Shown here one piece after another: positions 1 through 64,000 of a DNA stretch of 64,000 nucleotides (within the stretch, counting starts at the first letter, position 1; each line of letters opens with the position of its first letter). A program made the translations under genes and the position numbers. Below the pieces are notes generated by a model. The model was not told the DNA's origin, ran no database searches, and was given only the letters and a program-made list of their open reading frames with translations. The DNA comes from Macrostomum lignano (lineage: Eukaryota), in assembly GCA_002269645.1 (NCBI GenBank), contig NIVC01001157.1:1-64000 (forward strand), given 5' to 3'.

Positions 1-1
1 A

Positions 2-259
2 CTATATAGAGAATTGGGTGGAGCATATAATATTGTTATGAACCCTAGGGTAAAATTTAACCCTGATTTATATACTAGGGATGAATTAATAAGTGCTAGA
101 ATTTTTTATGATGAGTTAGGAGGAGCTGTTAAAAATACCAGCTTGTATAAAAGGATTGTTAATTCTATAAATAACAAACCGGCTGTTGGAGAAGGATTTA
201 AAACACCGCGAAAACTTGTTTTAGCTGCTGCGAAAGCTGCTGGACATACTGGAGTTTAA
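2..259 (+). CDS. C-terminal part of a Polinton hypothetical protein (5'-truncated by the window)
   Basis: Frame open from base 2 to TAA at 259. An internal motif repeats (LYRELGGAYN / FYDELGGAVKN). No family recognised. Confidence 0.55.
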   Translation, partial: LYRELGGAYNIVMNPRVKFNPDLYTRDELISARIFYDELGGAVKNTSLYKRIVNSINNKPAVGEGFKTPRKLVLAAAKAAGHTGV

Positions 260-286
260 TTAATTGTTAAATTTATTTTTTATAAA

Positions 287-866
287 ATGGAAACTAATAA
301 GATTTGTACTAAGTGTAAACAAGAAAAACCGATGACGAAAGAATTTTATTTTTGGAGAAATGATTCAAAAAAATTTAGAAATGATTGTCGATCTTGTCAT
401 AATACCTCATCTGCTATTTGGATAAAAAACAATAAAGATAAATGGAATGAATATAGAAAAAATAAGTATCACACTGATGATAATTACAAACATATTGTTT
501 TAATTAGAAATAGAATAAATTGGGTTGAAAAATTTTAATGACAAGGACTATATCTCATATCTTGGTTGCACAAAAGAATTCTTTTTTGATTGGTTAAATT
601 TCACAAGAAATTATTATGTATCAAAAGATTATACTGGAAAGTTAGATATTGATCATTTCATTCCCGCTTCTTCGTTTAGTTACAAAGATGAAGATCAGAT
701 GAAAAAGTCTGAACATTGGACAAATAAAAGATACTTAACTAGCGTAGATAATAACTATAAAAAAGTTAAACAACCAACCATTGAAGAGTTTGCAAAACAA
801 TTGGTGCTTTCATGTATTTTTAAGGCTATTAAAAATGAGCAACCGAACGAAGTTCGCGAACCGTAG
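287..866 (+). pseudogene. HNH/endonuclease VII-like (homing-type) endonuclease, split by a 1-nt frameshift near 525-538
   Basis: ORF 287-538 has a CxxC...CxxC Zn knuckle (CTKC...CRSC). ORF 525-866 has YLGC...DIDHFIPASSF...HWTNKRYLTSVDNNYK, the pattern of viral HNH/endo VII-like nucleases. The two ORFs overlap at the run GAAAAATTTT. Confidence 0.7.
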
Positions 867-1851
867 GTTCGATCGGACGAAGTCCGCGTTCCTTCGGAAC
901 GATCAAATAGTGTTTGAAGGAGGATTGTTAGATGTTCAAAAAGGATTAACAAGCTTACCACCAATCTTTACTACTGGAAGGTATACTGGGGAACTACATT
1001 TACCATCAATGAACTTCACAGGTTAACCCGTGGCCTGAGTGAGGAAGGCAATGTCCTTGCTAGTCACTATTTGTGGCGACATCTCCAAATTGCGTGAAAC
1101 CCGTCATACTGCTTCAAGTACCACTTCAATTGAGAAATCTTTTGAAGGAACAGAGGTAACTCCTCTTCCCAAAGGTAAAAAGCTTGAAGACACGGTGGCA
1201 ATGCGCAGCCAAGCTCCTAAGTATTTTAAATATAAGGAGAAGGTTCAGAGAGCAGACGGAGATGGGCGGTAATTATCGCCGCTTAAGGTGTGCTCCAGCC
1301 TCTTTCGAAAGATTGAGGGTAAACTACCCGGCACTCGCTTAGATTTGAGATTAAATCCTGATGACACCCCAAAAGCCGATTCAATTCCCATAAATGGAAT
1401 TGATTGGTTAGCATACTATCATGACTTAGCATACAGAGATGCTGATAAGAACACACCCGAGGAAGCATTAAGATTAAAACATGAAGCCGATCAAAAAATG
1501 ATTCAAGGATTAGATAACTTGCAGGGATTATCGGTAGGTCAAAAATTAACTAGGTGGATGGTTAAAAAGATCTTGCAGTCTAAAGTTAAATTTGGTTTAG
1601 GAATTAATTATAATCAACATGGAAATAATTGTGTTGAGTGTTTGTTGTTAAGTGGCGGCGGGTTAAGTTCTGATGAGGCAAAGATTCTTCATAAAGAATA
1701 TCGAAAACCTAAATTTTATAGAAAAATCATGAACTTCAAAAAGAATGAAATTTGGTATGCTGATTTAATGTCGATGCCGAACGAAAGAGGATATAAATAT
1801 ATCTTAACCATATTAGATGGTTTTACTCGATACGCGTGGCTGTTCCTTTAA
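835..1851 (+). CDS. Parvovirus-type phospholipase A2 domain protein, spliced join(835..1023,1327..1851), continuing into the integrase N-terminus
   Basis: Removing 1024-1326 gives ...GELHLPSMNFTG|PGTRLDLRL...PINGIDWLAYYHDLAY...HEADQKM. This restores the Ca2+-loop GPG, the catalytic HDxxY and the downstream AD motif of parvoviral/adintoviral PLA2. Confidence 0.85.
844..901. other. Four back-to-back C-GNA-G triloop DNA mini-hairpins
   Basis: CGAAC-GAA-GTTCG (844-856), CGAACC-GTA-GGTTCG (857-871), CGGAC-GAA-GTCCG (874-886), and CGTTCC-TTC-GGAACG (887-901; GAA loop on the minus strand). Confidence 0.8.
1024..1326 (+). ncRNA. Group I self-splicing intron, subgroup IC1, 303 nt, no internal ORF
   Basis: P1: exon CAGGU pairs with IGS GCCUG (1033-1037) through a U.G pair. 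P3: CATCTCC 1080-1086 / GGAGATG 1258-1264. P4: TGCGTG 1091-1096 / TGCGCA 1202-1207. P5abc has an A-rich bulge and a GAAA loop (1134-1137). P6a/b carries CCTAAG. P7: G-A-GAGCA 1248-1254 / TGCTCC 1291-1296. P8: GGCGGT/ATCGCC. P9.0: AG 1297-1298 / CT 1324-1325. Removal restores the PLA2 frame and motif. Confidence 0.92.
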
Positions 1852-2473
1852 AATCCAAAAAGGGAGAGGGTGTTGCTGCTGCTTTTAGAAGTCTTGGAGA
1901 AAAAAGTGAAAGGTTGTGTGTTGACGAAGGAAAAGAATTTTACAATCCTCATATGTATAAATTATATCATTTTGAAAAAGGACAAGAAAGGAAAAAGGAC
2001 GCGAATGGGGAGTATATTAATAAAATTTATTCTATTTATGGAGAGAGTAAAAACGCATTAATAGAAAGATTTAATAGAACTTTAGGTAAGAAATTGTGGT
2101 TTCAGTTTAGTCTTAATGGTAACCAAAAATGGGTAAAAATATTACCAGACGTGTGAAAGATTATAATAATTCATATCATTCGGCGATAAAGATGACTCCT
2201 CAACAAGCTTATAACAATCCTGAAAACGTTAGGGTTACTTTTGGAGATTTTGAAAAAAAGAAAACTAAAGGTTTTAAGGTTGGTGATTCTGTTTATATCT
2301 ATAAATGGAAAGATAAGTTTGAAAAGGGAAGAAAAGGATATTGGAAAATAAGTGAGAAATTTACCATCAGTAAAGTTTTAAATACAAACCCTACAACCTA
2401 TATAATTGCTGATAAGGATGGTGAAGAAATATTGGGTTCTTTTTATGAGAACCAGATAATGTCTGCGAACTAA
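1660..2473 (+). pseudogene. Polinton retroviral-like (rve) DDE integrase, with two 1-nt frameshifts (about 1839 and 2152)
   Basis: Three consecutive frames give LHKEYRK...WYADLM...YKYILTILDGFTRYAW/AVPLKSK...LCVDEGKEFYN...IERFNRTL...YNNSYHSAIKMTP...FKVGD...GSFYENQI. The D-D-E triad (ADL, VDE, IER) is intact. Confidence 0.9.
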
Positions 2474-2483
2474 GTTCAAACAG

Positions 2484-2708
2484 TTACTTAAGACAACATG
2501 GTAGTAAATTTTTTATAACAAACAAAAACAATATTATTACTATAATTGTTACTAATATTATTATTGACATTTGTTCAACTGTTATCAAACTTAAATTTTC
2601 ATTAAGTTCATTAATCGGCACATTTCCGATGTAGGAATAGTTTACCTTCATTTTTTTATATATATTTTTCACAATAAATGTCGTTTCTGTTATAGAATAA
2701 TAGTTCAT
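2484..2708 (-). CDS. Small Polinton protein with one predicted transmembrane helix
   Basis: 74-aa ORF with the hydrophobic stretch SIIILVTIIVIILFLFVI, convergent with the integrase. Confidence 0.5.
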   Translation of the reverse strand: MNYYSITETTFIVKNIYKKMKVNYSYIGNVPINELNENLSLITVEQMSIIILVTIIVIILFLFVIKNLLPCCLK

Positions 2709-2724
2709 TTTTTAAATATTTTTT

Positions 2725-3039
2725 TCACATAAAAATTTCACTTTCATTCTCTGAATCACTGGTTTCATATGAACTATTTGTTGATTCGGAATCTGTTGAT
2801 CTAACCTCCCAATCATCCGAATTTAAATAATCTCCAAGTTGAAATATTAACTCACCCTCTTGTTCTAAATCATACATCTCATCTAGCTCTAATGGATAAA
2901 GCTTTAGGTCATGCTTGTCGTCATATTTTAAATAAACTTCATCAATTATTCCATTCAAAATATGTTGTTTTATTATCTCTGCATTTTTAGCAACAGTCTC
3001 AAAAGTATCACTAACAGAAAAGGTGTAAACTCGGGTCAT
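2725..3039 (-). CDS. Polinton hypothetical protein with an acidic C-terminus
   Basis: 104-aa ATG-initiated ORF with a D/E/S-rich tail, same composition as the other element genes. Confidence 0.55.
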   Translation of the reverse strand: MTRVYTFSVSDTFETVAKNAEIIKQHILNGIIDEVYLKYDDKHDLKLYPLELDEMYDLEQEGELIFQLGDYLNSDDWEVRSTDSESTNSSYETSDSENESEIFM

Positions 3040-3093
3040 TTTTAGTAACAGAAAAAGACCCTTCGCGCCTGCGGCGCGGGCAAGGGGTTATAG

Positions 3094-3364
3094 AGTAGTA
3101 GTATAGAAAAAGACGCTTCTAGATCAGACCTTATTTTAATGGCCGTTTGTAAGGTCTTAAGAGGGGGGACACGGGGGGGGTGTTGGGGAGTGTTTGGAAG
3201 TGTTTGGAAGTGATTTTTATTGTTAGGGGTGATTATGGGTGATTAGATGTATTAATGGTGTTTAGATGTGTTTTTTTATTTACCCCCCGTGTCCCCCCTC
3301 TAGACCCTTAAAACGGTCATTAAAAAAGTGCTCTGGGTCTAGAAGCGTCTTTTTATATACTACT
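3094..3364. repeat. Terminal imperfect inverted repeat (about 84-bp arms, about 100-bp spacer) with AGTAGT...ACTACT ends
   Basis: 3097 AGTAGTATAGAAAAAGACGCTTCTAGA...GAGGGGGGACACGGGGGG is mirrored by CCCCCCGTGTCCCCCCTC...TCTAGAAGCGTCTTTTTATATACTACT 3364. Confidence 0.85.
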
Positions 3365-5392
3365 AACAGTAAAGCGATTTCTAATCAGAGCTAGTGTTGC
3401 TAAGCAATTTTTAAATCAATGTATGTCAGAAGGATTTTTACTTCAGTTAATAAATTAAAGCTTATTTGACGCCCAACACTTGCGTAAGTATTTGCCAAAA
3501 AGATGGTTGAAGCGGGTCAATTTTGTTTAAAGTTACAGACGATCGTTTCGAATGTCTGTCTGAATATCTCTCGTGAAACCCTCACATTCTAAACAAGACT
3601 CAAGAGAAATTGCACTCTGAGCCTTAAAATCGCACTTTGAAATTTGGCACAAGGTGCGATTTCGCACCTTATCTCTGGCGAAAAAAAAAACCCAGGTCGC
3701 AGCACTGGCATGCAATTCTGCACAGTTGGTACCACCCTGTGCAAGGACATTTAGAATTATGCATTTAGTTAAGCAGCTTAAGCTATATTATGACCCGACA
3801 ACTGACAGACTAGGAGCTGACACGCGCAGGAAATCTGATACCTTATGTCCAGGCCCCTTTATATACTACAGAAGGCTTTCTTTCTTCAGCATAGTCAATC
3901 AATCGGCATAATAAATAATAAAACAGTTGCACTAATAATGTATTATGATTTTAGACTTAAATACACTCACCGGAAATTTTGTCCACACTGCAATCGGAAC
4001 TGTGATGCGCCATTTGAAATAATAGTAGTCTGCCTGTTCGAGGAACTCAATTTCTTGATTACTTGCTTAACTAGCTTTCTTTCTTGCTTTAAATCCCCGG
4101 TACTTCACCGCACTCCTATAATTTTCTATTCCTACTGGCTGCGTGCGGCGGTTTTGGGGTGGTTGGCTTGCCTCTACCCCTCTGTCCCGGCAAAAGGATA
4201 GGGATGGAACGATTCTTATTGGCTAAGACCGCCTAGCCAATAGGAGAGCTCTAAATTTAAACTTGAATGAACAAGACCTGTATTATCTACGAGACTTCGT
4301 AGCACAGCTAATGTTTACTGCACCTAAAACTGACAAAGTCACATAATCTTTATAAGCCAATAAGGATTACTCTATAAATACATATTCACGTTGTCTGTAG
4401 ACTATATAATATGTATTTTTACTATAATAATGCCAATGGTGCTCGACGCTTTACTCTTGCTCTCTTCTTGATCTTTCAAGTGCCCAGCTGTGTCTATTTA
4501 CTCGTTGCGGCTAAAATATGGTTACGCGAATATTTCTACACGTATGCAGTCTGTTCAGTTCGATTTTGGTGCACATGATTATTGACTTTGTCAAACATCT
4601 GCAAAGCCTTAGTAAAAATATTATTACTGGGGCCAGCTAAAACTATAAAGGCGATTAGAAAGTTAAGCAAACTTCGGACCTCAATATTATTTACTTGGCT
4701 CAACTAAAAAAGTCAACGAGTCAAGGACTGGCAGTGTTGAAAATGAATAACACTACACAGTTTGTCTATACAAGTGAAATAAGTAAACATTTGATCGGCT
4801 GACTTTTCGCACCTTAACCTCGACACGCCTTTACAATGGCCTCGAACGAAACACGGGGAATTAAAAAGGATTTAGATTGAGGAAGGACTGCATTGTCATT
4901 GTTGGTCTCACTCCCCAGTGAGGTGGAACAGCATGGTGCACCAGTGTGGGGTCGGTGCTAAAACCCAAACCATATTTTGGGCTGAATTCCAATGAATATT
5001 GTGCAACCAAATTTGAATTATCCGTGAGACTTAGCAAATATGATATGCTCCTGCACTGAAGGTGTTGATGCAAGGCAAAAAAGAATCAGAAAGCTTATTA
5101 TGTTTTAAGCCAATCTCATTAATGAAATCATTTTCGTCTCATTGAACCAGTGAAGTTTAAATACTCAAATAATGGATTGCTTGAACCAGGCCAAATTCTT
5201 TCTAGTGTAAAATTTGACCCAAATTAGAATTTTACCTGAGTGCACATGGCAACAAACTCGGACTATTTTAGTTCAGCTCGAACACCATTGCTACATGTAT
5301 AGGACATTTTTACTAATATGATTCATTACAATCTAAATTTTCTAATAGCAGATGGTCAGTGAAAAAAACAGCCGGTGGATGAGACAGTGCAG

Positions 5393-6300
5393 ATTAGAGA
5401 TGGGAGATGGGAGACGGAAGATTGGAGATGGGGAATGGTAGATTCGAGATAGGAGATGGGAAATGGGGATGCGAGATGTGAAATGGGAGATGGGAGATGA
5501 GAGATGGAAAACGAGATTCGGGAAATGGGAGATGGGGAATGGTAGATTCGAGATTGGAGATGGGAAATGGGGATACGAGATGTGAGATAGGAGATGGGAG
5601 ATGAGAGATGGAAAACGAGATTCGGGAAATGGGAGATGGGGAATGGGAGATTTGAGAAGTGAGATTTGAGATGAGAGCTATAAGAGATGGAAGACGGGAG
5701 ATGGAAGAAGAGCGATGGGAGATTCGAGATAGGAGATCGGAGATGAAGATTGGAGATGGGAGATGGGAGATGGGAGATGGGAGATGGAAGATGGAAGATG
5801 GAAGATGGGAGATGGGAGATGGAAGATGGAAGATGGGAGATGGAAGATGGAAGATGGAAGATGGAAGATGGAAGATGGGAGATGGGAGATGGGAGATGGA
5901 AGATGGGAGATGCGAGATGGGAGATGGGAGATGTGAGATGGAAGATGGCAGATAAGAGATTCGAGATAGGAGATTGGAGATAGGGATGTGAGATGGGAGA
6001 TGAGAGATGGAAGACGGGAGATGGGGAATGGGAGATTCGAGATAGGAGATGAGAGATGGGGATGTGAGATGGGAGATGAGAGATGGAAGACGGGAGATGG
6101 GGAATGGGAGATTCGAGATAGGAGATGAGAGATGGGGATGTGAGATGGGAGATGAGAGATGGAAGACGGGAGATGGAGAATGGGAGATTCGAGATAGGAG
6201 ATGTGAGATTGGAGATGAGAGATGGAAGATGGGAGATGGGAGAGGGGAGATGGTAGATTGGAGATTCGAGATTGGAGATGGGAGATGGGAGATAGAGCTG
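5393..6300. repeat. Purine-rich 7-mer minisatellite (GGAGATG/GGAAGAT) with longer higher-order blocks
   Basis: Direct reading of tandem units. Confidence 0.9.
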
Positions 6301-6914
6301 AGGGAAAATAGCAAGGGCTTACATATGGGACCTGACTGAAAGAGAAGCAAAACAAGACAGCATATTATAGGTACGAATGACGGACCATCCAACTTAGCTC
6401 TAGATTAAGAATACTTAGTTGCCACCCAGGACAGGATTAATCTTACAATATTCGAGTTTGAGTAAGTTTTATTATTTAAAAATGATTCATAACTCAGCAT
6501 AATGAGTAGACCTTGAGTTTTATTCCATATTCTAAAGAGTTGAGTCACACAATTAAATATTAAGAAATATAGTTTACAAGTCATCTCGAATTTATGGCTC
6601 AACAATATAATAAAAAATGCATACCGAAACGGGTTATAAATTTTAAATTGCCATTCTCATCTTAAGAATGGTACTTTCGCTTATAAATATGTGCATTATG
6701 ATGCGACTGTAAAAAATATTCTGCACAGCTGCTGATAAATGCCTCACTGGCAGTGTGTGTGTTTACAGCAAAATGTGACTTGAAGAAATCTTCTTTCATT
6801 GCTATTTATCTCTGAGGGTAGCTTGCATGCATAAGATATAGGCTTTAAGTTGCAAAGTTGAAGTTGAAAATGCGTTGAAAGAATACATCTAAACATGTAG
6901 ATGAGATGGCAGAA

Positions 6915-8255
6915 ATGGGAGAGAGATGAGAGAGAGATTGGAGAGGGATGGGAGAGAGATGGGAGAGAGATGGGAGAGAGATGGGAGAGAGATGGGAGAG
7001 AGATGGAAGAGAGATGGGGGAGAGATGGGAGAGAGATGGGATGATGGGAGAGATGTCAGAGAGATAGGAGTGAGATATGAGAGAGATGGGAGAGAGATTG
7101 AAGTCAAATGGAAGGAGAGATGGGAGAGAGATGGGATGATGGGAGAGATGTCAGAGAGATGGGAGAGAGATGGGAGTGAGATAGGAGAGAGATGGGAGAG
7201 AGATGGGAGTGAGATGGGAGAGAGATGGGAGAGAGATTGAAGTCAAATGGAAGGAGAGATGGGAGAGAGATGGGATGATGGGAGAGATGTCAGAGAGATG
7301 GCAGAGAGATGGGAGAGAGATGGGAGAGAGATGGGAGTGAGATGGGAGAGAGATGGGAGAGAGATTGAAGTCAAATGGAAGGAGAGATGGGAGAGAGATG
7401 GGAGAGAGATGGGAGAGAGATGGGAAAGATAGGAGAGATGGGAGAGAGATAGGAGAGAGATGGGAGAGAGATGGGAGAGAGATGGGATGATGGGAGAGAT
7501 GTCAGAGAGATGGCAGAGAGATGGGAGTGAGATGGGAGAGAGATGGGAGAGAGATTGAAGTCAAATGGAAGGAGAGATGGGAGAGAGATGGGATGATGGG
7601 AGAGATGTCAGAGAGATGGGAGTGAGATATGAGAGAGATGGGAGAGAGATTGAAGTCAAATGGAAGGAGAGATGGGAGAGAGATGGGATGATGGGAGAGA
7701 TGTCAGAGAGATGGGAGAGAGATGGGAGTGAGATAGGAGAGAGATGGGAGAGAGATGGGAGTGAGATGGGAGAGAGATGGGAGAGAGATTGAAGTCAAAT
7801 GGAAGGAGAGATGGGAGAGAGATGGGATGATGGGAGAGATGTCAGAGAGATGGCAGAGAGATGGGAGTGAGATGGGAGAGAGATGGGAGAGAGATGGGAT
7901 GATGGGAGAGATGTCAGAGAGATGGCAGAGAGATGGGAGTGAGATGGGAGAGAGATGGGAGTGAGATGGGAGAGAGATGGGAGAGAGATTGAAGTCAAAT
8001 GGAAGGAGAGATGGGAGAGAGATGGGAGAGAGATGGGAGAGAGATGGGAAAGATAGGAGAGATGGGAGAGAGATAGGAGAGAGATGGGAGAGAGATGGGA
8101 AAGATAGGAGAGATGGGAGAGAGATGGGAGAGAGATGGGAGAGAGATGAGAGAGAAATGGGATAGAGATGGGAGAGATGGGAGAGAGATGGTTGAGAGAT
8201 GGGAGAGAGATGGGAGAGAGATGGGAGAGAGATGGGAAAGAGATGGGAGAGGGAG
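6915..8255. repeat. Purine-rich GAGAGATGG-based minisatellite
   Basis: 9/11-bp units with recurring interruptions (TTGAAGTCAAATGGAA, ATGTCAGAG). Confidence 0.9.
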
Positions 8256-8594
8256 TTCGGCACAGTGTTCGGGAAATAAGTCAAAATTTTAGGAATGGAA
8301 GTCAAACTGTAAAGCAGTCACCCGTTTCTCACGTGAAATCCCCTGGAATGTGCCAAGTTTTAATGTTTTTATTATCCACATAGCAACAGACAATTGGTGG
8401 TGAGAAAATGCCTCCGTTAATAATGATGGCTTTCTATTACTGAAATTGGATTAACTTGCCATACCGGATTTCCACATAGCAACACTGTAGATTATAGGAT
8501 TTGCAACTGCCTAGTGGCTGACCTCCTGGGGCTCTATTCACCTTCAGCCTGTTTCCATGGTAGTTTGATTAGAAACCCTTCTCCACGGTGCCTG

Positions 8595-9540
8595 AGTTGA
8601 TCCCCCACGGCGCCTCAATGGATTCCCACGGCGCCTCAAATGATCCTCACAGCGCCTTAGTTGATCCCCACGGCGCCTCAAATGATCTCCATAGCGCCTT
8701 AGTTGATCCTCACGGCGCCTCAAATGATCTCCATAGCGCCTAAATTGATTCCCACGGCGCCTAAATTGATTCCCACGGCGCCTAAATTGATTCCCACGGC
8801 GCCTAAATTGATTCCCACGGCGCCTCAAATGATTCCGGCGGCGCCTCAAATGATCCCCACGGCGCCTCAAATGATTCCGGCGGCGCCTCAATTGATTCCC
8901 ACGGCGCCTCAAATGATCCCCACGGCGCCTCAAATGATTCCGGCGGCGCCTCAATTGATTCCCACGGCGCCTCAATTGATCCCCACGGCGCCTCAAATGA
9001 TTCCGGCGGCGCCTCAATTGATTCCCACGGCGCCTCAATTGATTCTCACGGCGCCTCAAATGATTCCGGCGGCGCCTCAAATGATCCCCACGGCGCCTCA
9101 AATGATTCCGGCGGCGCCTCAAATGATCCCCACGGCGCCTCAAATGATTCCGGCGGCGCCTCAAATGATCCCCACGGCGCCTCAAATGATTCCGGCGGCG
9201 CCTCAAATGATCCCCACGGCGCCTCAATTGATTCCCACGGCGCCTCAATTGATTCCCACGGCGCCTCAATTGATTCCCACGGCGCCTCAATTGATTCGCA
9301 CGGCGCCTCAATTGATTCCCGCGGCGCCTCAAATGATTCCCACGGCACCTCAAATGATTCCCGCGGCGCCTCAATTGATTCCCGCGGCGCCTCAATTGAT
9401 TCCCGCGGCGCCTCAAATGATTCCCACGGCACCTCAAATGATTCCCGCGGCGCCTCAATTGATTCCCGCGGCGCCTCAATTGATTCCCACGGCGCCTCAA
9501 TTGATTCCCGCGGCGCCTCAATTGATTCCCGCGGCGCTAT
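8595..9540. repeat. 21-bp minisatellite (GGCGCCTCAAWTGATYCCSRC)
   Basis: About 45 tandem 21-bp units; the ORFs across it are repeat by-products. Confidence 0.92.
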
Positions 9541-10308
9541 TCCATCTCCACACAGGCGCCAATCTAGAGAAAAAGATGCGCAAATAATATCCCAAATAAA
9601 TGACAGCATGGGGTCAGAAGCAATTTCGAACACTCCTGCCCCCCCCCCCTGGCATTGCAATTGCAGTTGGGCAAGCACAAATACAACAAAACCTGCTAAA
9701 TTTGCCCGAGAGGCAACTGGACATAACTGTAGGGACAGTTACATAATAAGCTATATGTATGAATATTCCATCTTTCCATCTTGCTTCGGTTAGGTTCTAG
9801 GATTTGAACTCGATAAGTTTCTCACCTCCGATTATGTATAGCTGTTTAGTCCCATATACAGTTTATCACATTTTCATTTACTATCAATGGTGAATCGTTG
9901 CGTCATTGCTAATACGTATATGGAGTTTACCCCGAGATGGCAATCACCACGCCGCAGGGGGGGGGGGCTCAGTATAGAAATAATATACAAGGCACACTTC
10001 TTCCATAGCTGTTTGCATATTGCGGTTAAGTTTCATAGGAACGTACATCCATACTCGTAAACAAAGATTAATTTATGAAAACGCATTTTTGTCGTGGTTG
10101 ATAAACTTTTTTTAAACAAACAATTGGATCGATAGGCAGATTGGAGTTGGGTAAACAATGCTTGCCTGTCTACAGCTTGGAGAGTTGATCTTCACTGCAA
10201 TTCCATTGTCTTCTTCTTGTCCTTATACTCTTTTGCTAAGACGATAAGCTTTCTTGGTTATGCTCTGGCTTTTCTCCCCGTCTCTTCTTCAGCTCTTCAC
10301 GTCATTGA

Positions 10309-11090
<782 letters not shown>

Positions 11091-11814
11091 TGAATCATAT
11101 TACGAGTATATCCTCCATGCAATTCCTGAATCTACGAGTTTTGCAGTAATTGACTTTAAAAAATCTCAGATTAAAAAAACTTAATAAACTTTTTGAGCGC
11201 ACGCAGTCAAAATACTCGAAACCAATTGCATATCTTGAACTGATAAGTTCAATTCTGGTTACTGAGCTCAATATCTGGAGTGCTCAAACACTTGACACCG
11301 CGCAGTGACTTGAGTATAGTCCGATATGATAATGGCACCGATAAACCACAGTGACATTTCTAGCTATATCATAAGGGTTATTATATGCTTCACCCCCTCC
11401 GCTTGGGCTCGGACCCACCCTATAGAGACTTGAGTGATTAAATTGAGTCTACAATGCCCCCGGTAACTCTGCATTATAGCCCCATATATTGTGCTCAAAT
11501 TTTAGCTTATACTATATCGTAGAAAGCTTTAATATTTCACGGTTTGACCGTTTGGGGCCGGCATGCAATTATTCAGCATTTGATCTTCTATTTGTTTATC
11601 TTATGCTTATAGATTATGCCATTTTTCTCTTGTTTGCTTCCGTGCCTCGAAATCCAGCCATTTTTTTCATAAGGCCTGGCCAGGGACTCTTATCGTAACA
11701 CGCTTTCGGATTGGAAAGCCTGTTGTCAATTGAAATGCGATAGCTTCCATTCCGACGCAATCTCTTTTCTAGCTCTCTATTTTCCTTTTTCTCTTATCTT
11801 CCTGCCTGCTCCAT

Positions 11815-12200
11815 CAAGATCTCCCCCCTCTTTCCCCTCTTTCCCCTCTTTTCCTTTTCCTCTCTAACCCCTCTTTCCCCTCCATCTCCTCTTTACCTTC
11901 ATCCCCTCTTTCCCAATCCCCTGTTTTCCCTCTTTCCCCTCTTTCCCCTCTTCCCCTTTTCCTATTTACCCTCTTCCCCTCTTTCCCCTCTTTCCCTCTC
12001 CACCTCTTCCAATCTTTCCTCTCTTTTCTCTCCCCATCTTTACCCTCTTCACCTCTTCCCCTCTTTCCCTCTTTCCCTCTTTCCCTTTCCCTCTTTCCCT
12101 CTTCCCCTCTTTCCCCTCTAACCACTCTTTCCACTAGTTCCCCATCCCCTCTTCTCCTCTTTCCCTCTCAACCTCTTCCCCTCTTTCCCCTGTTTCCCTT
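11815..12200. repeat. Pyrimidine-rich 9-mer repeat (TTTCCCTCT/TTCCCCTCT)
   Basis: Direct reading. Confidence 0.85.
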
Positions 12201-13067
12201 TTTCCCTCCGTCCCACTTTTGCACTCTTGCCACTCCTGTCTATCTCCCCTGTCTCTCCACTCCCCTCTCCATCTCTCCCCATCTCTGTCTCCACTACTTC
12301 CATGTTTAACAGTTCAGTTAACTCCACTGTTTGTTAGAATTCAAGCAAACTGCTTTACAATTATTGCATTTCCTGCAACATTGCTCACCTATCTTCTCAC
12401 TGTCTGTTCTGTCTGCGTATGTGAGATTAATAAAGTTAGAAATCACAAAAGGTTATGCATCCAGCCCATGCCAGGATTCCAGAGGTCCCCTATAGTACGC
12501 ACACAAGAGTTGCAGATAAGATAACCTGAGGCAGCGCAATATTCTCACGAAAACTAGAAAGCAGATACAACCAATAGTTAACATGCCGCATGGCGCTAAG
12601 ATACGATACGAGTTAGAAGTTGCCAAACATATTTTTAGTCTCAGTTCCGATTAGAATTATGAATGCAACACAGAAGTTCAACTAAAAATTAGACAAGGGC
12701 CTAAAATTTTTTTACCTACCTCAAAATATATAGTCTTCTTTAATCCCTTCTATATCCTGACGCGTAATCCCTCACCAACTGACTCGGTCGATTTCAATAT
12801 GACTTGACCATCATGTGATGATGCAATGGTGTGAGCACGGATTAAATCCTTTACCTACGTGACAGGGTTTTTTGCCTTTGTATGAAGCACCTCTTCTTGA
12901 TTAGAAGACTATAAGTTTAACTGTTTGAAACCCTTAAAATCCAAGGGTGTTATAGATAGCGGTATTATAGTCATGGGTTGTCTGATCTGAGTCAGACTGC
13001 ATGCAGACAGCCCCGCTATTGTAAATCGTTTCTATGCTAGCTCTAGGCTGAGAAATTAATCTCCTTT

Positions 13068-13440
13068 CAGATCCTTCAGTGCCTGCTGCCCCTCCCCTCA
13101 GATCCTTCAGTGCCTGCTGCCCCTCCCCTCAGATCCTTCAGTGCCTGCTGCCCCTCCCCTCAGATCCTTCAGTGCCTGCTGCCCCTCTCCTCAGATCCTT
13201 CAGGGACTGCTGCCCCTCCCCTCAGATTCTTCAGTGCCTGCTGCCCCTCAACCCCAGATCCTTCAGTGACTGCTGCCCCTCCCCTCAGATACTTCAGTGC
13301 CTGCTGCCCCTCCCCTCAGATCCCTCAGTGGCTGCTGCCCCTCCACTCAGATCCCTCAGTGGCTGCTGCCCCTCCCCTCAGATTCTTCAGTGGCTGCTGC
13401 CCCTCCCCTCAGATCCTCCAGTCCTTCTCTTCCCCTCAGA
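13068..13440. repeat. 31-bp minisatellite (AGATCCTTCAGTGCCTGCTGCCCCTCCCCTC)
   Basis: About 12 tandem units. Confidence 0.9.
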
Positions 13441-14136
13441 AGCAAAATATTTATTCATATTTTCATAAAAATACAAAGCCAAAAGCAAGTACTGAATTTC
13501 AGTTCCGTGAAACAAATGGCTCATCTAGAATTGTTTATTTTCTCTGTCTGTAAAAAAACACGAAATGAATTGAGCTGGACTCAGCTTGCGACCAGCACAA
13601 TTTCTCAGCAAGACAAACTATTATTTATTTTTTGTATGAAGCTTGAACTCTTACACGCAATTGCCGAAGTACTTTTAGCGCAGTGAATTATGATGAGGAA
13701 GCAGCCAGCCTCCCCCAATGCATTAAACAAGTTAAAGAGATAAGCACAATAAGCTGGTGTGAGTTACTGATATCTTTTAATCAAGAAATGATGAGCCACC
13801 TGTAGGGGAATTATCGATTAGATTCAAGAATTGAGCATAGAGATAAGCTCTGAAGAAGCTGCACAAAAGTCTTGAAGCTTTGATGCCGCTCAAAGGTCGA
13901 CGAGTAGTTATTGATTTTTGCAGACATGGCATTGTTCGGCAATTCTCAAGCCGGATTAGGCGGTTTCTTAGAAATTCCCGAAGAGTTAGCGAACGAATTC
14001 GTTGCGTTCTAAAAAAATAGGTCATAAAAAAGATTGCCACGATTTTCAGTAATCCTGCTCTATTAATACTACTATTATCGGTGAGCAGTAGAAAGTAAAG
14101 AATATTGTTAGAATAATTTGTTTTGTTTTCTCGGAC

Positions 14137-17100
14137 CTTATTTGCCGTGACCGATTCGGGCTGGGCAGCGGCGGCTGAATTTGCCAGCAGGGAGCCGTTT
14201 GGGTGACTGGCGAGCAGCGTCTGCGGCCTGAGGGGGCGGCGGCGGGAACGGGGACTGTACAGGCTGACAAGACCGACTCTGTGTAGCTATCTATCATGAT
14301 GCAACACAATCGATCAACATCCCATGTCATTTAGGTGCCATCTCCATCCCATCCTCATCCTCATCCCATTCCATCCCATCCTCATCCTCATCCCCTCCCA
14401 TTCTAATCCCCTCCCATTCTCATCCCTGTATCCTATCCCAGCCCATCACATCCTCATCCTCATCCCCATCCCATCCTCTCCCATCCTCATCCTATCCCCT
14501 CCCCCCTATCCTCATCCCATCCTCTTCCCATTCTATCTTCATCCTCTTCCATCCTCATCCCATCCCATCCCATCCCATCCCATCCCCATCCCATCCCAAT
14601 CCCCATCCCATCCCAATCCCCATCCGCATCCGCATCGTCATCCCATCGCCATCTCATCCCCATCCTCATCCGCATCCATCACCATCCCCATCCTAATCCT
14701 TATCCCATCCCATCCTCATCTCAACCTCATCCCATCCCATCATCCCATCCTTATCCCCATCCTCATCCCCATCCCATCCTATCCCCATCCCATCTCATCG
14801 CCATCCCATTTATCGTCATCCCATTCTCATCCCATCCCATCCCATCCCATCCTCATCCCATCCCATTCTCATCCAATCTTCATGCCATCCCTTCAAATTT
14901 TCATCTTAAACAATCCGACTCCATCCCATCTCATCCCACTCGCATTTATTCCTAATCTTATACGATCCGATCGCACCCAAGTTCATCCCATCCAGCTCCC
15001 TCAGCCTCACATCCGGGCCGCGGCCGAGTCGTGCCCATACTCAACCAGAGTCGGCCCGTTCCCAATGACCGTGGCGTCGCCAACGACCACCGCCTCGACG
15101 GTGATCAACGAAGTCCCCGCGGCAACTGTCGGCGTCGGCGAGCCGGGCGTCGTGAAATCCTCGGCGTCGGCGCGCGGCGCCCGTCGGAAATCGACTGGCC
15201 GACCAAGTCGAGCGGTCAACGCGTCGGCGGCCTCCTCCAGCAGGGCCTCCTTGAGCAGCCGACGGCCGACGGCTGCTCGATCGTCCTGAGGCTCCACTTT
15301 GCTGGACGTCTGCGGCGCTTCCGCTGGCTTTTGCTGCTGAGCCGCTGTCGACTTTCGATGCTGCTGATGATGATGGTGGGAATGATGACGCTGCTGACTT
15401 CGCCGGCTAGACGAACGTTCGCGACGATCTCTAAAGCCGCTGTTGTCGCCAGCAGTTGTCGGCGAGTCGTCTGTCATTGCGAACGGATTCCTACGCTGCG
15501 GGAATAACTCCTTCTTCTTCGGGGGGACGTAGACTCCCACAGGATTGACGTGGCTCTTCTTGCTTTGCTGCTGTTGCCGCCTCTTCCCGGAGTCGGGCGA
15601 GCGGGACTTGCGACGATTAGTTAACTGGGTCTGCTTTTGAAGAAGTTGCGCTTTAATTCAGCTAGGTTTTGAGTTTTTAAGGCTCTCTACGAGCGTGCCG
15701 GCCCCTCTATGGGTTTAGACTTTCATCCTATAGTTCTACAGTATTTAAGCTCTTTACTGTATAATTTTTTTGTTTTTAGGCTCTCTACCTAATGTTTCTA
15801 CAGTTTTTAGGCTCCCTACCTTGAAGGCTCTCTACACAAATATTTCTACAATTTTTAGGCTTACAAACGCACTTGATCACAGAGGGCTCTTCCATGTAGC
15901 TGCTCCGTAGACTAAAATATGATGCTGTCATCTCTACCCTGTCCTCCGTGGCTCCATTCTAGCCAATAGCCCCCTCCAAAGTCTCTAATCCTACATGCGT
16001 GTTTGATGAGCTCTCTACCGCACCTTTACTCCTCTACATAAGGGGGCTCTCTACGAACTCGTGCAACTCAGCCTCTGCTACTGTGCTTTGCGCTGGGGAT
16101 CCTATTCTTGTTCTTTAAAGACAGCTGTTAGCTCATCTGAATTTGGTGGCTGTCCCAATTTTGGAGGCTCTCTACGACCCATTGTTGTGGCTCTGTACTC
16201 TTTTGGTACTTTTCGTCATACTATACAGTAGGCAAATAAGGAGCTTTCACCAAATGAAATAACAAATCTGTGTTCAAAAGATGAACTGTGCTCCATCTTA
16301 CGCTCGAATGCTGAGCTGCAGCAGTTGATGAAATCGAGGGAGCAAACGGTTGCACACTCAGGCTGGTCGGTCTGCGAACTGGAGACGCAACCAACTGGAT
16401 GGAGTCTGAGGCGGCTGAAATTCCGAATTGACTCAAAGTAAGACTTGTGGACTTGCGGATAGTCAGAGAGGCAAGAGACAGGGAAATGCGAAGATGGACG
16501 GGCCAAGTACACCGACTGTCTTCGGAGATAAAATCAACTATTATTATCTTGGACTACATACACTCGTATATTATACAAAAGTCGTCTCAAAGACGTGCAC
16601 TGTATCACTGTGGAAGAGATGGAACCAAAGTGTCAGCTAGTGGGTTTAGTAGTCAACTCTAAACAAACTTTTGGGAAGTTTCATTGGCCCTTAATTAGCT
16701 TCTTGGCAAGTCCCTGTCGAGCCTTCCTGAGCTTCTCTTCTGGGTCATTTGAATAGTCTCCCTCTCAGGTCACCCAGAGGTTCTATTAACTCATCTAGAT
16801 GCTCTCTTCTAGGTCATTTAGATGTTCTCTTCTAGGTCTTCTAGATGCTCTCTTCTAGGTCTTCTAGATGCTCTCTTCTAGGTCTTCTAGATGCTCTCTT
16901 CTAGGTCTTCTAGATGCTCTCTTCTAGGTCTTCTAGATGCTCTCTTCTAGGTCTTCTAGATGCTCTCTTCTAGGTCTTCTAGATGCTATCTTCTAGGTCT
17001 TCTAGATGCTCTCTTCTAGGTCTTCTAGATGCTCTCTTCTAGGTCTTCTAGATGCTCTCTTCTAGGTCTTCTAGATGCTCTCTTCTAGGTCTTCTAGATG

Positions 17101-20100
17101 CTCTCTTCTAGGTCTTCTAGATGCTCTCTTCTAGGTCTTCTAGATGTTCTCTCCTGGGATTCTAAAGACTCTCTCCCGGCCATTGTTGCCAACCCGGAAA
17201 GAAGCCTCACCCTCATCCGGCGGTCTGCACCCGTGCACGCTGGCAGCGGTTGCTCCCAGAGGCAGCTGGAGGGCCAAGCCGCTGCAGCCTTCATCATTGA
17301 GCGCGTCAGAAGCTGCGGCCGCTGATGAGGCTCCAGCAGCTCCAGCAGCAGCAGATGCGGATGATGCTGCTGCCTCCTCTCGATCCGGAACCTCAGAAAA
17401 GTCCATTCGTAGCTGTCGCCGGTTTCCACGGGTTTCGAGAAATTTCAATTTTTATTGTTTGAAAATTGTAAAAAAATGGATAGGTCTAACATTTCAAATC
17501 TTAGCTGTACACCCTGTGTGATCGCCTGTGCCTTGCTACGGGTCACCTGTCCCTTTGAGAGTCTGAGTAGCTGAATTCTCCTTTGTGAGCTTAATTAAAT
17601 CTGTTTTTTTTACCTGCCATTCTCGAAGTCCAGCAGCTCGGCTGTCACCGGTGCTCTCTTTTGCTTTGTCTCTCACGCGCTCTGTGAATGTTCGCGCGCT
17701 GGCTCGAACGCTACTGCTTAGTAGGCGCCATTTTTGGCGCGCTTGGGAGCGCAAGGCGCGCTCCTGCTCGGGGTCGGCGGCTGGGCGCCTGACCGTGTGG
17801 TCTCGTGAGTAGAAACCTGCAGTTTGAGACAAAATGTTTGTCTGAGATCTTAAAGCTCAAGAAGTGATTCCAAACTCCCAGATTCTTCAATGATCCCAAA
17901 CTCCCAGACTCTGAAATGATCCCAAACTCCCAGATTCTCCAATGATCCCAAACTCTCAGACTCTGAACTGATTCCAAACTCCCAGATTCTTCAATGATCC
18001 CAAGCTCCCAGACTCTGAAATGATCCCAAACTCCCAAACTCTGAAATGATCCCAAACTCCCAGATTCTCCAATGATCCCAAACTCTCAGACTCTGAACTG
18101 ATCCCAAACTCCCAGATTCTGAACTGATCCCAAGCTCCCAGACTCTGAAATGATCCCAAACTCCCAGATTCTGAAATGATCCCAAACTCCCAGATTCTCC
18201 AATGATCCCAAACTCCCAGATTCTGAAATGATCCCAAACTCCCACATTCTTCAATCATCCCAAACTCCCAGATTCTGAAATAATCCCAAACTCCCAGATT
18301 CTGAAATGATCCCAAACTCCCAGATTCTCCAATGATCCCAAACTCAGACTCTGAACTGATCCCAAACTCCCAGATTCTGAACTGATCCCAAACTCCCAGA
18401 TTCTCCAATGATCCCAAACTCCCAGATTCTGAAATGATCCCAAACTCCCACATTCTGAAATAATCCCAAACTCCCAGACTCTGAAATGATCCCAAACTCC
18501 CAGATTCTGAAATGATCCCAAACTTCCAGACTCTGAAATAATCCCAAACTCCCAGATTCTGAAATGATCCCAAACTCCCTGATTCTCCAATGATTCCATA
18601 CTCTTAGACTCTGAAATAATCCCAAACTCCCAGATTCTTCAATGATCCCAAACTCCCAGATTCTGAAATGATCCTAAACTCCCAGATTCTGAAGTGATCC
18701 CATACTCCCAGATTCTGAAATGATCCTATACTCCCAGATTCTGAAATAATCCCAAACTCCCAGATTCTTCAATGATCCCAAACTCCCAGATTCTGAAATG
18801 ATCCTAAACTCCCAGATTCTGAAATGATCCCATACTCCCAGATTCTGAAATGATCCCATACTCCCAGATTCTGAAATAATCCCAAACTCCCAGATTCTTC
18901 AATGATCCCAAACTCCCAGATTCTGAAATGATCCCAAACTCCCACATTCTCCAATCATCCCAAACTTTCAGTTTCTCAAATGATCCCAAACTCCCTGATT
19001 CTCCAATGATCCCAAACTTCCACATTCTCCAATCATCCCAAACTTTCAGTTTCTCAAATGATCCCAAACTCCCTGATTCTCCAATGATCCCAAACTCTTA
19101 GATTCTGAAATGATCCCAAACTCCCAGATTCTGAAATGATCCCAAACTCCCAATTTCTGAAATGATCCAAAACTCCCAGACTCTGAAATGATCCCAAACT
19201 CCCAGATTCTCCAATGACCCCAAACTCCCAGACTTCGTTGTGATCCCAGACCCACCAGTATCGCGCTTCTTCTTCTCCATCAGCATGCAAAACATGGCTG
19301 AGAGCTCGCTAGTTTTGGACTCGCTCACCGCGCGTTCCAAATCAGCTTTCGACATCTTCACCATGTGGGAAAGTTCTTCGGCAACCTGATTCGAGTGTTG
19401 GCGTTCTAGTTTATTTAAAATCAATTTTAGATTAATTAACTTTTAGAAAAAGCACTAATTGTTATTGTGTTAGATTCTTCTGTGCAGCATTTTACATCTA
19501 GTAAAAGCAAAATCAGGCTTTTGCCAGGCTCGAAACTAAAAAAGTTATTTTTTAAACGACAGTTTAGATAGAATAGAACAGACCGGAGGATGGAGGGTGG
19601 AGGGTGGAGGGTGGAGGGTGGAGGGTGGAGGGTAAAGTATTTTCCAAAAGTACAAATAGCTGAAAATATTAAAAAATTTAAACCTGAATTTTAAATACTT
19701 TTATCAATACCTACGAGTATATTTTGTTCTGTACTTTACTCTACAACATGACCTTGAACTGTACTCGGTTACAGAAGTTAGCGCACTTTATAAGTAAGGG
19801 ATATAGTTTCTTTGGCATCATAAAATACACCCCGTACTAAATTTTATCGCTCAAGTCTCCGGCCTATGTTTACTATAGGAGTCGATTTGTGTCATAAAAT
19901 TAATTGAGTATACTGTAGTACCCGAATATATTACTTGATAATTCACTTAGAACATTGGACACACTTTCCATTCCTTTCATTTTGAGAAGCACATGGGGGA
20001 ATCCCTTATTCTCTTAAACGCATGGGAATTATCCCTTTTCTTAAACATGCAAAAATCCCTTATTTTCATAAACATACAGGAATTCCCCTATTTTTATAAG

Positions 20101-23100
20101 AACACAGGAATCCCCCATTTAGAAAAACAGATAGGAATCCCCCATTTAGATAAACACATGGGAAGCCTCCACTTAGATAAACACACGGGAATCGCCCATT
20201 TAGATAAACACACTGAAATCCTCCATTTAGATAAACACACGGGAATCCTCCACTTGGATAAACACACGGGCATCCCCCATTTAGAAAAACACACGGGCAT
20301 CCCCCATTTAGAAAAAAACACACGGGAATCCCCCATTTAGAAAAAAACACACGGGAATCCCCCATTTAGAAAAAAACACACGGGCATCCCCCATTTAGAA
20401 AAAAACACACGGGAATCCCCCATTTAGAAAAACACACGGGCATCCCCCATTTAGAAAAAAACACACGGGAATCCCCCTTTAGAAAACACACGGGCATCCC
20501 CCATTTAGAAAAAAACACACGGGAATCCCCCATTAGAAAACACACGGGAATCCCCCATTTAGAAAAACACACGGGCATCCTCCATTTAGAAAAAAACACA
20601 CGGGAATCCCCCTTTAGAAAACACACGGGCATCCCCCATTTAGAAAAAAACACACGGGCATCCCCCATTTAGAAAAAAACACACGGGAATCCCCCTTTAG
20701 AAAACACACAGGAATCCCCCATTTTCAGAAACACACGGGAATCCCTTTTCTCAATAGACCCCCATTACTTACGAGTAAAGCTCCGTATCTAAGCAGGACC
20801 CAATCAAAGTGAACTCATAACTCGCTAACCTGGCTCTCCAACTGCAGATCTGAGCTGCCTCCGAAGGCGGAGTCGGCCTGCAAGTCGCTCGGTCGGTGCT
20901 TCCGAGCGTGACCCGGGTGTCCGCAAACCGCCCACTGCGCGGTGAAGACGCGACGGACGTTGGCATATTCGACTATGTTCTCTCATAAATAATAATATCG
21001 AATATCGATTTTTTATAGGTTTTTTTCGAGCTCGAAGTTTGCGCACGACAAGTAAATGATGTTAATTATAATGATGCTATCAATGATTAATATCGAAACT
21101 TAAGCATAAAATAAATTTTCTATTTATAGTTCCATAATAAAGAACATGCAAGTGATTAGTGAATGGTTTAATGGTTTAAATTTATAGATGGGGACACCTC
21201 AGGATTCTAGATGTGGACACCCAGGTTTCTAGATGTGGACACCTCAGGTTTCTAGATGTGGACACCTCAGGTTTCTAGATGTGGACACCTCAGTTTTCTA
21301 GATGTGGACACCTCAGTTTTCTAGATGTGGACACCCAGGTTTCTAGATGTGGACACCCAGGTTTCTAGATGTGGACACAGGTTTCTAGATGTGAACACCC
21401 CGGTTTCTAGATGTGGACACCCAGGTTTCTAGATGTGGACACCCAGGTTTCTAGATGTGGACACCTCAGGTTTCTAGATGTGGACACCTCAGGTTTCTAG
21501 ATGTGGACACCTCAGTTTTCTAGATGTGGACACCCAGGTTTCTAGATGTGGACACCCAGGTTTCTAGATGTGGACACCCAGGTTTCTAGATGTGGAAACC
21601 CCGGTCTCTAGATGTGGACACCTCAGTTTTCTAGATGTGGACACCCAGTTTTCTAGATGTGGACACCCAGGTTTCTAGATGTGGACACCCAGGTTTCTAG
21701 ATGTGGACACCCAGGTTTCTAGATGTGGACACCCCGGTCTCTAGATGTGGACACCTCAGTTTTCTAGATGTGGACACCCAGGTTTCTAGATGTGGACACC
21801 CAGGTTTCTAGATGTGGACACCCAGGTTTCTAGATGTGGACACCCAGGTTTCTAGATGTGGACACCCAGGTTTCTAGATGTGGACACCCCGGTCTCTAGA
21901 TGTGGACACCCAGGTTTCTAGATGTGGACACCCAGGTTTCTAGATGTGGACACCCAGGTTTCTAGATGTGGACACCCCGGTCTCTAGATGTGGACACCCA
22001 GGTTTCTAGATGTGGACACCCAGGTTTCTAGATGTGGACACCCAGGTTTCTAGATGTGGACACCCCGGTCTCTAGATGTGGACACAACGAATTCCGGACG
22101 CAGTACAGATCAGCTCAGCAGCCTCTATAATCAATGCCATCATAATCTGAATTTTTCATCCGAATACAGCAGTGTTATATGCTGGAGTTGACCCACCGCC
22201 TGTACCATCTGCGATGAGGAATGCGCGAGGCGGCCGTCCCAGCCTCTCTGCTCAGCTAGCCCTATTCCGAAATCTGATCTGCATCAGGATTAGGCCAGTG
22301 TAGCCCCGAATTCTACTGTACTCGCTAAGGGGGACGGCTGGAGGGGCCAGTCGAACCCGTTCTAAGTGGAACAGTTGCCTTTGCGCTCATGGCTCAGTTC
22401 TACTCAATTCTTTTCGTCTTTAACGTTTTTGTCTTCTAATTTTTTTAGTAGCTAGAGTCTGTGGTAGTTTTTTGTGTCTGTGGTAGAGCCTGTGGTAGTG
22501 TCTGTGGTAGTGCCTGTGGTGGTGTCTGTGGTAGTGTCTGCGGTAGTGCCTGTGGTAGTGTCTGTGGTAGTTTTTAGATTATGTGGTAGTATTTGTGGTA
22601 GTTTTTATTTTATGTGGTAGTGTCTGTGGTAGTTTTTAGTTTATGTGGTAGTGTCTGTGGTAGTTTTTAGTTTATGTGTTAGTGTCTGTGGTAGTTTTTA
22701 TTTTATGTGGTAGTGTCTGTGGTAGTTTTTAGTTTATGTGGTAGTGTCTGTGGTAGTTTTTAGTTTATGTGTTAATGTCTGTGGTAGTTTTTAGTTTATG
22801 TGTTAGTGTCTGTGGTAGTTTTTAGTTTATGTGGTAGTTTCTATGGTAGTTTTTAGTTTATTTGTTAGTGTCTGTCGTGGTGTTTGTAGTAGTTGTCTGC
22901 GATAGTGTTTGTGGTAGTGTATGGGATAGTGTCTGTAGTCTATTAGTAGCCTAGTAGCCTCTAATATACTTGAACAGGCAGACCTACAAGAGCTGCGGCA
23001 CGGGGCAGTTTAGAATTTCGTTGATAATTATTCGAAATTCAACACTTATTAAGCGCTGCCCCAACATATTTGCAGTCAGCATCTGTACTGCATCATTTTA

Positions 23101-26100
23101 TCCAGCTTACTGAGCCCTGAGCACTGCCCCCCCATGCGACATGGATTGCTATATTCAACCATAGCAACTGCAGATGTTGATTAAATCTCGATATGGAAAC
23201 GATTTTTTTGGGTTTTATTTCCAACAAAAAATCGATAGACTGCTTGAGGGACTTCAGTCGAGTCTAAATGTGAGAGTGCAGCAAGGCACCATATTGTATA
23301 GGAGCTGGTATTCCTCCTAGCAATGGATATTTAGCCTTGCCTGGGAATTAACGACTTGGAATTGCCCATGGGAGGAGGCGCCAGAGAGAGGAGGCGGGAG
23401 GCAGAGAGTCGAAGGGTTGAGTCGAGAAGGTTTAGGCTGAAGTGCTTCCAGCCCGCCCGCCCATGGTTCTCACAGTCTTGGTCAGGATTTCTGCTTCTAA
23501 GAGAGAGATGGGGTTAGAGGCAGCTGGCGATAATCTTTCCAATCATCTTTTGGGGGAGTGTGGAGAAGTGGACAGCGTTTTGGAAAGTTTAGGGCGACCG
23601 GCTGCGCCTGCTGGCTGATGGGGCGCTTGGCGGATGCTGCTGAGAGTCTGAAGGCAAACGGACTTCTGCTTCTTTGACGCTGTCCTATGGTGTGCTTTTG
23701 TTTTTTATATACTGACTGACCGACTGACTGACTGACTGACTGACTGACCGACTGACTGACTGACTGACTGACTGACTGACTGACTGACTGACTGACTGAC
23801 TGACTGACTGACTGACTGACTGACTGACTGACTGACTGACTGACTGACTGACTGACTGACTGACTGACTGACTGACTGACTGACTGACTGACTGACTGAC
23901 TGACTGACTGACTGACTGACTGACTTAAGTGAGTGGGTGAGTGACTTGAGTGAGTGGGTGACTGACTGACTGACTGACTGACTGACTGACTGACTGACTG
24001 ACTGACTGACTGACTAACTGGCTGACTGACTGACTGACTGACTGACTGACTGACTGACTGACTGACTACCCAAACCGGTCAGAACCGTGACACGCACAGA
24101 ATCATCCTGGCAGCAGCTACCAGGCTGACAGCGCACTGATGAGCTCAATGACAGATCATTCTGAGAGGTGCTGTCGCTGCTGCTGTCGCTCGCAAAGCTG
24201 CTGTCACTGTTTCCATTTGTGCACTGCAACTGCAATTTTTATTTATAAGGTGATTCGATCGAATTGTAAGGATTAAAATTTACATTGATGGTAGTTGTGA
24301 CATGCTTTTGATTAAACAAAACTAATGCCTAAGCTATCCAAATATAAGCGCTTAAAACGCAAGCCGTTTCGTTAATTATGTTAGTTGCCTCATCTCCGCG
24401 ACTTTCATCACAAAAAGATTGCGGCTTCTTACGCACTTGAAAATGTATGAGCTTCCTTCAAAATATGAGATGCAAATGAAACAAAGACTACTACTCACTT
24501 CCGTTCTGAGCGCCGGGTCTTTGGGTTGCCCCAAGTAGAATGCGAAGGGTATCCGGTTGCCCTTGGTTACCCAGCTCTGCTTGGGGATCTCGCACAGAGG
24601 CAGTCGTAAGTTAGGACTGGGCTCCACCAGCTGGCGAATCAGGCTTTGAAGGTCTGCAAAGAATTGTTTTGGCAATATTCCTGTGACCCAGCTTGACTCA
24701 TTGTGACCCATATTGGCTCATTGTGACCCAGCTTGACTCAAATTTTGATCCATATTGACTAATAGTGACTCTTCTAGACTAATTGTGACCATATTGACCC
24801 ATTGTGACCAATTGACCCATTGTGACCATATTGACCTATTGTGACCATATTGACCCATTGTGACCCATCTTGACTCATTGTGACCCAGCTTGACTCATTG
24901 GGACCCATCTAGACTCATTAAGACCCAGCTTGACTCATGGGGACCCATCTAGACTCATTGGGACCCAGCTTGACTCATTTTGGCCCATCTAGACTCATTG
25001 GGACCCATCTAGACCCATTGTGACCATATTGACCCATTGTGACCATATTGACCCATTGTGACCCATCTTGACTCATTGTGACCCATATCGACTCATTGAC
25101 AATCCTGACTCATCATGACCCATTCAATCTTGACTCACGCCCATTTGGAGCCATTATGACATCTTTATATTTATTTTGACCTACCTTGACGCATCTTGAC
25201 CGATTAAAAACCATTAAGACTATTTATCTGACCCAATCTCACTCGAATTTTTTCCGACCCACCCAAGATCCCAACAACAGAAGATACTGAAGTAGGCCGC
25301 ACCAGCAGTTAGGTGCGCCATGTCCCGGTAGTGCCTGGCCTGCAGTCCCTGTCGGATGAGGCCAATCAGCCTCTTGTTCCGATTGTGATCGTGATAGGGC
25401 GAGTTGAATGGCAGGTGGCCGACTGTTGAGGTGAACAAGATGATGCCCCTGAAAATGGGGATTGAGGAAGCATGTCAGGAAGTTGTTTTTGGCCAAAGTA
25501 ACTGTTTTATCTAGCGAAAGTTGAAGACGAAGAGTTGGAGAGGCAGAGTTGGAGAGAGACAAGAGAGTTGGAGTAGATGAGGTAGATATGGAGAGGTGGA
25601 GAGGGAGATGGAGAGATAGAGAGGGAGAGGTGGGCAGGGAGAGTTAGTGAGGGAGAATTGGAGTAGAGGAGGTAGAGAGTAAGAATTGGAGTAGAGGAGG
25701 TAGACAGGGAGAAATGGAGTAGAGGAGGTAGAGAGGGAGAAATGGAGTAGAGGAGGTAGAGAGGGAGAATTGGAGTAGAGGAGGTAGAGAGGGAGAATGG
25801 GAGTAGAGGAGGTAGAGAGTAAGAATTGGAGTAGAGGAGGTAGAGAGGGAGAAATGGAGTAGAGGAGGTAGAGAGGGAGAATTCGAGTAGAGGAGGTAGA
25901 GAGGGAGAATTCGAGTAGAGGAGGTAGAGAGGGAGAAATGGAGTAGAGGAGGAAGTGAAGGAAAGTTGGGGAGGGAGAAAAGAGATTGAGTAGTTAGAAG
26001 AGCCAGCAAAGAGTTCAAAGAGACGAGAAGCAGAGAACAAGAGCTGATTCACCAGCTGTCAAGTTATATTTATACATAACAAAAAAGCAATCGTTGCACC

Positions 26101-29100
26101 TACAGACTCCACAGGTCCACCTCCGGTCCGTACATGGCGTCCTCTGAGAACAGCTCAGGCGCGGCGTACTCCGGCGAGCCGCAATGAGTTCTCAGTTGAC
26201 GATTCTGGTCGAATATGTTGCTCAAGCCGAAATCTGAGCAGGTCAGTTTGAGAAGATTTTTAATTTACCACGTAAAAAGAGAGCTGATTTCTACGCCTAA
26301 GTTTTAAAAACCAAACCAAAAAATGGTTAAAACTCTGTTATTTATATTTCAGTAGGTTAAAAGTGAAAGATCAGCCAACGGACGACAGTTACCGCATATT
26401 TTTACGTTTCTTCGCTTTTCGTCTAGCAGAATATTTTCCATTTTTAAGTCTCTGAAAAATTAGCAGCAAATTGAGAGCTACGACTGGATTTGATTTGCGA
26501 CGCATTTAAATTGGTGCCGAAATCGACAAGTTGTAAAAAAAATTCGCAAACCGGTGTACAACGCCGCGTTCGTGCATGTAGTGCAGAGCCGATACCATCT
26601 GGCGGAAAAAGTTTCTAGCCAAGTGTTCCGGCAGCCGGTTGTCCTTGAAACCTTTCATGAAGCTGGTGATTGTGCCACCGCCAGCCATCTCGGATACCAG
26701 ACAGTAGAATGTACCCGCCTACAGTTGAGAGAACAGTTGCACAGGTTAATTCCTGTCCGTAAAATGGGTGCCAGCAATAGCTGGGGTAATTGAGGGTGTG
26801 TGAGGCGACCCCCCAGTCCTTGGACTGAACAGCCGTACGCAGCCTTCAGATTCGCCGCACATTTGTCCATCAGGGCAGGGGTAATCAGTTATTATTGTTA
26901 TCTATGTTTAAAAAGTGATGTTTAACATTTATGGCAGCTGTCGGCAAACTAGAGGAGAGGGAATAGAGATAGGAGAAAGAAGAGATGAGGGAATAAAGAA
27001 AAATAGAGGAGTCGTGAGGAGAGGAGAGGGGAGAGGAGAGGAGAGGGGAGAGGAGAGGAGAGGGGAGAGGAGAGGAGAGGAGAGGAGAGGAGAGGAGAGG
27101 AGAGGAGAGGAGAGGAGAGGAGAGGAGAGGAGAGGAGAGTAGAGTAGAGGAGAGGAGAGGAGAGGAGAGGAGAGGAGAGGAGAGGAGAGGAGAGGAGAGG
27201 AGAGGAGAGGAGAGGAGAGGAGAGTAGAGGAGAGGAGAGGAGAGGAGAGGAGAGTAGAGGAGAGGAGAGGAGAGGAGAGGAGAGGAGAGGAGAGGAGAGG
27301 AGAGGAGAGGAGAGGAGAGGAGAGGAGAGGAGAGGAGAGGAGAGGAGAGGAGAGGAGAGGAGAGGAGAGGAGAGGAGAGGAGAGGAGAGGAGAGGAGAGG
27401 AGAGGAGAGAGAGGAGAGGAGAGGAGAGGAGAGGAGAGGAGAGGAGAGTAGAGGAGAGTAGAGGAGAGGAGAGGAGAGTAGAGGAGAGGAGAGGAGAGTA
27501 GAGGAGAGGAAAGGAGAGGAGGAGAGGAGAGGAGAGGAGAGGAGAGGAGAGGAGAGGAGAGTAGAGGAGAGTAGAGGAGAGGAGAGGAGAGGAGAGGAGA
27601 GTAGAGGAGAGTAGAGGAGAGGAGAGGAGAGTAGAGGAGAGGAGAGGAGAGTAGAGGAGAGGAAAGGAGAGGAGAGGAAAGGAGAGGAGAGGAGAGGAGA
27701 GCTGAGAAGAGACGCAAGCGGCCGGATTGCTATTGTGAAGTTTCAGAGGACCCGAGGGCCGGATAGAGAGAGGCTCTGCGGGCCACTTGCGGCCGGAGTT
27801 TGACGACCCACATGATCTATGATTAACTAGATTATGAGTAGAATGACATTGTAGTACTCTCAAGTTGTGTAAAGTTCGAGACAGATTTTTCCTCGGTAAA
27901 GCTCCTTGTACGAGCAACGTTGTGCAAAAGCAAATCTCTTGTCTAGTCTTTGTTTAGTCTTTTGTCATTAAAGTTGTAAAGTATAGCGAATCTTGTAAAA
28001 TTTGAAGCAAGGAGTGAGGTGGTGGGTCCGGCGGGGGAGCAATGTGCAATGTGCGGCGCGATTGTACGCGTTCGAGCCAGCCAATGGGAGCTAAGCAAGG
28101 GTTTTATCGATCGCTCTTATTAACTTGTACTAAATAACTAATAGAGTTTTAAAACTTACCTTGAGCGATTCAAAATAACGAATTATATTGGGATGGCGCA
28201 ACTGGGAGAGGATCCGCGCCTCCCTGTACAAATTGTTTCGCACGTAGTCGTCACTAATTTTTTTCGTGTCGATTATTTTTACAGCCACCTTGAGGATTGA
28301 GGAAAAACGGTAAATTTAAGTCAAAATAGAGTTTTGTGGGAAATATTCGATCGATAAATGTGTCCTTTCATCAGTTCGGCTTCGCAGTCGCATCAACCGA
28401 AAAGTTATACACCCTGCCGCTGCGAAGTCATTCTCATTAACAACTTTTCCACTTTGCCAAAAAGAATTTTGTGTATTTGTCAGCTACATTGGCTCTCGGA
28501 GATGATTGGGATCTGTTTTCCAAACTAATTCCTGGTCCCCAAGGGGTCACAGTGAGGGGATGTGACCTCCCTGGTCTGATATGCTCTACCCTCCCCTGAT
28601 TTCCCATGAGACCCTTCGATAAGTTCCCAACTATGAGCAGAGCGAGCGATGGAGGAGAGTTTCAGGCACGGGTGTCTAATCACTTGGCTGCTGACTGGCG
28701 CACTAATTACACTTTTGCACGCTGCCATTTCCTGGACACTTACAGTTGTTGAACAGGTGGCGCACTGAGCCTAGAATGCAATGCTTAATTCTTTCTTGTA
28801 TCAGATGTGTTATCAATCCTATTGTCTTTTGTACGATTGTCTCAACCTTTTGGGGTTCTTCAGCTGACCAAAACTACTCAAACCTCGGGTTCTCTCAGTT
28901 GACCAAAGCTACTCAACCCTCGGGTTCTTCATTTGACCAAAGCTACTCAACCTTGGGTTCTCTCAGTTGACCAAAGCTACTCAACCTATGGGTCCTCAGT
29001 TGACCAAAGCTACTCAACCTATGGGTCCTCAGTTGACCAAAGCTACTCAACCCTCGGGTTCTTCATTTGACCAAAGCTACTCAACCTTGGGTTCTCTCAG

Positions 29101-30008
29101 TTGACCAAAGCTACTCAACCTATGGGTCCTCAGTTGACCAAAGCTACTCAACCCTCGGGTTCTTCAGTTGACCAAAGCTACTCAACCTATGGGTCCTCAG
29201 TTGACCAAAGCTACTCAACCCTCGGGTTCTTCATTTGACCAAAGCTACTCAACCTTGGGTTCTCTCAGTTGACCAAAGCTACTCAACCTATGGGTCCTCA
29301 GTTGACCAAAGCTACTCAACCCTCGGGTTCTTCAGTTGACCAAAGCTACTCAACCTTGGGTTCTCTCAGTTGACCAAAGCTACTCAACCTATGGGTCCTC
29401 AGTTGACCAAAGCTACTCAACCTATGGGTCCTCAGTTGACCAAAGCTACTCAACCCTCGGGTTCTTCATTTGACCAAAGCTACTCAACCTTGGGTTCTCT
29501 CAGTTGACCAAAGCTACTCAACCTATGGGTCCTCAGTTGACCAAAGCTACTCAACCTATGGGTCCTCAGTTGACCAAAGCTACTCAACCTATGGGTCCTC
29601 AGTTGACCAAAGCTACTCAACCTATGGGTCCTCAGTTGACCAAAGCTACTCAACCCTCGGGTTCTTCATTTGACCAAAGCTACTCAACCCTCGGGTTCTT
29701 CATTTGACCAAAGCTACTCAACCTTGGGTTCTCTCAGTTGATCAAAGCTACTCAACCCTCGAGTTCTTCAGTTGACCAAAGCTACTTGACTCACCCTCGG
29801 GACACTGATACTGCAGCTGGCCACATGCAGCTAACAACTTCAAAATAACAAGCATTCGAAGCACAATAGTAACCCTGTGCATCAGAAGCAAGCTCACCTT
29901 GCACTTAGTGACATCGTGCACCGCCAATTCAACTCGAGCAAAGCTGCCTCTGCCAAGAGTGTGGCCGCACATGGCGTACTTGCCGATGCACTGAATCCGC
30001 CTGCCCAT
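14137..30008 (-). CDS. HUNK/MARK-like (CAMK group) Ser/Thr kinase with a UBA-like region and a low-complexity tail; multi-exon, 3' end not resolved
   Basis: Phase-consistent GT-AG exons: 29898-30008 (GRGSFARV), 28160-28288 (VAVK...RHPNI), 26552-26718 (...GVVHR), 26393-26451 (DLKMEN), 26104-26233 (DFG...[10 protein letters not shown]...DLWS), 25303-25448, 24499-24653, 19256-19385 (UBA-like), 17614-17816, 17211-17412, 16302-16414, 15011-15630, 14137-14263. The kinase exons are high confidence; the tail exons are less certain. Confidence 0.88.
14335..15000. repeat. (CCCAT)/(CATCCT) low-complexity repeat, intronic
   Basis: Direct reading. Confidence 0.85.
16795..17150. repeat. 23-bp minisatellite (CTAGGTCTTCTAGATGCTCTCTT), intronic
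   Basis: About 15 near-identical units. Confidence 0.92.
17865..19250. repeat. 26-bp minisatellite (GATCCCAAACTCCCAGATTCTGAAAT), intronic
   Basis: About 50 diverged units filling the intron between exons 17816 and 19256. Confidence 0.93.
20080..20750. repeat. 24-28-bp minisatellite (CCCCATTTAGAAAAAAACACACGGGAAT)
   Basis: Direct reading; unit length varies in the A-tract. Confidence 0.9.
21190..22085. repeat. 22/23-bp minisatellite (CCCAGGTTTCTAGATGTGGACA)
   Basis: About 40 units. Confidence 0.93.
22455..22940. repeat. TGTGGTAG-based composite minisatellite
   Basis: Direct reading. Confidence 0.85.
23712..24068. repeat. (ACTG)n microsatellite
   Basis: Long near-perfect tetranucleotide run with one interruption near 23925-23960. 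Confidence 0.95.
24680..25140. repeat. TTGACCCATTGTGACC-type short tandem repeat
   Basis: Degenerate 11-12/22-23-bp units. Confidence 0.8.
25650..25955. repeat. 28-bp purine-rich minisatellite (GGAGTAGAGGAGGTAGAGAGGGAGAAWT)
   Basis: About 11 units. Confidence 0.88.
26752..26885 (+). mobile_element. 5'-truncated copy of the tRNA-derived SINE
   Basis: GTAAAATGGGTGCCAGCAATAGCTGGGGTAATTGAGG...AGTCCTTGGACTGAACAGCCGTACGCAGCCTTCA matches the reverse complement of 36640-36800. Confidence 0.8.
26935..27814. mobile_element. hAT (Charlie-like) MITE carrying a (GGAGA)n microsatellite
   Basis: Imperfect TIRs CAGCTGTCGGCAAACT / AGTTTGACGACCCACATG, subterminal GGCC-rich motifs, and 8-bp flanks ATTTATGG / ATCTATGA (6/8 identical). 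Confidence 0.6.
27015..27700. repeat. (GGAGA)n microsatellite
   Basis: Direct reading. Confidence 0.95.
28850..29790. repeat. 33/34-bp minisatellite (TTGACCAAAGCTACTCAACCTATGGGTCCTCAG), intronic
   Basis: About 28 units made of three recurring variants; no unique spacers. Confidence 0.93.
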
Positions 30009-31269
30009 GCCGCAGCGCTGGCCATCAGTCAGAGCGGCATCGGCGGCTGCCACTCAGGCTTTGAGGGATCCGACAGGATGGCCTGATGTCTCAACGTTCC
30101 AGTCTGGTAGATTGTCAAATTTGGAGTCCTGATCTCAAGACTGAGACGTCTATATAATGTAACAACGGAATAATCGATACTTGCTACTTAATTTTCATTG
30201 GCTGAACGGCCGCTGTGACTCCATGGTTTAAGGCCAGTTTTAGTCAAGTTTGACTACTTTAAGTAGAGAAAAGCGGAACATCTATTTCAATAGGTCCAGT
30301 AGCTACTTTTGATGCTAGAAACGATTCTGTCCAAAGATGCAATTAGGAATTATACCTTGAGTGACAGGGCTGAGCTACTGCTTAAACTGCAGTTGTCCTC
30401 AATGGAGACTTCTTTAGCTAGGTATAGCTTTTGTCTTCTATGCCATGGATGTCTGAGTTCTGAGCAGTGTTGATGCAAAGACAAGCCTGAATACAATGCA
30501 TTCACTAGAGGGAGGGTGAAGCCCCCAGCGAAACTCCTTGAGAAAAACTATTCAGGCAGTTCTGTCTTTCGTACATGTATTCTGACACTGCCATGTACTC
30601 TGCTATCCTGCAGTATCCTGAGCACTTATTTGTTACACGCAGTCCTTATTCCCACCCTGAATTCGAAGGCCTCTTGGCAACTTAGCATTGTCGGATTCTC
30701 GCTATTTTTTAGCAAGTAAATTCCTCTTTAATTGTTTCACCTTCTCTTAGTTAAGGACGCCTTAAGTTTGACATCTGGACTGGCCATGCATTCAAAATTT
30801 AAAGGTGTAGTTGAACATAAACAAAACTTTTTTGTTTAAATTTTTTGGAGAGATTGCTCGCAACACCTGATAAATTAGCGGTTCATCTTTTGCATGAAAA
30901 GTGGAAAATTCCTAGGGAAAAAATGGCCCTCCCGCTTGTAGAGGCTTCTTCCACCCCACAACACTTGTTAGACACAGCACCCCAAAGCTCCAGCAGCTCT
31001 AACTTAAGCTCTATCCATGCTGCAAAGCCAACCCCGGCATGCCCGGTCACCATTGGCAACCAATCAACCCAAAGCTGCGGTCCGTCGAGAGGTAAATAGA
31101 CACAGTAGCCCGTAGAAGAGCTGTGGAAGGATTCTCTCCACTTTTCCTGCAGAGGAGAAGAAGCTTTATTTGCTAGGAACTTACAAATTGGCTGGCATCC
31201 GCAAGTAAGTTTAAATATCGATATAATATCCCCAATAATGCAATGGTTACTAAAATGGTTACAAGTATA

Positions 31270-32860
31270 TATTGCAGGGGTGGAAGTATGTGTTGCAGTG
31301 GTCGAAGTATGTGTTGCAGTGGTGGAAGTTTGTGTTGCAGTGGTGGAAGTATGTGTTGCAGTGGTGGAAGTATGTGTTGCAGTGGTGAAAATATGTATTG
31401 CAGTGGTGGAAGTATGTGTTGCTGTGCTGGAAGTATGTGTTGCAGTGGTGGAAGTATGTGCTGCTCTGCTAGAAGTATGTGTATGTGTTGCAGTAGTGGA
31501 AGTATGTGTTGCAGTGGTGGAAGTATGTGTTGCAGTAGTGGAAGTATGTGTTGCAGTGGTGGAAGTATGTGTTGCAGTGGTGGAAGTATGTGTTGTTGTG
31601 CTGGAAGTATGTGTTGCAGTGGTGGAAGTATGTGTTGCAGTGGTGGAAGTATGTGTTGCAGTGGTGGAAGTATGTGTTGTTGTGCTGGAAGTATGTGTTG
31701 CAGTAGTGGAAGTATGTGTTGCAGTGGTGGAAGTATGTGTTGCAGTGGTGGAAGTATGTGTTGTTGTGCTGGAAGTATGTGTTGCAGTAGTGGAAGTATG
31801 TGTTGCAGTGGTGGAAGTATGTGCTGCAGTGGTGGAAGTATGTGTTGCAGTGGTGGAAGTATGTGTTGCAGTGTTGGAAGTATGTGTTGCAGTGGTGGAA
31901 GTATGTGTTGCAGTAGTGGAAGTATGTGTTGCAGTGGTTGAAGTATGTGCTGCAGTGGTGGAAGCATGTGTTGTTGTGCTGGAAGTATGTGTTGCAGTGG
32001 TGGAAGTATGTGCTGCTCTGCTAGAAGTATGTGTTGCAGTGGTGGAAGTATGTGTTGTTGTGCTGGAAGTATGTGTTGCAGTAGTGGAAGTATGTGTTGC
32101 AGTGGTGGAAGTATGTGTTGCTGTGCTGGAAGTATGTGTTGCAGTGGTGGAAGTATGTGTGCAGTGGTGGAAGTATGTGTTGCAGTGGTGGAAATATGTA
32201 TTGCAGTGGTGGAAGTTTGTGTTACAGTGGTGGAAGTATGTGTTGCAGTGCTGGAAGTATGTGTTGCAGTAGTGGAAGTATGTGTTGCAGTGGTGGAAGT
32301 ATGTGTTGCAGTGGTGGAAATATGTATTGCAGTGGTGGAAGTTTGTGTTACAGTGGTGGAAGTATGTGTTGCTGTGCTGGAAGTATGTGTTGCAGTGTTG
32401 AAAGTATGTGTTGCAGTGGTGGAAATATGTATTGCAGTGGTGGAAGTATGGGTGTTACAGTGTAGAACTACGTGTTACAGTGGTGGAAGTATGTGTTGCT
32501 GTGCTGGAAGTATGTGCTGCTCTGCTAGAAGTATGTGTATGTGTTGCAGTAGTGGAAGTATGTGTTGCAGTGGTGGAAGTATGTGTTGCAGTAGTGGAAG
32601 TATGTGTTGCAGTGGTGGAAGTATGTGTTGCAGTGGTGGAAGTATGTGTTGCAGTGGTGGAAGTTTGTGTTGCAGTGGTGGAAGTATGTGTTGTTGTGCT
32701 AGAAGTATGTGTTACAGTGATAGAACAATGTACTACAGTGGTGGAAGTATGTGTTACAGTGATAGATCAATGTACTACAGTGGTGGAAGTATGTGTTACA
32801 GTGATAGATCAATGTGCTACAGTGGTGAAAGTATGTGTTACAGTGATAGAACAATGTGCT
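31270..32860. repeat. 21-bp minisatellite (GTGGAAGTATGTGTTGCAGTG) between the divergent genes
   Basis: About 75 units. Confidence 0.94.
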
Positions 32861-32982
32861 ACAAACGTCAAAACGATTTACGGAGCTTGTGTCAAATGTG
32901 CCAAAAAGTTTCAAATTGCTTTCCAATTTTTTCAGGTACAATTGTCTGACCAAATCGAGTTATAAAAACTGAACCAGCATCC

Positions 32983-35900
32983 ATGGCTAGCGGAGCTGTT
33001 TCGCTGGCACTGCAACTGTTGCTGGTGTCTCTAGTAGGAGCGGCAGCTGGCGACCCGATGGGGTTTCACTGTCCCACCGGCGACACGAACTGTTACGTCA
33101 CTGTGCAGAGGAGTTCAACAACCAACTCGTTTAGCGACCCGTGCGGTCCCGGCGGGTTTCAACCCATAACGAAAAATATTCTGCAATATTTGCAAACTTC
33201 TCCGGCTTTGAGGGCGGCGCTTAATAGCTCGTAAGAGAGCGGCTCATAGATGCCGATTTCTAAGGTTGATAATTCCAAAAGACTGAAGGGATGAGCTGGA
33301 TTTTGCATTAAATATTTGCTACTGTTATAAAGCTCAATTTTGTGTACAATAATTTGCAAAATGCGATTCTTGTGATACACTGGCGACTGGGAAAGTTGAT
33401 ACGAGCGTAACTACCTGTATTTGCACCTGTATCTGTATCTGTACCTGTATTTGCACCTGTATCTGTATCTGTACTTGTATTTGCACCTGTATCTGTATCT
33501 GTACCTGTATTTGCATCTGTATCTGTATCTTTACCTGTATCTGTACTTGTATTTGCACCTGTATCTGTATCTGTATCTGTACTTGTACCTGTATCTGTAT
33601 TTGCACCTGTATCTGTATCTGTACCTGTATTTGCACCTGTATCTGTATCTGTACCTGTATTTGCATCTGTATCTGTATCTGTATCTGTACTTGTACCTGT
33701 ACCTGTATCTGTATTTGCACCTGTATCTGTATCTGTACCTGTATTTGCACCTGTATCTGTATCTGTACCTGTATTTGCACCTGTATCTGTATCTGTACCT
33801 GTATTTGCACCTGTATCTGTATCTGTACTTGTATTTGCACCTGTATCTGTATCTGTACCTGTACCTGTATCTGTACCTTTATCTGTACCTGTACCTGTAT
33901 CTGTATCTGTACCTGTACCTGTATCTGTATCTGTACCTGTATTTGCACCTGTATCTGTATCTGTATCTTTACCTGAATCTGTATCTGTACTTGCATTTGC
34001 ACCTGTATCTGTATCTGTATCTTTACCTGTATCTGTACTTGTATTTGTACCTGTATCTGTATCTGTATCTTTACCTGTATCTGTACTTGTATTTGTACCT
34101 GTATCTGTATCTGTATCTTTACCTGTATCTGTACTTGTATTTGTACCTGTATCTGTATCTGTACTTGCATTTGCACCTGTATTTGCATCTGTATCTGCAT
34201 CTGTATCTGTACCTGTATTTGCACCTGTGCCTGTACCTGTACCTGTATATATGTACCTGCATATGTGCCTGTATCTGTACCTGTATATGTACCCGCATCT
34301 GTATCTTAGGACCAGGGAAGGTTGCTAACAGCTACCTGGACGAAAATTTACTCCATAAATATTTTACTCTATATGAAGAAACTCCTTAACCCATCGCAGA
34401 GCGCCTGTAGTCATCGCCGAGTCTCCAGGACGCTCAACCGCCAGCCAGACTGCCTGCTGGGCTGGCAGCCGCAACGCCAGCATTTCGTCTGCGCTGACCA
34501 ACTTGCCAACAATGCCAACTCCGCCTTTGTCGGGCCAACCTTCGGCTGAACAGGACAGACCAAAAGTTGCCACAGTGATGGCCAATGCCACTGGAGGCGG
34601 TGGAAAGGCTGTTGTTGTAACCCTCATTGATCCGGCCTCTCTGCGTCCGTTGATGTGCGAAGTTTCTCTGGGCTCGTCTTCTTTTCTGGACTCCAGTCCC
34701 GATGTGGCTGCGTGTGAGTGTCCGCTTCATCATGGATACTTTAGCACTGAACTGATCAGGTTTGAGGGTTCACTGGTGCAACGCCTTTGGCGACATCGTC
34801 ACTCAAACACACTCTCACATAGGGTGTACATCGAGTGGCCCTGACTTTCTAATCGTCAGTCATGTAAACTCTCTGGGGCTTGCTCTCATGGTTAAGAATC
34901 GCACCAAAACCGCACGCGCTGATTTCTGTGAACAAATGAGTCGTGACGCTAGATGTAGATGTTTGTGATGTTTGCCGTTGGTCTGCTGATCTCCCTAGTG
35001 ATCAGAAGATAATGGCGAATGCGACTGAGGTAAAAGTAAGATCTAACCAATAATCCAACTAAATCCTTACGAGTAGTTCGATTCCTTAGTTTGGGGCCTG
35101 AGGTTTTGTTGTGCTATTTACGCCAGTGATGGGAAACTCTAAGGCGCAGAGTGAGTACTCAGTCTGCAAATAACGTACACCAAGGGATTGGCAAATTTTT
35201 TTTTACCTCAATGTAGACTAAGGCAGAGAGATACAACTGAGAGTTGACGAAGCCTCTTGGCGTTTATTAGATCGATACGCAGGTTAAATACGATACAACG
35301 ATTGTTACATAACTGGGTATAAAAGATAGAGACAGGGGTGGGTGAAAAGCACGTACATGCTGTACAATAGCAACCCCCACCCCGCTCTAGCGACTGGCGC
35401 ATACAAGTACACTTGCAACTCACTACATCAAGGGCCAGGTAGAGAATCATCAAGGGTTAGAAGAGAGTATATTATAGGATAGGGAATAGAAAATGAGAAA
35501 TGAGAGAAGCGAGAAGATGCGAGAAATGAGATAAGGGAAGGGATAAGAAAAAAGGAGAGGGGGGAGTGAGAAGAGAGAGAGGAGATGAGAGAAGAGAGAG
35601 AGGAGATGAGAGAAGAGAGAGAGGGGATGAGAGAAGAGAGAGGGAGAGAGAGAAGAGAGACGGGAGATGAGAGAAGTGAGACGGGAAAGTGAGAAGGGAG
35701 AGGGGAGAGTGAGAAGAGAGACGGGAGATGAGAGAAGTGAGACGGGAGAGTGAGAAGAGAGACGGGAGATGAGAGAAGTGAGACGGGAGAGTGAGAAGAG
35801 AGACGGGAGATGAGAGAAGTGAGACGGGAGAGTGAGAAGAGAGAGGAGAGAGTGAGAAGAGAGACGGGAGATGAGAGAAGTGAGACGGAAGAGTGAGAAG

Positions 35901-38418
35901 AGAGAGGGGAGAGTGAGAAGAGAGACGGGAGATGAGAGAAGTGAGACGGGAGAGTGAGAAGAGAGACGGGAGATGAGAGAAGTGAGACGGGAGAGTGAGA
36001 AGAGAGAGGGGAGAGTGAGAAGAGAGACGGGAGATGAGAGAAGTGAGACGGGAGAGTGAGAAGAGAGAGGGGAGACTGAGAAGAGACAAAAGTTAAGCGG
36101 ACGGGATCGCTGTATTTGTAAAGTTTCAAAGGACCCGATGGCCGGATAGAGAGGCTTCCCGGGCAGGAGTTTGTCGATCCCTGACGCACGTGGAATGGGC
36201 CTTGACTACTTTAGACAGTCCCAGTGCGAACTAAATAAACTAAAGAAGAAAACGCTTTAAAGAGTCAGGTTATATTGCATAAATAATCCAACTGCACGAA
36301 CTCCCAATTCGCAGATGTGTGCTACCAACTGCTAGGAATGTGCTACTACGTCACTAAAAATTCGTTCAATTGGACGGCCGCCAACTCCGGGAGCTGCTCA
36401 TCCAGTGGAAAGCTGGCGCTTGCCAAGGACTCAAGCGAAGAAGCACTAATTAGGTTTGGTTTTCTCGACTTTATATTACTCCTACTAATGGCAATCTCTA
36501 GAAATCTGTCGTGAAGCCCTGTGGGAATATAGAAAATTTGTAAACCTTGAACCGGAAGTTTCCATGAGAAAGATTCGAAGAATTTTAATGCCGTATGAAA
36601 CCCTTGAGAACATATTTCAGTAAGAATAAAAATTGCTTACACCTGCCCCAATAGGCAGATGTGCAACCGACAGCTCAGCCGCAGCTATTGCGCGGCGCAT
36701 TTGAAGGCTGCGTACGGCTGTTCAGTCCAAGGACTGGGGGGGGGGGTCGCCACACACATCCTCAATTACCCCAGCTAATGCTGGTACCCATTTTACAGCT
36801 GGGTGAACTGAAGGAATGCAGAGTCGAGTGTCTTGCTCAAGGACGCAATTGTTCCGAGTGGGTCGAGAATCGAACCCCCGACCTTTCAGTCGTGAGTCCG
36901 ATGCTCAACCACTGGACTACAACCCCGGGCATAGAATTCACCATTCGATTGAATGGAATATAGACTTCAAGATAACCTCGAAATACTTATAAACCACTCA
37001 GGAAGACAAGGAAAGTTATCAAGCAAAGGTTTCAAGACATTGCATGATGCCGATTGCTTTGCAGATCATTTGTCCTGACGCTTAACCTGAGCACCGAGTA
37101 CTACATTCAAGCGCGAGAGTGCTCGCTCGAGTACGTCATGCCGTTCTCTAACGATACCCTGACGGACTTTGTTGAGCCCATGAGCCTAGGTTCACCTCCT
37201 GAGCGGTTCCGCGTTACCCGGTTCCCCGCCTGCATCAGAATTGACGTTGCTAATGGCGATCTGATAATGGAGGCAAACTGTACTTTAAGCGACTGGGTCT
37301 GCTATCGAACTGTTCGTAAGTAGATTCTTGGATTGTTTTCATGGGACGCACCTTTAAATCTAGGCGTTTTAAGGGAACTCAGCAGGAGGGGAATCTGTCA
37401 CCTTAGCGGCTGGACAAAACCATTCTTCATTGTTCAAATTGCAGCCATGTCAGTCAACAGCTCACTTTGCGATGGCTCCAACTGTTATTCATTTTGGAAC
37501 TTCGGGCAGACTCAAGCGCCAAGATCAGCTGCTTTGGAAAGATGCCCGGGAGCTCTGGTAGGCCTGATGGAGCTCAACGAGCTGAAGAGCGGGTCAATTT
37601 ACATTCCTGTGGACGGTGTGACTGGGTGAGTGAATTGTCCTTATTGGGTCAGTGAATATCGTTTTAATTTATACGACATCGCAGATAATAAGCACTGTGC
37701 ACTTGAAGATTACGAGCTAGCAGCCGATCTTTTTCAAAACTCAAAATAAGAGTTTCAAAACAGCCAACTGGTTTAAAATATTTCTAGACTTGATGTTTAA
37801 AGAAAAAAATGATTAAATTTAGTATTAATATGCATTAACCAGTATAAATATCCATTGTGACATAAAGTTAATGATAAATTTTACATTAATTAGGTAACTA
37901 TTCGTAAATGTGTTAATGATCCCGGAATCCGTACGTTAAATCAATAGCCATCTTAACCAATTTTAGTACCTTCACCTACCATACCGGGATCAAGAAGCAT
38001 CCAAGAGCGAGCCGCATTTTCTTACTGAACTCCAACACTTCAACTAGCAATCCGGTGCAAGTGGAGGTGAAAAATCCCAATGAAGATTTTCAACAGCACT
38101 GCCTGCAGATGCGATTGAATTCGACGCACTCTCTGGGAATATTTGCCGTAAAATGCGACGAGAGTGCCAATGCCACCGCGCTCATCTGTCAGTACCCGAA
38201 CGGAACCATGGCGCCGTTCGATGCATCGAGCAACTATTTGACTTTTAAGACAGCTATTGGGGAATGCCAGGCTAAATGTGGCGATTTTAGCTGTCATTTG
38301 CCGAGGCAGCTGACAGGCAGCAGCAACAGCAGCGAAGGGGCTCGAAGGAGAAAGCGCAGGTTTTTGAGAGAGACATTGAATGTAGTAGGAGATGTCACCA
38401 AGGCCTTAGTAGGAGGTG
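32983..38418 (+). CDS. Secreted protein with signal peptide and several C-type-lectin-like Cys-rich modules; multi-exon, continues downstream
   Basis: Phase-consistent GT-AG exons: 32983-33230 (MASGAVSLALQLLLVSLVGAAAG signal), 34400-34713, 36315-36453 (CYYVTKNSFNWTAANSGSCSSSGKLA, CTL-like N-terminus), 37065-37315, 37445-37625, 38048-38418 (ends RRRKRRFLRETLNVVGDVTKALVGG). Confidence 0.78.
33415..34300. repeat. Hexamer microsatellite (TGTATC/TGTACC/TGCACC), intronic
   Basis: Direct reading; lies between exons 33230 and 34400. Confidence 0.93.
35181..36183. mobile_element. Second hAT-type MITE of the same family, with a GA-rich internal minisatellite (35560-36080)
   Basis: Right TIR AGTTTGTCGATCCCTG (36168-36183). 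The preceding about 110 bp is homologous to 27700-27810. The putative left TIR CAAGGGATTGGCAAAT at 35181 is weak. Confidence 0.5.
36638..36926 (-). mobile_element. tRNA-derived SINE with a conserved central domain
   Basis: Minus strand: GTAGTCCAGTGGTTGAGC (A box) ... GGTTCGATTCTC (B box), then CCTTGAGCAAGACAC...CACCCAGCTGTAAAATGGGTACC, resembling V/Deu/Nin-type SINE cores. A second copy is at 26752. Confidence 0.85.
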
Positions 38419-38511
38419 GTAAGTAAAAATTATCCAGGTCTAGTTAGCAATTTTCGACATTTATCCTCTTGAAGACAGGCACTGATATAATTTCTATGAC
38501 GGCTACAGACA

Positions 38512-41500
38512 CTGACGCAGATACTGATAGTGACGCAGACACTGACGCAGATACTGATAGTGACGCAGACACTGACGCAGATACTGATAGTGACGCAGAC
38601 ACTGACGCAGATACTGATAGTGACGCAGACACTGACGCAGATACTGATAGTGACGCAGACACTGACACAGATACTGAAGTGACGCAGACACTGACGCAGA
38701 TACTGATAGTGACGCAGACACTGACGCAGATACTGATAGTGACGCAGACACTGACACAGATACTGATAGTGACGCAGACACTGACGCAGATACTGATAGT
38801 GACGCAGACACTGACGCAGATACTGATAGTGACGCAGACACTGACACAGATACTGATAGTGACGCAGACACTGACGCAGATACTGATAGTGACGCAGACA
38901 CTGACGCAGATACTGATAGTGACGCAGACACTGACACAGATACTGATAGTGACGCAGACACTGACGCAGATACTGATAGTGACGCAGACACTGACGCAGA
39001 TACTGATAGTGACGCAGACACTGACATAGATACTGATAGTGACGCAGACACTGACGCAGATACTGATAGTGACGCAGACACTGCCAGATACTGATAGTGA
39101 CGCAGACACTGACACAGATACTGATAGTGACGCAGACACTGACGCAGATACTGATAGTGACGCAGACACTGACCAGATACTGATAGTGACGCAGACACTG
39201 CCACAGATACTGATAGTGACGCAGACACTGACGCAGATACTGATAGTGACGCAGACACTGACGCAGATACTGATAGTGACGCAGACACTGACGCAGATAC
39301 TGATAGTGACGCAGACACTGACCAGATACTGATAGTGACGCAGACACTGACGCAGATACTGATAGTGACGCAGACACTGACGCAGATACTGATAGTGACG
39401 CAGACACTGACGCAGATACTGATAGTGACGCAGACACTGACGCAGATACTGATAGTGACGCAGACACTGACGCAGATACTGATAGTGACGCAGACACTGA
39501 CCAGATACTGATAGTGACGCAGACACTGACGCAGATACTGATAGTGACGCAGACACTGACGCAGATACTGATAGTGACGCAGACACTGACGCAGATACTG
39601 ATAGTGACGCAGACACTGACGCAGATACTGATAGTGACGCAGATACTGACGCAGATACTGATAGTGACGCAGACACTGACGCAGATACTGATAGTGACGC
39701 AGACACTGACGCAGATACTGATAGTGACGCAGACACTGACGCAGATACTGATAGTGACGCAGACACTGACGCAGATACTGATAGTGACGCAGACACTGAC
39801 GCAGATACTGATAGTGACGCAGACACTGACGCAGATACTGATAGTGACGCAGACACTGACGCAGATACTGATAGTGACGCAGACACTGACGCAGATACTG
39901 ATAGTGACGCAGACACTGCCATAGATACTGATAGTGACGCAGACACTGACACAGATACTGATAGTGACGCAGACACTGACGCAGATACTGATAGTGACGC
40001 AGACACTGCCATAGATACTGATAGTGACGCAGACACTGACGCAGATACTGATAGTGACGCAGACACTGACGCAGATACTGATAGTGACGCAGACACTGAC
40101 GCAGATACTGATAGTGACGCAGACACTGACGCAGATACTGATAGTGACGCAGACACTGACGCAGATACTGATAGTGACGCAGACACTGACGCAGATACTG
40201 ATAGTGACGCAGACACTGACGCAGATACTGATAGTGACGCAGACACTGACGCAGATACTGATAGTGACGCAGACACTGACGCAGATACTGATAGTGACGC
40301 AGACACTGACGCAGATACTGATAGTGACGCAGACACTGACGCAGATACTGATAGTGACGCAGACACTGACGCAGATACTGATAGTGACGCAGACACTGAC
40401 GCAGATACTGATAGTGACGCAGACACTGACGCAGATACTGATAGTGACGCAGACACTGACGCAGATACTGATAGTGACGCAGACACTGACGCAGATACTG
40501 ATAGTGACGCAGACACTGACGCAGATACTGATAGTGACGCAGACACTGACGCAGATACTGATAGTGACGCAGACACTGACGCAGATACTGATAGTGACGC
40601 AGACACTGACGCAGATACTGATAGTGACGCAGACACTGACCATAGATACTGATAGTGACGCAGACACTGACGCAGATACTGATAGTGACGCAGACACTGA
40701 CGCAGATACTGATAGTGACGCAGACACTGACGCAGATACTGATAGTGACGCAGACACTGCCAGATACTGATAGTGACGCAGACACTGACGCAGATACTGA
40801 TAGTGACGCAGACACTGACGCAGATACTGATAGTGACGCAGACACTGACGCAGATACTGATAGTGACGCAGACACTGACGCAGATACTGATAGTGACGCA
40901 GACTGACTGACGCAGATACTGATAGTGACGCAGACACTGACGCAGATACTGATAGTGACGCAGACACTGACGCAGATACTGATAGTGACGCAGACACTGA
41001 CGCAGATACTGATAGTGACGCAGACACTGACGCAGATACTGATAGTGACGCAGACACTGACGCAGATACTGATAGTGACGCAGACACTGACGCAGATACT
41101 GATAGTGACGCAGACACTGACGCAGATACTGATAGTGACGCAGACACTGACGCAGATACTGATAGTGACGCAGACACTGACGCAGATACTGATAGTGACG
41201 CAGACACTGACAGATACTGATAGTGACGCAGACACTGACGCAGATACTGATAGTGACGCAGACACTGACGCAGATACTGATAGTGACGCAGACACTGACG
41301 CAGATACTGATAGTGACGCAGACACTGACGCAGATACTGATAGTGACGCAGACACTGACGCAGATACTGATAGTGACGCAGACACTGACGCAGATACTGA
41401 TAGTGACGCAGACACTGACCAGATACTGATAGTGACGCAGACACTGACGCAGATACTGATAGTGACGCAGACACTGACGCAGATACTGATAGTGACGCAG

Positions 41501-44500
41501 ACACTGACGCAGATACTGATAGTGACGCAGACACTGACGCAGATACTGATAGTGACGCAGACACTGACGCAGATACTGATAGTGACGCAGACACTGACGC
41601 AGATACTGATAGTGACGCAGACACTGACCAGATACTGATAGTGACGCAGACACTGACGCAGATACTGATAGTGACGCAGACACTGACGCAGATACTGATA
41701 GTGACGCAGACACTGACACAGATACTGATAGTGACGCAGACACTGACGCAGATACTGATAGTGACGCAGACACTGACGCAGATACTGATAGTGACGCAGA
41801 CACTGACGCAGATACTGATAGTGACGCAGACACTGACGCAGATACTGATAGTGACGCAGACACTGACGCAGATACTGATAGTGACGCAGACACTGACGCA
41901 GATACTGATAGTGACGCAGACACTGACACAGATACTGATAGTGACGCAGACACTGACGCAGATACTGATAGTGACGCAGACACTGACGCAGATACTGATA
42001 GTGACGCAGACACTGACGCAGATACTGATAGTGACGCAGACACTGACGCAGATACTGATAGTGACGCAGACACTGACGCAGATACTGATAGTGACGCAGA
42101 CACTGACGCAGATACTGATAGTGACGCAGACACTGACGCAGATACTGATAGTGACGCAGACACTGACGCAGATACTGATAGTGACGCAGACACTGACGCA
42201 GATACTGATAGTGACGCAGACACTGACGCAGATACTGATAGTGACGCAGACACTGACGCAGATACTGATAGTGACGCAGACACTGACGCAGATACTGATA
42301 GTGACGCAGACACTGACGCAGATACTGATAGTGACGCAGACACTGACGCAGATACTGATAGTGACGCAGACACTGACGCAGATACTGATAGTGACGCAGA
42401 CACTGACGCAGATACTGATAGTGACGCAGACACTGACGCAGATACTGATAGTGACGCAGACACTGACGCAGATACTGATAGTGACGCAGACACTGACGCA
42501 GATACTGATAGTGACGCAGACACTGACGCAGATACTGATAGTGACGCAGACACTGACGCAGATACTGATAGTGACGCAGACACTGACGCAGATACTGATA
42601 GTGACGCAGACACTGACGCAGATACTGATAGTGACGCAGACACTGACGCAGATACTGATAGTGACGCAGACACTGACGCAGATACTGATAGTGACGCAGA
42701 CACTGACGCAGATACTGATAGTGACGCAGACACTGACGCAGATACTGATAGTGACGCAGACACTGACGCAGATACTGATAGTGACGCAGACACTGACGCA
42801 GATACTGATAGTGACGCAGACACTGACGCAGATACTGATAGTGACGCAGACACTGACGCAGATACTGATAGTGACGCAGACACTGACGCAGATACTGATA
42901 GTGACGCAGACACTGACGCAGATACTGATAGTGACGCAGACACTGACGCAGATACTGATAGTGACGCAGACACTGACGCAGATACTGATAGTGACGCAGA
43001 CACTGACGCAGATACTGATAGTGACGCAGACACTGACGCAGATACTGATAGTGACGCAGACACTGACGCAGATACTGATAGTGACGCAGACACTGACGCA
43101 GATACTGATAGTGACGCAGACACTGACGCAGATACTGATAGTGACGCAGACACTGACGCAGATACTGATAGTGACGCAGACACTGACGCAGATACTGATA
43201 GTGACGCAGACACTGACGCAGATACTGATAGTGACGCAGACACTGACGCAGATACTGATAGTGACGCAGACACTGACGCAGATACTGATAGTGACGCAGA
43301 CACTGACGCAGATACTGATAGTGACGCAGACACTGACGCAGATACTGATAGTGACGCAGACACTGACGCAGATACTGATAGTGACGCAGACACTGACGCA
43401 GATACTGATAGTGACGCAGACACTGACGCAGATACTGATAGTGACGCAGACACTGACGCAGATACTGATAGTGACGCAGACACTGACGCAGATACTGATA
43501 GTGACGCAGACACTGACGCAGATACTGATAGTGACGCAGACACTGACGCAGATACTGATAGTGACGCAGACACTGACGCAGATACTGATAGTGACGCAGA
43601 CACTGACGCAGATACTGATAGTGACGCAGACACTGACGCAGATACTGATAGTGACGCAGACACTGACGCAGATACTGATAGTGACGCAGACACTGACGCA
43701 GATACTGATAGTGACGCAGACACTGACGCAGATACTGATAGTGACGCAGACACTGACGCAGATACTGATAGTGACGCAGACACTGACGCAGATACTGATA
43801 GTGACGCAGACACTGACGCAGATACTGATAGTGACGCAGACACTGACGCAGATACTGATAGTGACGCAGACACTGACGCAGATACTGATAGTGACGCAGA
43901 CACTGACGCAGATACTGATAGTGACGCAGACACTGACGCAGATACTGATAGTGACGCAGACACTGACGCAGATACTGATAGTGACGCAGACACTGACGCA
44001 GATACTGATAGTGACGCAGACACTGACGCAGATACTGATAGTGACGCAGACACTGACGCAGATACTGATAGTGACGCAGACACTGACGCAGATACTGATA
44101 GTGACGCAGACACTGACGCAGATACTGATAGTGACGCAGACACTGACGCAGATACTGATAGTGACGCAGACACTGACGCAGATACTGATAGTGACGCAGA
44201 CACTGACGCAGATACTGATAGTGACGCAGACACTGACGCAGATACTGATAGTGACGCAGACACTGACGCAGATACTGATAGTGACGCAGACACTGACGCA
44301 GATACTGATAGTGACGCAGACACTGACGCAGATACTGATAGTGACGCAGACACTGACGCAGATACTGATAGTGACGCAGACACTGACGCAGATACTGATA
44401 GTGACGCAGACACTGACGCAGATACTGATAGTGACGCAGACACTGACGCAGATACTGATAGTGACGCAGACACTGACGCAGATACTGATAGTGACGCAGA

Positions 44501-47500
44501 CACTGACGCAGATACTGATAGTGACGCAGACACTGACGCAGATACTGATAGTGACGCAGACACTGACGCAGATACTGATAGTGACGCAGACACTGACGCA
44601 GATACTGATAGTGACGCAGACACTGACGCAGATACTGATAGTGACGCAGACACTGACGCAGATACTGATAGTGACGCAGACACTGACGCAGATACTGATA
44701 GTGACGCAGACACTGACGCAGATACTGATAGTGACGCAGACACTGACGCAGATACTGATAGTGACGCAGACACTGACGCAGATACTGATAGTGACGCAGA
44801 CACTGACGCAGATACTGATAGTGACGCAGACACTGACGCAGATACTGATAGTGACGCAGACACTGACGCAGATACTGATAGTGACGCAGACACTGACGCA
44901 GATACTGATAGTGACGCAGACACTGACGCAGATACTGATAGTGACGCAGACACTGACGCAGATACTGATAGTGACGCAGACACTGACGCAGATACTGATA
45001 GTGACGCAGACACTGACGCAGATACTGATAGTGACGCAGACACTGACGCAGATACTGATAGTGACGCAGACACTGACGCAGATACTGATAGTGACGCAGA
45101 CACTGACGCAGATACTGATAGTGACGCAGACACTGACGCAGATACTGATAGTGACGCAGACACTGACGCAGATACTGATAGTGACGCAGACACTGACGCA
45201 GATACTGATAGTGACGCAGACACTGACGCAGATACTGATAGTGACGCAGACACTGACGCAGATACTGATAGTGACGCAGACACTGACGCAGATACTGATA
45301 GTGACGCAGACACTGACGCAGATACTGATAGTGACGCAGACACTGACGCAGATACTGATAGTGACGCAGACACTGACGCAGATACTGATAGTGACGCAGA
45401 CACTGACGCAGATACTGATAGTGACGCAGACACTGACGCAGATACTGATAGTGACGCAGACACTGACGCAGATACTGATAGTGACGCAGACACTGACGCA
45501 GATACTGATAGTGACGCAGACACTGACGCAGATACTGATAGTGACGCAGACACTGACGCAGATACTGATAGTGACGCAGACACTGACGCAGATACTGATA
45601 GTGACGCAGACACTGACGCAGATACTGATAGTGACGCAGACACTGACGCAGATACTGATAGTGACGCAGACACTGACGCAGATACTGATAGTGACGCAGA
45701 CACTGACGCAGATACTGATAGTGACGCAGACACTGACGCAGATACTGATAGTGACGCAGACACTGACGCAGATACTGATAGTGACGCAGACACTGACGCA
45801 GATACTGATAGTGACGCAGACACTGACGCAGATACTGATAGTGACGCAGACACTGACGCAGATACTGATAGTGACGCAGACACTGACGCAGATACTGATA
45901 GTGACGCAGACACTGACGCAGATACTGATAGTGACGCAGACACTGACGCAGATACTGATAGTGACGCAGACACTGACGCAGATACTGATAGTGACGCAGA
46001 CACTGACGCAGATACTGATAGTGACGCAGACACTGACGCAGATACTGATAGTGACGCAGACACTGACGCAGATACTGATAGTGACGCAGACACTGACGCA
46101 GATACTGATAGTGACGCAGACACTGACGCAGATACTGATAGTGACGCAGACACTGACGCAGATACTGATAGTGACGCAGACACTGACGCAGATACTGATA
46201 GTGACGCAGACACTGACGCAGATACTGATAGTGACGCAGACACTGACGCAGATACTGATAGTGACGCAGACACTGACGCAGATACTGATAGTGACGCAGA
46301 CACTGACGCAGATACTGATAGTGACGCAGACACTGACGCAGATACTGATAGTGACGCAGACACTGACGCAGATACTGATAGTGACGCAGACACTGACGCA
46401 GATACTGATAGTGACGCAGACACTGACGCAGATACTGATAGTGACGCAGACACTGACGCAGATACTGATAGTGACGCAGACACTGACGCAGATACTGATA
46501 GTGACGCAGACACTGACGCAGATACTGATAGTGACGCAGACACTGACGCAGATACTGATAGTGACGCAGACACTGACGCAGATACTGATAGTGACGCAGA
46601 CACTGACGCAGATACTGATAGTGACGCAGACACTGACGCAGATACTGATAGTGACGCAGACACTGACGCAGATACTGATAGTGACGCAGACACTGACGCA
46701 GATACTGATAGTGACGCAGACACTGACGCAGATACTGATAGTGACGCAGACACTGACGCAGATACTGATAGTGACGCAGACACTGACGCAGATACTGATA
46801 GTGACGCAGACACTGACGCAGATACTGATAGTGACGCAGACACTGACGCAGATACTGATAGTGACGCAGACACTGACGCAGATACTGATAGTGACGCAGA
46901 CACTGACGCAGATACTGATAGTGACGCAGACACTGACGCAGATACTGATAGTGACGCAGACACTGACGCAGATACTGATAGTGACGCAGACACTGACGCA
47001 GATACTGATAGTGACGCAGACACTGACGCAGATACTGATAGTGACGCAGACACTGACGCAGATACTGATAGTGACGCAGACACTGACGCAGATACTGATA
47101 GTGACGCAGACACTGACGCAGATACTGATAGTGACGCAGACACTGACGCAGATACTGATAGTGACGCAGACACTGACGCAGATACTGATAGTGACGCAGA
47201 CACTGACGCAGATACTGATAGTGACGCAGACACTGACGCAGATACTGATAGTGACGCAGACACTGACGCAGATACTGATAGTGACGCAGACACTGACGCA
47301 GATACTGATAGTGACGCAGACACTGACGCAGATACTGATAGTGACGCAGACACTGACGCAGATACTGATAGTGACGCAGACACTGACGCAGATACTGATA
47401 GTGACGCAGACACTGACGCAGATACTGATAGTGACGCAGACACTGACGCAGATACTGATAGTGACGCAGACACTGACGCAGATACTGATAGTGACGCAGA

Positions 47501-50500
47501 CACTGACGCAGATACTGATAGTGACGCAGACACTGACGCAGATACTGATAGTGACGCAGACACTGACGCAGATACTGATAGTGACGCAGACACTGACGCA
47601 GATACTGATAGTGACGCAGACACTGACGCAGATACTGATAGTGACGCAGACACTGACGCAGATACTGATAGTGACGCAGACACTGACGCAGATACTGATA
47701 GTGACGCAGACACTGACGCAGATACTGATAGTGACGCAGACACTGACGCAGATACTGATAGTGACGCAGACACTGACGCAGATACTGATAGTGACGCAGA
47801 CACTGACGCAGATACTGATAGTGACGCAGACACTGACGCAGATACTGATAGTGACGCAGACACTGACGCAGATACTGATAGTGACGCAGACACTGACGCA
47901 GATACTGATAGTGACGCAGACACTGACGCAGATACTGATAGTGACGCAGACACTGACGCAGATACTGATAGTGACGCAGACACTGACGCAGATACTGATA
48001 GTGACGCAGACACTGACGCAGATACTGATAGTGACGCAGACACTGACGCAGATACTGATAGTGACGCAGACACTGACGCAGATACTGATAGTGACGCAGA
48101 CACTGACGCAGATACTGATAGTGACGCAGACACTGACGCAGATACTGATAGTGACGCAGACACTGACGCAGATACTGATAGTGACGCAGACACTGACGCA
48201 GATACTGATAGTGACGCAGACACTGACGCAGATACTGATAGTGACGCAGACACTGACGCAGATACTGATAGTGACGCAGACACTGACGCAGATACTGATA
48301 GTGACGCAGACACTGACGCAGATACTGATAGTGACGCAGACACTGACGCAGATACTGATAGTGACGCAGACACTGACGCAGATACTGATAGTGACGCAGA
48401 CACTGACGCAGATACTGATAGTGACGCAGACACTGACGCAGATACTGATAGTGACGCAGACACTGACGCAGATACTGATAGTGACGCAGACACTGACGCA
48501 GATACTGATAGTGACGCAGACACTGACGCAGATACTGATAGTGACGCAGACACTGACGCAGATACTGATAGTGACGCAGACACTGACGCAGATACTGATA
48601 GTGACGCAGACACTGACGCAGATACTGATAGTGACGCAGACACTGACGCAGATACTGATAGTGACGCAGACACTGACGCAGATACTGATAGTGACGCAGA
48701 CACTGACGCAGATACTGATAGTGACGCAGACACTGACGCAGATACTGATAGTGACGCAGACACTGACGCAGATACTGATAGTGACGCAGACACTGACGCA
48801 GATACTGATAGTGACGCAGACACTGACGCAGATACTGATAGTGACGCAGACACTGACGCAGATACTGATAGTGACGCAGACACTGACGCAGATACTGATA
48901 GTGACGCAGACACTGACGCAGATACTGATAGTGACGCAGACACTGACGCAGATACTGATAGTGACGCAGACACTGACGCAGATACTGATAGTGACGCAGA
49001 CACTGACGCAGATACTGATAGTGACGCAGACACTGACGCAGATACTGATAGTGACGCAGACACTGACGCAGATACTGATAGTGACGCAGACACTGACGCA
49101 GATACTGATAGTGACGCAGACACTGACGCAGATACTGATAGTGACGCAGACACTGACGCAGATACTGATAGTGACGCAGACACTGACGCAGATACTGATA
49201 GTGACGCAGACACTGACGCAGATACTGATAGTGACGCAGACACTGACGCAGATACTGATAGTGACGCAGACACTGACGCAGATACTGATAGTGACGCAGA
49301 CACTGACGCAGATACTGATAGTGACGCAGACACTGACGCAGATACTGATAGTGACGCAGACACTGACGCAGATACTGATAGTGACGCAGACACTGACGCA
49401 GATACTGATAGTGACGCAGACACTGACGCAGATACTGATAGTGACGCAGACACTGACGCAGATACTGATAGTGACGCAGACACTGACGCAGATACTGATA
49501 GTGACGCAGACACTGACGCAGATACTGATAGTGACGCAGACACTGACGCAGATACTGATAGTGACGCAGACACTGACGCAGATACTGATAGTGACGCAGA
49601 CACTGACGCAGATACTGATAGTGACGCAGACACTGACGCAGATACTGATAGTGACGCAGACACTGACGCAGATACTGATAGTGACGCAGACACTGACGCA
49701 GATACTGATAGTGACGCAGACACTGACGCAGATACTGATAGTGACGCAGACACTGACGCAGATACTGATAGTGACGCAGACACTGACGCAGATACTGATA
49801 GTGACGCAGACACTGACGCAGATACTGATAGTGACGCAGACACTGACGCAGATACTGATAGTGACGCAGACACTGACGCAGATACTGATAGTGACGCAGA
49901 CACTGACGCAGATACTGATAGTGACGCAGACACTGACGCAGATACTGATAGTGACGCAGACACTGACGCAGATACTGATAGTGACGCAGACACTGACGCA
50001 GATACTGATAGTGACGCAGACACTGACGCAGATACTGATAGTGACGCAGACACTGACGCAGATACTGATAGTGACGCAGACACTGACGCAGATACTGATA
50101 GTGACGCAGACACTGACGCAGATACTGATAGTGACGCAGACACTGACGCAGATACTGATAGTGACGCAGACACTGACGCAGATACTGATAGTGACGCAGA
50201 CACTGACGCAGATACTGATAGTGACGCAGACACTGACGCAGATACTGATAGTGACGCAGACACTGACGCAGATACTGATAGTGACGCAGACACTGACGCA
50301 GATACTGATAGTGACGCAGACACTGACGCAGATACTGATAGTGACGCAGACACTGACGCAGATACTGATAGTGACGCAGACACTGACGCAGATACTGATA
50401 GTGACGCAGACACTGACGCAGATACTGATAGTGACGCAGACACTGACGCAGATACTGATAGTGACGCAGACACTGACGCAGATACTGATAGTGACGCAGA

Positions 50501-53500
50501 CACTGACGCAGATACTGATAGTGACGCAGACACTGACGCAGATACTGATAGTGACGCAGACACTGACGCAGATACTGATAGTGACGCAGACACTGACGCA
50601 GATACTGATAGTGACGCAGACACTGACGCAGATACTGATAGTGACGCAGACACTGACGCAGATACTGATAGTGACGCAGACACTGACGCAGATACTGATA
50701 GTGACGCAGACACTGACGCAGATACTGATAGTGACGCAGACACTGACGCAGATACTGATAGTGACGCAGACACTGACGCAGATACTGATAGTGACGCAGA
50801 CACTGACGCAGATACTGATAGTGACGCAGACACTGACGCAGATACTGATAGTGACGCAGACACTGACGCAGATACTGATAGTGACGCAGACACTGACGCA
50901 GATACTGATAGTGACGCAGACACTGACGCAGATACTGATAGTGACGCAGACACTGACGCAGATACTGATAGTGACGCAGACACTGACGCAGATACTGATA
51001 GTGACGCAGACACTGACGCAGATACTGATAGTGACGCAGACACTGACGCAGATACTGATAGTGACGCAGACACTGACGCAGATACTGATAGTGACGCAGA
51101 CACTGACGCAGATACTGATAGTGACGCAGACACTGACGCAGATACTGATAGTGACGCAGACACTGACGCAGATACTGATAGTGACGCAGACACTGACGCA
51201 GATACTGATAGTGACGCAGACACTGACGCAGATACTGATAGTGACGCAGACACTGACGCAGATACTGATAGTGACGCAGACACTGACGCAGATACTGATA
51301 GTGACGCAGACACTGACGCAGATACTGATAGTGACGCAGACACTGACGCAGATACTGATAGTGACGCAGACACTGACGCAGATACTGATAGTGACGCAGA
51401 CACTGACGCAGATACTGATAGTGACGCAGACACTGACGCAGATACTGATAGTGACGCAGACACTGACGCAGATACTGATAGTGACGCAGACACTGACGCA
51501 GATACTGATAGTGACGCAGACACTGACGCAGATACTGATAGTGACGCAGACACTGACGCAGATACTGATAGTGACGCAGACACTGACGCAGATACTGATA
51601 GTGACGCAGACACTGACGCAGATACTGATAGTGACGCAGACACTGACGCAGATACTGATAGTGACGCAGACACTGACGCAGATACTGATAGTGACGCAGA
51701 CACTGACGCAGATACTGATAGTGACGCAGACACTGACGCAGATACTGATAGTGACGCAGACACTGACGCAGATACTGATAGTGACGCAGACACTGACGCA
51801 GATACTGATAGTGACGCAGACACTGACGCAGATACTGATAGTGACGCAGACACTGACGCAGATACTGATAGTGACGCAGACACTGACGCAGATACTGATA
51901 GTGACGCAGACACTGACGCAGATACTGATAGTGACGCAGACACTGACGCAGATACTGATAGTGACGCAGACACTGACGCAGATACTGATAGTGACGCAGA
52001 CACTGACGCAGATACTGATAGTGACGCAGACACTGACGCAGATACTGATAGTGACGCAGACACTGACGCAGATACTGATAGTGACGCAGACACTGACGCA
52101 GATACTGATAGTGACGCAGACACTGACGCAGATACTGATAGTGACGCAGACACTGACGCAGATACTGATAGTGACGCAGACACTGACGCAGATACTGATA
52201 GTGACGCAGACACTGACGCAGATACTGATAGTGACGCAGACACTGACGCAGATACTGATAGTGACGCAGACACTGACGCAGATACTGATAGTGACGCAGA
52301 CACTGACGCAGATACTGATAGTGACGCAGACACTGACGCAGATACTGATAGTGACGCAGACACTGACGCAGATACTGATAGTGACGCAGACACTGACGCA
52401 GATACTGATAGTGACGCAGACACTGACGCAGATACTGATAGTGACGCAGACACTGACGCAGATACTGATAGTGACGCAGACACTGACGCAGATACTGATA
52501 GTGACGCAGACACTGACGCAGATACTGATAGTGACGCAGACACTGACGCAGATACTGATAGTGACGCAGACACTGACGCAGATACTGATAGTGACGCAGA
52601 CACTGACGCAGATACTGATAGTGACGCAGACACTGACGCAGATACTGATAGTGACGCAGACACTGACGCAGATACTGATAGTGACGCAGACACTGACGCA
52701 GATACTGATAGTGACGCAGACACTGACGCAGATACTGATAGTGACGCAGACACTGACGCAGATACTGATAGTGACGCAGACACTGACGCAGATACTGATA
52801 GTGACGCAGACACTGACGCAGATACTGATAGTGACGCAGACACTGACGCAGATACTGATAGTGACGCAGACACTGACGCAGATACTGATAGTGACGCAGA
52901 CACTGACGCAGATACTGATAGTGACGCAGACACTGACGCAGATACTGATAGTGACGCAGACACTGACGCAGATACTGATAGTGACGCAGACACTGACGCA
53001 GATACTGATAGTGACGCAGACACTGACGCAGATACTGATAGTGACGCAGACACTGACGCAGATACTGATAGTGACGCAGACACTGACGCAGATACTGATA
53101 GTGACGCAGACACTGACGCAGATACTGATAGTGACGCAGACACTGACGCAGATACTGATAGTGACGCAGACACTGACGCAGATACTGATAGTGACGCAGA
53201 CACTGACGCAGATACTGATAGTGACGCAGACACTGACGCAGATACTGATAGTGACGCAGACACTGACGCAGATACTGATAGTGACGCAGACACTGACGCA
53301 GATACTGATAGTGACGCAGACACTGACGCAGATACTGATAGTGACGCAGACACTGACGCAGATACTGATAGTGACGCAGACACTGACGCAGATACTGATA
53401 GTGACGCAGACACTGACGCAGATACTGATAGTGACGCAGACACTGACGCAGATACTGATAGTGACGCAGACACTGACGCAGATACTGATAGTGACGCAGA

Positions 53501-56500
53501 CACTGACGCAGATACTGATAGTGACGCAGACACTGACGCAGATACTGATAGTGACGCAGACACTGACGCAGATACTGATAGTGACGCAGACACTGACGCA
53601 GATACTGATAGTGACGCAGACACTGACGCAGATACTGATAGTGACGCAGACACTGACGCAGATACTGATAGTGACGCAGACACTGACGCAGATACTGATA
53701 GTGACGCAGACACTGACGCAGATACTGATAGTGACGCAGACACTGACGCAGATACTGATAGTGACGCAGACACTGACGCAGATACTGATAGTGACGCAGA
53801 CACTGACGCAGATACTGATAGTGACGCAGACACTGACGCAGATACTGATAGTGACGCAGACACTGACGCAGATACTGATAGTGACGCAGACACTGACGCA
53901 GATACTGATAGTGACGCAGACACTGACGCAGATACTGATAGTGACGCAGACACTGACGCAGATACTGATAGTGACGCAGACACTGACGCAGATACTGATA
54001 GTGACGCAGACACTGACGCAGATACTGATAGTGACGCAGACACTGACGCAGATACTGATAGTGACGCAGACACTGACGCAGATACTGATAGTGACGCAGA
54101 CACTGACGCAGATACTGATAGTGACGCAGACACTGACGCAGATACTGATAGTGACGCAGACACTGACGCAGATACTGATAGTGACGCAGACACTGACGCA
54201 GATACTGATAGTGACGCAGACACTGACGCAGATACTGATAGTGACGCAGACACTGACGCAGATACTGATAGTGACGCAGACACTGACGCAGATACTGATA
54301 GTGACGCAGACACTGACGCAGATACTGATAGTGACGCAGACACTGACGCAGATACTGATAGTGACGCAGACACTGACGCAGATACTGATAGTGACGCAGA
54401 CACTGACGCAGATACTGATAGTGACGCAGACACTGACGCAGATACTGATAGTGACGCAGACACTGACGCAGATACTGATAGTGACGCAGACACTGACGCA
54501 GATACTGATAGTGACGCAGACACTGACGCAGATACTGATAGTGACGCAGACACTGACGCAGATACTGATAGTGACGCAGACACTGACGCAGATACTGATA
54601 GTGACGCAGACACTGACGCAGATACTGATAGTGACGCAGACACTGACGCAGATACTGATAGTGACGCAGACACTGACGCAGATACTGATAGTGACGCAGA
54701 CACTGACGCAGATACTGATAGTGACGCAGACACTGACGCAGATACTGATAGTGACGCAGACACTGACGCAGATACTGATAGTGACGCAGACACTGACGCA
54801 GATACTGATAGTGACGCAGACACTGACGCAGATACTGATAGTGACGCAGACACTGACGCAGATACTGATAGTGACGCAGACACTGACGCAGATACTGATA
54901 GTGACGCAGACACTGACGCAGATACTGATAGTGACGCAGACACTGACGCAGATACTGATAGTGACGCAGACACTGACGCAGATACTGATAGTGACGCAGA
55001 CACTGACGCAGATACTGATAGTGACGCAGACACTGACGCAGATACTGATAGTGACGCAGACACTGACGCAGATACTGATAGTGACGCAGACACTGACGCA
55101 GATACTGATAGTGACGCAGACACTGACGCAGATACTGATAGTGACGCAGACACTGACGCAGATACTGATAGTGACGCAGACACTGACGCAGATACTGATA
55201 GTGACGCAGACACTGACGCAGATACTGATAGTGACGCAGACACTGACGCAGATACTGATAGTGACGCAGACACTGACGCAGATACTGATAGTGACGCAGA
55301 CACTGACGCAGATACTGATAGTGACGCAGACACTGACGCAGATACTGATAGTGACGCAGACACTGACGCAGATACTGATAGTGACGCAGACACTGACGCA
55401 GATACTGATAGTGACGCAGACACTGACGCAGATACTGATAGTGACGCAGACACTGACGCAGATACTGATAGTGACGCAGACACTGACGCAGATACTGATA
55501 GTGACGCAGACACTGACGCAGATACTGATAGTGACGCAGACACTGACGCAGATACTGATAGTGACGCAGACACTGACGCAGATACTGATAGTGACGCAGA
55601 CACTGACGCAGATACTGATAGTGACGCAGACACTGACGCAGATACTGATAGTGACGCAGACACTGACGCAGATACTGATAGTGACGCAGACACTGACGCA
55701 GATACTGATAGTGACGCAGACACTGACGCAGATACTGATAGTGACGCAGACACTGACGCAGATACTGATAGTGACGCAGACACTGACGCAGATACTGATA
55801 GTGACGCAGACACTGACGCAGATACTGATAGTGACGCAGACACTGACGCAGATACTGATAGTGACGCAGACACTGACGCAGATACTGATAGTGACGCAGA
55901 CACTGACGCAGATACTGATAGTGACGCAGACACTGACGCAGATACTGATAGTGACGCAGACACTGACGCAGATACTGATAGTGACGCAGACACTGACGCA
56001 GATACTGATAGTGACGCAGACACTGACGCAGATACTGATAGTGACGCAGACACTGACGCAGATACTGATAGTGACGCAGACACTGACGCAGATACTGATA
56101 GTGACGCAGACACTGACGCAGATACTGATAGTGACGCAGACACTGACGCAGATACTGATAGTGACGCAGACACTGACGCAGATACTGATAGTGACGCAGA
56201 CACTGACGCAGATACTGATAGTGACGCAGACACTGACGCAGATACTGATAGTGACGCAGACACTGACGCAGATACTGATAGTGACGCAGACACTGACGCA
56301 GATACTGATAGTGACGCAGACACTGACGCAGATACTGATAGTGACGCAGACACTGACGCAGATACTGATAGTGACGCAGACACTGACGCAGATACTGATA
56401 GTGACGCAGACACTGACGCAGATACTGATAGTGACGCAGACACTGACGCAGATACTGATAGTGACGCAGACACTGACGCAGATACTGATAGTGACGCAGA

Positions 56501-59500
56501 CACTGACGCAGATACTGATAGTGACGCAGACACTGACGCAGATACTGATAGTGACGCAGACACTGACGCAGATACTGATAGTGACGCAGACACTGACGCA
56601 GATACTGATAGTGACGCAGACACTGACGCAGATACTGATAGTGACGCAGACACTGACGCAGATACTGATAGTGACGCAGACACTGACGCAGATACTGATA
56701 GTGACGCAGACACTGACGCAGATACTGATAGTGACGCAGACACTGACGCAGATACTGATAGTGACGCAGACACTGACGCAGATACTGATAGTGACGCAGA
56801 CACTGACGCAGATACTGATAGTGACGCAGACACTGACGCAGATACTGATAGTGACGCAGACACTGACGCAGATACTGATAGTGACGCAGACACTGACGCA
56901 GATACTGATAGTGACGCAGACACTGACGCAGATACTGATAGTGACGCAGACACTGACGCAGATACTGATAGTGACGCAGACACTGACGCAGATACTGATA
57001 GTGACGCAGACACTGACGCAGATACTGATAGTGACGCAGACACTGACGCAGATACTGATAGTGACGCAGACACTGACGCAGATACTGATAGTGACGCAGA
57101 CACTGACGCAGATACTGATAGTGACGCAGACACTGACGCAGATACTGATAGTGACGCAGACACTGACGCAGATACTGATAGTGACGCAGACACTGACGCA
57201 GATACTGATAGTGACGCAGACACTGACGCAGATACTGATAGTGACGCAGACACTGACGCAGATACTGATAGTGACGCAGACACTGACGCAGATACTGATA
57301 GTGACGCAGACACTGACGCAGATACTGATAGTGACGCAGACACTGACGCAGATACTGATAGTGACGCAGACACTGACGCAGATACTGATAGTGACGCAGA
57401 CACTGACGCAGATACTGATAGTGACGCAGACACTGACGCAGATACTGATAGTGACGCAGACACTGACGCAGATACTGATAGTGACGCAGACACTGACGCA
57501 GATACTGATAGTGACGCAGACACTGACGCAGATACTGATAGTGACGCAGACACTGACGCAGATACTGATAGTGACGCAGACACTGACGCAGATACTGATA
57601 GTGACGCAGACACTGACGCAGATACTGATAGTGACGCAGACACTGACGCAGATACTGATAGTGACGCAGACACTGACGCAGATACTGATAGTGACGCAGA
57701 CACTGACGCAGATACTGATAGTGACGCAGACACTGACGCAGATACTGATAGTGACGCAGACACTGACGCAGATACTGATAGTGACGCAGACACTGACGCA
57801 GATACTGATAGTGACGCAGACACTGACGCAGATACTGATAGTGACGCAGACACTGACGCAGATACTGATAGTGACGCAGACACTGACGCAGATACTGATA
57901 GTGACGCAGACACTGACGCAGATACTGATAGTGACGCAGACACTGACGCAGATACTGATAGTGACGCAGACACTGACGCAGATACTGATAGTGACGCAGA
58001 CACTGACGCAGATACTGATAGTGACGCAGACACTGACGCAGATACTGATAGTGACGCAGACACTGACGCAGATACTGATAGTGACGCAGACACTGACGCA
58101 GATACTGATAGTGACGCAGACACTGACGCAGATACTGATAGTGACGCAGACACTGACGCAGATACTGATAGTGACGCAGACACTGACGCAGATACTGATA
58201 GTGACGCAGACACTGACGCAGATACTGATAGTGACGCAGACACTGACGCAGATACTGATAGTGACGCAGACACTGACGCAGATACTGATAGTGACGCAGA
58301 CACTGACGCAGATACTGATAGTGACGCAGACACTGACGCAGATACTGATAGTGACGCAGACACTGACGCAGATACTGATAGTGACGCAGACACTGACGCA
58401 GATACTGATAGTGACGCAGACACTGACGCAGATACTGATAGTGACGCAGACACTGACGCAGATACTGATAGTGACGCAGACACTGACGCAGATACTGATA
58501 GTGACGCAGACACTGACGCAGATACTGATAGTGACGCAGACACTGACGCAGATACTGATAGTGACGCAGACACTGACGCAGATACTGATAGTGACGCAGA
58601 CACTGACGCAGATACTGATAGTGACGCAGACACTGACGCAGATACTGATAGTGACGCAGACACTGACGCAGATACTGATAGTGACGCAGACACTGACGCA
58701 GATACTGATAGTGACGCAGACACTGACGCAGATACTGATAGTGACGCAGACACTGACGCAGATACTGATAGTGACGCAGACACTGACGCAGATACTGATA
58801 GTGACGCAGACACTGACGCAGATACTGATAGTGACGCAGACACTGACGCAGATACTGATAGTGACGCAGACACTGACGCAGATACTGATAGTGACGCAGA
58901 CACTGACGCAGATACTGATAGTGACGCAGACACTGACGCAGATACTGATAGTGACGCAGACACTGACGCAGATACTGATAGTGACGCAGACACTGACGCA
59001 GATACTGATAGTGACGCAGACACTGACGCAGATACTGATAGTGACGCAGACACTGACGCAGATACTGATAGTGACGCAGACACTGACGCAGATACTGATA
59101 GTGACGCAGACACTGACGCAGATACTGATAGTGACGCAGACACTGACGCAGATACTGATAGTGACGCAGACACTGACGCAGATACTGATAGTGACGCAGA
59201 CACTGACGCAGATACTGATAGTGACGCAGACACTGACGCAGATACTGATAGTGACGCAGACACTGACGCAGATACTGATAGTGACGCAGACACTGACGCA
59301 GATACTGATAGTGACGCAGACACTGACGCAGATACTGATAGTGACGCAGACACTGACGCAGATACTGATAGTGACGCAGACACTGACGCAGATACTGATA
59401 GTGACGCAGACACTGACGCAGATACTGATAGTGACGCAGACACTGACGCAGATACTGATAGTGACGCAGACACTGACGCAGATACTGATAGTGACGCAGA

Positions 59501-62500
59501 CACTGACGCAGATACTGATAGTGACGCAGACACTGACGCAGATACTGATAGTGACGCAGACACTGACGCAGATACTGATAGTGACGCAGACACTGACGCA
59601 GATACTGATAGTGACGCAGACACTGACGCAGATACTGATAGTGACGCAGACACTGACGCAGATACTGATAGTGACGCAGACACTGACGCAGATACTGATA
59701 GTGACGCAGACACTGACGCAGATACTGATAGTGACGCAGACACTGACGCAGATACTGATAGTGACGCAGACACTGACGCAGATACTGATAGTGACGCAGA
59801 CACTGACGCAGATACTGATAGTGACGCAGACACTGACGCAGATACTGATAGTGACGCAGACACTGACGCAGATACTGATAGTGACGCAGACACTGACGCA
59901 GATACTGATAGTGACGCAGACACTGACGCAGATACTGATAGTGACGCAGACACTGACGCAGATACTGATAGTGACGCAGACACTGACGCAGATACTGATA
60001 GTGACGCAGACACTGACGCAGATACTGATAGTGACGCAGACACTGACGCAGATACTGATAGTGACGCAGACACTGACGCAGATACTGATAGTGACGCAGA
60101 CACTGACGCAGATACTGATAGTGACGCAGACACTGACGCAGATACTGATAGTGACGCAGACACTGACGCAGATACTGATAGTGACGCAGACACTGACGCA
60201 GATACTGATAGTGACGCAGACACTGACGCAGATACTGATAGTGACGCAGACACTGACGCAGATACTGATAGTGACGCAGACACTGACGCAGATACTGATA
60301 GTGACGCAGACACTGACGCAGATACTGATAGTGACGCAGACACTGACGCAGATACTGATAGTGACGCAGACACTGACGCAGATACTGATAGTGACGCAGA
60401 CACTGACGCAGATACTGATAGTGACGCAGACACTGACGCAGATACTGATAGTGACGCAGACACTGACGCAGATACTGATAGTGACGCAGACACTGACGCA
60501 GATACTGATAGTGACGCAGACACTGACGCAGATACTGATAGTGACGCAGACACTGACGCAGATACTGATAGTGACGCAGACACTGACGCAGATACTGATA
60601 GTGACGCAGACACTGACGCAGATACTGATAGTGACGCAGACACTGACGCAGATACTGATAGTGACGCAGACACTGACGCAGATACTGATAGTGACGCAGA
60701 CACTGACGCAGATACTGATAGTGACGCAGACACTGACGCAGATACTGATAGTGACGCAGACACTGACGCAGATACTGATAGTGACGCAGACACTGACGCA
60801 GATACTGATAGTGACGCAGACACTGACGCAGATACTGATAGTGACGCAGACACTGACGCAGATACTGATAGTGACGCAGACACTGACGCAGATACTGATA
60901 GTGACGCAGACACTGACGCAGATACTGATAGTGACGCAGACACTGACGCAGATACTGATAGTGACGCAGATACTGAGGCAGACACTGACGCAGATACTGA
61001 TAGTGACGCAGACACTGACGCAGATACTGATAGTGACGCAGACACTGACGCAGATACTGATAGTGACGCAGACACTGACGCAGATACTGATAGTGACGCA
61101 GACACTGACGCAGATACTGATAGTGACGCAGACACTGACGCAGATACTGATAGTGACGCAGACACTGACGCAGATACTGATAGTGACGCAGACACTGACG
61201 CAGATACTGATAGTGACGCAGACACTGACGCAGATACTGATAGTGACGCAGACACTGACGCAGATACTGATAGTGACGCAGACACTGACGCAGATACTGA
61301 TAGTGACGCAGACACTGACGCAGATACTGATAGTGACGCAGACACTGACGCAGATACTGATAGTGACGCAGACACTGACGCAGATACTGATAGTGACGCA
61401 GACACTGACGCAGATACTGATAGTGACGCAGACACTGACGCAGATACTGATAGTGACGCAGACACTGACGCAGATACTGATAGTGACGCAGACACTGACG
61501 CAGATACTGATAGTGACGCAGACACTGACGCAGATACTGATAGTGACGCAGACACTGACGCAGATACTGATAGTGACGCAGACACTGACGCAGATACTGA
61601 TAGTGACGCAGACACTGACGCAGATACTGATAGTGACGCAGACACTGACGCAGATACTGATAGTGACGCAGACACTGACGCAGATACTGATAGTGACGCA
61701 GACACTGACGCAGATACTGATAGTGACGCAGACACTGACGCAGATACTGATAGTGACGCAGACACTGACGCAGATACTGATAGTGACGCAGACACTGACG
61801 CAGATACTGATAGTGACGCAGACACTGACGCAGATACTGATAGTGACGCAGACACTGACGCAGATACTGATAGTGACGCAGACACTGACGCAGATACTGA
61901 TAGTGACGCAGACACTGACGCAGATACTGATAGTGACGCAGACACTGACGCAGATACTGATAGTGACGCAGACACTGACGCAGATACTGATAGTGACGCA
62001 GACACTGACGCAGATACTGATAGTGACGCAGACACTGACGCAGATACTGATAGTGACGCAGACACTGACGCAGATACTGATAGTGACGCAGACACTGACG
62101 CAGATACTGATAGTGACGCAGACACTGACGCAGATACTGATAGTGACGCAGACACTGACGCAGATACTGATAGTGACGCAGACACTGACGCAGATACTGA
62201 TAGTGACGCAGACACTGACGCAGATACTGATAGTGACGCAGACACTGACGCAGATACTGATAGTGACGCAGACACTGACGCAGATACTGATAGTGACGCA
62301 GACACTGACGCAGATACTGATAGTGACGCAGACACTGACGCAGATACTGATAGTGACGCAGACACTGACGCAGATACTGATAGTGACGCAGACACTGACG
62401 CAGATACTGATAGTGACGCAGACACTGACGCAGATACTGATAGTGACGCAGACACTGACGCAGATACTGATAGTGACGCAGACACTGACGCAGATACTGA

Positions 62501-64000
62501 TAGTGACGCAGACACTGACGCAGATACTGATAGTGACGCAGACACTGACGCAGATACTGATAGTGACGCAGACACTGACGCAGATACTGATAGTGACGCA
62601 GACACTGACGCAGATACTGATAGTGACGCAGACACTGACGCAGATACTGATAGTGACGCAGACACTGACGCAGATACTGATAGTGACGCAGACACTGACG
62701 CAGATACTGATAGTGACGCAGACACTGACGCAGATACTGATAGTGACGCAGACACTGACGCAGATACTGATAGTGACGCAGACACTGACGCAGATACTGA
62801 TAGTGACGCAGACACTGACGCAGATACTGATAGTGACGCAGACACTGACGCAGATACTGATAGTGACGCAGACACTGACGCAGATACTGATAGTGACGCA
62901 GACACTGACGCAGATACTGATAGTGACGCAGACACTGACGCAGATACTGATAGTGACGCAGACACTGACGCAGATACTGATAGTGACGCAGACACTGACG
63001 CAGATACTGATAGTGACGCAGACACTGACGCAGATACTGATAGTGACGCAGACACTGACGCAGATACTGATAGTGACGCAGACACTGACGCAGATACTGA
63101 TAGTGACGCAGACACTGACGCAGATACTGATAGTGACGCAGACACTGACGCAGATACTGATAGTGACGCAGACACTGACGCAGATACTGATAGTGACGCA
63201 GACACTGACGCAGATACTGATAGTGACGCAGACACTGACGCAGATACTGATAGTGACGCAGACACTGACGCAGATACTGATAGTGACGCAGACACTGACG
63301 CAGATACTGATAGTGACGCAGACACTGACGCAGATACTGATAGTGACGCAGACACTGACGCAGATACTGATAGTGACGCAGACACTGACGCAGATACTGA
63401 TAGTGACGCAGACACTGACGCAGATACTGATAGTGACGCAGACACTGACGCAGATACTGATAGTGACGCAGACACTGACGCAGATACTGATAGTGACGCA
63501 GACACTGACGCAGATACTGATAGTGACGCAGACACTGACGCAGATACTGATAGTGACGCAGACACTGACGCAGATACTGATAGTGACGCAGACACTGACG
63601 CAGATACTGATAGTGACGCAGACACTGACGCAGATACTGATAGTGACGCAGACACTGACGCAGATACTGATAGTGACGCAGACACTGACGCAGATACTGA
63701 TAGTGACGCAGACACTGACGCAGATACTGATAGTGACGCAGACACTGACGCAGATACTGATAGTGACGCAGACTGACAGACACTGACGCAGATACTGATA
63801 GTGACGCAGACACTGACGCAGATACTGATAGTGACGCAGACACTGACGCAGATACTGATAGTGACGCAGACACTGACGCAGATACTGATAGTGACGCAGA
63901 CACTGACGCAGATACTGATAGTGACGCAGACACTGACGCAGATACTGATAGTGACGCAGACACTGACGCAGATACTGATAGTGACGCAGACACTGACGCA
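38512..64000. repeat. Giant 30-bp tandem array (GACGCAGACACTGACGCAGATACTGATAGT)n, about 850 units, running off the window
   Basis: Two units per 60-nt line. Built from five 6-bp subunits that all begin GAY. One plus frame reads ([10 protein letters not shown])n without stops. Confidence 0.98.

Follow-up and report, generated by a model that had tools for sequence, protein, structure and literature searches.

A group I intron splits the PLA2-integrase gene of an animal Polinton and may be the protective half of a nuclease-intron system

Nuclear group I introns have been described as confined to the rRNA genes of microbial eukaryotes (PMC3679873), and a 2025 database gives those of animals only from placozoans, corals and sponges, where they are mostly mitochondrial (PMC11835236), in agreement with a further account of animal mitogenomes (PMC9240083). 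What, then, is the 303-nt insert that divides a protein-coding gene on a contig of Macrostomum lignano, and what could have kept it there? The sequence that raises this question, hereafter the window, is a stretch of 64,000 nucleotides (contig NIVC01001157.1, positions 1 to 64,000), for which an earlier note, made from the letters alone, had proposed a ribozyme intron acquired by a Polinton. We find that positions 1024-1326 are a group I intron. The gene that it interrupts, a PLA2-integrase fusion, belongs to a Polinton of which the nuclear genome of this animal contains many copies. Three features that the earlier note had missed, an Eco47II-like nuclease, the avoidance of GGNCC and a terminal A, bear on the second part of the question.

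The intron (1024-1326, forward strand) is 303 nt long, IC1-like, without an ORF of its own, and its last base is A. In a scan of 1000-1350 the Rfam model RF00028 matches positions 1014-1317 with 62.1 bits (E 1.3e-15), the gathering score being 50, a significant result for the covariance-model search that the earlier note had recommended; a scan of 5 kb with the same model missed the intron. MFE folding gives a stability z of -2.2, with 0 of 100 shuffles equally stable. A natural allele in the same genome (L074) reads straight through Gly-Pro at the insertion point, so that both ends of the insert are fixed and its length is exactly 303 nt; the hunt for intron-less alleles thus succeeded (L074, and 20 found by pattern) and confirmed the proposed boundaries. 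When the helices are checked by coordinate, P1 (1019-1023/1033-1037, spanning 1019-1037) places the U1023.G1033 pair at the 5' splice site, P3 (1080-1086/1258-1264) forms 7 of its 7 pairs, and P4 (1091-1096/1202-1207), P5a, P5b, P5c, P6 and P6a, all lying with P3 in 1080-1264, pair as well, as do P7 (1248-1254/1291-1296, spanning 1248-1296) and, in 1297-1326 along with the terminal A, P9.0 (1297-1298/1324-1325) and P9 with its GAAA loop. P2, P2.1 and P8 are taken from the MFE fold, and P10 is possible, with 4 of 5 pairs between 1028-1032 and 1327-1331. The IC1 features present are P2.1 and P5abc (1112-1189) with its A-rich bulge and GAAA loop; CCUAAG has the variant UAAGG as its partner, and the short 3' end leaves room for neither P9.1 nor P9.2. 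In a comparison of 8 related introns the pairing holds in 96.4% of 411 cells, and in 28 of the 53 pairs both partners change. This level is reached by 0 of 500 shuffles and compares with 35-50% in slid controls; both controls are lenient, given that the window copy supplied the structure and that several of the 8 rows are close kin.

A search of the genome with RF00028 also yielded 28 scored loci of a second, sister intron family, which occupies the same Gly|Pro site, has the 3' strand of P1 and P2 in common with the window intron, possesses a different P7 and ends in G at 28 of 28 loci. The same gene and site hold an intron in a metagenome contig as well (L089; 80.6 bits, G-ending, canonical P7, with a nuclease ORF), and the single capture envisaged in the earlier note does not accord with this repeated occupation. 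Nor is the P7 helix GAGCA/UGCUC, which retains the guanosine-binding G-C pair (1250-1295), a peculiarity of the element: it recurs in three of the four viral-contig matches (giant-virus contigs L075, L076 and L078; the fourth, L077, is a chance match) and is thus a lineage trait. It is also found, by translation, in the homolog P0003. Three distal P7 pairs differ between the window and sister introns by double changes. The notion that the variant compensates for the terminal A was rejected, as the variant is present in G-ending copies too (4/30). In one of the giant-virus contigs (L075:1331-3100) a group I core with the same P7 follows a capsid gene that looks complete; an HNH-like ORF in antisense separates the two, and a capsid-tail-like stretch comes after the core. 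A giant-virus affinity of the ribozyme is a lead; a search of viral contigs with the P5abc pattern gave no match.

The gene that is interrupted starts with an ATG at 835. Sequence and copy comparison define its exon 1 (835-1023), and exon 2 (1327-2473) supplies, according to Pfam and copy comparison, the rest of the PLA2-like domain and an rve integrase, both exons being on the forward strand. The integrase family PF00665 is matched with 42.6 bits (cut-off 32.6) in the sister family and with 21.4 bits, below the cut-off, on the window fragment. The frame of exon 2 is broken in the window near 1837 and 2152, and it is open for 382 aa in 18 of the 30 copies examined. The fusion of PLA2 and integrase is a common architecture among the 120 homologs listed of 778. 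A search with PF08398 found 150 uninterrupted PLA2 domains among 426 candidates (frames of 128-337 aa), which were set aside as probably belonging to other genes. Just after the start codon the window carries a polymorphic palindromic insert (838-904, forward strand), in frame here and absent from the contigs of all four sequencing runs compared. Short palindromic inserts of about 15-63 nt, mostly multiples of 3, recur at this place, and the same type is present in peripheral intron loops of both families (L038, L054, L058, L090); they look like a tiny mobile hairpin element.

Around this gene the window preserves one end of the Polinton. Upstream, on the forward strand, are the 3' end of a 223-aa Polinton ORF (2-259) and what we call the nuclease slot (287-866), here filled by an HNH-like ORF that is broken near 523-538 and overlaps the start of PLA2. 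This ORF (also L062:8472-9035) resembles unnamed viral proteins (protein-atlas 0.95-0.96); the nearest named family, PF01844 at 0.89, is no more than a lead. Downstream lie a small Polinton ORF of 104 aa on the reverse strand, without a Pfam match (2725-3039), and the element terminus, an imperfect hairpin of 270 nt (3096-3365) ending in an ACT-repeat terminal motif, present at both arms, with host DNA beyond. One end with this terminal motif was seen, in five copies. Other Polinton components come from further copies: an A32-type packaging ATPase (PF04665, 30.5 bits against a cut-off of 22.8, in copy C110), a capsid-like ORF and one polymerase-like fragment with a KxxxNxxYG motif. The polymerase-like fragment has no Pfam or PDB match; the capsid-like ORF has no Pfam capsid match, and its atlas neighbours (0.96-0.98) carry Capsid_N (23% of members) or DJR-like annotations (14%), with a recognition score below threshold. 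By eye, copies C110 and C896 (L064-L067) are rearranged, with an internal duplication in the former and a transposase-like insert in the latter. The last 25 kb of the window (38506-64000) is a tandem array of 30/60-nt units, 99% uniform.

The sister introns are larger, roughly 850-900 nt, owing to an ORF inserted after P2 and running into the core, which is kept in full, at 211-228 aa, at 13 of the 28 loci. This ORF matches PF09553, RE_Eco47II (29.1 bits; cut-off 25.9), and possesses a PD-(D/E)xK motif and a restriction fold. The AF2 model of the nuclease (pLDDT 78) is closest to EcoO109I (Z 9.9, rmsd 4.4, 177 residues aligned), the only one of 48,161 chains with Z >= 8, and Foldseek places EcoO109I (E 7e-5) and AvaII (5e-4) among its relatives; the sequence identity to EcoO109I is only 13-14%, and a PDB sequence search with the nuclease profile gave no match. 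At about 165 aa the enzyme comprises its core alone, without an extra DNA-binding domain. EcoO109I recognizes RGGNCCY and AvaII GGWCC. To an Eco47II homolog the site GGNCC has been assigned (PMC10305163).

This nuclease is not restricted to the sister introns. It has 107 matches in the genome, 80 of which entered a coordinate crossing in which extra fragments at the same loci were dropped. In 36 of 150 exon-1 matches an Eco47II-like match ends 27-243 nt upstream of the exon, and 11 of these have the exact A-ending intron; beside the long uninterrupted frames there was none in 11 (9 of the 11 confirmed as intron-less), a contrast (36/139 vs 0/11) that is small and drawn from copies that are not independent. 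The long frames of C3031 and C1051 fell outside the intron-less pattern. At one locus (L090) the intron is that of the window apart from 2 substitutions and an insert of 30 nt, and upstream of it a free-standing Eco47II-like gene of 167 aa fills the slot held in the window by the HNH-like ORF; the latter may be a rival homing nuclease that displaced the Eco47II-like gene, and the window copy itself is without one. The free-standing nuclease and that of the metagenome contig fall below the Pfam cut-off (20.6 and 18.5 bits). No methylase lies beside the nuclease in L038, L089 or L090, and the element ORFs scanned, from incomplete elements, include no PF00145 match.

Relatives of the nuclease are numerous (293 representatives match overall). 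In nine of the 15 database homologs the terminal stretch reads as a translated group I core. Homologs of the nuclease and of the PLA2-integrase could be paired by equal lengths of their longest contigs, namely P0003/P0034 (4853), P0013/P0054 (14527), P0022/P0062 (65222), P0026/P0065 (18491) and P0032/P0057 (10272), a hint that these are further linked nuclease/PLA2-integrase loci in environmental assemblies. More distant homologs adjoin C5 methylases in giant-virus contigs (10 loci; PF00145 confirmed in the 2 tested). In a quick tree of 66 rows the free-standing enzyme of L090 groups with the intron-encoded sister enzyme (SH-aLRT 84), far from the restriction enzymes of giant viruses, and the tree identifies no donor. 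Searches of viral contigs returned no close relative of the nuclease with a single query and one weak match with exon 2, and Rfam found no intron near the giant-virus nuclease loci at the 6 scanned of 10.

Gly-Pro codons always spell GGNCC. The intron thus sits in such a site (1021-1328, forward strand), with the Gly codon at 1021-1023 and the Pro codon from 1327, and intron-less alleles, which persist in the same genome, keep the site intact; 20 of 20 found by pattern carry GGCCC. Elsewhere in the element the word is missing. Over 11.6 non-redundant kb GGNCC occurs 0 times against 10.4 expected, a count matched by 0 of 200 shuffles and the lowest of 32 palindromes, and 3675 element residues contain no Gly-Pro dipeptide where 7.6 were expected. 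GGNCC is absent from 30 of 30 window-family and 25 of 28 sister loci. Four long window-family copies have 0, 1, 0 and 0 occurrences where 12.8, 19.4, 11.8 and 13.6 were expected, and, as these copies are close kin, the depletion amounts to about one independent observation and a weak second. Local shuffles never reached zero (0/300), and with the protein sequence fixed, synonymous shuffles did so in 3/500 and 25/500 cases. The host flanks have 64 sites against 61.6 expected, and two intron-less Polintons from viral contigs, without a nuclease match, show 29 vs 30.2 (L091) and 16 vs 18.3 (L092). Other palindromes in the element are low as well (GGCC 3 vs 10.7, CTNAG 13 vs 29.4). In 120 homologous proteins Gly-Pro is also scarce (30 vs 72.4), but it ranks only 40th of 352 dipeptides and was not used as evidence. 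In the PLA2 loop of two homologs (P0074, P0078) Gly-Thr-Gly replaces Gly-Pro-Gly, possibly an intron-free escape from GGNCC.

The explanation that we consider probable is that the intron is the protective half of a nuclease-intron system, that is, of a methylase-free restriction-type weapon or homing system whose self-immunity would derive from site loss and from the intron. The Polinton population would encode an orphan nuclease of the Eco47II family that most likely cuts GGNCC; its gene is intronic in the sister family, whereas copies of the window family have it immediately before exon 1. In an element without a methylase this word would have been purged, Gly-Pro dipeptides included; the conserved Gly-Pro of the PLA2 calcium loop could presumably not be recoded, and here the intron would split the site in the DNA while splicing would restore Gly-Pro in the RNA. 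During lytic replication or co-infection the nuclease, if expressed, would cut intron-less rival Polintons at the insertion site, with homing or exclusion as the outcome, and it would also cut other GGNCC-rich DNA of the host or of a helper virus. The window copy would be an ORF-less, A-terminated member of this system, with an HNH-like gene in its upstream slot and its immunity kept. Judged on the predicted GGNCC target alone, the intron would indeed destroy the target that spans its insertion site.

A difficulty for this protective role is that a 5-bp cutter should be toxic where the host's own GGNCC counts are normal; toxicity of this kind is what known homing enzymes avoid by their need for long sites (PMC3943268). 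Given these normal counts, the enzyme would have to be silent when integrated, or active only in the lytic phase or in some compartment. We advance more tentatively a fuller version of the proposal, which we find attractive without quite expecting it to hold in every part: an orphan GGNCC cutter would destroy rival Polintons, helper virus or host DNA, the element being immune by purge and intron, the free-standing and intronic stages would coexist in one genome, and the commonest copies would splice with a terminal A in animal nuclear mRNA.

It is this last element, the A at 1326 in place of the usual G, that gives rise to the alternative which survives best. It is not the decay of a single window copy, an idea that was rejected: 60 of 80 exact 3'-end matches carry A and 20 carry G (10 of each of two kinds), with 0 in reversed controls. 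By the mechanism of group I splicing, a terminal A combined with an unchanged G-binding pair is expected to slow the second step, and since that pair is unchanged here, the second step should be slower. The A-ending family, window included, might then be splicing-dead or nearly so, a non-autonomous passenger that keeps its immunity to the nuclease and borrows the integrase in trans or starts translation downstream. To this one can add that the full frame of exon 2 is missing in 12 of 30 copies, the window among them, and that one contig of run X2, a run only guessed to be RNA, spans both intron junctions unspliced. No exon junction that skips 1024-1326 was found among 5 joints in contigs of 4 runs from 4 studies aligned to 250-2600; contigs drop rare forms, and this is hence no evidence of absence. 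None of the runs that contain the stretch is listed as RNA, and 14 are only guessed to be. Opposed to a dead intron are the abundance of the terminal A on exon-1 backgrounds of 64% to 100% identity, the intact P9.0, and the constraint on the exons of A-ending copies, which show 13 synonymous and 3 non-synonymous changes in exon 1 (8 distinct sequences) and 11 and 3 in the PLA2 segment before the first Met (5 distinct sequences), or a pN/pS of about 0.08 in both, a selection signal that may predate the terminal A. A precedent exists, moreover, in the ND5-717 intron of the sea anemone Stichodactyla haddoni, which is A-terminated and spliced in vivo (PMC8146996); it shares with the window intron the terminal A in place of G and an animal host, whereas it is mitochondrial and obligatory and the intron described here is nuclear, proviral and polymorphic. 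We regard loss of splicing in this family as possible, if rather doubtful, and it would be compatible with a protective role of the intron.

A second alternative concerns the nuclease itself. The Eco47II-fold protein could be a conventional, long-site homing endonuclease centred on the Gly-Pro codons, the avoidance of GGNCC being due to some outside agent such as a helper giant virus with its restriction-modification system. I-Ssp6803I is an example of a PD-(D/E)xK homing endonuclease, and it reads a long site. The existence of such enzymes (PMC3943268) favours this possibility, as do the Eco47II-like genes adjoining C5 methylases in giant-virus contigs, the fact that other palindromes in the element are low too, and the ease with which the problem of host toxicity is removed; one of these contigs (L088, GC-rich, with both an Eco47II-like gene and a C5 methylase) is itself GGNCC-poor, with 18 sites against 67.9. 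But the nuclease is a bare core that lacks a further DNA-binding domain, the sole word at zero is the one that its family and fold predict, and GGNCC is not avoided in the two related Polintons that lack the nuclease. The word counts argue for a short rather than a long recognition site, and we think conventional homing unlikely to be the explanation.

Two further alternatives fare much worse. Removal of the insert by the animal's spliceosome instead of the ribozyme could make use of a GT at 1022-1023 and of one AG, ending at 1342, that keeps the frame; it is very improbable, as a cut at that AG would delete conserved residues of the PLA2 loop, which remain conserved, the remaining five of the six AGs in the vicinity do not keep the frame, and the ribozyme core covaries. 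The least credible possibility, that contaminating DNA of a protist or virus was joined to the end of an animal contig and makes up the element, was raised by the earlier note as a way in which its claim might fail, and would suit a window that begins inside the element at the contig start and close relatives that come from environmental assemblies, but it is largely refuted by 40 scored copies of the intron region on many contigs (96-100% identity, among 220 candidates in the genome), by five copies that share the terminal motif at their ends while their flanks differ (one beside a linker histone gene, one beside an RT fragment), by three contigs (C67, C506, C952) that carry both Wnt exons and the intron, by 13 of 13 scored 18S copies that score alike and by the presence of a stretch of the window in 19 runs of 7 studies under one organism label. 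The Wnt exons, with 86 matches in a genome of 764 Mb and 5269 contigs, and the single 18S type identify the genome as that of an animal, and integration of the Polinton in the nuclear genome, as originally proposed, stands. For a finer placement of the host, PF00379 and bantam gave 0 matches each, but their controls were silent too, so that neither is informative. The Wnt exons occur in near-identical sets of two to four on different contigs, which suggests unmerged haplotypes or duplication, by which copy counts are possibly inflated.

How does this locus compare with systems already known? The earlier note believed group I introns to be undescribed from Polintons; they have in fact been reported in Polinton-like viruses of protists (Paulinella, Desmodesmus, Rhodomonas), where, as here, integrated Polinton-type elements carry RF00028 introns in their protein genes, with lengths of about 300-380 nt (PMC12220804). 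The present case differs in its animal host, its PLA2-integrase gene and its linked restriction-type nuclease, the protist introns being without an annotated nuclease in the available text of that report. Adintoviruses, or animal Polintons with PLA2X, likewise possess an rve integrase, a packaging ATPase, a PLA2-like domain and a capsid-like gene (PMC8502044); here, in contrast, PLA2 is fused to the integrase and split by a ribozyme, and the accessible part of that account makes no mention of a group I intron. The closest parallel in principle is Bodo saltans virus, where an intron conceals the target of a nuclease within a gene essential to the virus, introns without an ORF depend on nuclease supplied in trans, and interference competition, by homing or exclusion, has been proposed (PMC5871332). 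Its nucleases are HNH or GIY-YIG, the portion of the paper at hand reports no element-wide purge of sites, and it is a cytoplasmic giant virus rather than an element of animal chromosomes. Collaborative homing (Zeng, Bonocora and Shub 2009, as cited in PMC11296320) similarly couples a free-standing nuclease to an intron without an ORF and includes an intron-encoded state as well; here both states are found in one eukaryotic genome, the enzyme belongs to a type II restriction family, and Eco47II-like and HNH-like genes alternate in the slot. The PD-(D/E)xK homing endonucleases resemble the sister enzyme in having a restriction-like fold within a group I intron (PMC3943268), but read long sites, whereas family, fold and word counts here point to one of 5 bp. 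Restriction-modification systems of the Eco47II/Sau96I type, giant-virus pairs included, use the same nuclease family and the same predicted GGNCC site (PMC10305163); in the Polinton DNA examined there is no methylase, and protection apparently comes from site loss and intron. In a literature search of mostly open-access sources, as far as their available text extends, we found neither an Eco47II-type nuclease in a group I intron nor a nuclear protein gene of an animal that carries a group I intron, and the sections consulted of four works on PLA2X, nucleases, collaborative homing or possible restriction systems (PMC8502044, PMC10748475, PMC11296320, preprint 10.64898/2026.10.13.758929) contain no such intron in an animal Polinton. 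The likeness to earlier systems, then, is intron-masked nuclease competition; the restriction-family enzyme, the element-wide loss of sites, the free-standing and intronic stages and the animal nuclear setting set it apart.

The presence of dozens of copies in a protein gene on animal chromosomes makes it testable whether a group I ribozyme splices animal nuclear mRNA, and the natural A-ending and G-ending copies of one intron offer a ready comparison. If the link to the nuclease is true, the intron is of benefit to the element that hosts it, a restriction enzyme acts as a nuclease of intron mobility or competition, and the path that has been proposed to lead from a free-standing nuclease to an intron-encoded one has been caught at both its stages in one genome. 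Polinton-like viruses have many nucleases without an explanation, and one of them would thereby acquire a concrete predicted target. The system as a whole suggests that this element protects itself by a ribozyme rather than by methylation.
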